From an uncultured Halobacteriales archaeon (GTDB lineage Archaea; Thermoplasmatota; E2; JACPAO01; JAHFTW01), in NCBI GenBank assembly GCA_964643795.1, contig CAZXUC010000016.1:5102-69101 (forward strand): a stretch of 64,000 bases of DNA, in the 5' to 3' direction. This document shows, one piece after another, positions 1-64,000 of the stretch. The stretch's first letter is position 1, and every line of letters begins with the position of its first letter. Made by a program: the position numbers and the translations under genes. A model generated the notes under the pieces. The model ran no database searches and was not told the DNA's origin. It saw only the letters and a list, made by a program, of their open reading frames with translations.

Positions 1-1
1 C

Positions 2-319
2 AAGGCGTGGCAGCCGCAGTACCTAGACGAGCCGGACGATCACGGGATTGACGCGGGCCTGGCAAATGCCCTGCGCGTCCTGACGAGCCTGCACGGTGGA
101 CCCATCACCGCAACGGCGTCTGAGCAACGGCGATTCCTGCTCGCCGATGTGACGCCGAAGCAGTTGGCGCCCATCGCCACGAAACTCGGGTGGACCAAGC
201 CCCACCAATACGAAAACATGCGCGACCACGTCGCCGCCACCGCCTTTTCCGGGCTCGCGGGGCCGGCGCCGAGCACGTCGCAGGAGCTCGTGAGGGAACT
301 GAACGATTTCGTTGGCTAG
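2..319 (+). CDS. 3' end of a hypothetical protein running in from the left edge
   Basis: Frame 2 is open from the window edge (KAWQPQYLDEPDDHGID...ELNDFVG) to TAG at 317-319, with GC-rich third positions. It converges on the large minus-strand operon. Confidence 0.6.
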   Translation, partial: KAWQPQYLDEPDDHGIDAGLANALRVLTSLHGGPITATASEQRRFLLADVTPKQLAPIATKLGWTKPHQYENMRDHVAATAFSGLAGPAPSTSQELVRELNDFVG

Positions 320-505
320 CGAACGTGAAGGGGGCGAGAACCCAGCCCTATCGTGGGATGGAAACTATTTGGTGGAATTCTTGCCCATGGCACCTGCAAG
401 TACCGCCGTCAGGGTTGGGAGAACGTTGGTTGAGGGTCATGGCGGCATGCTCCCCGGGCCGTCAACGCGTCGGGAAAGCCGGTTTTGGCCGCCGTCGCCC
501 GGCAT

Positions 506-883
506 TCAGCCGGCCTCTTGTGAACGGGTAGGCTCCGCCACGGATTCATCGCCGCCCGCCTCCCCCACGTCCGCATGCGTGCGCGCCACGGCGAGCATGG
601 AGAGTGCCGTGATGATCGCCATCAGGAGCATGGAGACCGCCACCAAGAATTGACCGGAGCCAACGTCCAGGCTTTGCTCCCAGCGCGCCGAGACCATGCC
701 ACTTCCCGCGCGCAACCCGACCACAGCCACGACGGCCACGACGAGCCGATGCGCCCAAGATTCCCAAAGGATGGCCACGACGTGGGAGCCTTCCTCTAGC
801 AGTCCGTCTGCGCGCAGCATCGCGTCGCGGGCCCTTTGGCGGCGCTGATTCAGCCGCGTCTCGCGCAGCCGGATCCTAGGCAT
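506..883 (-). CDS. small membrane protein, last gene of the operon
   Basis: Two hydrophobic segments. The ATG overlaps the stop of the upstream gene (ATGCCTAG, 8-nt overlap). Confidence 0.65.
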   Translation of the reverse strand: MPRIRLRETRLNQRRQRARDAMLRADGLLEEGSHVVAILWESWAHRLVVAVVAVVGLRAGSGMVSARWEQSLDVGSGQFLVAVSMLLMAIITALSMLAVARTHADVGEAGGDESVAEPTRSQEAG

Positions 884-1478
884 CGTCTTCTCCGGTCTTC
901 GTTCTTCCAGCGCGTCCCAGACGAAGCAGTCGCCACCCGGTCAGTCCCAGCAGGAACGCCGCGACGACGGCCCCGACGGGGCCCACGGATGTCGCGTCGA
1001 TGCTGACCTCCCAACGCGCAGAGACCCAACCCGCCGTAAGAACCAAGACGTGAAAGAGGACCCACGCCACGCCAGCCGCCAGCAGGCAAACGACAATAAT
1101 GCGGCGGCTAGCAAACGCCACCGCCTCGTGGGTGCGCACCCGCCCCTCGGGCGTCACTTCCTGGTCCTCATGCATGCGCGCCTCCAACTTGAAGGTGAAG
1201 TAGGCCGCCACGACGGCCGCGAGTCCCAGTACAGCCAACGTCCCCGAGACGCCTTGCCGGGGCCCAGCGGACCAAGCCAACGCCAACGCCACGCCAAGAG
1301 CGAACTCAAGGATGCCCCGACGCTTGACAAAGACATGGACGACCACGAAGCCAAGCGACACGGCCGCCTGCACGAACACCCACGTCGATTCCAGGTTCGA
1401 AGCCGCATCAGGGACCAACGCAGAGCCAGCCAACAGCGCAAGGCCTGCAATCCACGACGTGGGGTGACGCCAATTCAT
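876..1478 (-). CDS. polytopic integral membrane protein (200 aa)
   Basis: About 5-6 hydrophobic segments. ATGA overlap with the DUF58 gene stop at 1475-1478. Confidence 0.8.
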   Translation of the reverse strand: MNWRHPTSWIAGLALLAGSALVPDAASNLESTWVFVQAAVSLGFVVVHVFVKRRGILEFALGVALALAWSAGPRQGVSGTLAVLGLAAVVAAYFTFKLEARMHEDQEVTPEGRVRTHEAVAFASRRIIVVCLLAAGVAWVLFHVLVLTAGWVSARWEVSIDATSVGPVGAVVAAFLLGLTGWRLLRLGRAGRTKTGEDDA

Positions 1479-2731
1479 CGCAGCACTTCCAATTGCAGCA
1501 TCGTCTGCTCCATGGCTTGCCCCGCCTCAAGGCGCGCAACAGGCATGCCGGAGGCGCGCAGGGCGGCAAGCATCTGGTCCTGGCGGCTCTGCCATACCTC
1601 GTCCGCCAATGACGGCTTATCGCCCCACGCGGGAACAGGCACCAGGACCGCGACGGGGAAGTTGTGGCTCTTGAGGAGAATCAGTGCCTCACGCACCGTA
1701 TCGTCACCCACGAGACAGGACACGACGAAGACCGGCGTATGGGGCCGCAAGTGCGGCAGGATGTCGTGGACCACCACGCCCAGAGGAGTAGCGCCCTTAG
1801 GTTCGAGTCCTACGAGGATGTCGAGGATGCCCTGCATGCGCCGCGTCGAGCCCGTGTGGCGGTCAGTCTTGACGCCGTCACCGTACGCCATGAAGCGGAC
1901 CGGGTCCTGGATGCCCAAGTGAGCATCGGCAAGGCTCAATGCGGCGCGGCAACCCTGGGCAAAGGGGGATTCCAGGCGGTGGCCGACCTGCGTGCCGGCG
2001 CGCACGTCCACGAGGATTGCTATCTCCGTGTTGGTCTCCCGTTCGTGCTGGTTGACGATGATCGTATCTGATCGGGAGCTGGCTTTCCAGTTGATGTCGC
2101 GGGGCCGGTCGCCGTGCATGTAGCCACGCAAACCGTAGAACTCCATGCCGTGACCGGGTTGCGTAATCTCGTAGCGCCCCATGAGGGGCCGCTGCTGGCG
2201 GCTGCGCACGACGGTATCGCCCAGGCCCTCGTAGCGAGGATAGACGCGCATCTCCTCGGGGGTACCGAGCGTCTCCTCCACGAAGGTGAACCCGAAGGGA
2301 TCACCGATGCGCAAGTCCATGGGCCCGAGCCGATGCAAACCGAAGAGGAGGATGCTCACCTGTGCCGTAAAGCGCGTCTTGCCGTGGGCATGCAGCAGCG
2401 CAAAGCCATGGGTGGCACCGCCATCGGCCCGCGCCACGCCAGGCAACCGCAACTTCCACTCAGCCAAAAGGGCCCGCTTCTGGTTCTGGAGCATCGCCTC
2501 CACGGTGAACGTGTCACCCTCGGTAAGCGTCGGGAGATTCGTCTTGAAATCCACGTGCAGCGCCGGGCGCGGCGGCACGACGGCCCCGAAGCCCGCCACG
2601 CCGCCAAGAAACGCGCCGGCAAGAATCAGGCCGGGCTCCTTGGCCACGAAGCCGCCGGCTACACTGGCCCAGGCAAGAAACAGCAAGACGATGAAGCGGC
2701 GGTCGACGTGGATGCTGCGTTTCATGGGCAT
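1475..2731 (-). CDS. DUF58 domain (vWA-like) protein, MoxR partner
   Basis: Two N-terminal TMs, then GPMDLRIGDPFGF, VYPRY, GMEFYGLRGYMHGDRPRDINWKASSR and HERETN motifs typical of DUF58. Directly follows moxR. Confidence 0.9.
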   Translation of the reverse strand: MPMKRSIHVDRRFIVLLFLAWASVAGGFVAKEPGLILAGAFLGGVAGFGAVVPPRPALHVDFKTNLPTLTEGDTFTVEAMLQNQKRALLAEWKLRLPGVARADGGATHGFALLHAHGKTRFTAQVSILLFGLHRLGPMDLRIGDPFGFTFVEETLGTPEEMRVYPRYEGLGDTVVRSRQQRPLMGRYEITQPGHGMEFYGLRGYMHGDRPRDINWKASSRSDTIIVNQHERETNTEIAILVDVRAGTQVGHRLESPFAQGCRAALSLADAHLGIQDPVRFMAYGDGVKTDRHTGSTRRMQGILDILVGLEPKGATPLGVVVHDILPHLRPHTPVFVVSCLVGDDTVREALILLKSHNFPVAVLVPVPAWGDKPSLADEVWQSRQDQMLAALRASGMPVARLEAGQAMEQTMLQLEVLR

Positions 2732-3733
2732 CTACTGTTTGGGGACCGGGACCTTGCTCAAGATATCCTTCACGATGGATGCCGTCGTGACGCCGCGGAT
2801 GCGCGGCTCCGGCTTGAGGATCAAGCGGTGCGCCATGACGGGTTGGGCTAAGCCCTTGATGTCGTCGGGGACCACGTAGGGCCTGCCCCGCATGGCGGCT
2901 TGAGCCTTGGCGAGCTTCAACAACGCTAGCGAGCCGCGAGGGCTACAACCCACGAGGACATCCGGGTGGTTCCGGCTGGCCACGATGAGCGCCGTGATGT
3001 AACGAATCAAGGAGTGTTGAATCTGGATGTCCTCCGTGGCCTTCTGCAATCCGCGCAGGGTGTCCGCATTCATCACGGGCGCGACATCGAAGTCATCCTT
3101 CTTACGCACCTCGCGCCGCATCAAGACCTCCGTTTCGTCGTCGTGGTTGAGGTACCCCATGGAGGTCTTAATCATGAAGCGATCCATCTGCGCCTCAGGC
3201 AACGGATACGTTCCCTCCTGGTCGATGGGGTTCTGCGTCGCCATGACGATGAACGGCTTATCGAGGCGGTGGGTGTTGCCCTCCACGGAGACCTGCTTTT
3301 CAGCCATGGCTTCCAACAGCGCCGACTGCGTCTTTGGTGAGGCGCGATTGATTTCGTCGGCCAAGAGGAAGTTACTGAAGACGGGGCCGGGCTTGAACTC
3401 GAAGGCTCCGGTCTTCCGGTCCATCACGTAAGTTCCCGTAATGTCGGCTGGCAATAGGTCCGGCGTGAATTGGATGCGTTTGAAGACGGTACCACTGGCG
3501 CGCGCGAAGATGGACGCCATGACGGACTTACCGACACCCGGCACGTCCTCGAAGAGGATGTGGGCGCCTTCCGTCAATAGGCAAATCGCGACGTGCTCCA
3601 GGGAGCGCTCGACGCCGACCACGCCCTTGGAGACCTCCTTGATGAGCGCCTGCATGGGGCGCTGGATACGGCTGACGTCGATGTGGTTGTTGGTGCGCGC
3701 GGCCGTGGCTTGCAGTGTTCTTGGTTCAGGCAT
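2732..3733 (-). CDS. moxR: MoxR-family AAA+ ATPase
   Basis: Walker A EDVPGVGKS, RIQFTPDLLPADITG, Walker B LLADEINRASPKTQSALLEAM, ATQNPIDQEGTYPLPEAQMDRF, SPRG. Confidence 0.96.
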   Translation of the reverse strand: MPEPRTLQATAARTNNHIDVSRIQRPMQALIKEVSKGVVGVERSLEHVAICLLTEGAHILFEDVPGVGKSVMASIFARASGTVFKRIQFTPDLLPADITGTYVMDRKTGAFEFKPGPVFSNFLLADEINRASPKTQSALLEAMAEKQVSVEGNTHRLDKPFIVMATQNPIDQEGTYPLPEAQMDRFMIKTSMGYLNHDDETEVLMRREVRKKDDFDVAPVMNADTLRGLQKATEDIQIQHSLIRYITALIVASRNHPDVLVGCSPRGSLALLKLAKAQAAMRGRPYVVPDDIKGLAQPVMAHRLILKPEPRIRGVTTASIVKDILSKVPVPKQ

Positions 3734-4889
3734 GGTGGTTCACTTCCGTCTTGTAACGGTGCAGGAGTCTGTCGATGTCCTCAGGCGCCAACTTCCCTTG
3801 CAGGGCGCGGCCCACTAGGCTGTCGTCGCCGGTTACTTGTTGACGCGGGCCTTGCGGGTCCTGGCCGGTTTGGCGAGCCAAGAGTTGCCAGGCGATGTCC
3901 TTGAAGAAGCCGTCATCGGGTGACAAGTCTTGGGCTTGGGCGGTGGTCTTTGCCAACTCGTGGGGCCGGTAAGGGGGCACGGCGCGGGCGTTGAGGAAGA
4001 GGAGAGAGGCGATGGCCGCGATTAATGCAAGAATGCCCAGGCTCCACGCAAGTGATTCGCCAAGCAACGCGGCGACCTGCACTAGGGGGATGAAGGTGGA
4101 TTCACGCGACGTCCAACCGTGGTGGCTCTCGTCAATGAGGACGGTGCCGCCGTGCGGGATGGTATCGGCGACGATTTGCGTCAAGGCTTCGCGGTTGGCT
4201 GCCGCATTATCCGCAACGAAGCGGTCAGCAAAAGGCGTCGTGGAGGCCACGACGACAATGACTCCACCTTTAGCGTGCTCGAGCTTGGCTGCCACGATGT
4301 GGGGCCCGGGCAGGTCATGGCGATCGACTTGGCCGTTCCGGTCAACGTCGACGTAGCTTTGGGAGCCTGCTTGGAGGACCGCCTGCCAACCGGCGCCGCC
4401 TTCGAGGATTAGGGATGAGGGGATTGCGGCGAGCACGAAGCCCGTGTGGCCTTCGAGGGTGGTGCGAACGATGCGTGGATCGTCTTGGCCAGCATCAAGC
4501 AGTGGGCGGTCCGCCACGGCGGCGCCGAATCCAGACAGGAAGCGGTTGATGATGCCGGCGCCGTCCATGAACAGGAGCGAGCCACCGCGCTCCAAGTGTT
4601 GAAGCCACGCGTCCTGCAACGCTGCACTGGGCGCTTGGCGCGGTTGCGGGACGACGATGAGGGCACTCGTGTCCCGGGCTTCGGAAGCAAGGCCCGAATC
4701 TCCAACGGTGGATTGCACCGTGAAGCCCTCGGCTTGCAGGTGCTTGACCCACGCCGAGAAGTTGGCTTCGCCGCCCGCAAACCCGGTAGGCTCGGGGATC
4801 GACGGGGCGGGCGCCGCGATGGCGACCAGGGCCACGGTAGCGGGGAGCAACGCGATGAGGACGATGCCTGCCAGGGTCCAGCCGTTCAA
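3726..4889 (-). CDS. DUF4350-like (GATase/ABC-auxiliary-like) membrane-anchored protein
   Basis: N-terminal anchor, WLQHLERGGSLLFMDG, N(R/A)..LT...GTVLIDESHH and a C-terminal TM. TTG start overlapping the upstream TGA (TTGA). DUF4350 commonly lies next to moxR/DUF58. Confidence 0.72.
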   Translation of the reverse strand: MNGWTLAGIVLIALLPATVALVAIAAPAPSIPEPTGFAGGEANFSAWVKHLQAEGFTVQSTVGDSGLASEARDTSALIVVPQPRQAPSAALQDAWLQHLERGGSLLFMDGAGIINRFLSGFGAAVADRPLLDAGQDDPRIVRTTLEGHTGFVLAAIPSSLILEGGAGWQAVLQAGSQSYVDVDRNGQVDRHDLPGPHIVAAKLEHAKGGVIVVVASTTPFADRFVADNAAANREALTQIVADTIPHGGTVLIDESHHGWTSRESTFIPLVQVAALLGESLAWSLGILALIAAIASLLFLNARAVPPYRPHELAKTTAQAQDLSPDDGFFKDIAWQLLARQTGQDPQGPRQQVTGDDSLVGRALQGKLAPEDIDRLLHRYKTEVNHHA

Positions 4890-7800
4890 GTGGAGGCCCC
4901 CGATTTCAGGTATCCTTCCATGGCCGCGATGATGTCGTGCAGGCTTTGGCGTGCCGTACTTGCCTCAATTGGCCCACCGGGCCCAGTAGAGTACGTGGCG
5001 CGCTCGAAGAGCTTCGTCAACGCGACGGCGGCAGTGGGTGGAATCGGCGCCACGGATGCCAATGAACGCATGAAGTCCCGCACCGAATCCGATGCGAACT
5101 CTTCGTGACCATGCAAGTTGGCAGCTTCGACCAACTCGTGGTAAGTCTGCTTCACAGTCTCCGACCAGGAAGCGCCCGCCCCAATGCGCTTGTCGGCAGC
5201 CTTCAATGCATCCAGGAGAGGATCCCTTAGACGCATCCTGCGCCACGCGACGAACCCAGCCCCTGCCGTGGCGAGGCCCGCCAGCAGCAGCACTGCCGGC
5301 GTCCAAGTGCCGACGAAGGAGCTCTTTGCCGTCTGAATCCCGACGAGGGCCACTTCGCTGGTGGTCTCCGTGGGCCCGTAGGTGGCGTCGCCTCCGTAGC
5401 GCACGAGCAGGCTGCCCGAGCTGAGTGGTGGCACCGTGACGGTGGCGTTTGCGGATCCTTGCTCATCGGTCTGGACGACCACTGCCTGGGTGTCGCCCTC
5501 GAAGCGGATGCTGACGGGTTGCTTCGGCAAGGGGTTGCCGTGCAGGTCGGTCAAGTAGACCCTCACATCCACGGGCTGCAGGGGCCGCACCGGCACCGAC
5601 GGGCCGTGCACCGTCAGGCGGGCTCCCTCCTTGAGCAGGATGTCCTGGGAGCCGACCGCGGGTTTGAGGCCGGTGGAGCCGGCGAAGGTGGACGCCGCGG
5701 CGGAGGGTTGCAGTGGCGTGTCTGCGGGGACCGGCAGGGCCGCCGAGGCGACGCCATCGCTTGCCGTCGTTGCATCGACGGCCACCCCGAGGAAATTGAA
5801 CGTGATTGTGGCTCCTTCCACGGGCTTGCCTACATCGTCGACGAGGGTGGCGCGCAGGGTGAGGTCGTTGCCTCGGCCCACGACCTGCGGCGCGTAGAAC
5901 GCCAGGTCCGGCTGGACCACGAGCGTCCCGGAGGCGGTCGCTTCGGAGCGGGCGAACGTCTCGTTGCCTAGGTGGACGGCTTCAACTTGGAAGCGCCCCG
6001 GGGTGGCATCAGAGCCCAGCGTCAGGGTCTGGTTGAAGGTGCCGTCCTCCCGCGTGCGCGGTTGGCCGATCGTGTCTTGGCCGAAACTCAAGTTCAGGGT
6101 GGCGTTGGCGATGCCTTCGCCAGTGGTGGTCTTGAGCATGCCCTCGATCTCGTGGGTGCCCCTGCCGAGCTCGCCAAGGTCCTCGAGGATGAGGATCGTG
6201 CTGGTGGGAACGAGCAGGACGACCTTCTTGTGGGTCGCTCCGTAGGTGCCGTTGGCGGAGCCGGAGTACACTACCCGCACCTCATGGTGGCCCAGGGCGA
6301 TGTCGTCCGGGACCGTCCACGGGACCGCGAAGTAACCTAAGGAGTTGGTCAATGCGCGCGTGATGTTCTCTCCATCGAGCTGGATGGTGACGTGCTCGCC
6401 GCGCAGGTTCTCGCCCGTGAGCCGACTGAGGCGCCCCGTCAACTCCAGGACCTCGCCCCGCCCGGCCTGCTGGTCTTGGAACGTGATGGACGTGGGAACG
6501 ACGAGGCGCAGCGGCAGGATGGATTCCTTGCCCTCGATGGTGCCTTCGCCGGCGTACGCGAGGCGGACCTCCCACAGGCCCGGCGCCAGGGTCGTGGGCA
6601 GCGTGAAGTCTGTGGCGAATTCGCCATTCTTTCCTGTCGTGGCAGCAGCCACTTCCTCGCCCGCCACGAAGAGCGTGAGGTGCCGGCCTTCGAGGCCGGT
6701 GCCGTCGACGAGGGTGAGGCGGCCGGAGGCTGCCAGGGCCTCACCGTGGCCAGCCGTGGCAGGAATGATCCACTCAAGCAAAGATCCCGAGACGACGGTG
6801 ATGGTGGTCGCGTTGGTGGCCCCCGCCCACTGCGGCGTGGCCTTCACCTCCGCTGTCATCGTGATGGTGCTAGCGGTGATTCCTTGCGTCGAGAGTGTCG
6901 CCTGGGCCAGCCCCTGTGCGTCCGTGGTCATCGTGACCTCGGTGCTCTCCAGGATGAAGCGGACGGGGATTCCGGCGGCCGGTTGGTCTCGGCTCGTCGC
7001 CTTGACCTCCATCGTCACCGGGTCTCCTGTGCGAATCGTGCCGCTTGCCGGCTCGAGCTTCACCAGGGCGAGGTCCATCGGTTTCTGCAATTCGACGTCG
7101 TGGACGGCGCTGCTGCTTTTCTTCAAGTCGTCCGTGTCGTCGAAGTGGGTCTGGACCTGGAACTTGCCGTCCAGGGGGGCGGAGATCATCCACGTCGCTT
7201 TGCCTTGCTCGTTCGTTTCTTCGGTAAGTGACTGCTGGCTCCAAGAGAACGTCACCCTGACGTCTTGGCCGGCAAGGGGACCGCCTGCGGCATCCACCAA
7301 TGTTGTGGTGACGGGGAGGCGTCGGTCATTGGACCATGCCAGGGAATCTGGTGTCTCCAGCGTCAGTTGCGTGGTGCTCTCCACTGTGACGGCGGCCGGT
7401 TCCGTCGTCGCTCTGGAAGTGGCATGGTACGTCGTTCCTCCCACGTCCCGGTTGATGAAGTGGGGATGTGCTGCGTCGTCGCTGCCAAGCGTGGCAGACG
7501 TCGCGTACACGCGGACCACAAGACTGTGCTGTCCACCCACAGGGATGCCGTGTGTGGGGATGGTCCAGTCTACCGTTCCTTTGTCCCTAGAATGCGCGAC
7601 CATCCCGTCGGTCGGGATGGTGACGGAGCGTTCCGTGCACAGGCATGCCTGGATGGTGAATTTGCCCTGGGCATCGGTGAAGGCGACGCCGAGACTCCGA
7701 TCCTGGCGCTCGGGGTCATCGATCTGGAGCGTGACGGTCCTCTTTGCCACAGCCTGGCAGGAATTGCCTGTGAGGACGCAGACTTTGCCGGATACCTCGA

Positions 7801-10800
7801 ACTGCACCATCTTGCCGATGGTTGCGGGAAGCGCGTCAACGGTCAACTCGACGGGAGCCTGCAGGCCCGCCGGGTCGCCCTGCCCTTTCCACGCGTTCTG
7901 GCACTGACTCGGATTGCCTGCGCACTCGCCCCACGTCTGGGCGATTGCCTGCAGTGCCAAGCGGCCGATGGCCGGGTCCGACATGGCGACCCGGGGGTGC
8001 TCCTTCGGCGTCGCGCTTCGGTTGGCGGCGGGGATTGAGTCCTCGCCGTTGCGGTCGTCCAGGCCGTCGCGGTCCATATCCGACACGCAAGGGAACGCGG
8101 CGCTAGGCGTTGCTCCCCACCACCAGACTCCCAGGCGGGCCTCATCCCACCATGCGGGGCGGTTGCAGGAGTACGCAGCGTGGAGTGCCGGATGCCCAAT
8201 GTTGGGGGGTACCTGGTTGTACTTTTGCAGCCATCCGTCCGGAATCCCGTCCACGACGGATGTTCGCGACACTGGATCGGTCTTCCCTTTCTCGCCCAGG
8301 AACGTGAACACCTTCCCGTCCGCGCTGACGCTGTGCGCGATGCCAAGGGCCCGCCACTTGGCGATCAGGTCACTGGAATGCGTGGATTGACCGAACGTCA
8401 ACGAGATGCTGCTGCCGTCCAGCAGGCCGTCCATGTCGGTATCTGCCAGCCCAGGGTTGGTGCCTTGCGCCAGTTCCTGTGCGTCCGTGATGCCATCGTT
8501 GTCCTGGTCGCTTCCGGCCGACCCGGCAAACCCGTCGAAGGGGTTGGTGGGGTCCATGCCGGCGATGCTCACCTCCGTGGCATCTTGGATGCCGTCGCGG
8601 TCCGTGTCCTTGAGGCAAGAATCCATCCAGAACCCGGCGAACCTCGACGTATAGACGAAGAGATTCGTGAGGCCGTCGCCCGCCGGAGTCTGGTCTGCAT
8701 CCCGCTTGGTCGAATCGAGGCCGGGGCAGCGGCCGTAGAACGCCTCCCATTCGTCGTCGAGGCCATCTCCGTCGGTGTCGCGCAGGTAGGGGTTCAACTG
8801 GTGTTCCTGGTCCCGCGCGAAGGTGTGGCGGTACGTGCCTTCGATGACACCCATGCGCACGTTCTTCGTCGCACCGTCCTCAAGGATGTCCGTGAAGCCG
8901 GGGTTCTGGCCCTTTCCGTTGCTCGGGTCCTTCGGGTATTTCTCGGCGTTCTCTGCGTTCAAGAACGTGCCGTCGGCTCCCTCCGGCACCTTCTCGATGC
9001 GTCGGTAGCTGATCTCTCCCCCTTTCTCGCCGCTCATTTTGAGTTGCTCTCCGTGCGGGGCCAAGAGGTTCTCGAACTTCGTCTTCAGGCCGGCCAGCGC
9101 GGCTTGGTCGGGCACCTGTGCGCCTGCTGCCCCAGCGTCGACGAGCTGCGGGTATTCACGGCCCCAGAAGTGGAGCCAGCCTTCAGTCACGCCGTCCTGG
9201 TTCTGGTCGGCGATGTTGGGATCCGTTACCCGCACGCGCTCCCAGTGGTTGGTGAAGGCGAACGTGTGCAGGGTCGGTTGTCCGCTGGGCGAGTAACTGA
9301 ACCACTCCACCACGTCATCGTCCAGGTTGCGTTTTTCGTCTGTGATGCCGTCATTTTTGGAGTCTGCCTGCGCCGGGTTCAGGGTCCATCGGCCGCCGTC
9401 CACGCGTGCGTACTTGGCCTCCCAGCCGTCGGGCAACGTGTCGCAGTCAGTGTCCGGGTTGGCCGGATCAGTCACCGGGCGGGCGCGTTCCGTGGAGAAT
9501 TCAGAGAACCGGTACAGTTCTGGCCGGACTTCCATGCCTGTCGGCACGTCGTCGCCGTCGGCGTCCCGGTCGACGAGGTTGGGCACGCCGTCGCCGTTGA
9601 TGTCGCCCAGGGGCCCGAATAGGCTGGGCAGGTCCTGCATGGAGGCCAGGCCGGTTTGGATAGCCGGGAGCGTGGCTGCCCAGGCCCAGTTTTTGCACAA
9701 GGACCCCGTGAAGGGGTACGGTCCATCTACGCTGAGTGCGTAGGCGGTCCAGAAGTCCCACGCCTCGCCATCGCTCAGGTAACTGCCGGCACTGTCGCGC
9801 TTGTCGGCATGCAGCAGGGGCTGGACCCATTGGTCAGGCACCTCGCCTTCGGCGCCTGGGATGGGGAGGTCCAGGACCGATTCCGGGTCCGCATCGGTCC
9901 AGAGTCCGAGGTCGATGATCTTGGTCCCGTCGGGCAGCCCGCTGAAGGCAGTGTCGGAGTTGCTAGGGTCGGTGGGCTTGAACGCGATGCCTTTTCCGTC
10001 GAAGAGGGCGCGGCCGAAGTATTCCTGGCCATCGGTGAGTCCGTCGCCGTCGGTGTCGCTCAGGGTGGGGTCCGACGAGACGTGGCGCCATTGCGGCTCC
10101 GCGGTGGGCCCGAGCCCGGTCGTGACTTGGATGTACCAGCCGCGGATCTCCACCGCGTCCGGGATGCCGTCGCCGTCCGTGTCGGGGTCCGCTGGATCCA
10201 GGGAGTTCCACCAGACGCCAGCGACGGCCTCGTCCCACGTGGAAGGGCGTCCGTAGGTGTAATGGTCCGCCAGGGTGAGGCTCAGGTCGGCAAGGGGGGC
10301 TTGACCAGGTGGCGTGGTCGTGAGGTTGCGTGCGTGCGGGAAGTCGGATGCGCGCTGCAGGATGTGGCCCGGGGAGACCGCCAGAGGATCGAGTCCATGC
10401 GTCACCAGCCAACCATCGGGGATCACGTGTCCCTTGGTGCTGATGGTGGTCGGTGTGAGGCCTTGGCCGGTGATGGCCGCTTCCTTGCCAAAGCGCGCGA
10501 GGTTGTAATCCCACACTTCCTGCACAGTCATGCCCTTGCCACGCGTCTGCGCCCCGCCGATGCGTTCGTTCGTCGGATCGAGGCCGTGGGCGACGAGCCA
10601 GCCGTCCGGGATCCCGGTTTGGCTGGTCGAGAAGCGGCGCGGATCGGTGCCGTACTGGTTCACTTCGGCGCTGTCGGATAGGCCGTCTTGATCGGTGTCC
10701 GCCACGCGCGGGTCGGTGGCATGGACGAAGTTCTGGTAGACGGTGAAGTCGTCCTTGGCCAGGCGCATGGCGGCGACCTCGGCGCCGGCCTCAGGCCCGA

Positions 10801-11356
10801 AGCCGTGGTGGAAGAGCCACGCGTAGGGGATTCCTCCCGTTTCGTAGGAGACTTGGCTGGGATCGAGGCCACTGCTCCACATGCCATTGCTGGCAGGGTC
10901 CCAATCCGCTGCGCGCCCCCATTCGTAGGCCTGCCTCAGGGTCCAGGCGTGGGGCCATTTTCCACCGTACGCGTCGGGCAGCGCGGCAGGGTCGGGGGTC
11001 GCCGCAGCGCGCAATGCGGTGCCTGGCACCGTCGGGTCGTAGCCATACCTGGCCAACCAGCCATCCGGGATGCCCTCGCTCGTCGTGCTCCAGCGCTGCG
11101 GATCCGATCCGAAAACGTAGTTCTCTACCACGTCGGGCAAGCTGTCGCCGTCCGTGTCGTTGAGAAGCTGTTCCGGGGTGAATCCAGTGGCGCCCAGGTC
11201 GCGCAGGATTCCCTGGAGCCATGCCTCGTTGGTCGCGTTTGGCTCGGCCGCGTCGGGGTTGGGGCCTTCGCGATCGATGAGCAGGAATGCCGTCGCGCCC
11301 GCCGCCACGAGGACGCCGATCGCCACTAGGGCCAGGGGCAACCTTGGGGCGTTCAT
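4886..11356 (-). CDS. giant membrane-anchored surface protein (2156 aa): DxDxDG Ca-binding repeats, Ig-like (Big) repeats, TM, DUF4129-like cytoplasmic tail
   Basis: Start set at ATG 11356 (MNAPRLPLALVAIG) by the ATGA overlap with the upstream stop. About 15 D(T/S)DxDG(L/I)xD motifs, tandem beta-rich GxLxxxxGxxL modules, TM TPAVLLLAGLATAGAGFVAWRR, then TVRDF...LTKLFERATYS (DUF4129-like). Confidence 0.85.
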   Translation of the reverse strand: MNAPRLPLALVAIGVLVAAGATAFLLIDREGPNPDAAEPNATNEAWLQGILRDLGATGFTPEQLLNDTDGDSLPDVVENYVFGSDPQRWSTTSEGIPDGWLARYGYDPTVPGTALRAAATPDPAALPDAYGGKWPHAWTLRQAYEWGRAADWDPASNGMWSSGLDPSQVSYETGGIPYAWLFHHGFGPEAGAEVAAMRLAKDDFTVYQNFVHATDPRVADTDQDGLSDSAEVNQYGTDPRRFSTSQTGIPDGWLVAHGLDPTNERIGGAQTRGKGMTVQEVWDYNLARFGKEAAITGQGLTPTTISTKGHVIPDGWLVTHGLDPLAVSPGHILQRASDFPHARNLTTTPPGQAPLADLSLTLADHYTYGRPSTWDEAVAGVWWNSLDPADPDTDGDGIPDAVEIRGWYIQVTTGLGPTAEPQWRHVSSDPTLSDTDGDGLTDGQEYFGRALFDGKGIAFKPTDPSNSDTAFSGLPDGTKIIDLGLWTDADPESVLDLPIPGAEGEVPDQWVQPLLHADKRDSAGSYLSDGEAWDFWTAYALSVDGPYPFTGSLCKNWAWAATLPAIQTGLASMQDLPSLFGPLGDINGDGVPNLVDRDADGDDVPTGMEVRPELYRFSEFSTERARPVTDPANPDTDCDTLPDGWEAKYARVDGGRWTLNPAQADSKNDGITDEKRNLDDDVVEWFSYSPSGQPTLHTFAFTNHWERVRVTDPNIADQNQDGVTEGWLHFWGREYPQLVDAGAAGAQVPDQAALAGLKTKFENLLAPHGEQLKMSGEKGGEISYRRIEKVPEGADGTFLNAENAEKYPKDPSNGKGQNPGFTDILEDGATKNVRMGVIEGTYRHTFARDQEHQLNPYLRDTDGDGLDDEWEAFYGRCPGLDSTKRDADQTPAGDGLTNLFVYTSRFAGFWMDSCLKDTDRDGIQDATEVSIAGMDPTNPFDGFAGSAGSDQDNDGITDAQELAQGTNPGLADTDMDGLLDGSSISLTFGQSTHSSDLIAKWRALGIAHSVSADGKVFTFLGEKGKTDPVSRTSVVDGIPDGWLQKYNQVPPNIGHPALHAAYSCNRPAWWDEARLGVWWWGATPSAAFPCVSDMDRDGLDDRNGEDSIPAANRSATPKEHPRVAMSDPAIGRLALQAIAQTWGECAGNPSQCQNAWKGQGDPAGLQAPVELTVDALPATIGKMVQFEVSGKVCVLTGNSCQAVAKRTVTLQIDDPERQDRSLGVAFTDAQGKFTIQACLCTERSVTIPTDGMVAHSRDKGTVDWTIPTHGIPVGGQHSLVVRVYATSATLGSDDAAHPHFINRDVGGTTYHATSRATTEPAAVTVESTTQLTLETPDSLAWSNDRRLPVTTTLVDAAGGPLAGQDVRVTFSWSQQSLTEETNEQGKATWMISAPLDGKFQVQTHFDDTDDLKKSSSAVHDVELQKPMDLALVKLEPASGTIRTGDPVTMEVKATSRDQPAAGIPVRFILESTEVTMTTDAQGLAQATLSTQGITASTITMTAEVKATPQWAGATNATTITVVSGSLLEWIIPATAGHGEALAASGRLTLVDGTGLEGRHLTLFVAGEEVAAATTGKNGEFATDFTLPTTLAPGLWEVRLAYAGEGTIEGKESILPLRLVVPTSITFQDQQAGRGEVLELTGRLSRLTGENLRGEHVTIQLDGENITRALTNSLGYFAVPWTVPDDIALGHHEVRVVYSGSANGTYGATHKKVVLLVPTSTILILEDLGELGRGTHEIEGMLKTTTGEGIANATLNLSFGQDTIGQPRTREDGTFNQTLTLGSDATPGRFQVEAVHLGNETFARSEATASGTLVVQPDLAFYAPQVVGRGNDLTLRATLVDDVGKPVEGATITFNFLGVAVDATTASDGVASAALPVPADTPLQPSAAASTFAGSTGLKPAVGSQDILLKEGARLTVHGPSVPVRPLQPVDVRVYLTDLHGNPLPKQPVSIRFEGDTQAVVVQTDEQGSANATVTVPPLSSGSLLVRYGGDATYGPTETTSEVALVGIQTAKSSFVGTWTPAVLLLAGLATAGAGFVAWRRMRLRDPLLDALKAADKRIGAGASWSETVKQTYHELVEAANLHGHEEFASDSVRDFMRSLASVAPIPPTAAVALTKLFERATYSTGPGGPIEASTARQSLHDIIAAMEGYLKSGAST

Positions 11357-14300
11357 TGGAAGCCCTCCTGGCGTCGCCGGAGCGCCGCGACGGCCGCCAG
11401 GGCCAGGAGACCCGTCCATGCGACCATAGGAGCGCCGCGCTCGTCGATTGCATCTGCATCATCCAAATCAAGCGGCCTGTCGCCCAGTTTGCGGAAGGTG
11501 TTGCCCTCTTCCAGGCCCCAGGCGAGGGTCGGCTGCTGCTGGGATGCGTCGCCCACCCAGCGCAGGGGCGCCACGACGGTGCCGTTGGGCCCCACGGATG
11601 CGAACCGGACGCCGTCCAGAAGTTGTTCTCCCGAGTTGAGGCGCACCTGGACGTTCTCCGCTGCCGTGTCGGACGGATTACGCAACAGGACCGTGATGAA
11701 TGCGACCTCGCCGTGGCGCGGGGCCCTGTCGGGCAGGATCACCTGTTCGAGGACGATTGACGGGACGGTGATGGTGAAAGGAACTGCGAGGGAGGTCTTG
11801 GTGCCACCTTCAGCTGTGAGGGTAACGGCCACATTGCCGATGATTGTTGCAGGCACTGTCCACTCGACCGTGACGACGCGGGTGGAGCCTGGCGGAATCA
11901 TCAGGGTGCTCGGCTTCACCTCGATGGCTTGGCCGCCAGGCCCTGCCGCCATGATGGAGACGGATTCCTCGGTGTTGCCGTTGTTGCGAAGCAGGGCGTT
12001 GATCTGGACGCGTTCGCCTGGTTGCGCAATCGTGGCGTCGCTGGATTGCCAGGTGAGGTTGTGGTGGGCCTTCACGCGGACGGTGATGTCGTGCAGGATG
12101 AGTTGGCCAGCGGCCTGCGCAGCCAGTTGGATTGGGACGTCCGCTGCGATGGCATCCGCTGGCACCTTGATCTGCACGGTGGCTGTGTCGCTGTCGCCTG
12201 CGGGGATTAGCTGGCGCGGGGGCAGCGTGGCGTTCCATGCCCCCGGCAGGACCGCAAGGATCTGGACGTCCTCGATGTCGTTGCCCTGGTTGGTGATCTG
12301 GACGTCGATGGCCAGTGACTGCCCCGGGTCGGCCTCCAACGTGGCTGGGCCTGTGACCACTAGATTCTGCACCTTGAGCACCTCGACCGTGAGGGCCGTC
12401 GAGCCCCCCAGGTCTTCGTCGCCGTCACTTGCACCTTCGACGCGCAGCAATGCGGTGCCCAATACGTGGGCGCCCGCGTCCTGCGGCACGGTGACCTCGA
12501 CCGTGATGCGCTCGAGCTGGTGGGGTGTAAGGGACAGTTCCTGCGGGCCGACGATCCTCGCCGTCCAACCCGCGGGAAGGGTGTCGATGAGATTGAATAG
12601 GAGCGTGACGCCCTCCTTGCCGTTCTGCAAATCAGCATGGAACGTCACCGTATCGCCGGGCAGCGCCTGGATGCGGGGTTGGGCGACGCTTAGGTCGACG
12701 TCGCGGCCAAGCGACAGGGTGGCATGCAGGCGGATCTCGTCCCTTGCTGTTTCCAGGGACGTCGAGATGGCCGTGGTGTCCAGCAGGATGTCCGCGGATT
12801 CCAGCGTCTCGGGAGCCCGTACGCGCAACACTAGGTTGGCCTTCTCACCCGCAGCCAGGGGCCCAATCTGTGTCACGGACTGCGAGTTGCGCAGGATCTC
12901 GGTGTCCCAGCCGCCTCGAAGCCCCTTGTTGGCGAGGCGGAACGTATCTGGGCCGGTGCCCGTGTTCTGCACGACGAACGGGATGTCCTGGACCTCACCC
13001 GGCTGGAGCCGTGCGGGCTGCTGCTCGACGCCGAAGGAGGAGCCGTGGGGACCGAACCAGACCTTCACGTCGAAGTGCTGGCGCAGGAAGATGACCGCAG
13101 AGAAGCCGCCTTGCATGTTCGGGTTGCCTTGCGAGGTGCCGACGACGTTGACGGTGACCTGCGTGTCGACCGGAGTGTCCGCCGGAATGGGCACGCTGAC
13201 ATGCGACAGGACGGCGTTTCCGGTGTTGAGAAGGACGCTTGGCTGCTCGAAGGTTGGGGTGCCGGGCCAGTTGGACGGCATCGTGGTGGCGTGGAAGGCC
13301 ACCATGTCGGGCAGCACCGCACCGTCCCAGCGGCCAAAGTTCTGGACCACGAACGGGATCTTGACTGTCTTGCCCGGCAATGCCTCGACGAAGACGATTC
13401 CCTGGCCGGCGGCAGGTCGCACGTCGACGAGGTGCCCTCTGTAATCGCCCGCCTCGATGCTCGGCAGCTTGAACTGGGGTTGCCCGGCAAGGTAGCGCCG
13501 GTAGTGCTGGGGCTCTCCAAGGGGGAAGACTGACACGGGCTTGCTGGCGTCCAACGTGCCGAGCCCGCCTTCCTGGACGACGTACGCCTCGTTTTGGGAG
13601 AGCGTCTTCTCGCCCGTGAATGCAGCCAAGGCGACGTTGACCGTGGTGTCGGGGTAGAAGGCGTGCACGACGAACGGCGCCTGCACCTGGAAACTGCGGG
13701 CCGCCGCGCCACCGAACGGAGTGGTCTGCACGGGCACGACGTTTGCGGCCTGCGCGCCGTGCAGGACGCGCACAGTCGCCCCGTCGTCGACCGTGATGGA
13801 CAGCGGCGGCGTCGGTCCGCCCTGGAAGAACTGCGAAATCCATCCCTGGCCACTGAGGCGCGCCGGGGTGCCGGAGGGAACCGCCAGATCCTGCTGGTAG
13901 GTGCGCCAAGGCGTGACGCTGCGGTCCTGGACGTCCACGACCGAGCCGGCGCCCGAGGACACGACGAAGCCACCTTGCTGGTTGGCCAATGTGATGGCAA
14001 GAAACTCGTCGCCCACTGGGCCGCCGTGGATCGACGGCGCCTGCGACCATGTCTGCTGGTTGAAGGGCGGGTTGTCCTGGACGAGGATCGGGTGGCCGTT
14101 GGTGACCGTGATCTGCATGCCCTGCTGCTGGTTCGCGGTGAAGAAGCACCAGAACTGGGGATCGCTGGGATGCACTTGGCCGCCGCAGTTGCTCTGGTCG
14201 GTCAGGCCCTGCGTGGTGAAGAGGACCTTCTCGTTTGGATTGCTCGGGTCCAGGCGGGGAGCGATCAGGTGGACTGCTTGCGTGCCGGGCGGTATGTGGA

Positions 14301-15267
14301 AGTGCGTCCCGGATAGGCCTGCGTCCGTGCTGGGGATGAACTCGCCAGCGCCGTTGCCGACGTGCGTGAGCGCGATGACGGGTTTCGTGGCCTCGACCAT
14401 GAAATGGATTGGCGCCAAGCCCAGGGTCCATGTCCTGGATTGGCCGCCGTCGAGCCGGAATGGATGGTCGTCGCCCTTCGGGTTGCCCACGAGGCCCCGA
14501 TTGTCCTTGGATGGGAACGTGCTGATGCCGGGGTACGTGGAGACCGTCACGTCGGTTGCCGGCTGGGTGCCGATGATCGTGAGCGTGGGGGCGAGGGTGT
14601 CACTTCCCGGGTGGTGTCCGAAGAGACGAGTGCCGGCACCCACCCAGTAGAGTCCGTCGAGCAGTTGCTGCCCGCTATCAGGGTACTGGGCGACGGATTT
14701 CTTGGAGTTCTCGGTAATCTCGAAGTACACGAAGTAGTACGCGGATTCGCCGGCCGCGAGCCCCTGCCCCGCCGGTGCGTTGGAGCGGATGGAGGGCTCC
14801 AGGCGCCACTCCAGGGTCACGACGGGGTTGCTCTTGGCGTTGAAGTCGCTGGTCTGGGTCTTGCCGTACTTGGCGGACTGGTCGGGGACGAGCCAATCGT
14901 GGTGGACGGCCACGGGCACCGGGGCGCGGTCGTGGATGCCCTGCCACTGGGTCTTGTACCGGACGAGCCGCACGGAATCGGGGTCCAGGGTGAAGCTTGC
15001 GGGCTTGCCTTCTTTGCTGATCCAGCCGGCGGTGATTGCTTCCTTTCCAAGGTCCATGTGCACCTGGACCGGTGTTCCTGCAGGCAGCTGCGCCGTACCC
15101 GCGAAGACGTGCAGGGGCACGCGGAGGTTCCAGGCGTCACGGAATTGCGAGGGCCCAGTGACCTCGACGCCAGGCGGTGTCCACCACGTGGGCTCCTGGG
15201 AAGACTGGGCGGGGACCGCGGTAAGTCCCATCAGCATCAGGACTGCAAGAAGCGCCCAAGCCTTCAC
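11353..15267 (-). CDS. large secreted surface protein (1304 aa) with NEW3/CARDB-type Ig domains and a PGF-CTERM-like sorting tail
   Basis: Signal peptide MKAWALLAVLMLMGLTAVPA. Repeated VxNxGxxxDxF (NEW3-like) modules. C-terminus APMVAWTGLLALAAVAALRRR. GTGA overlap at 15264-15267. Confidence 0.85.
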   Translation of the reverse strand: MKAWALLAVLMLMGLTAVPAQSSQEPTWWTPPGVEVTGPSQFRDAWNLRVPLHVFAGTAQLPAGTPVQVHMDLGKEAITAGWISKEGKPASFTLDPDSVRLVRYKTQWQGIHDRAPVPVAVHHDWLVPDQSAKYGKTQTSDFNAKSNPVVTLEWRLEPSIRSNAPAGQGLAAGESAYYFVYFEITENSKKSVAQYPDSGQQLLDGLYWVGAGTRLFGHHPGSDTLAPTLTIIGTQPATDVTVSTYPGISTFPSKDNRGLVGNPKGDDHPFRLDGGQSRTWTLGLAPIHFMVEATKPVIALTHVGNGAGEFIPSTDAGLSGTHFHIPPGTQAVHLIAPRLDPSNPNEKVLFTTQGLTDQSNCGGQVHPSDPQFWCFFTANQQQGMQITVTNGHPILVQDNPPFNQQTWSQAPSIHGGPVGDEFLAITLANQQGGFVVSSGAGSVVDVQDRSVTPWRTYQQDLAVPSGTPARLSGQGWISQFFQGGPTPPLSITVDDGATVRVLHGAQAANVVPVQTTPFGGAAARSFQVQAPFVVHAFYPDTTVNVALAAFTGEKTLSQNEAYVVQEGGLGTLDASKPVSVFPLGEPQHYRRYLAGQPQFKLPSIEAGDYRGHLVDVRPAAGQGIVFVEALPGKTVKIPFVVQNFGRWDGAVLPDMVAFHATTMPSNWPGTPTFEQPSVLLNTGNAVLSHVSVPIPADTPVDTQVTVNVVGTSQGNPNMQGGFSAVIFLRQHFDVKVWFGPHGSSFGVEQQPARLQPGEVQDIPFVVQNTGTGPDTFRLANKGLRGGWDTEILRNSQSVTQIGPLAAGEKANLVLRVRAPETLESADILLDTTAISTSLETARDEIRLHATLSLGRDVDLSVAQPRIQALPGDTVTFHADLQNGKEGVTLLFNLIDTLPAGWTARIVGPQELSLTPHQLERITVEVTVPQDAGAHVLGTALLRVEGASDGDEDLGGSTALTVEVLKVQNLVVTGPATLEADPGQSLAIDVQITNQGNDIEDVQILAVLPGAWNATLPPRQLIPAGDSDTATVQIKVPADAIAADVPIQLAAQAAGQLILHDITVRVKAHHNLTWQSSDATIAQPGERVQINALLRNNGNTEESVSIMAAGPGGQAIEVKPSTLMIPPGSTRVVTVEWTVPATIIGNVAVTLTAEGGTKTSLAVPFTITVPSIVLEQVILPDRAPRHGEVAFITVLLRNPSDTAAENVQVRLNSGEQLLDGVRFASVGPNGTVVAPLRWVGDASQQQPTLAWGLEEGNTFRKLGDRPLDLDDADAIDERGAPMVAWTGLLALAAVAALRRRQEGFQ

Positions 15268-18200
15268 TGGCGTCTCCGCCTCCCGACAAGGGTCAATGCG
15301 GCAAAGAGAAGGACGATGAACAGTGGCGAGAGGCCCGGCATCTGCTTGTCCTGGGCATCCACCTTCACGAATTCATTGATCGTCGTCTCTTCCAAGTCGC
15401 CATGGGTGACCGAGACCACGTGCTCGCCGGCCCGCGCCATCCACGGCAACTCCACTGTGGCGGTTCCGCCGGCCGCCAGGGAGACCGCGGCTTCGGCTGC
15501 TAGGAACCCATTGATGTACAGCACGAGAGGGTATTCTGCGTGGGTCAAGCTGCTGGGATTCAGGAGTTCAACCTTGATGCGGCCGGTGTCGCCGGCTTGC
15601 AAGGTGCCGCGCGGCAGGAGTTGCCACCGCATCACCTGCACTCTGGTTCCGTCTCCAGGGGGCGGCAGTTCTGTTGGCTCCAGCTGGCCGGGCAGGATGA
15701 GGGAGCTCCCCGCTGATAGTTGGACGCGGAAGACCTGCACCTGGCCTGGCTCAAGGATGTGCAGCGGCGGCTCCACGCTGGCGCCAGCCTCTTGCCCGAG
15801 GACGTCCAGCAGTGGCAGGCCGGCTGCGTTGCCGGTGTTCTCGATTCGCACCCACACCAGGGTCGCCCCGTCCTCGGCGAGCGTCGTGTACTCGATCTTC
15901 GATTGCCACGCCGGCGCCGGCAGGACCTCGACGACGGCAGCGGCTCGCTGGACGCCTTCCGTGCGGATCTCCACCGCGTATCGCCCAGGGGCAGTGCCAG
16001 GTGGCACCGTGACGAGGATCTCGATGCTGCGTGTCGCGCCGGGTTCCACGGTGACGGGTGCCGGCGTGGCGACATCCCATCCGGCGGGGGCTTGGGGTTG
16101 GATCTGGATCGGGCTGGCCTTCGTGCCGTGGTTCGTCACGTCGACGCTGACGCGGGCCGTCCCAGACCCAGTTGTGACTCGGCCGGCGTGGAACGTGACG
16201 GGCTCGGCGCGTCCGACCGTGACTTCGATCTCGGTGTGCGCCACCGGCGGCAGCAGGGGATCGGTGTGCAAGTCGATCTTGATGGTGCGGGGTCCGGCTT
16301 GGGCAAAAGGAGATGCAGCGACTTGCACAGCGTATTCCTGCACCTCGCCCGCGGTGAGGTTGAAGCGGGCTGGCAGGCCTGTCAGGAGGACATCGTCCTG
16401 GCCGTGTAAGCGGGCCACGAACGTGGTGGTGGTCGCGCGGTCGTTGATGACGCGAACGAAGGCCTCGTGGCTGCGTCCCGGTTCCAGTCGGAGGTCGGTT
16501 GGCTCGATGGCAAAGCCCACACGACCCCGTTCCACGGCCAGGTCCCACCGCGCGGAGAGGCCTTCATCGCCATCCTGCATGGAGCCGAGGCCGGGGATGA
16601 TTTCGAGGAGGATGATCCAGTTGCCAGGCTCGGCGCGCCACTGCGTGGAGAAGGTCACCTCTTGGCCGGGAGCCAGGCGGTCCAAGTTCTTGGACAGGAG
16701 GGGGAATTGGTTGACGAGGCGCACCAGCGTACCTTGGGCGTCCGCGGTGCCGCTGTTCTCGATTGTGCCCGTGATCTGGAGGAGGTCGCCCTCGATGGCC
16801 TTGTGGACCTCGTCCTGGCCCCGCATGACCTTCAGGCTGTCCGGGATGACGCGGAGGTGGGGGCGGTCGACGACGAGGACATCCATGGTTCGCGAATGGA
16901 TGTTGTTGTCGCGCGTGGATTCGCGCAGGAGCCCCATCGGGTCGGCCTGGGCAATGATGTGGACGCGGCCGGTCATCGACTCCTTCGGGATCCACGTCAC
17001 CGGTTCAGATTGCGCCTCGCCCGGCTGGAGGACGCCAAGGCTTCGCGTGCCCAGGACGGTCCATGTCCCCTGGGTGCGGCATGTGACAAGGTCGATGGCG
17101 GGGTCGCCCGTGTCCCATGGGCATACTCCTACCTCGAGGCTGGTGGGGCGGCTCTCCCGTTTCCCGGCGATGTTGGTGACGGTGGCCAGGAACGAAGTCG
17201 GGGTATCGACGTGGATGGTCGTCCCGCCACCATCAGGCCGATCGAGCTTGACGGCTAGATCCGGCAGTGCCGTGGAGAGGTAAGTGAGCGTGAGTGCCGC
17301 CGTCGCCACGGAGTTGGGGTCGCCAAGCGAAGCCACTTCCAGTAGGAGGAAGCCGCCGGCGCCGCCGCCCAACTCGAAGCTCGGGGCAGCGACGCGGACC
17401 CGGGCCAGGGCGGATTCCCCGGCCTCCAATGTGATCGAGGGTGTCAGGATCTGCACATCGAAGACGGTCAACGCTGATTCCGGGGCCAGGCTGATGGTGA
17501 ATGTGTCCTTGGCGGGGCCCGTGTTCTCGACGCGGAAGTGGAAGACCTTGTCCGCGCCCGTGGTCAGCGTTGCGTTGGCCTCCGCTGGCTGCACGATCGA
17601 CGCGTACGACGAGACCGTGACGGCGTCCAACGTGAAGGCCTGGCCGCGGTTGCCAGCAAGGCTGGAGCCGAACCGGAACGCGAAGGAGACGTCGTGGCCA
17701 ACGAGCCGGTGTTCGTTGAGGAGGGCGACGCCGTTGCTGGATCCTGTGGCGGGGCCCAGGGGGACCGAGACGGGACGCCATGTGTCGAGGCGGCGGTCCG
17801 TGAATGCGTCAGCTGGATCGTGGTTTGCCGGCAGGTTCTGCATCATCGCGTTGCCGGTCTGCGCGTTTCCGCGCACGATCTGGCCAGTGTAGTCCGCAGT
17901 GTCGAGGTATCTGTGCAAGTCGCCATCTAGATTGGGGCGGAGGGCCTCGACAATGACGCCGTCGTTGTCACCGAGGTTGGCTTGGTAACGGAAAGTGAGT
18001 GAAGGGTTGAACGGGCTGTCGCGGAATTCGAGGTCGTTCAGGAGTTGCAGGGCGGTGAGATCGATCACTGGCCCGTCCATGCGGACGTCCTGGCGCGGCA
18101 GGTGGGTCCCCGCTGTGAGGTCGGAGGGTCCAATGTAGACGCTTTTTGTGCCGGCATAGGAGATGTCTTCTCTCAGCCTCCAGCAGTCACGGCTGATGCT

Positions 18201-21200
18201 GCAGGTCTGGGAGGAAAGCCATCCGGCGTCGGCCAAGTTTGTGACGCTGAACGTCTCTTGATAGTAGATGGGCTTCTCGCCCACCAGGACCACGCCGACG
18301 GGAGTGGCCGGGGGCACGAAGTCGAGTCCATGGTAGCCGTACTTGATGACAGCATCAATGCGATAGAACCCACGTGCCTGCGCATCCGGCAGCCATGTCC
18401 AATTGATTGAATGTGACGCGCCCGGAGCGATTGCGTCGCGGTAGGACGGATTGAGATCCTCTTCCTTGGACGTTGCGACCAATGCGCCAGTGCGTGGGTC
18501 CCTGACCGTGAAGGAAATGCTGTCAACGGCTGCCGGGAGTGTGCCGATGCTGGTGAAGTCGAGAGTGACGTTGACGGGCTGTCCACTGGATGCCGTGAGT
18601 GGCGAGATCGCTCCCTCCGTGTCATGAGCCAACTGTGCGCTGGTCTCCACGACAAAATTGAAGGTACGGCGGTGGTCGCCCGTGTTGTCATCGACGAACG
18701 AAGTCGGCGTGCCAGAACCGGTCAGTTCCACGACCTCCAAGTTGACCGTGTATATCGTGTTCTCAACAGCTCCCGACGGCACTTGGACCCGGAGTTCGTA
18801 GTCTGTCCGGTCGTTCTTTGCCCCAGCCCCCAGCAACGTGAACTCCATGAGTGGCCCTCCGCCCTCGATGTCGAAATCAATGTCCAAAGAGGGTGGAACG
18901 ACACCGGGGAAGGCGTCTGCGGCGGCAACCGCGCGTAGAGCCAAGCTGTCTGTGGTCCGCTCGCCGAGGTTCCGCACTTCTCCGGTCAAGGTGAACGTCG
19001 CTCCGGGCGCCATGCGGGGCTCGGGTAGCGATGGGTCGGGGATGATTGCGACGTTCTCCTGGTACGCATAGCCGACAAACTGCACGTTATCGATCGTCCA
19101 TCCGCCGTCGCCAACCGTGCCATCGCTTGCAGCTCGTAGGCGCACGAGGATCGGCTGCCCCGCCACGGTATCGGCGAACACTTCAAGCCCGTCGATGGCC
19201 CAGAAGCAGCCGAGGCGGGAAGGTTCGAAATTGACGGCTTCATTGCGGCAATATGTGTTAGCATCGAAGCTGTCCGTGCGGATATCGAATCCAATGCGGA
19301 TCCGCTGCCCGATGAAATCGCTGAGGTCGATGGTGCGCTGGCACCATCCCGGGGGCCGCGGTTCCTCGCAGTTGCGGCTATTCATGTCTGCCATGGCGCC
19401 CACGCGGACCCATGGGCCGGGGACTTCCCCTTCCAGGGTCGGGCGAAGCGCCTGCACCATGATTTCGCGGCGGCGATCCTGATCGATGTCGGGGCCGTTC
19501 GGGTTGCGAGTGCCGAAGTACTGGAAGTTGAAGGCCTCCCAGAAAGTGGCGCGGGCCTGCGCGCCGCCCACGGCAGTCAAATCAACGATGGGGGTGACGA
19601 GCCGCTCGCGTGCATCTTTAGGATAGTTGTAGTAGTGGCTCGGGGCGTCTTCACCACCATTGGTCGGGAGGAGGCTGCCGAACAGGAACGCGGTCGTCTC
19701 GCCCGTGCGACCAGCAATTTCGCGGGGATTCCATGCTGGAGCGGGCGAGTCAATGGTGTCGACGGCGGTCCATTCGGGGTTGACCCACGCCCCGCTACTC
19801 GTAGGGAATGAGTGGGCGTCCACAAGGTGCTCGGTCACCCTTTGCACTGATAGAAGTTGCACGTTGTCCAGCAATCCTCCTCGGTCGTGGAACGGATCGC
19901 GGAATGGGCTCGACGCGGCTCCGGTGCCACCCAGGGCATTGAAGTTGAAGCGGAACTCGACCGGCACCGTGATTGGTTGGGTGTCATCCTGGAACCCGGC
20001 CAGATTCATCGAAAAACGGCGCCAACCTTCGTCGGTTCGGGCCGCCACATCCTCGCTGAAGCGGAAGTCGCTTGTTGGCATGCTGTCCAAGTCGCCGTCG
20101 TCGTCACGGTCGATCCAGAAGGAGAACGCTTGCGCCGCATCCGTGTCTTCCCAACGCCAGAATGAGAGGCTGGGATACTCCTGCGCGTTGGCAGGAGGGA
20201 CGACGACGTCAAGATGCAGAGCCACGACCCCATTGCCTTGCCCGGTCCACCAATGTTTGCCATCGTGTTCTAGGTCGCCCGCAGGGTTCCTGGCAGGGAA
20301 GCCCATATGGACGTCTTCACGATACCAACATTTCTCCAGCAACGGATCCGCCGAGGAGCAACTGGCCGTCACGGGATGGGCCCAAGTCGTCGAGAAGGAT
20401 GCTCGATCGAAGTCTGAGCCCATTTCGCCGGGGACTTCGCGCGTGAGGATGGTGCTCGGGTTCAGCGAATAGCCTGACTGACTGAACTCGTACAGCAAGG
20501 TCTCGGTCACGAGGTCCTCCACTTGGCCAAGGTCGAACTCGTCGATCGTCCAGCCGCCGCTGGACCCAGTCCAGGCCGGGGTCTCTGCCAAGGGATCCTG
20601 ATCCGGGTTCATGGGATTGCCAGGGTAGACCATCGTGTTTTGTCCATCCTGCGGGGACGCGTACCCACGTGCCGGCACGAGAGGGCGCCACGTATCACCG
20701 GCGTCCAAGCTCACCTCCACGCGTCCGCCGTCGTACCCCGTCTCGAAGTCATATTGGTGCGTGAGGGACAGGGATCCGCGAGCGACTGACGAGAGATCGA
20801 AAGGCGGCAGCATCAGCGCCTCGTCGGTGCCGTCGGGGTAGGTCTGCCGTTGGGCGTCACCAAAGTGCCAGCCGCGGCTGGCTCCGCTGGGCCCAGTTCC
20901 CGTGATGGTCTGCCATGGCCCTGTCTCATTTTCAGGGGCCGTTCTCCCGGACGCGACGCGCCCCTCCCCGTAATCTGGCGAGGCGAGGAATGCGTCTGAG
21001 TAGAAGGAGTCGAAACTGTCGATGAGGAGGATGTCCTCCGAGTTGAACTCGGGGATGACTGCGCCAATCTCGTAGCGGCTCTCCTTCAACAACGCAACCC
21101 AGTAATCGTCTTGCTTAGGCTGGTATTCGGCATCTTCCAGCAGGAGCGCAAGAAGCGATGCGTTGCCGTCCACGGGCGGCGAGACCGGCAACGTCCAGGT

Positions 21201-24200
21201 TCGAACCTGGGTTTCCTTCTCTTCGTCCGTGAAGAAGCGCTTGACCTCAAAGTCGTAGACTTCGACGTTGCCGGTGTTCCAGATTGTAATGGGCACCTCG
21301 CGGGGGAAATCCTCCCCAGCACGCCCGGCCGTCGGCTTGACGTCGATGCTCACCTCCAACTGAGGCGTTGCGCGCACGGGGAGGGGGGAAAGCACGGAGA
21401 TATCGCATTCCCCAAGGCTGGCTGTCGGCGTCCCATCCGGAGTGAGAACAACAGCCGCACAATTGTCTGCTGCGGCTTCATCAAGGACCGGCAACAGCCC
21501 CGGATGATCTGGGATGAGTTCCCCCGATAGGTGTGCCTTGGCAAGCAATCGGTAGCTTCCGTCCTCGTCTGGTATGGTGATGGGGACCGTCACCAGAGCG
21601 CTGCGTTCATCTTGTGGCGCTCCTGACAGCAAGCCTGGCAAGACCACGGATGGCGGGAGTTCGATGCTTGGGTAGGGTATGTCGGTCAGGCTGCCATCTG
21701 GATTGATTCGCTGCAGCATGACTTCGACAAGGATGGAGCCGCCGGGAACGGGCTGCCCGAAGAGGCCGCGGTTCTCAAGTTCAAGTTCCAGATGGGCTTC
21801 GTCTCCGGGCCCCAGCCCCAAAGATTCCCACGCGTATCGCGTCCGCAGTGCAGCGTCGGTGATGGCGATGTCATGGCCCTGTGCCTCCTCGGCAATCACC
21901 TCGAACCGGTCGATGAACCATCCGACGGGTGAGTTGTCGGCGTAGCCGTACGTCCACTGATTCACTCCGGTTGTAGGATGGCTGTTCTGCTGTGGGTGCA
22001 CCCCGGTCTGGATGCGGAACGCGAACTGGACCATGCACGAATCATCGCACAGCCGTGGTGCTTGGGCTTCGTTGCCTTCCTGCTGCCACACGATGCTGCC
22101 GTCGCGCAGGTCCACCAGTCGGAGGGCTTGGAGGTCGGGTTGTGCATGGGGGATTTCCAGTTCTGGCAGATTGGGGGCTTCCCAGTTGTCGTTGGGCCCT
22201 TGGCACCCGGGGTCGTTGGGGAAATCTATCTGGCCGCCGCCATTGTTGTCCAGTCCGTCGCTGCATTGCGTCCAATAGAAGCCACCCTGCGGCGGGACAA
22301 GGACACGGGAGTAGTCCAGGATCGGGAGGCGGCCAAGGTCTAACTGGTGCGTCACGGGTGCGCGGCTCGGATCACGGGGGTCGCAATCGGTGCGCTCGTA
22401 GTAGACGCAGTCGTTGCCGAAGAACCGGTGCACGTCGCTGCCAAGGCCAGCGGCAGCCATCGTCGGGTCGAAGGGAGATGGTGGTTCGTATGACAACGCC
22501 ACCTGCATGTACGGCGTGGTGGCCTCGCCGTCGATGTCGAGGAATCGCACCATCAGCGTGCCGTAATCACTGATCCAGCAGCAAGTTTGCGCGCCCTGAC
22601 CATTTCTGGTGACACCTTCACGCAGCAGGTGGAACCGGTGGTCGAACTCGACCTTGGGTGCCGCGGCATCTGCGGGAATCGGGATGACCGGGCTCTGGAG
22701 GAGACTCGCTTGGAGGTTGCTGTGCGTCCAGCCATGCTCTTGCGCCGGGACGCCGTTGGCGTTCTTGGGGCCGTCGGCGTTGGTCCAGACGCCGCTGCGC
22801 CCGCCGAAGCTGGGGACCCGTTGCCATCCAGTGGTGGAGTCGAACCGGTTGTATTCCTCCGCCGCGGGATCGCCCAGCGTTTCGACACTGCGCAGCCGCC
22901 AGCCGGTCGGCTGGCTGAAGGGCGCCGCGCCAATCGGGCACAGCACGCCCCTGCCTCCTACGACTGGAAAAGTAGCCCACAAGCAGGACCCATTTACGGT
23001 GCCTTCCGCCACGGCGTCGTTGTACGGATCCAGGAGGGATACCAACGGCGCGAGGATCTCATCGAGGCTCCGTTCGTAGTCGCTGCCGCGGGCCCAGTGG
23101 CCCCGCGTCTCGTCCACGCGCCCGTTCCAGTGGGCCAGCACGAGCTCTTCTCCTTCTGGTGTGATCCCGGTGATGGCAGCTTCTGAGATCCGCCACGACG
23201 GACACAGCCACGAGTCGCCGGAGGTCCCGCACCCTCCAGCAACTCCGCCCACGAAGCGCAGGTTGAGCAGGTCATCGAATGCTTCGAGGGGCATCGTCGG
23301 CATGGGCGTGGTCGTCGGAGCGCCGCCACTAAATGCAATGGGTGCGTGATTGACCCATTCCTGGTTCTGTAGGCGGGTGGCGAAATCTACGATGGGGACC
23401 GTGTACGTTTCCGAGATCCACTTTCCGCTGTAGTGGTTGAGGCGGTTGCCGGGATGGCTCTGTGCGAGGTCCGTGCCGCCGTTGTTGTACCGGCTCGTGG
23501 TCTCAGTGAAGTACCCGAACCGGAAGTCCTGCAGGACGGTGTTGGCCTGTGAAGGGGCGCCGTAAATGCCGGACGGTCCAATTGAGGTGGGGCTCGCGGG
23601 GACATCCCATGAGGTGGAGCCACCGTACGTCACTCGTCCCTGCATCGGAGACCTGTACCAGAGTTGCGTGGTATGTGGGGACGGCATTACATCAAGCCAG
23701 GAGCTAGTAGGGGTGCCCCTGTCGGGATAGCGACATTCGTCCTCGCCGTCGGCACGCGTGCGGCAGGGCGCGTCCAGCCACTGCGTCACGTCGATGCGGA
23801 GGGTCTCGATGGGCGTGTCGGGTTCGACATCGTCCCCCAGGTGGTCGGTATCGGCGAACGCGATCAGCGTCTTGCAAGCCTGGTTGCAGTTGCTGGGCAT
23901 CTCCCACAAAAACTCGGGGCAGACGCTTCCTTGCTGCCCGTAGTCGCCGACCTTGCATGGCGGTTGGGTGTCTCCGGCGAACTTGACTTCCCATCCATCG
24001 TCGCTGGTGAAGTCCGTGGCGTAGACGGTTCCAGCACTCAGCAGCGTCGCAGCCTGGGCCTCTCCACTGAACTCGACGAGACCGTAAGCCTCCGGCGCGT
24101 CCACCAGTCCATCCAACAAGATCCGGTATCTGCCGGGTTCACTGAGGACCAGTGTCCATGCGAGTCGACTGCTCTGGCCTGGTTCGAGGACAAACGGCTC

Positions 24201-25748
24201 TGACACCGAAGGCGATTCGGCTTCAACCACTGTCTGGGTCACGTCAACGAACGACCCATCGGACGGGTCTTCGTACTCGACGACGAAATCGACATGCACG
24301 GTCTCCCTGCCGTTGCCCGTGTTGAGAATGGTGACCGTGGCTTGGCGCTCTGCTGCGGGGTCCCCAGTGCGTGGCGAAACGGCCAAAGGCGTCGCCACGA
24401 GGACTCCCGGTGAACGCTGGGCGACGAACATCACTTCCAGGGAGTTGTCAGGAAGGTAGGCGTCACGCTGCCCGACCAATTCCGCATCGAATATGGCTGT
24501 GTAGCTCTCGCCCTCTTTTAGGAAAAGAAGAGAATCCTTGAATTCCACTGCGCGGGTCTCACCAGGCCGAAGTCGAAGTGTCATCGGCGCGACGGGATAA
24601 TCCTCGGATTGGCCGGTGCTGTCCGTGAGCGTGAGCGTCGGGCGAATGTCTTGCGTGAACTGGCCCCGGTTGAGGACGACTATCGTCAGGTTGTCCTGGC
24701 CGTCGCCGGGCGCCAGCGCCAATTGCCCATTGACGACGCGCTGAGGGTGAACGATTGCATCGATTTTGATATTGTGAGGGTATGCCGGTCCCTCAAGCAG
24801 GACATTGTCCAGTTGCCATCCATAGAACGGCAATTCCAGGTCAAAGCGGTTTTCACGTTGGAAATGTTGCGCCGGTGATCCCTGCGGCATGACTGCAGCG
24901 TGAAACACCAGCCACACGTCTTGCCCCGCCAGGGGCGTCAGATCGAAAGTGCTTCGGTAGAACGCTTCCCGTGGGCCCGTGAATCCAGTGGGTGGAAGCA
25001 TTTCTGCTAATGGCGTCAAAGCCAAGCCCCGCACGCCCGGATTCTCGAGGTCATTCTTGCTGGGCGGCGCGTTGTTGAACGCCAAAACTTGGCCGGCGTC
25101 AATGCCGTTTGCGAAGTTGAAGCGATGGTCGACGTAAAGGCGGATCGCATCCGATGCGTCCAAAGGCACTGGTGGCAATGGTCCGATGGTAGCGGGGCCC
25201 GCGGCGACCTGTTGCGGGCCCCTGGCGTCCGGGCCGGTGGGCGAATCAATCGGCAACGCGTCGAGACTGATGCGGGGTGACACGAGGAGGCTGTTGAGCG
25301 TCCTGTCGGTGCGGATGGCGTAGCCCTCCTCGTCGCCGAACGCGAATCCCTCGCGCTCCGAACCGGGCAGCGTCGTTCGATGCCATCCCGTGCCTTGGAG
25401 CGGGGTGGCCGAGTCGCCCGTCATCCAGAGGCCCCAGCCGCCGAGATGGTCCTGCTCAAGGAGGTCGAGGGAGTCACGGAAGTAGGTCGCCGGTATCTCC
25501 GGTTCGTTCAGGGCCCCTGCGATGGCGTCGTTCATGCTCTTGGCGGCTGCGTCGGCGGGCCCCGTGCCTGATTTGGCTGCGCTGTCCACAGGGCCCACTC
25601 CCGTCAGAGGGACCAATCCGGATGGCAAGGGGACGGCCACGGAGTCGTTGACGTGGGTGGCAGTGGCCACGGGCCACGTCGAACTCAGCAGGGCCAAAAA
25701 GACGAGAATCGCGAGAAGCGGCTTGGCCTTGGATCGTGTGGTCGTCAT
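15264..25748 (-). CDS. giant secreted surface protein (3494 aa): multiple MAM/immune-inhibitor-A-like jelly-roll domains, CARDB and NEW3 domains, PGF-CTERM-like tail
   Basis: Signal peptide. Repeated L.SP.(I)DL...F.H...DGG.VE...GW.ID.V modules. CARDB-like ADPMGLLRESTRDNN. Tail MPGLSPLFIVLLFAALTLVGRRRRQ. ATGA overlap at 25745-25748. Confidence 0.85.
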   Translation of the reverse strand: MTTTRSKAKPLLAILVFLALLSSTWPVATATHVNDSVAVPLPSGLVPLTGVGPVDSAAKSGTGPADAAAKSMNDAIAGALNEPEIPATYFRDSLDLLEQDHLGGWGLWMTGDSATPLQGTGWHRTTLPGSEREGFAFGDEEGYAIRTDRTLNSLLVSPRISLDALPIDSPTGPDARGPQQVAAGPATIGPLPPVPLDASDAIRLYVDHRFNFANGIDAGQVLAFNNAPPSKNDLENPGVRGLALTPLAEMLPPTGFTGPREAFYRSTFDLTPLAGQDVWLVFHAAVMPQGSPAQHFQRENRFDLELPFYGWQLDNVLLEGPAYPHNIKIDAIVHPQRVVNGQLALAPGDGQDNLTIVVLNRGQFTQDIRPTLTLTDSTGQSEDYPVAPMTLRLRPGETRAVEFKDSLLFLKEGESYTAIFDAELVGQRDAYLPDNSLEVMFVAQRSPGVLVATPLAVSPRTGDPAAERQATVTILNTGNGRETVHVDFVVEYEDPSDGSFVDVTQTVVEAESPSVSEPFVLEPGQSSRLAWTLVLSEPGRYRILLDGLVDAPEAYGLVEFSGEAQAATLLSAGTVYATDFTSDDGWEVKFAGDTQPPCKVGDYGQQGSVCPEFLWEMPSNCNQACKTLIAFADTDHLGDDVEPDTPIETLRIDVTQWLDAPCRTRADGEDECRYPDRGTPTSSWLDVMPSPHTTQLWYRSPMQGRVTYGGSTSWDVPASPTSIGPSGIYGAPSQANTVLQDFRFGYFTETTSRYNNGGTDLAQSHPGNRLNHYSGKWISETYTVPIVDFATRLQNQEWVNHAPIAFSGGAPTTTPMPTMPLEAFDDLLNLRFVGGVAGGCGTSGDSWLCPSWRISEAAITGITPEGEELVLAHWNGRVDETRGHWARGSDYERSLDEILAPLVSLLDPYNDAVAEGTVNGSCLWATFPVVGGRGVLCPIGAAPFSQPTGWRLRSVETLGDPAAEEYNRFDSTTGWQRVPSFGGRSGVWTNADGPKNANGVPAQEHGWTHSNLQASLLQSPVIPIPADAAAPKVEFDHRFHLLREGVTRNGQGAQTCCWISDYGTLMVRFLDIDGEATTPYMQVALSYEPPSPFDPTMAAAGLGSDVHRFFGNDCVYYERTDCDPRDPSRAPVTHQLDLGRLPILDYSRVLVPPQGGFYWTQCSDGLDNNGGGQIDFPNDPGCQGPNDNWEAPNLPELEIPHAQPDLQALRLVDLRDGSIVWQQEGNEAQAPRLCDDSCMVQFAFRIQTGVHPQQNSHPTTGVNQWTYGYADNSPVGWFIDRFEVIAEEAQGHDIAITDAALRTRYAWESLGLGPGDEAHLELELENRGLFGQPVPGGSILVEVMLQRINPDGSLTDIPYPSIELPPSVVLPGLLSGAPQDERSALVTVPITIPDEDGSYRLLAKAHLSGELIPDHPGLLPVLDEAAADNCAAVVLTPDGTPTASLGECDISVLSPLPVRATPQLEVSIDVKPTAGRAGEDFPREVPITIWNTGNVEVYDFEVKRFFTDEEKETQVRTWTLPVSPPVDGNASLLALLLEDAEYQPKQDDYWVALLKESRYEIGAVIPEFNSEDILLIDSFDSFYSDAFLASPDYGEGRVASGRTAPENETGPWQTITGTGPSGASRGWHFGDAQRQTYPDGTDEALMLPPFDLSSVARGSLSLTHQYDFETGYDGGRVEVSLDAGDTWRPLVPARGYASPQDGQNTMVYPGNPMNPDQDPLAETPAWTGSSGGWTIDEFDLGQVEDLVTETLLYEFSQSGYSLNPSTILTREVPGEMGSDFDRASFSTTWAHPVTASCSSADPLLEKCWYREDVHMGFPARNPAGDLEHDGKHWWTGQGNGVVALHLDVVVPPANAQEYPSLSFWRWEDTDAAQAFSFWIDRDDDGDLDSMPTSDFRFSEDVAARTDEGWRRFSMNLAGFQDDTQPITVPVEFRFNFNALGGTGAASSPFRDPFHDRGGLLDNVQLLSVQRVTEHLVDAHSFPTSSGAWVNPEWTAVDTIDSPAPAWNPREIAGRTGETTAFLFGSLLPTNGGEDAPSHYYNYPKDARERLVTPIVDLTAVGGAQARATFWEAFNFQYFGTRNPNGPDIDQDRRREIMVQALRPTLEGEVPGPWVRVGAMADMNSRNCEEPRPPGWCQRTIDLSDFIGQRIRIGFDIRTDSFDANTYCRNEAVNFEPSRLGCFWAIDGLEVFADTVAGQPILVRLRAASDGTVGDGGWTIDNVQFVGYAYQENVAIIPDPSLPEPRMAPGATFTLTGEVRNLGERTTDSLALRAVAAADAFPGVVPPSLDIDFDIEGGGPLMEFTLLGAGAKNDRTDYELRVQVPSGAVENTIYTVNLEVVELTGSGTPTSFVDDNTGDHRRTFNFVVETSAQLAHDTEGAISPLTASSGQPVNVTLDFTSIGTLPAAVDSISFTVRDPRTGALVATSKEEDLNPSYRDAIAPGASHSINWTWLPDAQARGFYRIDAVIKYGYHGLDFVPPATPVGVVLVGEKPIYYQETFSVTNLADAGWLSSQTCSISRDCWRLREDISYAGTKSVYIGPSDLTAGTHLPRQDVRMDGPVIDLTALQLLNDLEFRDSPFNPSLTFRYQANLGDNDGVIVEALRPNLDGDLHRYLDTADYTGQIVRGNAQTGNAMMQNLPANHDPADAFTDRRLDTWRPVSVPLGPATGSSNGVALLNEHRLVGHDVSFAFRFGSSLAGNRGQAFTLDAVTVSSYASIVQPAEANATLTTGADKVFHFRVENTGPAKDTFTISLAPESALTVFDVQILTPSITLEAGESALARVRVAAPSFELGGGAGGFLLLEVASLGDPNSVATAALTLTYLSTALPDLAVKLDRPDGGGTTIHVDTPTSFLATVTNIAGKRESRPTSLEVGVCPWDTGDPAIDLVTCRTQGTWTVLGTRSLGVLQPGEAQSEPVTWIPKESMTGRVHIIAQADPMGLLRESTRDNNIHSRTMDVLVVDRPHLRVIPDSLKVMRGQDEVHKAIEGDLLQITGTIENSGTADAQGTLVRLVNQFPLLSKNLDRLAPGQEVTFSTQWRAEPGNWIILLEIIPGLGSMQDGDEGLSARWDLAVERGRVGFAIEPTDLRLEPGRSHEAFVRVINDRATTTTFVARLHGQDDVLLTGLPARFNLTAGEVQEYAVQVAASPFAQAGPRTIKIDLHTDPLLPPVAHTEIEVTVGRAEPVTFHAGRVTTGSGTARVSVDVTNHGTKASPIQIQPQAPAGWDVATPAPVTVEPGATRSIEILVTVPPGTAPGRYAVEIRTEGVQRAAAVVEVLPAPAWQSKIEYTTLAEDGATLVWVRIENTGNAAGLPLLDVLGQEAGASVEPPLHILEPGQVQVFRVQLSAGSSLILPGQLEPTELPPPGDGTRVQVMRWQLLPRGTLQAGDTGRIKVELLNPSSLTHAEYPLVLYINGFLAAEAAVSLAAGGTATVELPWMARAGEHVVSVTHGDLEETTINEFVKVDAQDKQMPGLSPLFIVLLFAALTLVGRRRRQ

Positions 25749-28700
25749 TTTCTGTTCCTCCTTCCAATGGCCAAAGTGGCGGCAAGCAGAGCCAAGAACG
25801 GCGCGACGGCTGGGACGTTTTTCTTCTCCGTACCCTCACCCTCGTCGATGCCCATGACGACGCGGGGGCCTGCCGCTTCGCCGGTCTCCGGTCCGCGCAG
25901 GATGCCGGCTGCATCCATGACCTCGATGTGGAAGCCCTGTTCGAGGCTTCGGAAGGCGGCCTGCGTCTGGATCGTGGCTGTGAAGCGGCACTCCTGCCGG
26001 CAGTCGCCTGAGGCAAGGTCCATGCGGTAGGGGGCACCTTCCAGGACCATCCAGGCGCTGGGCTGGGCGGAGGTGGCGGAGGTGACCACGGCGCTGAACG
26101 TGAACGGCGTCTGCTCCGTTCCCCGGCTCGGTGTGACGCTCCATGCGCTCACGCCGGCCCGGGGCTTGACGGTGACTTCGACGATGGAGCTTGACTCACC
26201 CATCATGCCAGCGAGGTTCTGGGCCTGCACGAAGTAGCGGTACGTACCAGGTTCCGGCCGGTCATCGACGCGCGGCGCCCACGTCTGCGCCACGGGCTCG
26301 AACCCGCCCGCGCTCATCCGGTAGACGATGTACTTGATGGCACGGTCGGGCAAGTCTTTTGCAACCTCCCACACCAGTTGGACGTGGCCGCTACGCCCAA
26401 CCTGTACTGCCAGGCCACCCACGCTCGGGGGCTGCACAATCACGGGCGCGAAGTTCCATGCCTTCTCATGCTCGGCGTCGAGGCCGGAGGCTCCTTGGGC
26501 TTCGATGACGATCCGGTAGCGCATGCCTGGTTCGAGACCGGACAGGCCCGCGGCGTACCCATGCATCGCCGACGCTCCAGCAAGGCGTGGGAACGCCGAC
26601 AAGTCGTCGGCCACCGCGGGAACGCGCGTCAGCATGGTCTCACCTTGGTAGAGGAGCACCCATGCCTGGACCGGTTGGTCGAATGCGAGGCCCAGGCGCG
26701 CCGAATCCATCGCTGTGTGGACGCTGTCGAAGCCGGTGAGCGCCGGCGGCTCCCGCTCCACGAGGACCTCAGCCACGAAGTCGGCCCTGTGGCCGAGGCT
26801 GTCGAGCGCGGTCAGGTTGACAAGGACGCGTCCGCCCTTCACGTCGTCGCCGACGCGCACGGTGGCCTCGTGCCCTTGGGGGACGGCCAGCAAGTGGATT
26901 TCATCCTCGCCTCCCAGGGGCGACGCGTCCAGCGTGACCTGCGCGATGCCGGTGAGGTCACTCAGGCGGGCACGAACCCGGACCAGGTCCCCCGGTCGGG
27001 CTGCCTGCTGGCCGTGGGGATATGCCACCTCGACGGCCGTACTGCCAGGGCTCGCCTGCGGGGCATCCCCGTCATGCACGATGTTGTAGGATACCACTCC
27101 GGTGTTGCCTGCTGCGTCTTTGGCGGTCACGGTGATGCGCAGGGGCCCCGACGGCAGCCCATCGGGAAGGGCGATGCGGACGAAGGCGGTCCGCCCACCG
27201 TCCGATGTCTCCAATGCCGTGGCGGTGGTACCTGCCACGACTTGACCGTTGATGCGCAGTCTGGCAGTCTCTGGCAGGATGGGGGTCCACGCGTCCGTCA
27301 CCTGTAGAATCAGCGCATCGGGGGATGCCGGAAGCGTCTGGTTCGCGGCGGGGTTCACTGCAGTAATCTGTGGCGGTGAATTGTCAATCAGCAGATTCGT
27401 GACGGTGCGCGTGACGTTCTCCAGCAAAACCGGGCTCTGGTACGTGAAGGAAGCTTCCAGAGTGTAGATGCCGTCGGGAAGCGCTCCTGTGACGAGTTCC
27501 TTGGTGAAGGCTTGGTCGCCAATCATGTCGATGAACGCCGCATGGCCGGGAAGGGGGGCAAGCGCCGCGCCGACGTCCTTGTCCTTGGCAGCGACGCGCG
27601 AACCAGCCGGGAAGGCCTCCCGGTCCGAGAGGCGGATGTCCCCCGGCCCGACCGTTCCATCGCCATCGCCATCGATGTAGGCGCCGTTGCCAGTGCTTGG
27701 GCCGCCGGAGGAATCGAGAGTTGCGAAGCCAGCCGCTAGGGCGCCGCCCGAGCAGAGGGCGCCCTGCTGGCGACCAGCCAGGGGACGGCCGACGTCAACG
27801 TCACTTGCAAGCACACTGCTGCCGTGGTTGGGGCCCCCGATGCGTAAATCGCCAGGCGAGACGGTTCCCGCCGCGGCCGTCAGCCGGGTCAAGTACACCA
27901 GCTCCTTGCTGCCCACGAGGCAGTCGCCATCGGCGTCGAAGAAGTGGAAGCCGCCTTGCAAAACCCTGCCATCCAACGTTATGGCCAAGTCGAAGTCCTC
28001 CTCCCCCACGAACAGGCCTTGGCCAAAGGCCACGAGGCGCAGGTCACCGGGAGTCACGTTGCCGGAGGCGTCCGTGTCCCAGTAGAGGACGTCCCCTGGA
28101 CTGTACCGGGGACTGTTCCGGATGACCTCGTCCATGGCGAGCCGCGCGCCTCCCGGCAGCGTCTCGTTGAGGAGCCTGAGTTGCACGCGCACCTCGGCGC
28201 CGGGCCTGGAGGAAACGTCAACGAACCCTTCGGCAGGGACGATGCCCGCAAGGACCGCGTGGTTGCGGGGCGTCGTGAGGCCGCCGTCGAGTCCGGCGAG
28301 GGTCGGCACGAGGAACGGACCGGCCGCCTGGGCTAGACCCTGCTCGTCGATGGCCTCGATGCGGTAGGAATACAGTGTTGCCGGCTCAATCAGGAAGGGA
28401 AAGCCGATGCTCGGCAACGTGAACCGGTGCAGCTTGGAGAGGGCGTCAGGGTTCGTGAAGGGCTGCGCCTCGGCTCCGACCCTGCCAAACCAGAGCGTGA
28501 CGTTTGCATCGAGGTCGGTCTCCCATTCAATCGTGACGCTGTCCACGGTGGCGTGCACGTGTGCTTCTTGGAGTCCGAGCTGCGGATTGCCAAGCAGCAA
28601 GTCGACCGCCGTGTCGTTGTTCCAGTTTCGGGCTTGATCGGCGATGTGCAGGTTCAGCGCCTCGCGCCAGCCGGGTTGGTCGAGGTCCAGGCCGGGGCGG

Positions 28701-31700
28701 CCCACCGGGAAGGACAGGGAGAAGCGGCCTTCCTTGACGGGGTCAGGCGTCATGCGTAGCCGATCGGGCGAGTCGTTGGGGCCGTGGAAGTTCGTCACGG
28801 CCGAGGCGTTGAGCAGCACAGTGAACTGGCGCCAATCGGACGGGAAACGGCCACCGGAGATTGGCGGGTCCGTCACCATCACGTGGACTGTCACCACGTC
28901 TCCTGTGCGGTTCGCCGTCGCGCCACCCTTGGGGTAGTCGATCTTGGTCTCGTCTTCATGCAGCACAGGGGCTGTCCGATCCAGGATCAGTTTTCCCCCG
29001 AAGCGTTGGGTCGACGATGGCAGGTTGCCCACACCATCGCGGAACTGCGCCTCCCAGAACAAACGCCCCTCAGGCCATTCTCTTGCATCGAGCAAGCCGT
29101 TCCAGTTGGACCAAGTGATGCGATACTTGCCATCCGCGCAGGTGTCGTCGCCGCCCAGTTCGACGCCGTCCTCCACGCAGTCGAGGGTGACCGGGTCATC
29201 GGGGACCATGATCGTCTGGTCCTCCTCGCTAATCCATTTGATGTGCCCAACGATGCCACTGGTGTCCTCTTGGGCGAAGAAGTGGATCGAGAGGTCCCGT
29301 TCCGGGCTGAGTCGGTACTGGCCATCGCCCACCTGCTCGCCATCCAGGCGATAGAGGCGTCCCTGGTCGGGCAACGAGATCTGGGGCCGCGTGAAGTCGG
29401 CGAAGAACTCCGTGACGTGATCGCCGCCGTCAAGGGCGACCTTGCGCAGCGCGGCAGCCAGGAGGTTGCCACTGGCAGGCACGCTGCCCAAAGCAGCGTG
29501 GCCGGCCCCGCAGAAGGGAACGCATTCGACGTTGCCGACGCGGTCCTCGAACAGAACGAGAAGCAGTATCCTCTCGCCGTGGATCGCCGCAACGGCGCTC
29601 CCAATGCTGTCCTTGCCGGCCTCGACGCCCAAGCTCTCCTCCAGTTGCCACCCACTCCAGCCTTCTCCTTGCTTCTGGCGGTTGCCGAAGACGTGGGCCA
29701 TCGCAGGATCGTTGCCTGAAGGGATGGAGAACGTCAGATCCATCGTCCCCGCAAGGGCGGAGGTGGGGTTTCCCTTGCTGATCGTGATGGGTACGTAGGC
29801 CGGGCAAGGCGACGCAAACGCGTCCGTGCGGATGCATCCGCCCGTGGGTGGGTCGGAGTCAACGCGGAAGGGGAGGGCGGGGTGGTGCCGGCTCCTTTCT
29901 GGCACGAACTTATCGTCGGTCGCCTCCAGATGGATGTAGTACGTTCCAGAGGGCACGTAGACGCCCGACTTGGTGCCGTCCCATAGTAATTGAAGCCCCT
30001 CGCTCGTGGCCGGCGGGTCACTGAAATCGTGCAGGGTTGCCACATGGTTGCCAAGGACAGGGGCATCGCGCACCTCGACCTTCATCCAGGCGGCCGCCCC
30101 GCCGGGAAGGCTACGTTCCTCCAGATGGTCCTCAGACAGCTGGAAAGCCACGGTCACAGGCGGCGGGGATCCGTCGGCAAACGGCACTGGTGAGAATGCC
30201 TCGGGTTGGACCGAAATGTCGCTGAGGCGTGGCCGGTTGTTCACCGTGAAGGTCTCCACTGCATCGACGTACCCGACCGTGAAGTCGAGTCCCTTGAGCG
30301 CGTAGTGCACAACGGTCTGGACCTCGTAGTCGCCGTCGGGCCAGTCTGCGTTGTCCGTACTCCATGTAAGGCACCACACGTTGGGTCCACACGCCTTTGC
30401 GTAGTCCACGAACGCGCTTTCGATGAAGACCTCTACCAGGCGAACCTGGATGGCTTGTTGCGCTCCGCCCTTGTATTCGACGCTCGTCACCAGTTCTACC
30501 GTGTCCTTGACCGGTGAAACCTCCTGCTCCAGCTTGGGATCAAAGGGCGCCAGCGTGACGCCTAGCAGGTCTTCGCTGATCTGTCGTAGCCGGTGGCCGA
30601 TCTGGTCCGTGGAGGGGAGGTCAATGCCGACGCCGCCGGTGCTGGAGCTGCGACCGGGCTGGTTCCAGACCTCGTTGTTGCGGTTGCCCGAGTCGCCGAA
30701 GAATTCGTTCCTGAGCGCCACGACCTGCTCGTTGTCCGCAATCACCCGCCACAGGTTTGCAACGGCGTCGTCCAAGTCCGCGCACAGGTCCCCGATGACT
30801 TGGTCCAAAGCCCACAAGGCCTCCCAAGCATCCAGTGCCTCCGGCGGCAGGCCAATCTCTGCAAACAAGATCTCTTCGGTCAAGGTCTTGGCGGCAGTGA
30901 CCTCGTTCGTGATGGCCCAATGCTCAGCAAACTGAGCTGCCACATCGGCCGTGCACGTGGCAAGGGCTTGGGGGTCTGGATCCATCAGCGAGACCAGACT
31001 GTTCATGGTATCGGCGTACGCATACCCGTCCCGGCCGCCCATGTCAAGCAGCATGCCAATGGAAGCGATCACGTAGGCGTCCCGAGCCAAATCGTCGCCG
31101 GGTTGGGTGGCCCATGGAGGAATACATTGCGTTGGCCTGTCGATCGGGTTCTTGCCGATCACGAGTGCCGAGTAGCCTTGGCTCTCGCTGTCGGCGGCGT
31201 ACCGGTCCGAACCACGCAAATCGAACAGGACGCCGGCATTTTCTACGAATTCCAGGTGGGCAAGACCGACCGTAGCCGTAGACGGAACGTTCGCGCAGAG
31301 CGTCGACGTTTCAAACTCCCCGCCGAAGTGGGCACCTTGCCCGACTGCCTGGGCCTTGTAGATGTCATTGCCATCCAGGTCGACCAGGAGACCGGAAGCC
31401 CCGTGGTTCAGGTTTGCTTCCGTTTCTCCGTTTGCGGCGGGGGTGCGCCCCATGTTCTGGTCACCGCGCGAGAATGCAGCACCCTGCGCCCAGTGGCCGG
31501 CCTCGTAGGAGTCCTGGCCTCCGAGGTTGATCAGGAGTCCTATTCCGGCTTGCCAGGCCACACCTTGCATCATCGTACCGTATCGCGCGTTGGCGGCCAT
31601 GCTCACCTGGAATGATGGTGAATCCGGCTGCCAGCGCACCTCCCATAACGGACTACCCGCGACTTCATGGGCGGCGGGAGCGGTCCCTTTCGTGTCGAGC

Positions 31701-34700
31701 CAGGCAAGCACGTTTGGCCTAGATGGATGGATTGCGATATCCTGTGCTCCGTCGGCCTGGAGGGTGAATTCCTGGCTCGTCCAGTCGTAGCTCATCACGC
31801 GGGGGAGCCTGCCAGGAACTTCGTGTGTGAAGGCGACGCGCTCCCCTGCGACATGCGGGCCGACGAGTTGGCCAAGGTCAACCTCGTCGAAATCCCCGAG
31901 GGGGAACCCGGGCGTGTCTGGACCAATGATCCGCAACGCTTCGGCACCGCTGAGCAAGCGGTGCAGGACGTAGAGGCGCCATGGGCCGTCTTCGGCGCGC
32001 GTCTGCCAAGCAGCCAGAACACCGGAAAGGGAAGGTCGGATATGCTCGCCGGCCAAGCGTTCACCCGTCTGCGGGTACTCTGAAAGCCGCGATTGCGTGA
32101 AGGACACGAGGTCGATTGCGTAGATGCTGGAAGACCCGTCCCGGTCGTCTTCGAAGGCCAGGGTCTTGTCTGCGTATGCGGGTCGTCCCTGATTGGAGCC
32201 CGGAATGACGAGTTCGGTGCGATCTTGGCTGTCGGTGTGACCGAAATTCCAGTACAGGTCCCATTCGCCGTTGCGGTCGTCCTGCCAGACATAGAAGGGG
32301 CGGTCGGTATGCAGTACGCCAGCGGGTCCCGCCACGGGGTGAACCTGGTTGGAAGCGGCATCCTTGGCCAGCGGGTTGGCGTTGCCGACGATGACGTCGT
32401 TGCATGCGTCACCCATCGTGAGTCCTGTGTGGATGACCTGCCACCGAGGGAACGCATTGTCCTCCAGGAATTGGGACATGACGGCGGCGCTTCCGTCCGT
32501 CGCGAGAGAGAGGTCCCGAATGGGCCCCCGGGTTTCGTCGTGGAGGAGGGGGAACCTGCAATCCTCTGAGGGATGCCGCGCCATGGGCCGCCAGGTGAAG
32601 CCGTTGTCGTCGTCTACGACCCATGGTCGCAGCTCTTCCCATGCCGCGAAGCCGCGGCCGGGTCCACCCAGGACTGGGTTGCGTACGACCTCGGGACTGG
32701 CGCTGAACGTGTCGTCGCCGCCTTGCGACCATAGGATGCCAGATCCCAGGAGGCCAAAGCCCTGCGCCAGGCCGCGTGCCTCGAACAGGTCTTCTTCGTT
32801 GCCGAGATCGGCCAGCATGCCCACTCCGAGGAATCCGGTTCCCTGCACGAGGAGACCGGTCTTGGAAGGGCGGGCGAGCACACCGGCTGGGTCGCTGTTC
32901 CCGGACAGTGGGCTGAAATCATATTCGGAGGCGAGACGACTGTCCGTGCCGTCATAGTGATCGGCCCCTTCCAGGTCGAGAAGGAGCGAGGCCGCGGCGA
33001 GCGGACCCGAGGCCGCTGCCGAGGCGGTGCCCGCCACGGAGGCACGCAGCAGGGTGGCGCCGGCGTTGTTGCGATAGAGGTCGTTCCCACCCGGGTCGAT
33101 GAGGAGGGCATAATCGGTCGTGTAATGGGATGCATCGGCGGCACCGATTACCACGCCGAGGCCATCCATTTGCAACAGGGGAGATTGTTCCGAATCGACG
33201 GAGGATGCGCCTAGATCGCGGTCCCAGAAGATGCCCCGAGGTCCCGGGCTTGAAGAAATCGAAAAGCGGTCGTTTCGATGGCTGGACCAATCGGGGGATC
33301 CAGGATGTGCTGGCCTCCCTTGATATCGGTCTTGGCCTCCACTTTCCAAGAAGATGCCAGTGGTGGGCGCGGCAGGATGCTTTGCGTTCACCTGCATGGT
33401 GCCGCTGGATGTCGATTCAGCGTGCCCCTGTGTTCCTACAGGTTGGTACCAATCCGCCCCGGCCAGCTCAATGAACATTGCATGGTAGGCAGTGTTGTAC
33501 CCGTTGGGTTTAGGGACTTCAATGCAATTGTTGCACTGGCCGACAATGATTTCGTGTTTCGCAAAGCCCTGCCCTGGAGATTCGTATACATCATTGCCTA
33601 CCGCGTCGATAAACAGGGCCAGGCTGGCCCCCGCAGGCATGTTTATTGTTTGGGATCCTCCCTGGGAACCCGCGCCCGCCTTGTACGTATCGTTGCCTCG
33701 CGCATCGAAAAGGACGCCAATGCCGTAGTGATTTTTTACAGCGCCCTGCGAATTTTGCTGGGCAATGTACACATCATCACCGCCAAGATTGAGGAGAATC
33801 CCATTGTTGCACCCCTGGACGCAATTTTTTCCGCCTTGGACAAATTTGTCGTTCCCTTCGCCGAAGCTGACGACTAGCGTCGGCAGATATAGAATCGGGG
33901 CGACCGCCAATCCGCTGGAGTCAAGCAGGGGTCCGCCAGCGCGGTTCTCGTACGTGTCAGCGCCGCCGAGGTCCAAACTGAGAAGGTAGTCCTTGTCCGG
34001 AAGCACGATTCCCGCGTCGCTCAATCCACCGTCAGACCCGTCTGGATACTCCGTATTGGTCGCGTCGCCCAGGACAAAGATGCCTGGCATCCGGAGGATG
34101 TAGTCGGAGGCGGCGGGAAGAAGCCCCATCTCGGTCGGGTGGGGCACGGCGTCCGGCCAATCGTCCGGCTTGGCAGGCAGGCCCCCTGGATTGTCGCTGG
34201 CGTTGTTGGGATTTGCGCCGAATGCGGTTTCCACGCCGTTTGGCCACCCGTCCACGTCGTCGTCGTCCGTGCTCAAGAGTGAGAAGACGGCACCGAGGAG
34301 TTGCTGCTGGAGGCTTTCGGCGAGTTCCTGGACCTGGCCTGGGATGCTTTGAGGATCCAGTTCAGACAGATCCGCGAGTGTGTGGAAGACATTGAGGGTA
34401 CACCCATTGGCTCGGTTGTCGGCGAAAATCCCGAAACCAGGTGCCTGGGGAGCAAAAGGATCGCCGGGGTCAATGGTGGCCCGGCAGGTTCCGTCGCGGA
34501 ACCGCACGTTCGTGTGCATCTCGCGACGCGTATAATCGTCATCGCCACCCAAGTCGACGAGCAAGCCAAGCCCCGCATTCCTACCCTGCCCCTGGCTCCC
34601 GCCGCGGTAATCGTCGTTGCCGTCGCCGTCGATTAGCATGCCGATGCCTGCGTCGCCGAAGCCCTGTCCCTGGGCACCAGTCGCCACCGTGTAACGATCG

Positions 34701-37474
34701 TTTCCACCTGCATCCGCCAGGATTCCGACGCCACCCAAGAACGGAATCAAAGGAACGGCGATTTGTTCGAAGGTGTTGCCAAAGGGTGTGGATAGGCCTT
34801 GCGCACGGTCAGTAGCGGAGTAGACATCGTCCCCATCGCTGTCGATGAGCAAACCAACTCCGAACAGGCCAGAGAGGCAAGGAACCGGAAAGCCAACCTG
34901 GCCTACGGTCTCCCTGGTGCCACCAAAGAACACTTGGTCCACACGAAGGCCAGACTCACCGGGCGCACAGACATTACCTGACGTTCCCCCGCCATGGCCC
35001 TGTGCCGTCGTGAGTGCGCGGTACTGGTCATTGCCGCTGGCATCCCAGAGGATGCCGATGCCGCCCAGGCTGGATCCTTGTATCGCTTCAAGATCTCCTA
35101 TGGCCGTCGCCTCTTGGAAGACGAGCGACTCCAAGTTGGCAGGCGGTGCAGGGGGTTCATATTTGTCATCCCCGGCAAAATCCAGGGCCAGGGCAATCGA
35201 CGATGGATTGGCCCAGAAATCTGAGGAAAGTTGGGCATCCTGTGGGAAGAGCGGCGGAACTGAGGGGGAAAAGATGTAAGCGGTTGTCAATGTTCCATCA
35301 ATCTCGCGCGCGATGAACGATAGTATCGACCCTCCTGCGTTGGAGGCGTAATGGTCGTCTCCACCCAGATCCACAGACAAAATCTGTCCCTGGGGCCCTA
35401 CGGTCGTGCTGCTGCCGAGGCGGTGATTGCCCTGTGCTATGGGTATGTTCACCATCCCCATGGACGGTGTGTACGCCGTTCGCCCGAATCCCCCGATGAC
35501 CACCGTGCCTAGGAGCGGATCGGCAAAGAGTACGTCGTTTTCGCATGACGCGGCTTCCGGGTCCTCGCACGCACCTGGGAACAGGGGGTCGGTCACGCAC
35601 GAGGAATCCTGGTCGGGGCAGGGATCATCGATGACTTGTGCGGACGCTCCAGGCAGGATGAAGTTCAGGGCGGCCACGACGTACTTGCCCCAGGCGGGGG
35701 CATCGTTGATCTCGCGCTCCACCTTCTTCTGGGTGTAGCCGTCGAGGGCGTCCTTGCTTGCCTCCGTGGCGGAGGCCACCATGAGGGACGCCTCGTAGTA
35801 CGCGTCGCGCACGCGGTCCACGATGTCGTAGTACGCTTCGAGGCGCTGGAGGTCTTCGATGGAGATGTCGCCTTCGAGGATGCGGTTCTGGACGTTTTCC
35901 GGGACCGCCGACTCGAGCAGCGCCAGGTCCTCGACGCTTAGGTTCTGGTAGAGTGCTGTCAGGACGTCAGTGGCCGCCAGTTGCGCCATGAGCATCCGGG
36001 CAGCGTTGCGCTCGACAGTCGGGGCCAGGGCGCCGACGTCGTCGTGCAGCTTCTGGCGCGTGTCTTGGTCCACGTCGAGGCCGTAGCGCTCGTACAAGTC
36101 CAGCACGGCCGTCTCGAGGCTGCCACGGGGCGGCAGGGGCGGAGCCGCCACGGCCATGGGGTCGGCGCCCTGCGCCATGAAGCCTGCGTGGAGCGCAGCC
36201 ACGGGCGTGCCTTGGCGCACCAACGCGTCGGCCGTCAAGACGATTCCAGGGATTGCACGGGGCAAATCCATGGGCGTCTTGGGGAGGGCCGGGTAGGCGT
36301 TGTGAGCGTAGAGGAGCCCGAAAGCCTCGATTGTTGGCGCCGAGACCTTGACCGCCTCCACGAGGCGTACGGCGGCCGCAATGGAGCTGGTCTGGCTGGC
36401 CGGATCAGTGGGGTCTTGGGAGAGGACCGCCTCCATCCAGGCTTGGTGGTTGATGACGATGCGTGCCACGGCGCGCTGGAGTCCTTCGGGGATCATGTCT
36501 GCCTGGACGAGTGCCAGCGGGTCGAGGGCGACGGGGAGGTGCGTGGCGTCGGCCAGGCCGCGCAGGGCATCAGATAGGGACGCGCCAGGGGCGGGTTCGA
36601 TGGGGGCAAGCGACGGGATGCTGCTGCTCCAGGTGCCGGCCATCAGGAGCGCGTCGGAGAGGGCGTCGAGGCGCTCGATTCGGTGCATCGCAGCCAAGTT
36701 GCCTGGCGAATGCGTGTCGAGGTAGCCCCCCAAATCATCGACGTAGCGCTGCGACCGCGCTGCCGCTTCGCGCTCGGCCTTGCCCCACGCCTCCAGCGTG
36801 GGCAAGACGTAGGCGACGGTCGAGGTGACGATCTGCGTGGCGGCGTGGATGAGGCCCATGTCGATCTTGGTGCCCGCGTCGCTGATGGCGGCGATGTGCG
36901 CATCATCCACCCATGCCTGCGGGTCGGGGCCGGCCGCCATGATGGCATCGGGAGCCGAAAGCAGCAATTCCTTCTCGTCGGCGTCCAATCCATCCAGCGC
37001 CTGGGCTTGCAGCATCGTGGCGTCCGTGAGGGCATACAGGAGCGAAGCCACGGCCACTTGGACGTCCAGCGGCAGGCTGTCGACGCGCTCGAGTTCGGGG
37101 TCCGCCAGCAGTGTCGCCTCGTCTTGGAGGTTCAGTGCCTTGTTCCAGACGAGAAATGCGTGGCGCAGCGGCTGGTCGCGCCCCATGGCGTCCGCTGCAT
37201 ACTGGACCGGCATGTGGGCGGGTGGGAGCGGCAGCCCCAGGACGTGGCTGGCCACGGGCGGGCCGTTGCTTGTCATGCCGCGCAGTCCGGTCAAGTTGCC
37301 CACGAGATCCAGCAGCGAGCCGCGGCCGACGTTTGCCAACGGGTTCTCGACGCCGGAATCCAAGATGGGTTCCGGTGCGTCAACCAATGGATTGGAGATT
37401 GCGACGGTGGCGCCCATTACAAAAAACGATGCGGCCACGAAGATGGCGAATGCGCGACCGGTCTGGATCCTCAT
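25745..37474 (-). CDS. giant secreted surface protein (3909 aa): helical N-terminus, about 22 D-x-x-G-x-D-x-Y repeats, TolB-like propeller, FlgD-like, Ig and FN3 domains, sorting tail
   Basis: Uninterrupted 11.7-kb ORF with a signal peptide. Repeats such as VDLGGDDHY, WDASGNDQY, FDARGNDTY. LLWDGTKSGVYVPSGTYYIHLEATD (FlgD-Ig-like). Tail VPAVAPFLALLAATLAIGRRNRK. ATGA overlap at 37471-37474. Confidence 0.85.
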   Translation of the reverse strand: MRIQTGRAFAIFVAASFFVMGATVAISNPLVDAPEPILDSGVENPLANVGRGSLLDLVGNLTGLRGMTSNGPPVASHVLGLPLPPAHMPVQYAADAMGRDQPLRHAFLVWNKALNLQDEATLLADPELERVDSLPLDVQVAVASLLYALTDATMLQAQALDGLDADEKELLLSAPDAIMAAGPDPQAWVDDAHIAAISDAGTKIDMGLIHAATQIVTSTVAYVLPTLEAWGKAEREAAARSQRYVDDLGGYLDTHSPGNLAAMHRIERLDALSDALLMAGTWSSSIPSLAPIEPAPGASLSDALRGLADATHLPVALDPLALVQADMIPEGLQRAVARIVINHQAWMEAVLSQDPTDPASQTSSIAAAVRLVEAVKVSAPTIEAFGLLYAHNAYPALPKTPMDLPRAIPGIVLTADALVRQGTPVAALHAGFMAQGADPMAVAAPPLPPRGSLETAVLDLYERYGLDVDQDTRQKLHDDVGALAPTVERNAARMLMAQLAATDVLTALYQNLSVEDLALLESAVPENVQNRILEGDISIEDLQRLEAYYDIVDRVRDAYYEASLMVASATEASKDALDGYTQKKVEREINDAPAWGKYVVAALNFILPGASAQVIDDPCPDQDSSCVTDPLFPGACEDPEAASCENDVLFADPLLGTVVIGGFGRTAYTPSMGMVNIPIAQGNHRLGSSTTVGPQGQILSVDLGGDDHYASNAGGSILSFIAREIDGTLTTAYIFSPSVPPLFPQDAQLSSDFWANPSSIALALDFAGDDKYEPPAPPANLESLVFQEATAIGDLEAIQGSSLGGIGILWDASGNDQYRALTTAQGHGGGTSGNVCAPGESGLRVDQVFFGGTRETVGQVGFPVPCLSGLFGVGLLIDSDGDDVYSATDRAQGLSTPFGNTFEQIAVPLIPFLGGVGILADAGGNDRYTVATGAQGQGFGDAGIGMLIDGDGNDDYRGGSQGQGRNAGLGLLVDLGGDDDYTRREMHTNVRFRDGTCRATIDPGDPFAPQAPGFGIFADNRANGCTLNVFHTLADLSELDPQSIPGQVQELAESLQQQLLGAVFSLLSTDDDDVDGWPNGVETAFGANPNNASDNPGGLPAKPDDWPDAVPHPTEMGLLPAASDYILRMPGIFVLGDATNTEYPDGSDGGLSDAGIVLPDKDYLLSLDLGGADTYENRAGGPLLDSSGLAVAPILYLPTLVVSFGEGNDKFVQGGKNCVQGCNNGILLNLGGDDVYIAQQNSQGAVKNHYGIGVLFDARGNDTYKAGAGSQGGSQTINMPAGASLALFIDAVGNDVYESPGQGFAKHEIIVGQCNNCIEVPKPNGYNTAYHAMFIELAGADWYQPVGTQGHAESTSSGTMQVNAKHPAAPTTGIFLESGGQDRYQGRPAHPGSPDWSSHRNDRFSISSSPGPRGIFWDRDLGASSVDSEQSPLLQMDGLGVVIGAADASHYTTDYALLIDPGGNDLYRNNAGATLLRASVAGTASAAASGPLAAASLLLDLEGADHYDGTDSRLASEYDFSPLSGNSDPAGVLARPSKTGLLVQGTGFLGVGMLADLGNEEDLFEARGLAQGFGLLGSGILWSQGGDDTFSASPEVVRNPVLGGPGRGFAAWEELRPWVVDDDNGFTWRPMARHPSEDCRFPLLHDETRGPIRDLSLATDGSAAVMSQFLEDNAFPRWQVIHTGLTMGDACNDVIVGNANPLAKDAASNQVHPVAGPAGVLHTDRPFYVWQDDRNGEWDLYWNFGHTDSQDRTELVIPGSNQGRPAYADKTLAFEDDRDGSSSIYAIDLVSFTQSRLSEYPQTGERLAGEHIRPSLSGVLAAWQTRAEDGPWRLYVLHRLLSGAEALRIIGPDTPGFPLGDFDEVDLGQLVGPHVAGERVAFTHEVPGRLPRVMSYDWTSQEFTLQADGAQDIAIHPSRPNVLAWLDTKGTAPAAHEVAGSPLWEVRWQPDSPSFQVSMAANARYGTMMQGVAWQAGIGLLINLGGQDSYEAGHWAQGAAFSRGDQNMGRTPAANGETEANLNHGASGLLVDLDGNDIYKAQAVGQGAHFGGEFETSTLCANVPSTATVGLAHLEFVENAGVLFDLRGSDRYAADSESQGYSALVIGKNPIDRPTQCIPPWATQPGDDLARDAYVIASIGMLLDMGGRDGYAYADTMNSLVSLMDPDPQALATCTADVAAQFAEHWAITNEVTAAKTLTEEILFAEIGLPPEALDAWEALWALDQVIGDLCADLDDAVANLWRVIADNEQVVALRNEFFGDSGNRNNEVWNQPGRSSSTGGVGIDLPSTDQIGHRLRQISEDLLGVTLAPFDPKLEQEVSPVKDTVELVTSVEYKGGAQQAIQVRLVEVFIESAFVDYAKACGPNVWCLTWSTDNADWPDGDYEVQTVVHYALKGLDFTVGYVDAVETFTVNNRPRLSDISVQPEAFSPVPFADGSPPPVTVAFQLSEDHLEERSLPGGAAAWMKVEVRDAPVLGNHVATLHDFSDPPATSEGLQLLWDGTKSGVYVPSGTYYIHLEATDDKFVPERSRHHPALPFRVDSDPPTGGCIRTDAFASPCPAYVPITISKGNPTSALAGTMDLTFSIPSGNDPAMAHVFGNRQKQGEGWSGWQLEESLGVEAGKDSIGSAVAAIHGERILLLVLFEDRVGNVECVPFCGAGHAALGSVPASGNLLAAALRKVALDGGDHVTEFFADFTRPQISLPDQGRLYRLDGEQVGDGQYRLSPERDLSIHFFAQEDTSGIVGHIKWISEEDQTIMVPDDPVTLDCVEDGVELGGDDTCADGKYRITWSNWNGLLDAREWPEGRLFWEAQFRDGVGNLPSSTQRFGGKLILDRTAPVLHEDETKIDYPKGGATANRTGDVVTVHVMVTDPPISGGRFPSDWRQFTVLLNASAVTNFHGPNDSPDRLRMTPDPVKEGRFSLSFPVGRPGLDLDQPGWREALNLHIADQARNWNNDTAVDLLLGNPQLGLQEAHVHATVDSVTIEWETDLDANVTLWFGRVGAEAQPFTNPDALSKLHRFTLPSIGFPFLIEPATLYSYRIEAIDEQGLAQAAGPFLVPTLAGLDGGLTTPRNHAVLAGIVPAEGFVDVSSRPGAEVRVQLRLLNETLPGGARLAMDEVIRNSPRYSPGDVLYWDTDASGNVTPGDLRLVAFGQGLFVGEEDFDLAITLDGRVLQGGFHFFDADGDCLVGSKELVYLTRLTAAAGTVSPGDLRIGGPNHGSSVLASDVDVGRPLAGRQQGALCSGGALAAGFATLDSSGGPSTGNGAYIDGDGDGTVGPGDIRLSDREAFPAGSRVAAKDKDVGAALAPLPGHAAFIDMIGDQAFTKELVTGALPDGIYTLEASFTYQSPVLLENVTRTVTNLLIDNSPPQITAVNPAANQTLPASPDALILQVTDAWTPILPETARLRINGQVVAGTTATALETSDGGRTAFVRIALPDGLPSGPLRITVTAKDAAGNTGVVSYNIVHDGDAPQASPGSTAVEVAYPHGQQAARPGDLVRVRARLSDLTGIAQVTLDASPLGGEDEIHLLAVPQGHEATVRVGDDVKGGRVLVNLTALDSLGHRADFVAEVLVEREPPALTGFDSVHTAMDSARLGLAFDQPVQAWVLLYQGETMLTRVPAVADDLSAFPRLAGASAMHGYAAGLSGLEPGMRYRIVIEAQGASGLDAEHEKAWNFAPVIVQPPSVGGLAVQVGRSGHVQLVWEVAKDLPDRAIKYIVYRMSAGGFEPVAQTWAPRVDDRPEPGTYRYFVQAQNLAGMMGESSSIVEVTVKPRAGVSAWSVTPSRGTEQTPFTFSAVVTSATSAQPSAWMVLEGAPYRMDLASGDCRQECRFTATIQTQAAFRSLEQGFHIEVMDAAGILRGPETGEAAGPRVVMGIDEGEGTEKKNVPAVAPFLALLAATLAIGRRNRK

Positions 37475-44859: not shown

Positions 44860-46887
44860 TCATTGCTTCCCGTATCGCGCTGCTCCGTGCAGCCAGATGG
44901 CTTCCCGCATCATCTGCGCGGTCTTGGCATCCTGGCTTTCCTGCAGGGCGCGCATTCCGTCGGGGGACGAAACCTGCGACCGAACTGCGTATCGGTTGCC
45001 ATGGATAGAGGGGAATCGGAAGTCGCGGAACAGCTCGTTGAGTCCGCGTTGGAGCCGGTTGCGGTCGGCGTGGACGACCAGGAGGTCGATGTCGCTCTCG
45101 CGGTCGGCCGTGCCTCGGGCGACGCTGCCGAAGAGGGCGATGGCTTCGACATCGGGAAACTCGTCCAAGATCTCGCGTCGGATTTCCTGGACGACCGGGC
45201 GAAACGTGCTGCTCGCTGGTGGGATGCGCAGCAAGGGGTCCACGTCGCGGCCCACGCGTTGCTCGACGGCGTGCAGAATCCAGTCGTTCATGGAGCCGAG
45301 GGCTGCGCTCTCCACGAGTTCATAGAGCGCTCGGGGCATGCGGATGGTAACAGGCCGCGGCTCCTTCCAGGCCTCCGCGAGCTGGGCGGTCCGCAACAAT
45401 TCGGTTCTCGGAGTCACCGTCCCGTCAGCGGGCGCAGGTTCCGGCTCCTTGCTCTGAAGCAGGGCTTCGGGCGACCAGAGCGACTTGGGGTCGCGCACAT
45501 CGCGCTTGCCAAGTGTGAGGGCCACGGCTCGACTTGCCTCGCTGCTCAGGGCGGGCATGCCAGTGGTGGCGGACTTGCCGGGCATGAGACTGGTGCCTGT
45601 GGAAATGCGGTCGTGGTTGACCTCGACGAGCGGCGCGACTTGGTAGGTCCCTCCGAGCTGGGGGTTGGCCTCCACGAACTTGGGCACGAGCGAGTCGTCG
45701 CGGCAATACTGGAGGATTTCCTTCCGGACATCCTCGACCGGCATCTCGCTCCAGACCCGGCTGTAGGGCAACACGTCGAGGCGCTTGGCGACCTTGGTGA
45801 AGGCTGCATAAGGCGTTGCGATGCCGGCGATGAAGGAGCGGATTTCCTTGTAGAAGCGGTTGTTCTCGGCGTAGCCCTCCTTTGTCGGTGCTTTCCACGG
45901 GATGAGTTCGCTGTCGCCGTCGAAGTAGATGAGGACAAGGAGGCGCCACGTCGTTGGATGCGAGGCGGGAATCATGGCAGCTCCGCGGGTGCCGAAGCCA
46001 ACCGTGCCCTCCTTGAGTGCCTGCACGAAGAGGCGTCCTTTGCCATACATCGTGACACCGCTGAGGTCGCGACTCTGTTCCGGCAGGAGGCCGACGACGG
46101 CTTTCGCGGCCAGTTTGCGGCTCCCGGCGGCGTCGCGGACGTGGAATGTGCGCGTGTGGATGGTGGGCGCGAACCCGGGCGGGTGCGCGAACAGAAACGC
46201 GAACTTGGCGGGGTCGCCATATTCCGCGGCGGTGACTTCGACGGCCCGTTCGCCGTCGTAAAGGGTGAGCCGGAGGCGAGAGGTGGAGGCTTCGCTAAGA
46301 AGGGGGGCGTAGATGCGAGCCAGCCGGGTTTTTAGGGACTCGACGTCCGCGTCGATGAAGACCTCGGCATGCCGGAGCGGGGTCTTCAGATTGGTGAGTT
46401 GGACCTCGAAGGTGCCAGGCGCCAGGGCGGAATTGGGTTCCACATCAGCCCAGAGTGCCCAGTCGTCCGTGGCCCACCAGTCTTTGCTCCATTCGATGCG
46501 ATAGGCAGGCCCCTCGCGGAAGCGGGTGCGCATGACGGCAGTCTCGGCCAGGACGATGCAGGCGATCTTGAGGCCCTGGCCCCAGACGCCAATGGCACGG
46601 TCGTTCGGGTTCTCGACGCCGGCCTTGACCAAGGCCTCGAGACGCTCGACTGGAACGCCACCCCCATCGTCATGGACCCGGATGCGAACAAGGCGGTCCG
46701 CCTCGAAGTCGAAGCGGATGTCGACGTGCAGGTCGTTGACCGTCTCCTGGTCGCGCCAGACGTCGACGGCGTTGTCGATGAGCTCTGCAACGGCGATATC
46801 TGGGGAGTAGGCCCGGGCGGCGTTCAGGAGCACCCGCTTGGAAGGGCTGGCATTCAGCCGAACTCGGGTGGAGTCTACTTCCGCCAC
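44860..46887 (-). CDS. MORC/GHKL-family ATPase fused to RHH and a minimal nucleotidyltransferase (MNT)
   Basis: GHKL motifs AVAELIDNAVD, VHDDGGGV, IGVWGQGLK. S5-like SGVTMYGKGRLF. RHH PVTIRMPRALYELV...SMNDWILHAVE. MNT ALFGSVARGTADRESDIDLLVV (exact GS-X10-DXD). GTG start. Confidence 0.88.
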   Translation of the reverse strand: MAEVDSTRVRLNASPSKRVLLNAARAYSPDIAVAELIDNAVDVWRDQETVNDLHVDIRFDFEADRLVRIRVHDDGGGVPVERLEALVKAGVENPNDRAIGVWGQGLKIACIVLAETAVMRTRFREGPAYRIEWSKDWWATDDWALWADVEPNSALAPGTFEVQLTNLKTPLRHAEVFIDADVESLKTRLARIYAPLLSEASTSRLRLTLYDGERAVEVTAAEYGDPAKFAFLFAHPPGFAPTIHTRTFHVRDAAGSRKLAAKAVVGLLPEQSRDLSGVTMYGKGRLFVQALKEGTVGFGTRGAAMIPASHPTTWRLLVLIYFDGDSELIPWKAPTKEGYAENNRFYKEIRSFIAGIATPYAAFTKVAKRLDVLPYSRVWSEMPVEDVRKEILQYCRDDSLVPKFVEANPQLGGTYQVAPLVEVNHDRISTGTSLMPGKSATTGMPALSSEASRAVALTLGKRDVRDPKSLWSPEALLQSKEPEPAPADGTVTPRTELLRTAQLAEAWKEPRPVTIRMPRALYELVESAALGSMNDWILHAVEQRVGRDVDPLLRIPPASSTFRPVVQEIRREILDEFPDVEAIALFGSVARGTADRESDIDLLVVHADRNRLQRGLNELFRDFRFPSIHGNRYAVRSQVSSPDGMRALQESQDAKTAQMMREAIWLHGAARYGKQ

Positions 46888-46906
46888 AACATCGTCAATG
46901 GCTCAC

Positions 46907-46918
46907 ATATATTTGAAA
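46907..46918 (-). promoter_or_regulatory. TATA-like element of the MORC-MNT/HEPN operon
   Basis: Minus strand TTTCAAATATAT lying 20-31 nt upstream of the GTG at 46887. Confidence 0.5.
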
Positions 46919-46958
46919 TTATCGCTGCCTCAATGATACTTCTTGGATTACGTCTGAC

Positions 46959-47180
46959 TTAGAACACCTGTAGTTCTTGCGCATGCAAGTCCTTCAGGAT
47001 CTGGACGTGACGGCTCTCAGTGTTATCGAGGCGCCGCTGGCCGCGCTTCACAGGCGCCTCGTCAGACCGGAGGTTGAGCTTGAAGTAGCGACCGATTTCT
47101 GCGGGAGAATCTCAGGTTGGTAAAGCAGGTGCCTCAAGACGACGAACTCCGCGGGGGCACGCGTTGCTCCCGAGGGGGCT
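46959..47180 (-). pseudogene. possible eroded 3' fragment of a former upstream gene
   Basis: AEFVVLRHLLYQPEILP, a 1-nt shift in a C run, then AEIGRYFKLNLRSDEAPVKRGQRRLDNTESRHVQILKDLHAQELQVF-TAA. The 5' part is replaced by the IS remnant. Confidence 0.3.
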
Positions 47181-47194
47181 TTGCTGGCCAGATT

Positions 47195-47562
47195 CCCTTC
47201 CGTGCCGATTCGCGGCGCCCGAGCCGGCAGCGGAGCGCGATGGTGCGGGCCTCATGCTCGGCGAAGGCGTTCACGCCGCCCATCGCGACTACAATCGTCC
47301 ACGCCTGCGCCCGGAAGAATGGCTCATGATTGAATGGCCCGCCGGCGAGGAGAAGCCCACCAAGTATTGGCTCTCCACCCTCCCGTCCTCCCGCCGGAAA
47401 TCGATTTCGAGCACCTGGTCCGGCTCGCCAAAATGCGGTGGCGCATCGAGCGCGACTGCCAGGAACTCAAGGACGAATTCGGTCTCGACCACTACGAGGG
47501 CCGTGATGGCGAGGTTTCCACCACCACGCCACCCTGTGCATTGCCGCGTACGCCTTTGTTGC
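47195..47562 (+). mobile_element. IS701-family transposase remnant (C-terminal fragment, multiple frameshifts)
   Basis: RFAA...AAHRDY..RPEEWLMIEWPAGEEKPTKYWLSTLP / EIDFEHLVRLAKMRWRIERDCQELKDEFGLDHYEGR / WRGFHHHATLCIAAYAF. An 8-nt tandem duplication (CCCTCCCG TCCTCCCG) and a 1-nt loss break the frame. Confidence 0.85.
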
Positions 47563-48906
47563 TCACGACGACGTCGGTACTTGGCCGCTGGCCCTCATTT
47601 TCTCAAGCTTGGTGGTTGGGTAATACGTGCGGTATCGACCCACACGCTCAGAACGTACAAGACCTGCTTCGGCCAGCTCCCTCGTGTATACGGATACGCG
47701 GCTGGCAGGCAATCCTGCCAGGCGGGACACGGCCTGTTGATTGGCCCCGGGATGCCGGAGAATAGCGGATGCAAGGGAACTTCGGCCTCGCCCGAAAAGG
47801 TATTCGCGTGCCTGGGCTTGCCCATCGGCGCGGACGCCGGCATCGTGGTAATGCAGTATCCTGCTACGGCGGGTGACTCTGATCAAGTTCTCTCGTCGAA
47901 GAATGGCGAGGTGATAGCGCAGAGTCGAGGTGGCCAGTTCCATGACTTGGCGCAGCTTTGTGAACGTGATGCCAGGCTCATGCGCCACAACCGCATAGAT
48001 TTGGGCACGCACTGGGCTTTGAAGCACCTCCCTTCCCGTCTGGCGGGAAAACAGCGCAACTCCTGGAATGCCTGCAAGAAGGCGCCCCAAGAAACGGGTT
48101 TGTGAGGCGAGCCAAGTGACGGCGGCGGCCAAAGCGAGGCCAGCGGCCACAAACACCACCACACGCGGGGCCGGCACTCGATTGACTTCAGAAGCCGCCA
48201 GGCCCAAGGGCGCTAGCGGATCTTCGGTGGCTAGTGGCCTAGCAGGAAGCTCCACTTCCGGATCGCTTCCGGCGTCCACTTGTTGGGTGACGCCACTTTC
48301 GGGACTCGACGGAGACTGCTCGGCGAGTGTCTCGTTGTCGCTCGTGGTGTTGGATCTGCTGGTCGACTCGGGTGTCGAGGTCGTGTTGGTTTGGTTCCCA
48401 GTCACGCCTTCAACCGTCTTGCGGACTTCCTCTTCGGGCGGTGGCGCAGGAAGGGTAATTTCTTCTGGTTGCGAACGTGGCTGGAGCATGCCTTCCAGGT
48501 TTGGGGGAGGGGGTGCCGGGATTCCTCGTCCCCACGTGACGGGGAGCCCACGAATCGCCACATTTATCGGAGTTGACTTGGGCCAGTACTGAACGGCCGT
48601 GCCGTACGCATCCAAGGCCGCGTCCACAGTAGTCCACGGGGTGTCATTCAGGGCATCCGCCTCTTGGACGAGGCCTTCGACTGCCATAGCAGCGTCCTGG
48701 GCCCCTGCGGCGACCTCCTCCTGGACATCGTCCACGAAGTTCCCCACTTGCGCACTAGCGCTGCTGGCCAGCGCCATCAGCATCACGGTGACCGCGCCCA
48801 AGGTTGCGACGACCGCACCAGCACCCACGTCCCATGACGAACCCAAATTCACCAAAAACCTTCCGGTACCCCGCGGGCGGTGTGGAGTCCGACACTTATG
48901 TCGCAA
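47563..48906 (-). CDS. membrane-tethered winged-HTH transcriptional regulator (COG3398-like)
   Basis: Signal-like N-terminus, Pro/Ser/Thr-rich linker, TM VVVFVAAGLALAAAVTWLA, then two wHTH units (RAQIYAVVAHEPGITF...TLRYHLAIL; ILRHPGANQQAVSR...VSVYTRELAEAGLVRSERVGRYRTYY). True start uncertain, possibly GTG 48852. Confidence 0.85.
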   Translation of the reverse strand: MRHKCRTPHRPRGTGRFLVNLGSSWDVGAGAVVATLGAVTVMLMALASSASAQVGNFVDDVQEEVAAGAQDAAMAVEGLVQEADALNDTPWTTVDAALDAYGTAVQYWPKSTPINVAIRGLPVTWGRGIPAPPPPNLEGMLQPRSQPEEITLPAPPPEEEVRKTVEGVTGNQTNTTSTPESTSRSNTTSDNETLAEQSPSSPESGVTQQVDAGSDPEVELPARPLATEDPLAPLGLAASEVNRVPAPRVVVFVAAGLALAAAVTWLASQTRFLGRLLAGIPGVALFSRQTGREVLQSPVRAQIYAVVAHEPGITFTKLRQVMELATSTLRYHLAILRRENLIRVTRRSRILHYHDAGVRADGQAQAREYLFGRGRSSLASAILRHPGANQQAVSRLAGLPASRVSVYTRELAEAGLVRSERVGRYRTYYPTTKLEKMRASGQVPTSS

Positions 48907-49014
48907 CCTTGCTTATAGGCGGGCGCTCAGCAGCTCTGCGAGGTCGTTGCTCATCTAGGCCACCACCCGCAACGGGAAGGACCATAGCGCGGAATCAAGT
49001 CGCGCGCTTGCATC

Positions 49015-50028
49015 ATGCCTTCCTTGCCTCCCCCGCCCACCTGGACGGGTGTCTTGGTCCGATTCGGCGAGATCGGCATCAAGTCGGCGCCTGTGCGGCG
49101 CCAGATGGCCGAACGGCTGCGCAGAAACCTCGAGGACGGGCTGGAGCGCGACCGCATCGAAGGCGGTGTCGCGCGCATCGGTTCGCGCCTCTGGATGACG
49201 GGGCCGGACGCAGCGAGGCTAGTTGACGTGGCGTGTAGGACGTTCGGGGTCGTTTCAGCAAGCCCCTGCATCCGCGTGCCCGCGACGATGGAGGCGATGG
49301 GAGACGCGGCCGCTGCGCTTGCCCTTGCTGAACCGTGGACGACGTTCGCGATCAGGGCGCGTCGTGAAGGCAAGCACTCGTTTACCAGCCAGGATATCGG
49401 CATCCAAGTCGGGTCAGCTGTCTTCGCGGCGGCAGCCGCGGCCGGGCGGACGCCCAAGGTCGACTTGACGAAGCCAGACTTTGCCGTCGAAGTCGATGTC
49501 CGACAGGACAAGGCCTTCCTCTTCGCCAACTACTTCGCCGGTCCAGGCGGCCTGCCGATTGGATCGCAGGGAACCGTGGCGGCCCTCGTGTCGGACGAGG
49601 CGTCGTTCGTCGCGGCGTGGCTCATGATGCGGCGCGGCTGCAACGTCATCCCCATCCATGCTGGCACTACGGGGTCCCTCGAGACGGACGCAGCGGCGGC
49701 CTTGGCACGCTGGGGCATGCCGCCGGACGTCGAGGTCCTGCCCATCTGCGCCGGAACCGTCGCTAAACCCGTCCTGCTCGAAGCCGCCGCACGAGTGGCC
49801 GCACAACGTCGCGCCATCGCCCTCGTCACCGGCGAGACGATTGAGTCCTCCCTGGTCGCTGCGTCCATTCCCGTTCTTCGGCCCGTGTGCGGCTTGGTCC
49901 GAAGCGAATACGAGCGTTGGCGCACGCGCATTGGGCTGGTTCCTTTCGCGTCCAATTCGATTCTGGATGCCGCTTCCACCGAGACCGTCGACTCCGTCCT
50001 TTCGCTGCATCGGACGGTGACGCAATGA
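49015..50028 (+). CDS. thiI: THUMP-domain ThiI-like protein with a degenerate PP-loop
   Basis: LVRFGEIGIKS, THUMP TFAIRARR.GKH.FTS...KVDLTKPD, GGLPIGSQG, WLMMRRG. SGGxDS is replaced by SDEAS. Confidence 0.85.
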   Translation: MPSLPPPPTWTGVLVRFGEIGIKSAPVRRQMAERLRRNLEDGLERDRIEGGVARIGSRLWMTGPDAARLVDVACRTFGVVSASPCIRVPATMEAMGDAAAALALAEPWTTFAIRARREGKHSFTSQDIGIQVGSAVFAAAAAAGRTPKVDLTKPDFAVEVDVRQDKAFLFANYFAGPGGLPIGSQGTVAALVSDEASFVAAWLMMRRGCNVIPIHAGTTGSLETDAAAALARWGMPPDVEVLPICAGTVAKPVLLEAAARVAAQRRAIALVTGETIESSLVAASIPVLRPVCGLVRSEYERWRTRIGLVPFASNSILDAASTETVDSVLSLHRTVTQ

Positions 50029-51023
50029 ACATCCTCGTCGCTGGTGCCGGCGCGATTGGCCAATGGTTGGCGGCCCTACTGCTGCGCGACGGCAAGCAGG
50101 TCACGGTCCTGGCCCGCCCCCGTCACGCGGCAGCAATAGCGGGCGAGGGCTTGCGCATCCATGGCAGCACCGAACTGCATGGGCACCTGCATGCCGTGTC
50201 GGAAGTCGGGCAAGCCGGCCGCGGCTTCGATGCGGCATTCCTCACCTGCAAAGCCCACTCGACCGCCGAACTCGGCGCTGCGATCGCTCCTCTTCTTGCT
50301 CCCTCAGGCGTCATCGTGTCGCTGCAAAACGGCCTCGGGAATGCGGAGAAGCTTGCAACCATCCTACCCATCGACCGCATCGCCGTTGCGCTCACGAGCA
50401 ACGGCGTCACGGTCGAGCGCCCGGGCCTCCTCCATCACGCTGGGACGGGCCCGACGCTGGTTGGTCCGGCGCCACTCCATCCCGGAAGGCCGGCGGCGGT
50501 CGGGACGCAAAAGGCCGCGCGCACGGCCTTCACCGTCCTCGCGGAGGTCGGACTTGAACCGGAATGGCACGACGCCATGCGGCCGCAGATCTGGCGCAAG
50601 GCAATCGTCAACTCTGCGGTGAACCCGATTGCGGCGCTGCACGGACTCACGAACGGGAAACTCCTGGACTCACCCCAGCATTTCACCGCAGCATCCGCCA
50701 TCGTCGTCGAGGGGGAGCAGGTGGCGCACGCGGCAAAGGTCGGGCTGCCGAAGGGCGACATGCTCGACGCATTGCGGTCGACCCTGTCTCGCACGAGCGA
50801 GAACAGGGTCAGCATGCTGCAAGACGTCGAAGCCAAACGGCCGACAGAAATCGAGCAGATCACGGGACGCATGGTCCGGCTTGGAGCCAGATTGGGCGTC
50901 GCGATGCCACGCAGCAACGATGCGTATGCGCGCCTCAAGACGTTGGAAGCCAGCTACCTGGGCGCGACGGCTTCAGAGAAACTCACGCACGACGAAGTCA
51001 AGTGGGAGCAGCACCCGTTCTGA
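50025..51023 (+). CDS. panE: 2-dehydropantoate (ketopantoate) reductase
   Basis: MNILVAGAGAIG Rossmann motif, LTCKAH, SLQNGLGN, IWRKAIVNSAVNPI, SMLQDVEAKRPTEIEQITG. ATGA overlap with thiI. Confidence 0.93.
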   Translation: MNILVAGAGAIGQWLAALLLRDGKQVTVLARPRHAAAIAGEGLRIHGSTELHGHLHAVSEVGQAGRGFDAAFLTCKAHSTAELGAAIAPLLAPSGVIVSLQNGLGNAEKLATILPIDRIAVALTSNGVTVERPGLLHHAGTGPTLVGPAPLHPGRPAAVGTQKAARTAFTVLAEVGLEPEWHDAMRPQIWRKAIVNSAVNPIAALHGLTNGKLLDSPQHFTAASAIVVEGEQVAHAAKVGLPKGDMLDALRSTLSRTSENRVSMLQDVEAKRPTEIEQITGRMVRLGARLGVAMPRSNDAYARLKTLEASYLGATASEKLTHDEVKWEQHPF

Positions 51024-51026
51024 TGC

Positions 51027-51257
51027 GTGGCGCTGCGGGTTCTCCAGGTGGTGGGCGCCGTGGTGGCCGTCGCCGTCGGCTTCGGTTTGGGCTTTTTCTT
51101 CCTCTTTGCGTCGCTCTGCACGGATGGCCCAAGCGCGCCGAGTCGTCACACCTCAGTAGCCAGCACGGGACGCTGGTTTCCGGCGAATGCTTCCCACAAA
51201 GACCTGCGCCGGTGCTCGGCCCCGGTTCGCACTCTTCTTGCCTGGGTGCGTTCCTAG
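51027..51257 (+). CDS. possible small single-TM protein
   Basis: GTG 3 nt after the panE stop and a strongly hydrophobic N-terminus. Its 3' part overlaps the tail of the opposite-strand DUF998-like gene. Confidence 0.25.
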   Translation: MALRVLQVVGAVVAVAVGFGLGFFFLFASLCTDGPSAPSRHTSVASTGRWFPANASHKDLRRCSAPVRTLLAWVRS

Positions 51258-51935
51258 GTGCGTTCGATTGGCGCTGGTGCGCGCCCGCGGCGGTCGACCG
51301 GGTGCAAGAGGCTGACCAGGGGTTTGCGCGGGTGGGTCCGCGACTTTGCGCAGCTTGAAGGCGAGCATGACGAACCAGGTCACGATCAAGCCGACGAGGA
51401 TCCGTTGCACAGGTCCGCGCACGGCGTGGTCTTGCAGGGTCGAGACGAGGTAGATGATCCATGAGGCAGTGACGAGCAGGCCCAAGACGAGGGAGACGCC
51501 GGCAAAGCGAGCGAGGCTTGGGCTGGCCCTGAAGGCGGGCGTGAGGACGACCATGGCCGCCCCGAGCAGGACGAACGTGGTGAGGGCAGCATCGTCGTGA
51601 ATCGTTCCGCGCACAGTGACGGGGTAGACTTCGTCGGCGGGGAACGTGGCAAGTAGGACAGCGCCCAAGCCGGCAAGGCACAGCATCCACAATCCGATGC
51701 GCTTCGATGGGCAATCGCGCATGCAGGGCTTGAGCGCCCAGATGAGCATGGTCGAGCCGAGGATGAAGGTGTAGACGAGGAGCGCCCAGAACAAACCGAA
51801 CGGGGAGTTGGCGAACTGACTCATGTGCGACGGCATGTTGCCGAGATTCGCGACGTGCAGCGCCAGGAGGCCTGCGCAGAACGCCGCCGTCGCGAGCAGG
51901 CCCACGAGAGCCATGCGGTTGCGCCGCAGCCGCAT
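51153..51935 (-). CDS. DUF998-like membrane protein
   Basis: LALHV....SHMSQFA, LATFPAD...RGTIH, QRILVG motifs and 5 TMs. Start uncertain (51914, 51935 or further upstream). Confidence 0.75.
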   Translation of the reverse strand: MRLRRNRMALVGLLATAAFCAGLLALHVANLGNMPSHMSQFANSPFGLFWALLVYTFILGSTMLIWALKPCMRDCPSKRIGLWMLCLAGLGAVLLATFPADEVYPVTVRGTIHDDAALTTFVLLGAAMVVLTPAFRASPSLARFAGVSLVLGLLVTASWIIYLVSTLQDHAVRGPVQRILVGLIVTWFVMLAFKLRKVADPPAQTPGQPLAPGRPPRARTSANRTHLGTHPGKKSANRGRAPAQVFVGSIRRKPASRAGY

Positions 51936-52325
51936 CAGAGCAAGGTCGCCTCGCGATTCGACGCGGGCCGCGCGGGCCCGGCCTGCAAGCCGAAACGCCC
52001 GCGAGCCAAGGGAGGCGGGAAATCCACGGCGGGCAAGTCGGGCGGCCCAGCGCCCCGCGCGCACGGGTTGCCGCATGGCTGGCTTCGAGTTGTGACTCGC
52101 GGCAAGCAACCGTGCGGGATGGTTCTCGGTTTTGTGCGAAGGCGCGACGGTCACACCGCCGCTGTTGTAGGGAAGGTAGCGAGTCATGGCCAAGGACAAC
52201 GAAGAGGCGGCCTCTCCAACGTCCCATTGGACTCGTCCCCCCATTAGATGGCGCAAGCCCGCACCAGTGGACGCTCAGGTCTTCGTCCCTGGCTTGCCGG
52301 TGCGAAGGCCAATACATGTGACCCG

Positions 52326-52352
52326 CGGGACGGCGGCGTTGCCGCCGTCCCG
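52326..52352. terminator. perfect 12-bp GC-rich hairpin downstream of guaAB
   Basis: CGGGACGGCGGC-GTT-GCCGCCGTCCCG. Confidence 0.5.
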
Positions 52353-52358
52353 GACATG

Positions 52359-52448
52359 TAGCCGACCGTTCCCACTGTTCCGACGATTCCGACAAATCCG
52401 CCTAATCCGGCTAATCCGAATGATCCGGCTAATCCGACTACTCCCACT
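52359..52448. repeat. degenerate 9-bp tandem repeat, 10 units
   Basis: tagccgacc gttcccact gttccgacg attccgaca aatccgcct aatccggct aatccgaat gatccggct aatccgact actcccact. Confidence 0.85.
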
Positions 52449-53406
52449 CGACGGTCGCCGGCGGCTTATCCGTAATATCGTAGACGACCCGGTTGACCTT
52501 CGACTTGAGCTGCGGGTGGTTGGTGATCCCCCGCGCAATCTTCGCAAGGACATCGTGCGGCACGTGGCACGCTGTCGCGGTCATTGCGTCGGAGCTTGCG
52601 ACCGCCCGGACGCCCACGGTCTCGCCGTAGGCGCGGATGTCGCCTTGCACGCCGACCGTGGGCGTGTTCGTGAGGACCGCGAAATATTGCCAGGGATGCT
52701 GCATCTTGCCGGCCTTGACGGCGGCGTCGATCTCGCGCTCGACGATGGCGCAGGATTCGCGGGCGATCATGACGCGCGTGGGGCTCAAGTCCCCGATGAC
52801 GCGGACCGCGAGGCCGGGGCCAGGGAATGGTTGCTTCTCGGCGACTTCGACTTTGAGGTGGCGGGCGACGGCGCGGACCTCGTCCTTGTACAGATGGTAC
52901 AGCGGCTCGCAGAGCTCGAGGTGCATGTCCTTCGGCAGTCCGCCGACGTTGTGGTGCGACTTGATGGTGTCCCGGTTGCCGCCGCCTGATTCAATCCAAT
53001 CGGGGGCGATGGTGCCTTGGACCAACACGGCCGCGCCGGTCTTCTTGGCTTCGCGTTCGAAGATGCGAATGAATTTCTCGCCGATGATCTTGCGTTTGCG
53101 TTCAGGCTCGGTGACTCCCGCGAGTGCAGCAAAGTATTCGTCCGCGGCGTGGACGACGGTGTAGTTGAGGCCCATGCGCTTCATCATCGCCTCGACTTCC
53201 TCGGTCTCGCCTTTGCGCATGAAGCCGGTATCGACGTAGACCGCGTGGAGCTTGTCGCCGATGGCCGTATTGACCACGGCGGCCGCGACCGTTGAGTCGA
53301 CGCCTCCGGACAGGGCGATGATGGCTTGCCGGTCGCCGACCTTTTTCTTGACTTCGGCAATCTGCTCGGCGACGAAGGCGCCGGCGTCAAAGACCATCTC
53401 TTCCAT
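52438..53406 (-). CDS. guaAB: GMP synthase (glutamine-hydrolysing) subunit B, ATPPase
   Basis: PP-loop ALSGGVDSTVAA, VDTGFMRKGE, DPERKRKIIG-like EPERKRKIIG, VQGTIAPDWIES, IKSHHNVGGLP, QPFPGPGLAVR, RVVYDITDKPPATVEWE. Start 53406 or 53397. Confidence 0.96.
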   Translation of the reverse strand: MEEMVFDAGAFVAEQIAEVKKKVGDRQAIIALSGGVDSTVAAAVVNTAIGDKLHAVYVDTGFMRKGETEEVEAMMKRMGLNYTVVHAADEYFAALAGVTEPERKRKIIGEKFIRIFEREAKKTGAAVLVQGTIAPDWIESGGGNRDTIKSHHNVGGLPKDMHLELCEPLYHLYKDEVRAVARHLKVEVAEKQPFPGPGLAVRVIGDLSPTRVMIARESCAIVEREIDAAVKAGKMQHPWQYFAVLTNTPTVGVQGDIRAYGETVGVRAVASSDAMTATACHVPHDVLAKIARGITNHPQLKSKVNRVVYDITDKPPATVEWE

Positions 53407-53429
53407 CTGATGCGGCGACGGAAGGCCGC

Positions 53430-53440
53430 TTGAAAGGGGT
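53430..53440 (-). promoter_or_regulatory. TATA-like promoter of guaAB
   Basis: ACCCCTTTCAA ending 24 nt before ATG 53406. Same motif and spacing as at pyrE. Confidence 0.6.
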
Positions 53441-53454
53441 TTGGGGCGCTTGAG

Positions 53455-53482
53455 CCGGAAAACGGCCCACCGGAAAACGGCC
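53455..53482. promoter_or_regulatory. 13-bp direct repeat, operator-like, in the divergent intergenic region
   Basis: CCGGAAAACGGCC at 53455-53467 and 53470-53482. Confidence 0.45.
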
Positions 53483-53522
53483 TGGGTGTTCACGCTCGCT
53501 CCCACTCGAACAACACCCTGAC

Positions 53523-53531
53523 ACCTTTATC
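53523..53531 (+). promoter_or_regulatory. TATA-like promoter of the aminotransferase gene
   Basis: ACCTTTATC ending 24 nt before GTG 53555. Confidence 0.55.
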
Positions 53532-53554
53532 GCCGCGCGTCGGCTGATGGCGTT

Positions 53555-54700
53555 GTGCCCTTCGACCCGGACGACAACCTATTCCTGCTCCCCGGCCCCG
53601 TGAAGATGCACCCTCGCGTCTTGCGCGCCTTGTCGCACCCCGCCGGTTCCCACCGCGGCCCGGAGTTTTCGCAGGTCGTGCAAAAGCTCGAATCCGGCCT
53701 CAAGGAAATCATGCAAGCTCCGCACGTCGCTCTCATGACTGGTTCCGGAACGGCGGGCATGGAGGCGGCCATCTCGAACCTCGTGCACTGGGGCGACCGC
53801 GCCATCGCCATCGACAACGGCAACTTCGGCGGCCGCATGGGAAAACTGGTGCAACGCTACGCCCACGACAAGGCCATCGTCATCCAATCGCCCTGGGGAC
53901 AACCCGCAGACCTTGCCGCCCTCGCCACTGAACTTGAGAAGGGGAACACGACGGCCGTCGCCTTCACGCTCAACGAGACTTCGACCGGCGTCATGAACCA
54001 AGGCCACGACATCGCGAAGTTGTGCCGCAAGCATGACGCCCTGTGCATTGCTGATACCATCACCGCAACCGGGGCCGTCCCGGTGCCAATGCAGGAGTGG
54101 GGGCTGGATGTCAGCATCGTCGGCTCGCAGAAATGCCTCGGCGGGCCGAGCGGTTTGGTCTTCGTCGGCGTCTCCGACCGGGCCATGGAGCGGCTGGATT
54201 CCCCGAGCTTGTATCTTGACTTACGCAAGCACATCGAGAAGCAGGAGAAGGAACAGCAGACCCCGTTCACGCCGGCCGTGCCGCTTTTTCCTGCGTGCCT
54301 AGAAGCCGTTGCAATGGTCTTGGAGGATGGCCTGGAGAAGCGGTTTGCTCGCGTGCGTCGGCTGGCCGAGGGTTGCCGCCACGCCGCGGACGCAGCCGGA
54401 CTCGAACTTGCCGCCGCGCCCGGGGCACGCAGCGACACGGTGACCGCTATCCGCTATCCCGCAGGCATCGACGACAAGCAGATTCGAGGAGCCCTCAAGG
54501 ACCGCTTCAACGTAGTCGTCGCCGGCGGACAAGAGGCGTGGAAAGGCAAAGTGTTCCGCATCGGCCACATGGGGACCGTCAGTTGGACGGAACTCGCGGG
54601 GTGCTGGGCCGCAGTGGAAGCGTGCTTCAAAGTGGCCGGAAAAGCGCTTCCGCCCGGGGCGGCTACAGCTGCCCTCATTCCGTACGCCTACGAATCGTAG
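53555..54700 (+). CDS. class V PLP-dependent aminotransferase (serine-pyruvate/alanine-glyoxylate type)
   Basis: LLPGPVK, HRGPEF, GSGTAGMEAA, NETSTG, IADTIT, GSQKCLGGPSG (PLP lysine), PFTP, FRIGHMG. Confidence 0.93.
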   Translation: MPFDPDDNLFLLPGPVKMHPRVLRALSHPAGSHRGPEFSQVVQKLESGLKEIMQAPHVALMTGSGTAGMEAAISNLVHWGDRAIAIDNGNFGGRMGKLVQRYAHDKAIVIQSPWGQPADLAALATELEKGNTTAVAFTLNETSTGVMNQGHDIAKLCRKHDALCIADTITATGAVPVPMQEWGLDVSIVGSQKCLGGPSGLVFVGVSDRAMERLDSPSLYLDLRKHIEKQEKEQQTPFTPAVPLFPACLEAVAMVLEDGLEKRFARVRRLAEGCRHAADAAGLELAAAPGARSDTVTAIRYPAGIDDKQIRGALKDRFNVVVAGGQEAWKGKVFRIGHMGTVSWTELAGCWAAVEACFKVAGKALPPGAATAALIPYAYES

Positions 54701-54764
54701 CGCGCCGGCCAGCGCAGTCGGTCAGGCGAAAGGCCAAGACCACGCGCGCGGTCGACTGGACGCC

Positions 54765-55913
54765 GTGCCGACCCTGAACCGAATCGCCACAAGCCTCCCC
54801 ACCCATCGGCTACGCCAAGCGGACCTGCGCAGCATTACGGCGGCGGCGATGCCGGACCGCCCGGGCAAGGAACAGGTCCTGCAGATGTTCGACAACGCGC
54901 GCATCAATGGACGCAACCTCGCAATGCCCGTGGAATGGTACCTTGCCTCGCATGGGTTTGCAGAGCGCAACGATGCATACCTCGCGGTCGGGATGGAGCT
55001 CGTGGAGGACGCCGCACGCCAAGCCTGCGCCAGTGCAGGAATCGAGCCGAGGGAATTGACGGGCGTGTTGTTCGTGTCAACGACGGGACTCGCGACGCCC
55101 AGCATCGAAGTTCGCCTCGCCAATCGGCTTAGTCTTTCGCCGGACCTCTTGCGAGTCCCAATCTGGGGCCTAGGATGCGCAGGCGGAGTCGCCGGCATCG
55201 CGCGCGCCGCGGACCTGGCCCGTGCCTACCCGACAGGGCATTTCCTCGTCGTGGCCCTAGAATTGTGTAGTCTATCCTTCGACATTGGGTCCGCGTTGGC
55301 TGACGGCGGCGCTGTGTTCGACAAGAAGACCATGGCCTCGGCGAGCCTGTTCTCCGACGGGTGCGCCGCCCTAGTCGTCTCCGGCGACGAGGCGAAGCGC
55401 TCGGCTGGGGGCACGGGGAGCGCGGTGGGCGCGGGGGGCGCAATGGGCGCAGTGGGCACGGGGCGACGCGGCACGGGCGCTGACCAGCTGCGCCTCATCG
55501 GGACGGCAAGCCACCTCTGGCCCGACACGGAACGCGTCATGGGTTGGGACGTGCGCGACACCAACCTCGACGTCGTACTCTCGCCACGGATTCCAGACAT
55601 CGTGCGCGAACACATGCCAGCCCTCGCGGCGAAATTCCTTGCGTCCCACCAGACCGAGAAGCCCGACCACTGGCTGCTCCACCCTGGAGGCGCGAAAGTC
55701 GTCGATGCATTCCGCGAAGCGTTGGGGCTGTCCGTTGAAGACCTCGATGCCACCAGTGCCGTACTCTTGGAGCACGGCAATATGTCAAGCCCGACGGTCC
55801 TGTTCGTCTTGGACCGCGCCTGGGAAAGCATCGGCACGGGTGAGCGTGCGTTCCTGGCGGCACTTGGGCCGGGATTCTGCGCTGAACTTGCCCTCGTGGA
55901 GCGGCCGGCTTGA
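54765..55913 (+). CDS. type III polyketide synthase (chalcone/stilbene synthase family, BpsA/SrsA-like)
   Basis: Catalytic triad motifs WGLGCAGG (Cys), LHPGGAKV (His), HGNMSSPTVL (Asn). Also STTGLATPS, LELCSL, LFSDG, ALGPGF. Confidence 0.93.
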   Translation: MPTLNRIATSLPTHRLRQADLRSITAAAMPDRPGKEQVLQMFDNARINGRNLAMPVEWYLASHGFAERNDAYLAVGMELVEDAARQACASAGIEPRELTGVLFVSTTGLATPSIEVRLANRLSLSPDLLRVPIWGLGCAGGVAGIARAADLARAYPTGHFLVVALELCSLSFDIGSALADGGAVFDKKTMASASLFSDGCAALVVSGDEAKRSAGGTGSAVGAGGAMGAVGTGRRGTGADQLRLIGTASHLWPDTERVMGWDVRDTNLDVVLSPRIPDIVREHMPALAAKFLASHQTEKPDHWLLHPGGAKVVDAFREALGLSVEDLDATSAVLLEHGNMSSPTVLFVLDRAWESIGTGERAFLAALGPGFCAELALVERPA

Positions 55914-56443
55914 CGTCGCCACTATTCTGGTCGATATGGATCGGCTTCGTCCTGCTGCGCGCAGGTGAATTGTGGCTTGACCGCCGCAACGTCGCGTGGC
56001 TACTTGCTCGAGGCGGCAAGCTGCTCCGGGATGATGGGTACGGCTTGCTTGTCTTCGTGCACGCTGCATGGCTGCTAGGTTTGGCCGTGGAGGCCGTCCT
56101 GGCGCCGTGGCCGCCATTCGGATTGTGGAGCGTGCTGGGCTTCGCACTTCTCGCCGTCGGAACGGGTTTGCGCTACGCCTCGATGCTGCAACTCGGTCGC
56201 CGTTGGACGGCGCGCGTCGTGGTCCTGCCCACGGCTCCACTCGTGACCGGCGGGCCCTACCGGTTCATGCGCCATCCCATCTACGTTGGCGTCACCCTGG
56301 AACTCGTCGGCCTTCCCCTCGCCTTCGGATTGTGGGGGACTCTGGCCGTCGTCTTGCCGCTCAACGCCATCGCTCTGGCGCGCCGCATCCGACGAGAAAA
56401 CGCCGCACTGGGTCGGCTGCCGCCAACCAAGGCGAACGACTAA
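55910..56443 (+). CDS. isoprenylcysteine carboxyl methyltransferase (ICMT) family protein, BpsB/SrsB-like
   Basis: LRAGEL...RN...LLARGG, VHAAWL, LGRRWTARV, GGPYRFMRHPIYVGVTLE, RIRRENAAL. TTGA overlap with the PKS stop. Confidence 0.9.
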   Translation: MTSPLFWSIWIGFVLLRAGELWLDRRNVAWLLARGGKLLRDDGYGLLVFVHAAWLLGLAVEAVLAPWPPFGLWSVLGFALLAVGTGLRYASMLQLGRRWTARVVVLPTAPLVTGGPYRFMRHPIYVGVTLELVGLPLAFGLWGTLAVVLPLNAIALARRIRRENAALGRLPPTKAND

Positions 56444-56469
56444 TAGCCGCTGCGACGGCTGGGCAAGCG

Positions 56470-57435
56470 ATGGATCGACGCGACGCCGAGACAGCCCTGC
56501 GCCTCGCCCGGCAATGGACCCGCGAGAAACTGATGCCGACGTCCAGCCTTGCAGTCCTCGAGAAGCGCCATGCCGCCGATGCCGGGCGAGAAGGCGGCGA
56601 ATCGTTCGGTTCCTCCGTGCTCTACGGGCTTGGCGGCGTCCTGCTGGGGGCTGCAGCCTTTGCATTGTTCTTCTTGCTGATGGACAACGGGTACATCACG
56701 AGCCAGGACGGCGACCGGGAAGCGCCTTGGATTTTCCTGACGTGGGGACTCGCGTGCGCCGCCGTAGCGTTCACCATCGACTTCGTTGCCAAGCGGCCGA
56801 CGTTGGGGGAGTCCTTCCACGTGGCGGCACTCGTCGCGGTCACGGCTTCGGCGTTCCCGCGGCCGCACGACTTGGCGCTCGGCCACATGGCGATGCTCTA
56901 CGCAGTGGGCATCCTGGCGTACCGGCGGCAACGCTTCATGGTGCCCTTCCTCGCGCTGGTCGCCCTCAACGTGGCTTGGACTTCCGTCATGGAGAGCGCC
57001 TTCTGGCCACTACGCTCCGAAGAGGCCGCGTTCGGCGCATGGTTCGTCTTCGCCATCGCGCAGATGGGTCTGTTGATCGTCGCGACCCGCTCGACGAAGT
57101 GGCCCTGGCCTGCAACAAGCCTGGGCGGCGTGACCCTACTGGTCGCGGGCTCGTTCCTTGCATGGTACTTTGAAGTCATCGCTGAGCAGACGAATGGCTT
57201 CCCCGGGGACGTCGAAATCTACCTCGCCGCACTCATGGGCGCCGTCATGGCGCTCGGCTTCGTGCTGCGCCAAAAAAGCATGGTGTTGGCGTGCGCTCTC
57301 GTCATCGCCATCGACGCCATCGTCTTCGCCTTCGATGTCGGCGACCTCGTGGGCGGCCTGCTCGCCATCCTGGCCGTCGCGGGCCTACTCATCTGGCAGG
57401 CGGGATTCCTGCGCCGGTACCTGCGCGAATCATGA
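56470..57435 (+). CDS. polytopic membrane protein, DUF2157-like
   Basis: ATG 56470. W...L......L..R..A... then LYGLGGVLLGAAAF and about 9 TMs. Confidence 0.75.
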   Translation: MDRRDAETALRLARQWTREKLMPTSSLAVLEKRHAADAGREGGESFGSSVLYGLGGVLLGAAAFALFFLLMDNGYITSQDGDREAPWIFLTWGLACAAVAFTIDFVAKRPTLGESFHVAALVAVTASAFPRPHDLALGHMAMLYAVGILAYRRQRFMVPFLALVALNVAWTSVMESAFWPLRSEEAAFGAWFVFAIAQMGLLIVATRSTKWPWPATSLGGVTLLVAGSFLAWYFEVIAEQTNGFPGDVEIYLAALMGAVMALGFVLRQKSMVLACALVIAIDAIVFAFDVGDLVGGLLAILAVAGLLIWQAGFLRRYLRES

Positions 57436-58340
57436 CCTGGATTCTTGCCGGAAGTCGCCAGCCGACACGCCTTCAACCCCCGGCCGCCATGGCGGGTCCC
57501 ATGCGGAGGCTTGGCTGCCTGGTCATCGCCGACGAGATCCTCGGCGGCCACGTCCACGAATCGAACTCGCATTGGCTGGCGCAGCAAGTCAAGCCGCTCG
57601 GCATCAAGTTCGCGCGCGTCGAAGTGTGCAGCGACGACTTGCCAGACATCGAGGCCTCCGTCAAGCGCTTCCTGCACGACCTCGACCTCGACTATGTCGT
57701 GACTTCAGGCGGACTCGGCCCCACGCCGGACGACCGGACGATGGAGGGACTCGCAAAGGCCCTCGGCAAACCACTCGCCCTCCGGCCAGAGCACAAGGCA
57801 TGGATGGAGGAGCGCACGCAAGTCGGCCACCAGATGGGCTATTTCGATTCCGACAAACCAAATGACGGACTCATGAAAATGTGTTGGCTTCCCGAAGGTG
57901 CGGAGGCGATGCCCAACCCGCTCGGCACGGCTCTCGGCGCCATCGTGATCGCGGGGCCGAAGCCCACGACCTTGTTCACGCTTCCCGGAGTCCCCGCGGA
58001 ATTCTACCGGATGTTCGACCAATCCGTCCGCCCTCGCCTCGCTGCGGGCGAGCCAATCCACACGGAGGAACTCGTGCTCTTCGCCGAGGAGTCGCGATTC
58101 TTCCCCGTCCTGACACGCCTCGAGAAGGAATACCCCGACGTCGTGCTTGGCAGTTATCCTGAACGCGGCCAGATTCGCATCCGCGCGACGGGGCCGAAGG
58201 CGCACGCCGTCGAACTCATGGGAAAAATGCGTGCCGAGACCAAGCAGTACCAGGTTCCGCAGGGTCGCTTCAGGGGCGCCGCGTCGATGCCGCATGGCGA
58301 AGCCGCCTCCGGGTTGCCGGCGCCCAAGCCACCGCGCTGA
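57432..58340 (+). CDS. molybdopterin-binding / CinA-like (competence/damage-inducible) protein
   Basis: LVIADEILGGHVHESNSHWLA, VCSDD, VTSGGLGPTPDDRT, PNPLGTA, LPGVPAEF, GSYP. Start at 57432 (ATGA overlap) or 57501. Confidence 0.87.
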   Translation: MTWILAGSRQPTRLQPPAAMAGPMRRLGCLVIADEILGGHVHESNSHWLAQQVKPLGIKFARVEVCSDDLPDIEASVKRFLHDLDLDYVVTSGGLGPTPDDRTMEGLAKALGKPLALRPEHKAWMEERTQVGHQMGYFDSDKPNDGLMKMCWLPEGAEAMPNPLGTALGAIVIAGPKPTTLFTLPGVPAEFYRMFDQSVRPRLAAGEPIHTEELVLFAEESRFFPVLTRLEKEYPDVVLGSYPERGQIRIRATGPKAHAVELMGKMRAETKQYQVPQGRFRGAASMPHGEAASGLPAPKPPR

Positions 58341-58363
58341 GGTTTGCAGGGCGGCCAACGTGT

Positions 58364-58665
58364 GGGAGGCCTGGGATTGCACAGATTCACACAGAACTGT
58401 TGCCTCAGCCGGCTTCGGCCTTCACGCGGAGGGCGCGGAACAACGCGGAACTAGATTCCGCGGGTTTCCGCGTTCTCCGCGTGACCGGCATGGTGCCCGG
58501 CGCGTCGAGGTCGAGACTCTGTGAACATCTGTGAAATCCCAAGCCTCCCAGACCGAGCCGCGGCCGGGTACCGGAGGTCTGGGATTACACGGATTTACAC
58601 AGAAGCGATTCCTCGTCCGGCCAGACATGACAAATCTGTGAATGTCTGTGAAATCCCAAGCCTCC
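58364..58665. repeat. cluster of nested imperfect inverted repeats (REP-like)
   Basis: Outer IR 58364-58395/58518-58549 (32 bp). Inner IR 58422-58450/58456-58484 (29 bp, 5-nt loop). Second IR 58573-58603/58635-58665 (31 bp), homologous to the outer pair. Confidence 0.9.
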
Positions 58666-58717
58666 AGGTCCCCGCGTGCCGGCCCGACGAGCGGCGCAAG
58701 TCATCGCTTGGCGCGAC

Positions 58718-59557
58718 TCAATTGAGCTCGTCCGATTCGTCCTTGCCTTCTTCGCGGTCGCCGGATAGGAACGTATCGTATTCCGGGGTCACGTCTTCGG
58801 ACTCGCCGACGGCGCCCTGCACGAGGCGGTAGAGGTCGTCCAATCCGCTTGCCTCGAGGGAACTGATGGCGACCAAGTTGCGTTCGACGTGCAGCGTGTC
58901 GAGGAGGCGACTGACTTGTGCGGCGAACTCCTGCACCATGCCGGGCGATTCCGTCAAGATGTCATGCTCGAGGGCTTCGGGGTCTGCGGCCCACGACTTG
59001 ATGGTCTCCACGGAGTCAGGATCGATGCGGTCGGCCTTGGAGAGGAGGAACATCATTGGTTCCTGGAAGCGGAACGCCGTAGTTGCGCCAAGCAGGAGTT
59101 GGCTCGCGAAGCCTGAGGCCGTGCGGGCGAGGAACGGGTCGAGCAGATACGCCACGACGCTCCTGCCGGGGTTCAACGTGGAGACAATGTGCTTGCCGGA
59201 TTGGCGGAAGACGAAGAGCTCGATCTGCCCCGGCGTATCGACGAGCACCTGGTCGGCGCGGAACGTTTCAATCTCGTTCTTGACCTCATCGAGGTTCAAC
59301 GCAATCATGTCCGCGGCCGCAATTTGAGCACCATTTGGTCCGAGGCCGTTCTCTTCCATGATTTCGTCGATGCGCACCCAATCGCGGATGTCCACGTCGG
59401 GCGTGTACGGAAGTTTCTCTGCGCCCGGGTCCAGATTGACGATGACCGTGCGGATGCCACTCTGCTTCGCCCACCGATCGTAGGCAGCGACCATCGTCGA
59501 TTTCCCCGCGCCTGCCGTTCCGACGAAGTAAATGTGGACCTCTTGTTCCGCCATCAC
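58718..59557 (-). CDS. GPN-loop GTPase (archaeal GPN/PAB0955-like)
   Basis: GTAGAGKST, VNLDPG, DIRDW, LGPNGAQI (GPN), DTPGQIELF, SKAD. GTGATG overlap with the purD stop. Confidence 0.93.
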   Translation of the reverse strand: MMAEQEVHIYFVGTAGAGKSTMVAAYDRWAKQSGIRTVIVNLDPGAEKLPYTPDVDIRDWVRIDEIMEENGLGPNGAQIAAADMIALNLDEVKNEIETFRADQVLVDTPGQIELFVFRQSGKHIVSTLNPGRSVVAYLLDPFLARTASGFASQLLLGATTAFRFQEPMMFLLSKADRIDPDSVETIKSWAADPEALEHDILTESPGMVQEFAAQVSRLLDTLHVERNLVAISSLEASGLDDLYRLVQGAVGESEDVTPEYDTFLSGDREEGKDESDELN

Positions 59558-62025
59558 GGCACCTTGGGCTTAACCCGCTCTGCCCACGGGTTCGCCGGAA
59601 CCTTCGGGGGCTCCGCCGGAGCGCGTTCAGCGGCGGAGGGTGGGGGCGTGGCCGAGATTGTGGGGGTTGGCGGAGTTGGTGGCGTGACCAAGGTTGGCGG
59701 CGTTGGCGGCGTTGAGGGCCTTAGCGGCGTTGGGGGCGAGGCCGGTGCCGGCGGCGTACGTGGCGTTTGCACGACCGGCGCCGTCGCCACGACCGCGGGT
59801 TTCACGGTTGGCATCGATGGGCTTGGAACCGCGCTCGGCGGCGTCGGCGTCAGCGCTTGACCGGTAAGCGCCGTTGATGCCGGCGGGTTGAGCGGCCGCG
59901 TTGCCACGGGCGGCGGCGCTACCTTTGGTTGCGTCGGCATGACGTTGGGCACTGTGGTCGCCGGCTGGGGCGGCGTCGTGGGAATCAGGGGCGTTCGGAC
60001 GAGTGGCGTCGGTGCTGGCGCCGGAGCGGCAGTTGCCGCTCGCTGCGCGTTTGCAGCGCGGAGCGCGGCCATATTCTGCATGCGCTTCGCGATGAGGGCC
60101 GAGCTGCCGATGTCGTGCCGGACATGCAAGCCCTCACCGTGGACGTGGCGCAACGCCGCTTCGCAGACGTCGTTTGCCAGGGCAATCGTGTCGCCTTCTC
60201 CGAGCACGGCAATGGCGCGGCTCGACATCGTGGAAAGCGGACCGCCCGGGTGCTGCTCCACGTGAGCGTAGTAGGCAGTCCCTCCTGCGCGCTTGAGGTT
60301 GAACTCATCGACCTGCACGGTGCGGCCGGCGGTTGGCTTACCTTCACCGTAGCCGTTGGGGACGACGTACTTCACGACGGTCGCCCTGGGTCGGAAGTCG
60401 GCCTTCATTCCCGCGAGCTTCCCGGCCGCCATGGCGTGCAGGATGTCGGCGTAGTTGGAGGCGAGGAGATGGCAGGCGTTGACGGCTTCCGGGTCGCCGA
60501 AGCGTGCGTTGACCTCGATGACTTTCGGCCCCGTCGCCGTGAGCATGAACTGGCCGTAGATTGTGCCGACGTAGGGAGTTCCGTCCTTGCGAAGAGCGTC
60601 GACGATGCCGTGCAGGACACGGAGGGACTCGTCGTAATCGCCGCGCGAGAGGAATGGCAGCAACCCGTCCGCCTGCGAGTAGGAGCCCATTCCGCCGGTG
60701 TTCGGGCCTTGGTCACCCTCGAGCAGGCGCTTATGGTCCTGGATGGCAGGCATCGGCAAGATAGTCGTGCCGTCACAGAACGCCATGACGGTGAACTCCT
60801 CACCGTGCGCCAGCTCCTCGAATTGCAGCGCGCCGCCGCCGACCTTGCCTTCGAAAATGGAAGCGACGTAGGATTTGGCGCCGGCGAGGTCCGTGAAGTG
60901 GTCGCCATAGACTTGCACACCTTTGCCACCCGTGAGCCCGATTGGCTTGATGGCCCACTTGGGCCCATTCTTGTCAAGGAATGCGAGGGCCGCGGATTGG
61001 TTCGTGAAGGGATGGTGGGCGAGGCGCCCCGGCAAGTCGTGGCGCGCCATGAGGTCGCGCATGAATGTCTTGTCAGTCTCGATGCGAGCCGCCGCCTTGC
61101 TTGGGCTTGCGGTCGGAATGCCTGCGGCACGCAGGGCATCCGTGAGGCCTGCCTCCAGCGCGGATTCAGGGCCGACGACGGCCACGCCGACCTTCTGTGC
61201 CCGAGCCCAAGCGACGATTCCAGGAACGTCGCGTTCGTCGAGGAGCCTGAACCCGGTTGCGACCTTGACGATGCCTGGGTTGCGGTGGCGCGGCACGGCG
61301 TAAACCTCGGCGCCGGAACGCACGAGTGCTAAGGCCATCGCGTGTTCGCGTGCACCCGAACCAACGAGGAGAATCTTGGAGCGCTCGCCGCGGTGGGGCG
61401 GGCCTTGCGCATAGCCGGTCGCGGCGCGGTCGCGGGCGTAAACGATTGCATCCGGGTCCGATGCGGGCGCAGGTCGCGGTGAATCGCCCGAGACGAGGCC
61501 TGCGACGGGCGCGCGGCCAGTGTAGACTTCCGTGTCGGACTCGCCGGGCTTGAGCGGACGGGAGGGCATAGGCCCGCCGCTTGCGTAGCCTCCGCCGCCG
61601 CCCGAACCCGTGGCGGCCCGGCCGCCGCCGAGCAAGGGACCTGAACGCGGCGTCGGATCCGTGGACGGCCGGCGCGGTGAACTCGTTACTTCGACATCCT
61701 CGTCGGCATACAGCGGCGCCTTGGGGTCGCGGGGCGCGGAGCCACCGGTTCCATCCGGGTTCCTGGCGCCGATGCCGTCGACGACTTGTCCGGACGGCGT
61801 GGTCCATCCGCCAGCGCCTCCCTTGCTTGGATCGACCCACACTTCGGCGTCTTCCTCGACGCGTCCCGGTCGCTGCTTGCGGTGCTCGTCGCCGGGCGCG
61901 GCGGCAGGAATCGATTCTCGTCCAGGCTTCGTGGGACGCGGGGTTCCGGGCAGCTCTTCGGCGCCGCCGACGACCTTGGGTTTTCCCGGTTGGGTCTCCT
62001 TGGGCTCCTGCGCATCCCCGGCCAT
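59554..62025 (-). CDS. purD: phosphoribosylamine-glycine ligase with long disordered N- and C-terminal extensions (823 aa)
   Basis: KILLVGSGAREHA, VGPES.L, IKPIGLTGGKGV, QDHKRL.EGD.GPNTGGMGSY, EVNARFGDPE. Start 62025 is supported by a TTTTTG box 24 nt upstream. Confidence 0.92.
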   Translation of the reverse strand: MAGDAQEPKETQPGKPKVVGGAEELPGTPRPTKPGRESIPAAAPGDEHRKQRPGRVEEDAEVWVDPSKGGAGGWTTPSGQVVDGIGARNPDGTGGSAPRDPKAPLYADEDVEVTSSPRRPSTDPTPRSGPLLGGGRAATGSGGGGGYASGGPMPSRPLKPGESDTEVYTGRAPVAGLVSGDSPRPAPASDPDAIVYARDRAATGYAQGPPHRGERSKILLVGSGAREHAMALALVRSGAEVYAVPRHRNPGIVKVATGFRLLDERDVPGIVAWARAQKVGVAVVGPESALEAGLTDALRAAGIPTASPSKAAARIETDKTFMRDLMARHDLPGRLAHHPFTNQSAALAFLDKNGPKWAIKPIGLTGGKGVQVYGDHFTDLAGAKSYVASIFEGKVGGGALQFEELAHGEEFTVMAFCDGTTILPMPAIQDHKRLLEGDQGPNTGGMGSYSQADGLLPFLSRGDYDESLRVLHGIVDALRKDGTPYVGTIYGQFMLTATGPKVIEVNARFGDPEAVNACHLLASNYADILHAMAAGKLAGMKADFRPRATVVKYVVPNGYGEGKPTAGRTVQVDEFNLKRAGGTAYYAHVEQHPGGPLSTMSSRAIAVLGEGDTIALANDVCEAALRHVHGEGLHVRHDIGSSALIAKRMQNMAALRAANAQRAATAAPAPAPTPLVRTPLIPTTPPQPATTVPNVMPTQPKVAPPPVATRPLNPPASTALTGQALTPTPPSAVPSPSMPTVKPAVVATAPVVQTPRTPPAPASPPTPLRPSTPPTPPTLVTPPTPPTPTISATPPPSAAERAPAEPPKVPANPWAERVKPKVP

Positions 62026-62047
62026 GGCATGGCGACAGTGAAGGGGG

Positions 62048-62054
62048 TCAAAAA
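62048..62054 (-). promoter_or_regulatory. TATA-like promoter of purD
   Basis: TTTTTGA, with the TTTTTG ending 24 nt before ATG 62025. Confidence 0.5.
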
Positions 62055-62128
62055 CCGCGTCATGCGGAACGGCGTGCTGTGCGCGCCGGTCCGCCAGCTC
62101 CAAATGGTGGATTACTCCTGGTGACACG

Positions 62129-63010
62129 ATGGGCCGCTTGAATCGCTTCCTCGTGCGCCTTGAATCGGCTGCGACCTGGACCCATCGCCGCCGCGCGCTT
62201 CGCGTCCCTGCCCGTATCCTCGGATTGGGCATCCTGCACAACGTGGTCCGGCGCCGCCTCTTTCGCCCCTACGTCCGCGACCTCACCGTCAACGGCGGTC
62301 CAATCCGCCTGCGCATCTCGTCCCCAATCGCTGAGCAATGGTATGGCCACGGCATCCCTGAAGGCGCTGCGACCCGCGCCTTCCTCTCGCTGCTTAGCCC
62401 AGGCCAACGCGTCGCCGATGTGGGGGCCCATCACGGGGTGTACTCCGTCCTCGCCGCAAAGGCCGTCGGAGCCGATGGAAAGATCCTGGCCATGGAACCG
62501 CATCCAACGAACGTATCCGTGCTGCGCGAGAACGTCGCTTTGAACGGCCTGGAAAATGTCGTTGTCCTTGATGCTGCGGCCGGCGCAACGAAGGGAATGG
62601 CGTCGTTCCACGATGCCACGAACGGCCGCGTCAGGCCGGACGGGTCCACTGGCACCATCGCCGTGCCGGTCGTGCCGCTCGACGAGGCGAAGTCGGACGT
62701 GGGGTGGGACGGCGTCGACGTTCTGAAGATTGACGTCGAGGGCTTCGAGGGTGAAGTCTTGGCTGGCGCGAGGGTTTGCCTCGAAAGCAAACCCCGCATA
62801 TTTCTGGAGGTCCATCCGGTCTTCTTGGCGGCGCGGGGCAAACGCCCCATCGATGTCCTGGCGCCCTTGGGGGCCGCAGGCTACGTGTTGTGGGTGGGCG
62901 GCAAGGGCGGGAGCGACCAATTCGTGCGGTGGACCGGTCAGGAAGTCAATGGGGAAGCGGTCCCATTCATCGCCGTGCCGGCAGACGACGCGTGGCGTCC
63001 GCCCGAGTAA
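62129..63010 (+). CDS. FkbM-family SAM-dependent methyltransferase
   Basis: VADVGAHHGVYS, ILAMEPHP.N...L..N..LN, LKIDVEGFEGEVLAGA, IFLEVH. Confidence 0.9.
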   Translation: MGRLNRFLVRLESAATWTHRRRALRVPARILGLGILHNVVRRRLFRPYVRDLTVNGGPIRLRISSPIAEQWYGHGIPEGAATRAFLSLLSPGQRVADVGAHHGVYSVLAAKAVGADGKILAMEPHPTNVSVLRENVALNGLENVVVLDAAAGATKGMASFHDATNGRVRPDGSTGTIAVPVVPLDEAKSDVGWDGVDVLKIDVEGFEGEVLAGARVCLESKPRIFLEVHPVFLAARGKRPIDVLAPLGAAGYVLWVGGKGGSDQFVRWTGQEVNGEAVPFIAVPADDAWRPPE

Positions 63011-63017
63011 CTGCCCA

Positions 63018-63067
63018 GTCGCAGAATACACAGAACACGCTTCTGTGATTTCTGTGCGTTCTGCGAC
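63018..63067. repeat. imperfect palindrome between convergent fkbM-like and pyrE genes (REP-like or terminator)
   Basis: GTCGCAGAATACACAGAA ... TTCTGTGCGTTCTGCGAC, an 18-bp stem with 2 mismatches and 9-bp internal period. Confidence 0.8.
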
Positions 63068-63088
63068 CCGTCGGGTCGGAACCCCGGT

Positions 63089-63637
63089 CTACGCGATGGC
63101 CTTGCGGCCTTCCGGCGTCTCCAAGAGTTGCGACACGTTCGACAAGGCGTGCAATTCAACGTCCACGGCCTTCAACGCGGCTACGGCGCCCGATTCGCGG
63201 TCGACGACGACGGCCGCGTGGGCGACCTTGGCTCCGGCTTCGCGTAGGATCTTGACGGCTTCAACCGTCGAGGCGCCTGAAGTGGTGACATCCTCGACGA
63301 CGAAGACGCGCAAGCCGCGAGTCTCCTTTCCCTCGATGCGTTTGCCCGTGCCGTGCTTGCGCTCCGTCTTGCGGATGATCAGCATGGGCAGATTGCTTTC
63401 TAGGCTAACAGCCGTCGCAAGTGGGACCGCGCCAAGTTCCATTCCGGCCACCGCGTGGAACGGGCCGTGACGAGCCACGAGTTGCGCCATGCTGTGGGCA
63501 ATGACGCGCAACGTCTCGGGGTCCGTGGATGCCGCCTTGACGTCGACGTAGTACTTCGACTTGGCACCGGAGGTGAGCGTGAAGTCGCCGAACTTGACGG
63601 CGCCGCAAGCAAGGAGGCGGTCGGCGATGGAGGCCAT
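63089..63637 (-). CDS. pyrE: orotate phosphoribosyltransferase
   Basis: FGDFTLTSGAKSKYYVD, GMELGAVPLA, IRKTERKHGT, VVEDVTTSGAS (PRPP motif), VVDRESG. Confidence 0.96.
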   Translation of the reverse strand: MASIADRLLACGAVKFGDFTLTSGAKSKYYVDVKAASTDPETLRVIAHSMAQLVARHGPFHAVAGMELGAVPLATAVSLESNLPMLIIRKTERKHGTGKRIEGKETRGLRVFVVEDVTTSGASTVEAVKILREAGAKVAHAAVVVDRESGAVAALKAVDVELHALSNVSQLLETPEGRKAIA

Positions 63638-63660
63638 GGTGGGGCCGACACCGCCGGTGG

Positions 63661-63673
63661 TTGAAAAGGGGGT
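63661..63673 (-). promoter_or_regulatory. TATA-like promoter of pyrE
   Basis: ACCCCCTTTTCAA ending 24 nt before ATG 63637. Confidence 0.6.
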
Positions 63674-63698
63674 GCGTCAGGGGGGACTGCCGCGGCTC

Positions 63699-63998
63699 TC
63701 ACACCACAATCTGGCTGCCCGACGCGTAGTGCGCGTTGACTTCGCCTACGCCGCCGCAGTCAGTCAAAAGGCCATAGACCGCACCCGTGGGCACCGTGCC
63801 AGTGAAGCCGCGGTCGCCCGACAATGTGGAGCCGACCGGGTCGCCGGCGGCCGTGTAGAACGCCATGACGAGAAGGGTCGCGACCGGATTCGAGCTGTCG
63901 CCCGTCACTTTGAGGTCAAGGCCGATGGTCGCGGCGTCCACCACAAATTCGGCCCAAACGAGGCCGTTGAACGGCGAGTCCCAGGCGGGGACCTTGAG
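63699..63998 (-). CDS. 3' end of a hypothetical beta-rich (probably secreted) protein running off the right edge
   Basis: The frame is open from the window edge: LKVPAWDSPFNGLVWAEFVVDAATIG...GSQIVV-stop. Confidence 0.6.
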   Translation of the reverse strand, partial: LKVPAWDSPFNGLVWAEFVVDAATIGLDLKVTGDSSNPVATLLVMAFYTAAGDPVGSTLSGDRGFTGTVPTGAVYGLLTDCGGVGEVNAHYASGSQIVV

Positions 63999-64000
63999 GG

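Follow-up and report, generated by a model that had tools for sequence, protein, structure and literature searches.

A two-gene type III polyketide synthase and ICMT-family methyltransferase cassette of bacterial type in an uncultured Thermoplasmatota archaeon

Results

Gene content of the locus

The stretch of DNA analyzed here (64,000 nt; hereafter the window) contains a type III polyketide synthase (PKS) gene followed by a gene for an ICMT-family methyltransferase (Table 1). Both ORFs were found at exactly the coordinates given in the initial annotation, and the GTG start of the PKS gene is upheld both by alignment and by a confident strand at residues 8-17 of the AlphaFold2 (AF2) model. 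The public gene call begins at an ATG at codon 29 (354 aa) and is probably short by 28 residues at the N-terminus. The TTG start of the ICMT-family gene is also the one used by the database gene call, and homologs of its product are 172-178 aa in length. This TTG overlaps the TGA stop of the PKS gene by 4 nt, in keeping with the translational coupling originally proposed. The methyltransferase matched the Pfam families ICMT (3.6e-22) and PEMT (6e-13), carries the motif GPYRFMRHPIY and has 4-5 hydrophobic segments; a search of solved structures returned a single weak and uninformative match, AtTam46 (1e-4).

A third gene, encoding a 321-aa membrane protein, begins 27 nt past the ICMT stop codon. 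The window copy of this protein has no Pfam match, and some of its relatives are DUF2157-like. Just 56 homologs were found, every named one from Thermoplasmatota, and many of these lie on contigs matching in size those that bear PKS and ICMT homologs. The gene is directly 3′ of the pair in genome G012 and is moved or missing elsewhere among the congeners. It is possible that this protein is a third partner of the cassette.

Table 1. Features of the locus, numbered from the first nucleotide of the window.
Feature	Position	Strand	Remarks
Type III PKS gene, BpsA/PKS11-like	54765..55913	+	382 aa; GTG start; ORF and Pfam
Predicted catalytic Cys138 codon (GLGCAGG)	55176..55178	+	Invariant in 24 relatives; active-site Cys column of PKS11
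Gly/Ala-rich insertion, ~ residues 212-240	55398..55484	+	9-bp tandem repeat; unique to this copy
Predicted catalytic His306 codon (LHPGGAK)	55680..55682	+	Invariant in 24 relatives
Predicted catalytic Asn339 codon (HGNMSS)	55779..55781	+	Invariant in 24 relatives; aligns with GNLSS of PKS11
ICMT start/PKS stop overlap, TTGA (cTTGA)	55910..55913	+	4 nt; read from sequence; stop is TGA
ICMT-family integral-membrane O-methyltransferase gene, BpsB-like	55910..56443	+	177 aa; TTG start
Candidate third partner, ~8-TM membrane protein	56470..57435	+	321 aa

Family assignment, catalytic residues and predicted fold

The PKS matched Chal_sti_synt_N (6e-16, 58.9 bits) and Chal_sti_synt_C (2e-15, 57.6 bits) above the Pfam gathering cut-off of 27, while ACP_syn_III and ACP_syn_III_C scored under their own cut-offs. 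Profile searches of Pfam and NCBIfam returned no HMGS match, and the NCBIfam FabH models scored 30-40 bits against cut-offs of 249-304, so that an identity as HMGS or FabH was ruled out. The best NCBIfam model was the DpgA equivalog, which was rejected at 142 bits against a 425-bit cut-off. In the alignment, the Cys138-His306-Asn339 triad is intact, as the initial annotation held, and its residues occupy positions homologous to those of Mycobacterium tuberculosis PKS11; in the PKS11 mutant chain of PDB 4jat, the residue of the Cys138 column has been replaced by Ser. Lys311, located five residues past His306, is Lys or Arg across all relatives. A Lys or Arg at this position has been associated with carrier-protein-bound starters and an Ala with CoA starters (PMC9827899), although the residue is a weak predictor of starter type.

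The best PDB sequence match was PKS11 (E 6e-53), and THNS (1u0m) ranked third. The AF2 model (mean pLDDT 89.9, pTM 0.91) has the thiolase-type five-layer fold at the size of a stand-alone enzyme (~350-400 aa). The best 50 Foldseek matches were all type III PKSs (TM 0.78-0.92); PKS11 was the best fold match (TM 0.83/0.90), with THNS also appearing as a top match. The nearest solved structures are lipid-handling type III PKSs, namely PKS11, which forms alkylpyrones, and CylI, an alkylresorcinol former whose structures were solved with acyl- and beta-ketoacyl-SNAC substrates. Judged by its profile matches and alignments, the protein is a true type III PKS of the chalcone/stilbene synthase superfamily and of bacterial type, as originally annotated.

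The window copy differs from its relatives by a 29-residue Gly/Ala-rich insertion that is missing from 23/23 aligned relatives and that breaks every genome match to the PKS into two pieces. Tandem Repeats Finder detected a 9-bp period with 5.9 copies (55409-55461) within it. The insertion is present on a 42x contig of a separate assembly made from sequencing run X1; the low-depth run X2 breaks off exactly at the repeat, and the insertion is therefore upheld by X1 alone. Run X1 may itself be the source sample. In the AF2 model the insertion forms a disordered surface loop (pLDDT 46-63), and it could nevertheless alter PKS activity.

Archaeal residence of the pair

The pair lies between the gene for GMP synthase subunit B (guaA) and cinA, and the flanking genes are of archaeal type, encoding a stand-alone GMP synthase subunit B, a GPN-loop GTPase, ThiI, PanE, CinA and PurD. 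At 0.656, the GC content of the 54-56 kb bin falls inside the range of the window's 2-kb bins (0.59-0.67), so the housekeeping setting at similar GC described in the initial annotation was borne out. The host is an uncultured permafrost archaeon of the Thermoplasmatota. A cassette of bacterial type could signal bacterial contamination or a chimeric contig, and the NCBI record of one congener is labelled merely "bacterium". Against this, ten independently assembled congeners share the syntenic site (10/12 species of the GTDB genus), and congener records are named as Thermoplasmata or Thermoplasmatota archaea. The estimated contamination of the genome is 0.36%, and the separate X1 assembly carries the locus on its own contig. 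Contamination is therefore extremely unlikely and, given the synteny, GC content and separate contig, effectively refuted; the contig belongs to an archaeon and is no chimera.

Gene order, distribution and phylogeny

The ICMT-family gene was directly downstream of the PKS gene, on the same strand, in 27/27 archaeal loci examined, and the same order was found in ~60/77 bacterial loci, those of Bacillaceae included, with gaps of a few to ~100 nt in both groups. Since this order is common to archaeal and bacterial loci, the pair represents a BpsA/BpsB-type cassette, which agrees with the pairing put forward originally. It is rare in the phylum, being present in 22/401 Thermoplasmatota genomes. 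All Thermoplasmatota PKS copies formed one clade among bacterial sequences (UFBoot 100/SH-aLRT 99), and the ICMT tree agreed with the PKS tree (archaeal clade SH-aLRT 93). In both trees, from which B. subtilis BpsA itself is absent, the archaeal clade sits amid Bacillota, Alphaproteobacteria and other holders of the cassette. The copies thus have a single origin, for which one ancient bacterial-to-archaeal transfer is the simplest reading of the trees. An Eisenbacteria sequence was sister to the archaeal clade at 94 in a quick tree but only at 65/17 in the careful PKS tree, and in the ICMT tree Alphaproteobacteria were the sister group (support 88); each is at most a candidate donor lineage.

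Hundreds of Thermoplasmatota homologs occur in public databases, annotated in many cases as alkylresorcinol/alkylpyrone synthase or as type III PKS, and antiSMASH surveys have listed polyketide synthase clusters in this phylum. The statement that such enzymes are rarely described in archaea consequently stands for experiments and not for databases: in the literature searched, we found antiSMASH-type surveys only and no biochemical work on an archaeal type III PKS. The literature search likewise returned no match for a Poseidoniales ketosynthase, and none of the RNA runs searched holds the locus.

Co-occurrence with a megasynthase operon

Contig C13 of the same genome carries an operon consisting of a carboxyltransferase, a PfaA-like "Type R" megasynthase, BioY and a biotin carboxylase. 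The megasynthase (3092 aa) has the order KS-AT-(KS-like)-3 carrier domains-KR-DH-PPTase, with Thr in the carrier domains where Ser is usual, a replacement that may bear on whether they are loaded. The genome encodes three carboxyltransferases, a biotin carboxylase and two AMP-forming ligases, candidates for the carboxylase and acyl-CoA ligase functions that the initial annotation had proposed to look for, in addition to seven acyl-CoA dehydrogenases and an enoyl-CoA hydratase whose gene is close to the carboxylase genes. The megasynthase was present in 22/22 PKS-positive genomes of the phylum versus 110/379 PKS-negative ones (Fisher p 7e-12 at the level of genomes and 3e-8 at that of genera, both without phylogenetic correction), and this co-occurrence is what is new in the present analysis. 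The two genes did not share a contig in any genome with coordinates compared; here the megasynthase is on C13 and the PKS on contig C16. The megasynthase is found six times as widely as the PKS, and the association may therefore show no more than that both require malonyl-CoA or that they have ancestry in common.

Discussion

Proposed function and alternatives

The reading that we favor, with a probability of roughly 0.6, is that the two genes form a functional BpsA/BpsB-type cassette, acquired once and supplied by the megasynthase operon, that makes a methylated phenolic lipid. A long-chain acyl starter would be loaded on Cys138 of the soluble PKS, extended two to three times with malonyl-CoA and cyclized to an alkylpyrone and/or alkylresorcinol. 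The co-translated membrane enzyme would O-methylate a ring hydroxyl with SAM as donor, and the end product would be a methylated phenolic lipid in the archaeal membrane. A Thermoplasmatota ancestor would have gained the cassette from bacteria, with vertical inheritance at a fixed chromosomal site in this genus thereafter, and the unlinked C13 operon would provide malonyl-CoA and possibly the acyl starter. Substrate, product and site of methylation are inferred from relatives: BpsA makes long-chain alkylpyrones and alkylresorcinols, which BpsB O-methylates (PMC9827899, PMC5686519). The source of the starter and the role in physiology are likewise inferences. With the BpsB homolog DquB, no methylated product was obtained in E. 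coli (PMC9827899). Substrate range and cyclization mode have no reliable reading from sequence, and the Trp/Gly rule for resorcinol versus pyrone formation (ArsB Trp281/ArsC Gly284) failed for DquA (PMC9827899).

The alternatives differ chiefly in the starter and in the product class. The same cassette could form the same class of product from a fatty acyl-CoA that is scavenged or comes from beta-oxidation and is activated by an AMP-forming ligase, the operon supplying at most malonyl-CoA. The ligases, the dehydrogenases and the hydratase gene by the carboxylase genes speak for such starters, of which the initial annotation had suggested the scavenged kind; BpsA, DquA and PKS11 accept acyl-CoA in vitro (PMC9827899), and the PKS is unlinked to the megasynthase. 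The strict nesting of the PKS in megasynthase-positive genomes argues the other way, as does, weakly, Lys311 at the position reported for carrier-bound starters, and we regard this supply route as possible but doubtful. Endogenous acyl and malonyl supply is the simpler reading. For the isoprenoid starters also suggested originally, in which an isoprenoid acyl-CoA would be condensed with malonyl-CoA, we found no support. Archaeal membranes are isoprenoid ether systems, the host makes such lipids (its genome encodes GGGP synthase) and type III PKSs are promiscuous; nonetheless, no isoprenoid-activating gene is adjacent or co-occurring, and the archaeal clade is nested amid users of straight or methyl-branched fatty acyl starters. 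Since an endogenous fatty-acyl-type synthase was present in every PKS-bearing Thermoplasmatota genome sampled, endogenous malonyl-CoA, and perhaps an endogenous acyl starter, is likelier, and an isoprenoid starter is very unlikely.

With respect to the product, the PKS might instead use malonyl-CoA with no other substrate, or a short starter, to form a small, non-lipid aromatic of the THN, phloroglucinol or DpgA type, which would then be methylated. The rank of the DpgA model and the two THNS matches point in this direction, but the DpgA score is far under its cut-off and the closest structures and relatives are long-chain enzymes. In addition, the PKS is obligately paired with an integral-membrane enzyme of the ICMT type, which fits a lipophilic substrate, and Dpg or THN tailoring genes are not at the locus; a small aromatic product is thus unlikely. 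The pair also corresponds to the first two steps of SrsABC, so that its product could be the precursor of a polyketide quinone acting as a membrane electron carrier, in the style of SrsABC or the mycobacterial alkylbenzoquinones, rather than a structural lipid. We consider this quite unlikely, as the flanks, where the neighbors are an aminotransferase, the membrane protein of unknown family and CinA, hold no SrsC-like flavin hydroxylase, and none was found among the neighbors common to the congeners' syntenic loci.

Significance

Since gene pairs of this kind are well known from bacteria and public annotation already names this one, its discovery at the sequence level is not new. In the literature searched, we found no archaeal polyketide with a demonstrated structure. 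The cassette is small, consists of a soluble and a membrane protein and is easily expressed, and few routes would therefore lead as directly to a first polyketide or phenolic lipid from archaea. The nesting of the PKS in lineages with the megasynthase and carboxylase operon offers a testable idea of what the widespread archaeal megasynthase feeds. If the megasynthase hands its acyl chain to the PKS, as in the Ars pathway compared below, non-isoprenoid phenolic lipids would occur in an ether-lipid membrane, for example as an adaptation to dormancy or cold stress in permafrost soil.

Comparison with known systems

BpsA-BpsB of Bacillus subtilis and DquA-DquB of Sporomusaceae constitute the same two-gene operon, in which the gene for an ICMT-family membrane methyltransferase comes directly after the PKS gene; Bacillota homologs retrieved from genomes share this gene order and are 34-40% identical to the archaeal PKS. 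Such operons are known to yield long-chain alkylpyrones or alkylresorcinols, together with the corresponding methyl ethers (PMC9827899, PMC5686519). In contrast to BpsA-BpsB, the cassette described here resides in a host that has isoprenoid ether lipids and does not sporulate, the archaeal copies group in a clade of their own, the window PKS has the 29-residue Gly-rich loop, and the product is a predicted one. PKS11 (PDB 4jao, 4jap, 4jat) has the same catalytic triad at ~30% identity and makes methyl-branched alkylpyrones from long-chain starters; the subclade of the window PKS differs from it by 8 additional residues in the region of residues 175-190. In SrsABC of Streptomyces griseus, a type III PKS is combined with an ICMT-like methyltransferase that acts on alkylresorcinols, whereas the archaeal locus is without an SrsC-type hydroxylase at or near the pair.

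In Azotobacter vinelandii, the type I fatty acid synthases of ArsABCD feed type III PKSs that produce cyst phenolic lipids. [quoted passage not shown] It differs in that the two are not in one operon, here or in the relatives compared, and in that the megasynthase is of the PfaA-like kind, has Thr-type carrier domains and is far commoner than the PKS. The "Type R" secondary lipid synthases have the layout KS-MAT-CLF-like-ACP(3)-KR plus a PPTase, with acetyl-CoA carboxylase genes (Shulse and Allen, 2011; PMC3098273). The C13 megasynthase has this layout, with carboxylase genes alongside, and differs in its fused PPTase, its DH domain, its archaeal host and its location outside the window's locus. 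Lys311 is the only hint of an Ars-like, direct acyl transfer from a carrier domain to the PKS. Tentatively, in some Thermoplasmatota, an acyl chain built on the Thr-type carriers of the megasynthase, with malonyl-CoA from the enzyme's own carboxylase operon, could pass to the type III PKS and then to ICMT-type methylation, which would make the system an archaeal counterpart of the Ars pathway.

Identity and active site of the polyketide synthase

The two reading frames of the initial annotation, a type III polyketide synthase (PKS) and an ICMT-family membrane methyltransferase, were recovered at the same positions (table). The predicted PKS matched the Pfam families Chal_sti_synt_N and Chal_sti_synt_C with 58.9 and 57.6 bits, respectively (cut-off 27 for each), and no HMG-CoA synthase family was among its Pfam matches. 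FabH was rejected as an identity: FabH-type Pfam families fell below their cut-offs, and FabH NCBIfam models scored 30-40 bits against cut-offs of 249-304. The top NCBIfam model was DpgA (142 bits, below its cut-off of 425). Among solved structures, the top match by sequence was PKS11 of M. tuberculosis (4jao, E 6e-53). The GLGCAGG segment of the PKS lies opposite GLGCVAG of PKS11, and the C-to-S mutant chain 4jat deviates at precisely that column, which points to Cys138 as the nucleophile. His306 (HPGG) and Asn339 (GNMSS) also align with PKS11, and all three residues are invariant across an alignment of 24 relatives, so the Cys-His-Asn triad read initially from the sequence is indeed intact. 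An AlphaFold2 model built from the same alignment (mean pLDDT 89.9, pTM 0.91) had as its top fold matches PKS11 (TM 0.83/0.90), the cyanobacterial alkylresorcinol-forming CylI, and THNS.

The public PKS gene call is a 354-aa protein (100% identity over 93% of the query) that begins at codon 29, an internal ATG, and thereby loses 28 conserved residues at the N-terminus, the first beta-strand among them (54765-54848). GTG is the better start, as the alignment of every relative begins at residue 1-3 and residues 8-17 form a confidently modeled strand. A Gly/Ala-rich insertion, modeled as a disordered surface loop, occurs only in this copy and is missing from every relative compared; it was seen in a 42x contig of one permafrost metagenome run.

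The second ORF matched Pfam ICMT (3.6e-22) and PEMT, and its product contains a GPYRFMRHPIY motif and four to five hydrophobic segments. Its TTG start shares bases with the PKS TGA stop (cTTGA), consistent with the coupling proposed at first; the public gene call has the identical start, and homologues are 172-178 aa long.

Features of the PKS-ICMT region and of the megasynthase operon (window positions unless a contig is named; C13, another contig of the same genome)
Feature	Position	Strand	Description
PKS ORF	54765-55913	+	382 aa; GTG start; same direction as ICMT ORF
Tandem repeat underlying Gly/Ala-rich insertion in PKS	55409-55461	in frame	9-bp unit GGGCGCGGT, 5.9 copies; insertion ~29 residues (about 212-240)
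ICMT ORF	55910-56443	+	177 aa; TTG start
Candidate third partner	56470-57435	+	321 aa; ~8 TM; no Pfam family; DUF2157 in some relatives
PurD (phosphoribosylamine-glycine ligase) ORF	59554-62241	-	895 aa as listed
Megasynthase ORF	C13:24567-33845	-	3092 aa; unexpected result of ketosynthase-domain search
Megasynthase operon	C13:22028-35689 (L108:5029-18690)		outside window; carboxyltransferase - megasynthase - BioY - biotin carboxylase

Archaeal residence of the locus

The source genome (2.78 Mb in 62 contigs; the window is C16:5102-69101) is an estimated 88% complete with 0.36% contamination, and encodes a GGGP synthase. As initially described, the pair is embedded among housekeeping genes (stand-alone GMP synthase subunit B, class-V aminotransferase, CinA, GPN-loop GTPase, PurD, ThiI, and PanE) at similar GC: 0.656, where 2-kb bins of the window span 0.59-0.67. 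Of 12 congeneric species (GTDB genus), 10 have both genes. In nine of these the contig is long enough to include flanking sequence, and there the pair lies between guaA-B and cinA, or next to the one of them that the contig covers. Two of those contigs are publicly recorded as "Thermoplasmata archaeon" and "Thermoplasmatota archaeon". Synteny, GC, low contamination, and the GGGP synthase together place the contig in an archaeon; it is neither bacterial nor chimeric.

Downstream of ICMT, the 321-aa protein has only 56 homologues, the named ones all from Thermoplasmatota, and many are on contigs equal in length to ones that carry PKS and ICMT homologues. This protein could be a third, lineage-specific partner, or a syntenic neighbor only. 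The PurD ORF is extended at either end by long low-complexity stretches rich in Pro, Thr, and Ala; relatives cover only about residues 90-760.

Distribution and phylogeny

A scan of species-representative genomes with the PKS returned three Thermoplasmatota loci first, followed at 33-44% identity by Chloroflexota, Eisenbacteria, Bacillota (many Bacillaceae), Ignavibacteriota, and Alphaproteobacteria. In each of the 27 archaeal loci examined, and in about 60 of the 77 bacterial ones, the next gene after the PKS on that strand was an ICMT gene. Several bacterial loci (L027-L031 and L034; Chloroflexota and others), among them Chloroflexaceae, Roseiflexaceae, and Roseilinea, have no downstream ICMT although their PKSs rank with the bacterial relatives closest by identity. 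At one locus (L110; G066:C69:44974-46035), in a Thermoplasmatota genome of another class, the PKS frame is open for 737 aa, which could be a fusion or just a long upstream open frame in GC-rich DNA.

Careful maximum-likelihood analysis placed the Thermoplasmatota PKSs in one clade (UFBoot 100/SH-aLRT 99), together with 22 metagenomic relatives. The 26 sequences drawn from Thermoplasmatota genomes cover five GTDB families and at least two classes; no sister group of the clade was resolved in that tree. The ICMT tree was congruent, with an archaeal clade at SH-aLRT 93 adjoining Alphaproteobacteria. The simplest history, judged from these trees, would be one bacterial-to-archaeal transfer of the pair, and the mixed family labels inside the archaeal clade suggest later exchange among Thermoplasmatota. 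The PKS is rare, being present in 22 of 401 sampled genomes of the phylum (12 of 162 genera) and limited, among sampled genomes of the window's family, to this genus.

Substrate supply and proposed function

Candidate substrate suppliers in the genome are three carboxyltransferase genes, one biotin carboxylase, and two AMP-forming ligases, along with seven acyl-CoA dehydrogenases. The megasynthase on C13 has the domain order KS-AT-(KS-like)-three carrier domains-KR-DH-PPTase, the PPTase being fused. Its top NCBIfam model was PfaA (918 bits, below the cut-off of 1010), and the sequence GIDTV, which has Thr at the usual Ser position, recurs in each of its three carrier domains. It was found in 30 of 31 genomes searched of this order, the window's own among them, and in 132 of 401 genomes of the phylum: in 22/22 PKS-positive vs. 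110/379 PKS-negative genomes (Fisher p = 7e-12 by genome and 3e-8 by genus, both ignoring shared ancestry). The five PKS-bearing families all lie within the eleven megasynthase-bearing families seen, and the two loci were physically unlinked in the genomes whose coordinates were compared.

The most likely function of the PKS, by analogy with characterized relatives, is synthesis of an alkylpyrone and/or alkylresorcinol that is methylated by ICMT. The PKS would load a long acyl chain and add two or three malonyl units before cyclization, and the membrane ICMT enzyme would methylate a ring hydroxyl. Most plausibly, the archaeon supplies acyl chain and malonyl-CoA itself, through its megasynthase and carboxylase operon. 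As the carboxylase genes travel with the megasynthase, the association fits a need for malonyl-CoA or for the acyl chain alike, and the main alternative is a scavenged fatty acyl-CoA starter. Lys311 lies five residues past His306; Lys or Arg at this position, as in every relative, is reported to accompany carrier-bound rather than CoA starters, a weak rule. The isoprenoid starters entertained in the initial annotation found no support, and a quinone-type role for the product is disfavored by absence of the expected hydroxylase gene from the flanks of the locus.

Comparison with known systems

Type III PKSs were initially said to be rarely described in archaea. That holds for biochemistry, in that our literature search turned up no biochemical work on an archaeal type III PKS, but many Thermoplasmata or Thermoplasmatota entries among the homologues already bear the name "alkylresorcinol/alkylpyrone synthase" or "type III polyketide synthase", and BGC surveys, one of which detected the transcripts, have reported polyketide synthase clusters in Thermoplasmatota. 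Added here are the phylogeny pointing to a single origin, the pairing with ICMT in every archaeal locus examined, and the strict nesting within megasynthase-bearing archaea.

In layout the megasynthase matches the "Type R" secondary lipid synthase of Shulse and Allen, who described it from bacteria only (PMC3098273). Roseiflexus was among its original hosts (PMC3098273) and Roseiflexaceae has a PKS relative; co-occurrence of the two enzymes may therefore extend to bacteria. The order of PKS then ICMT is that of BpsA/BpsB, and of the Sporomusaceae DquA/DquB pair; the products of BpsA, long-chain alkylpyrones and some alkylresorcinols, are O-methylated by BpsB (PMC9827899, PMC5686519).
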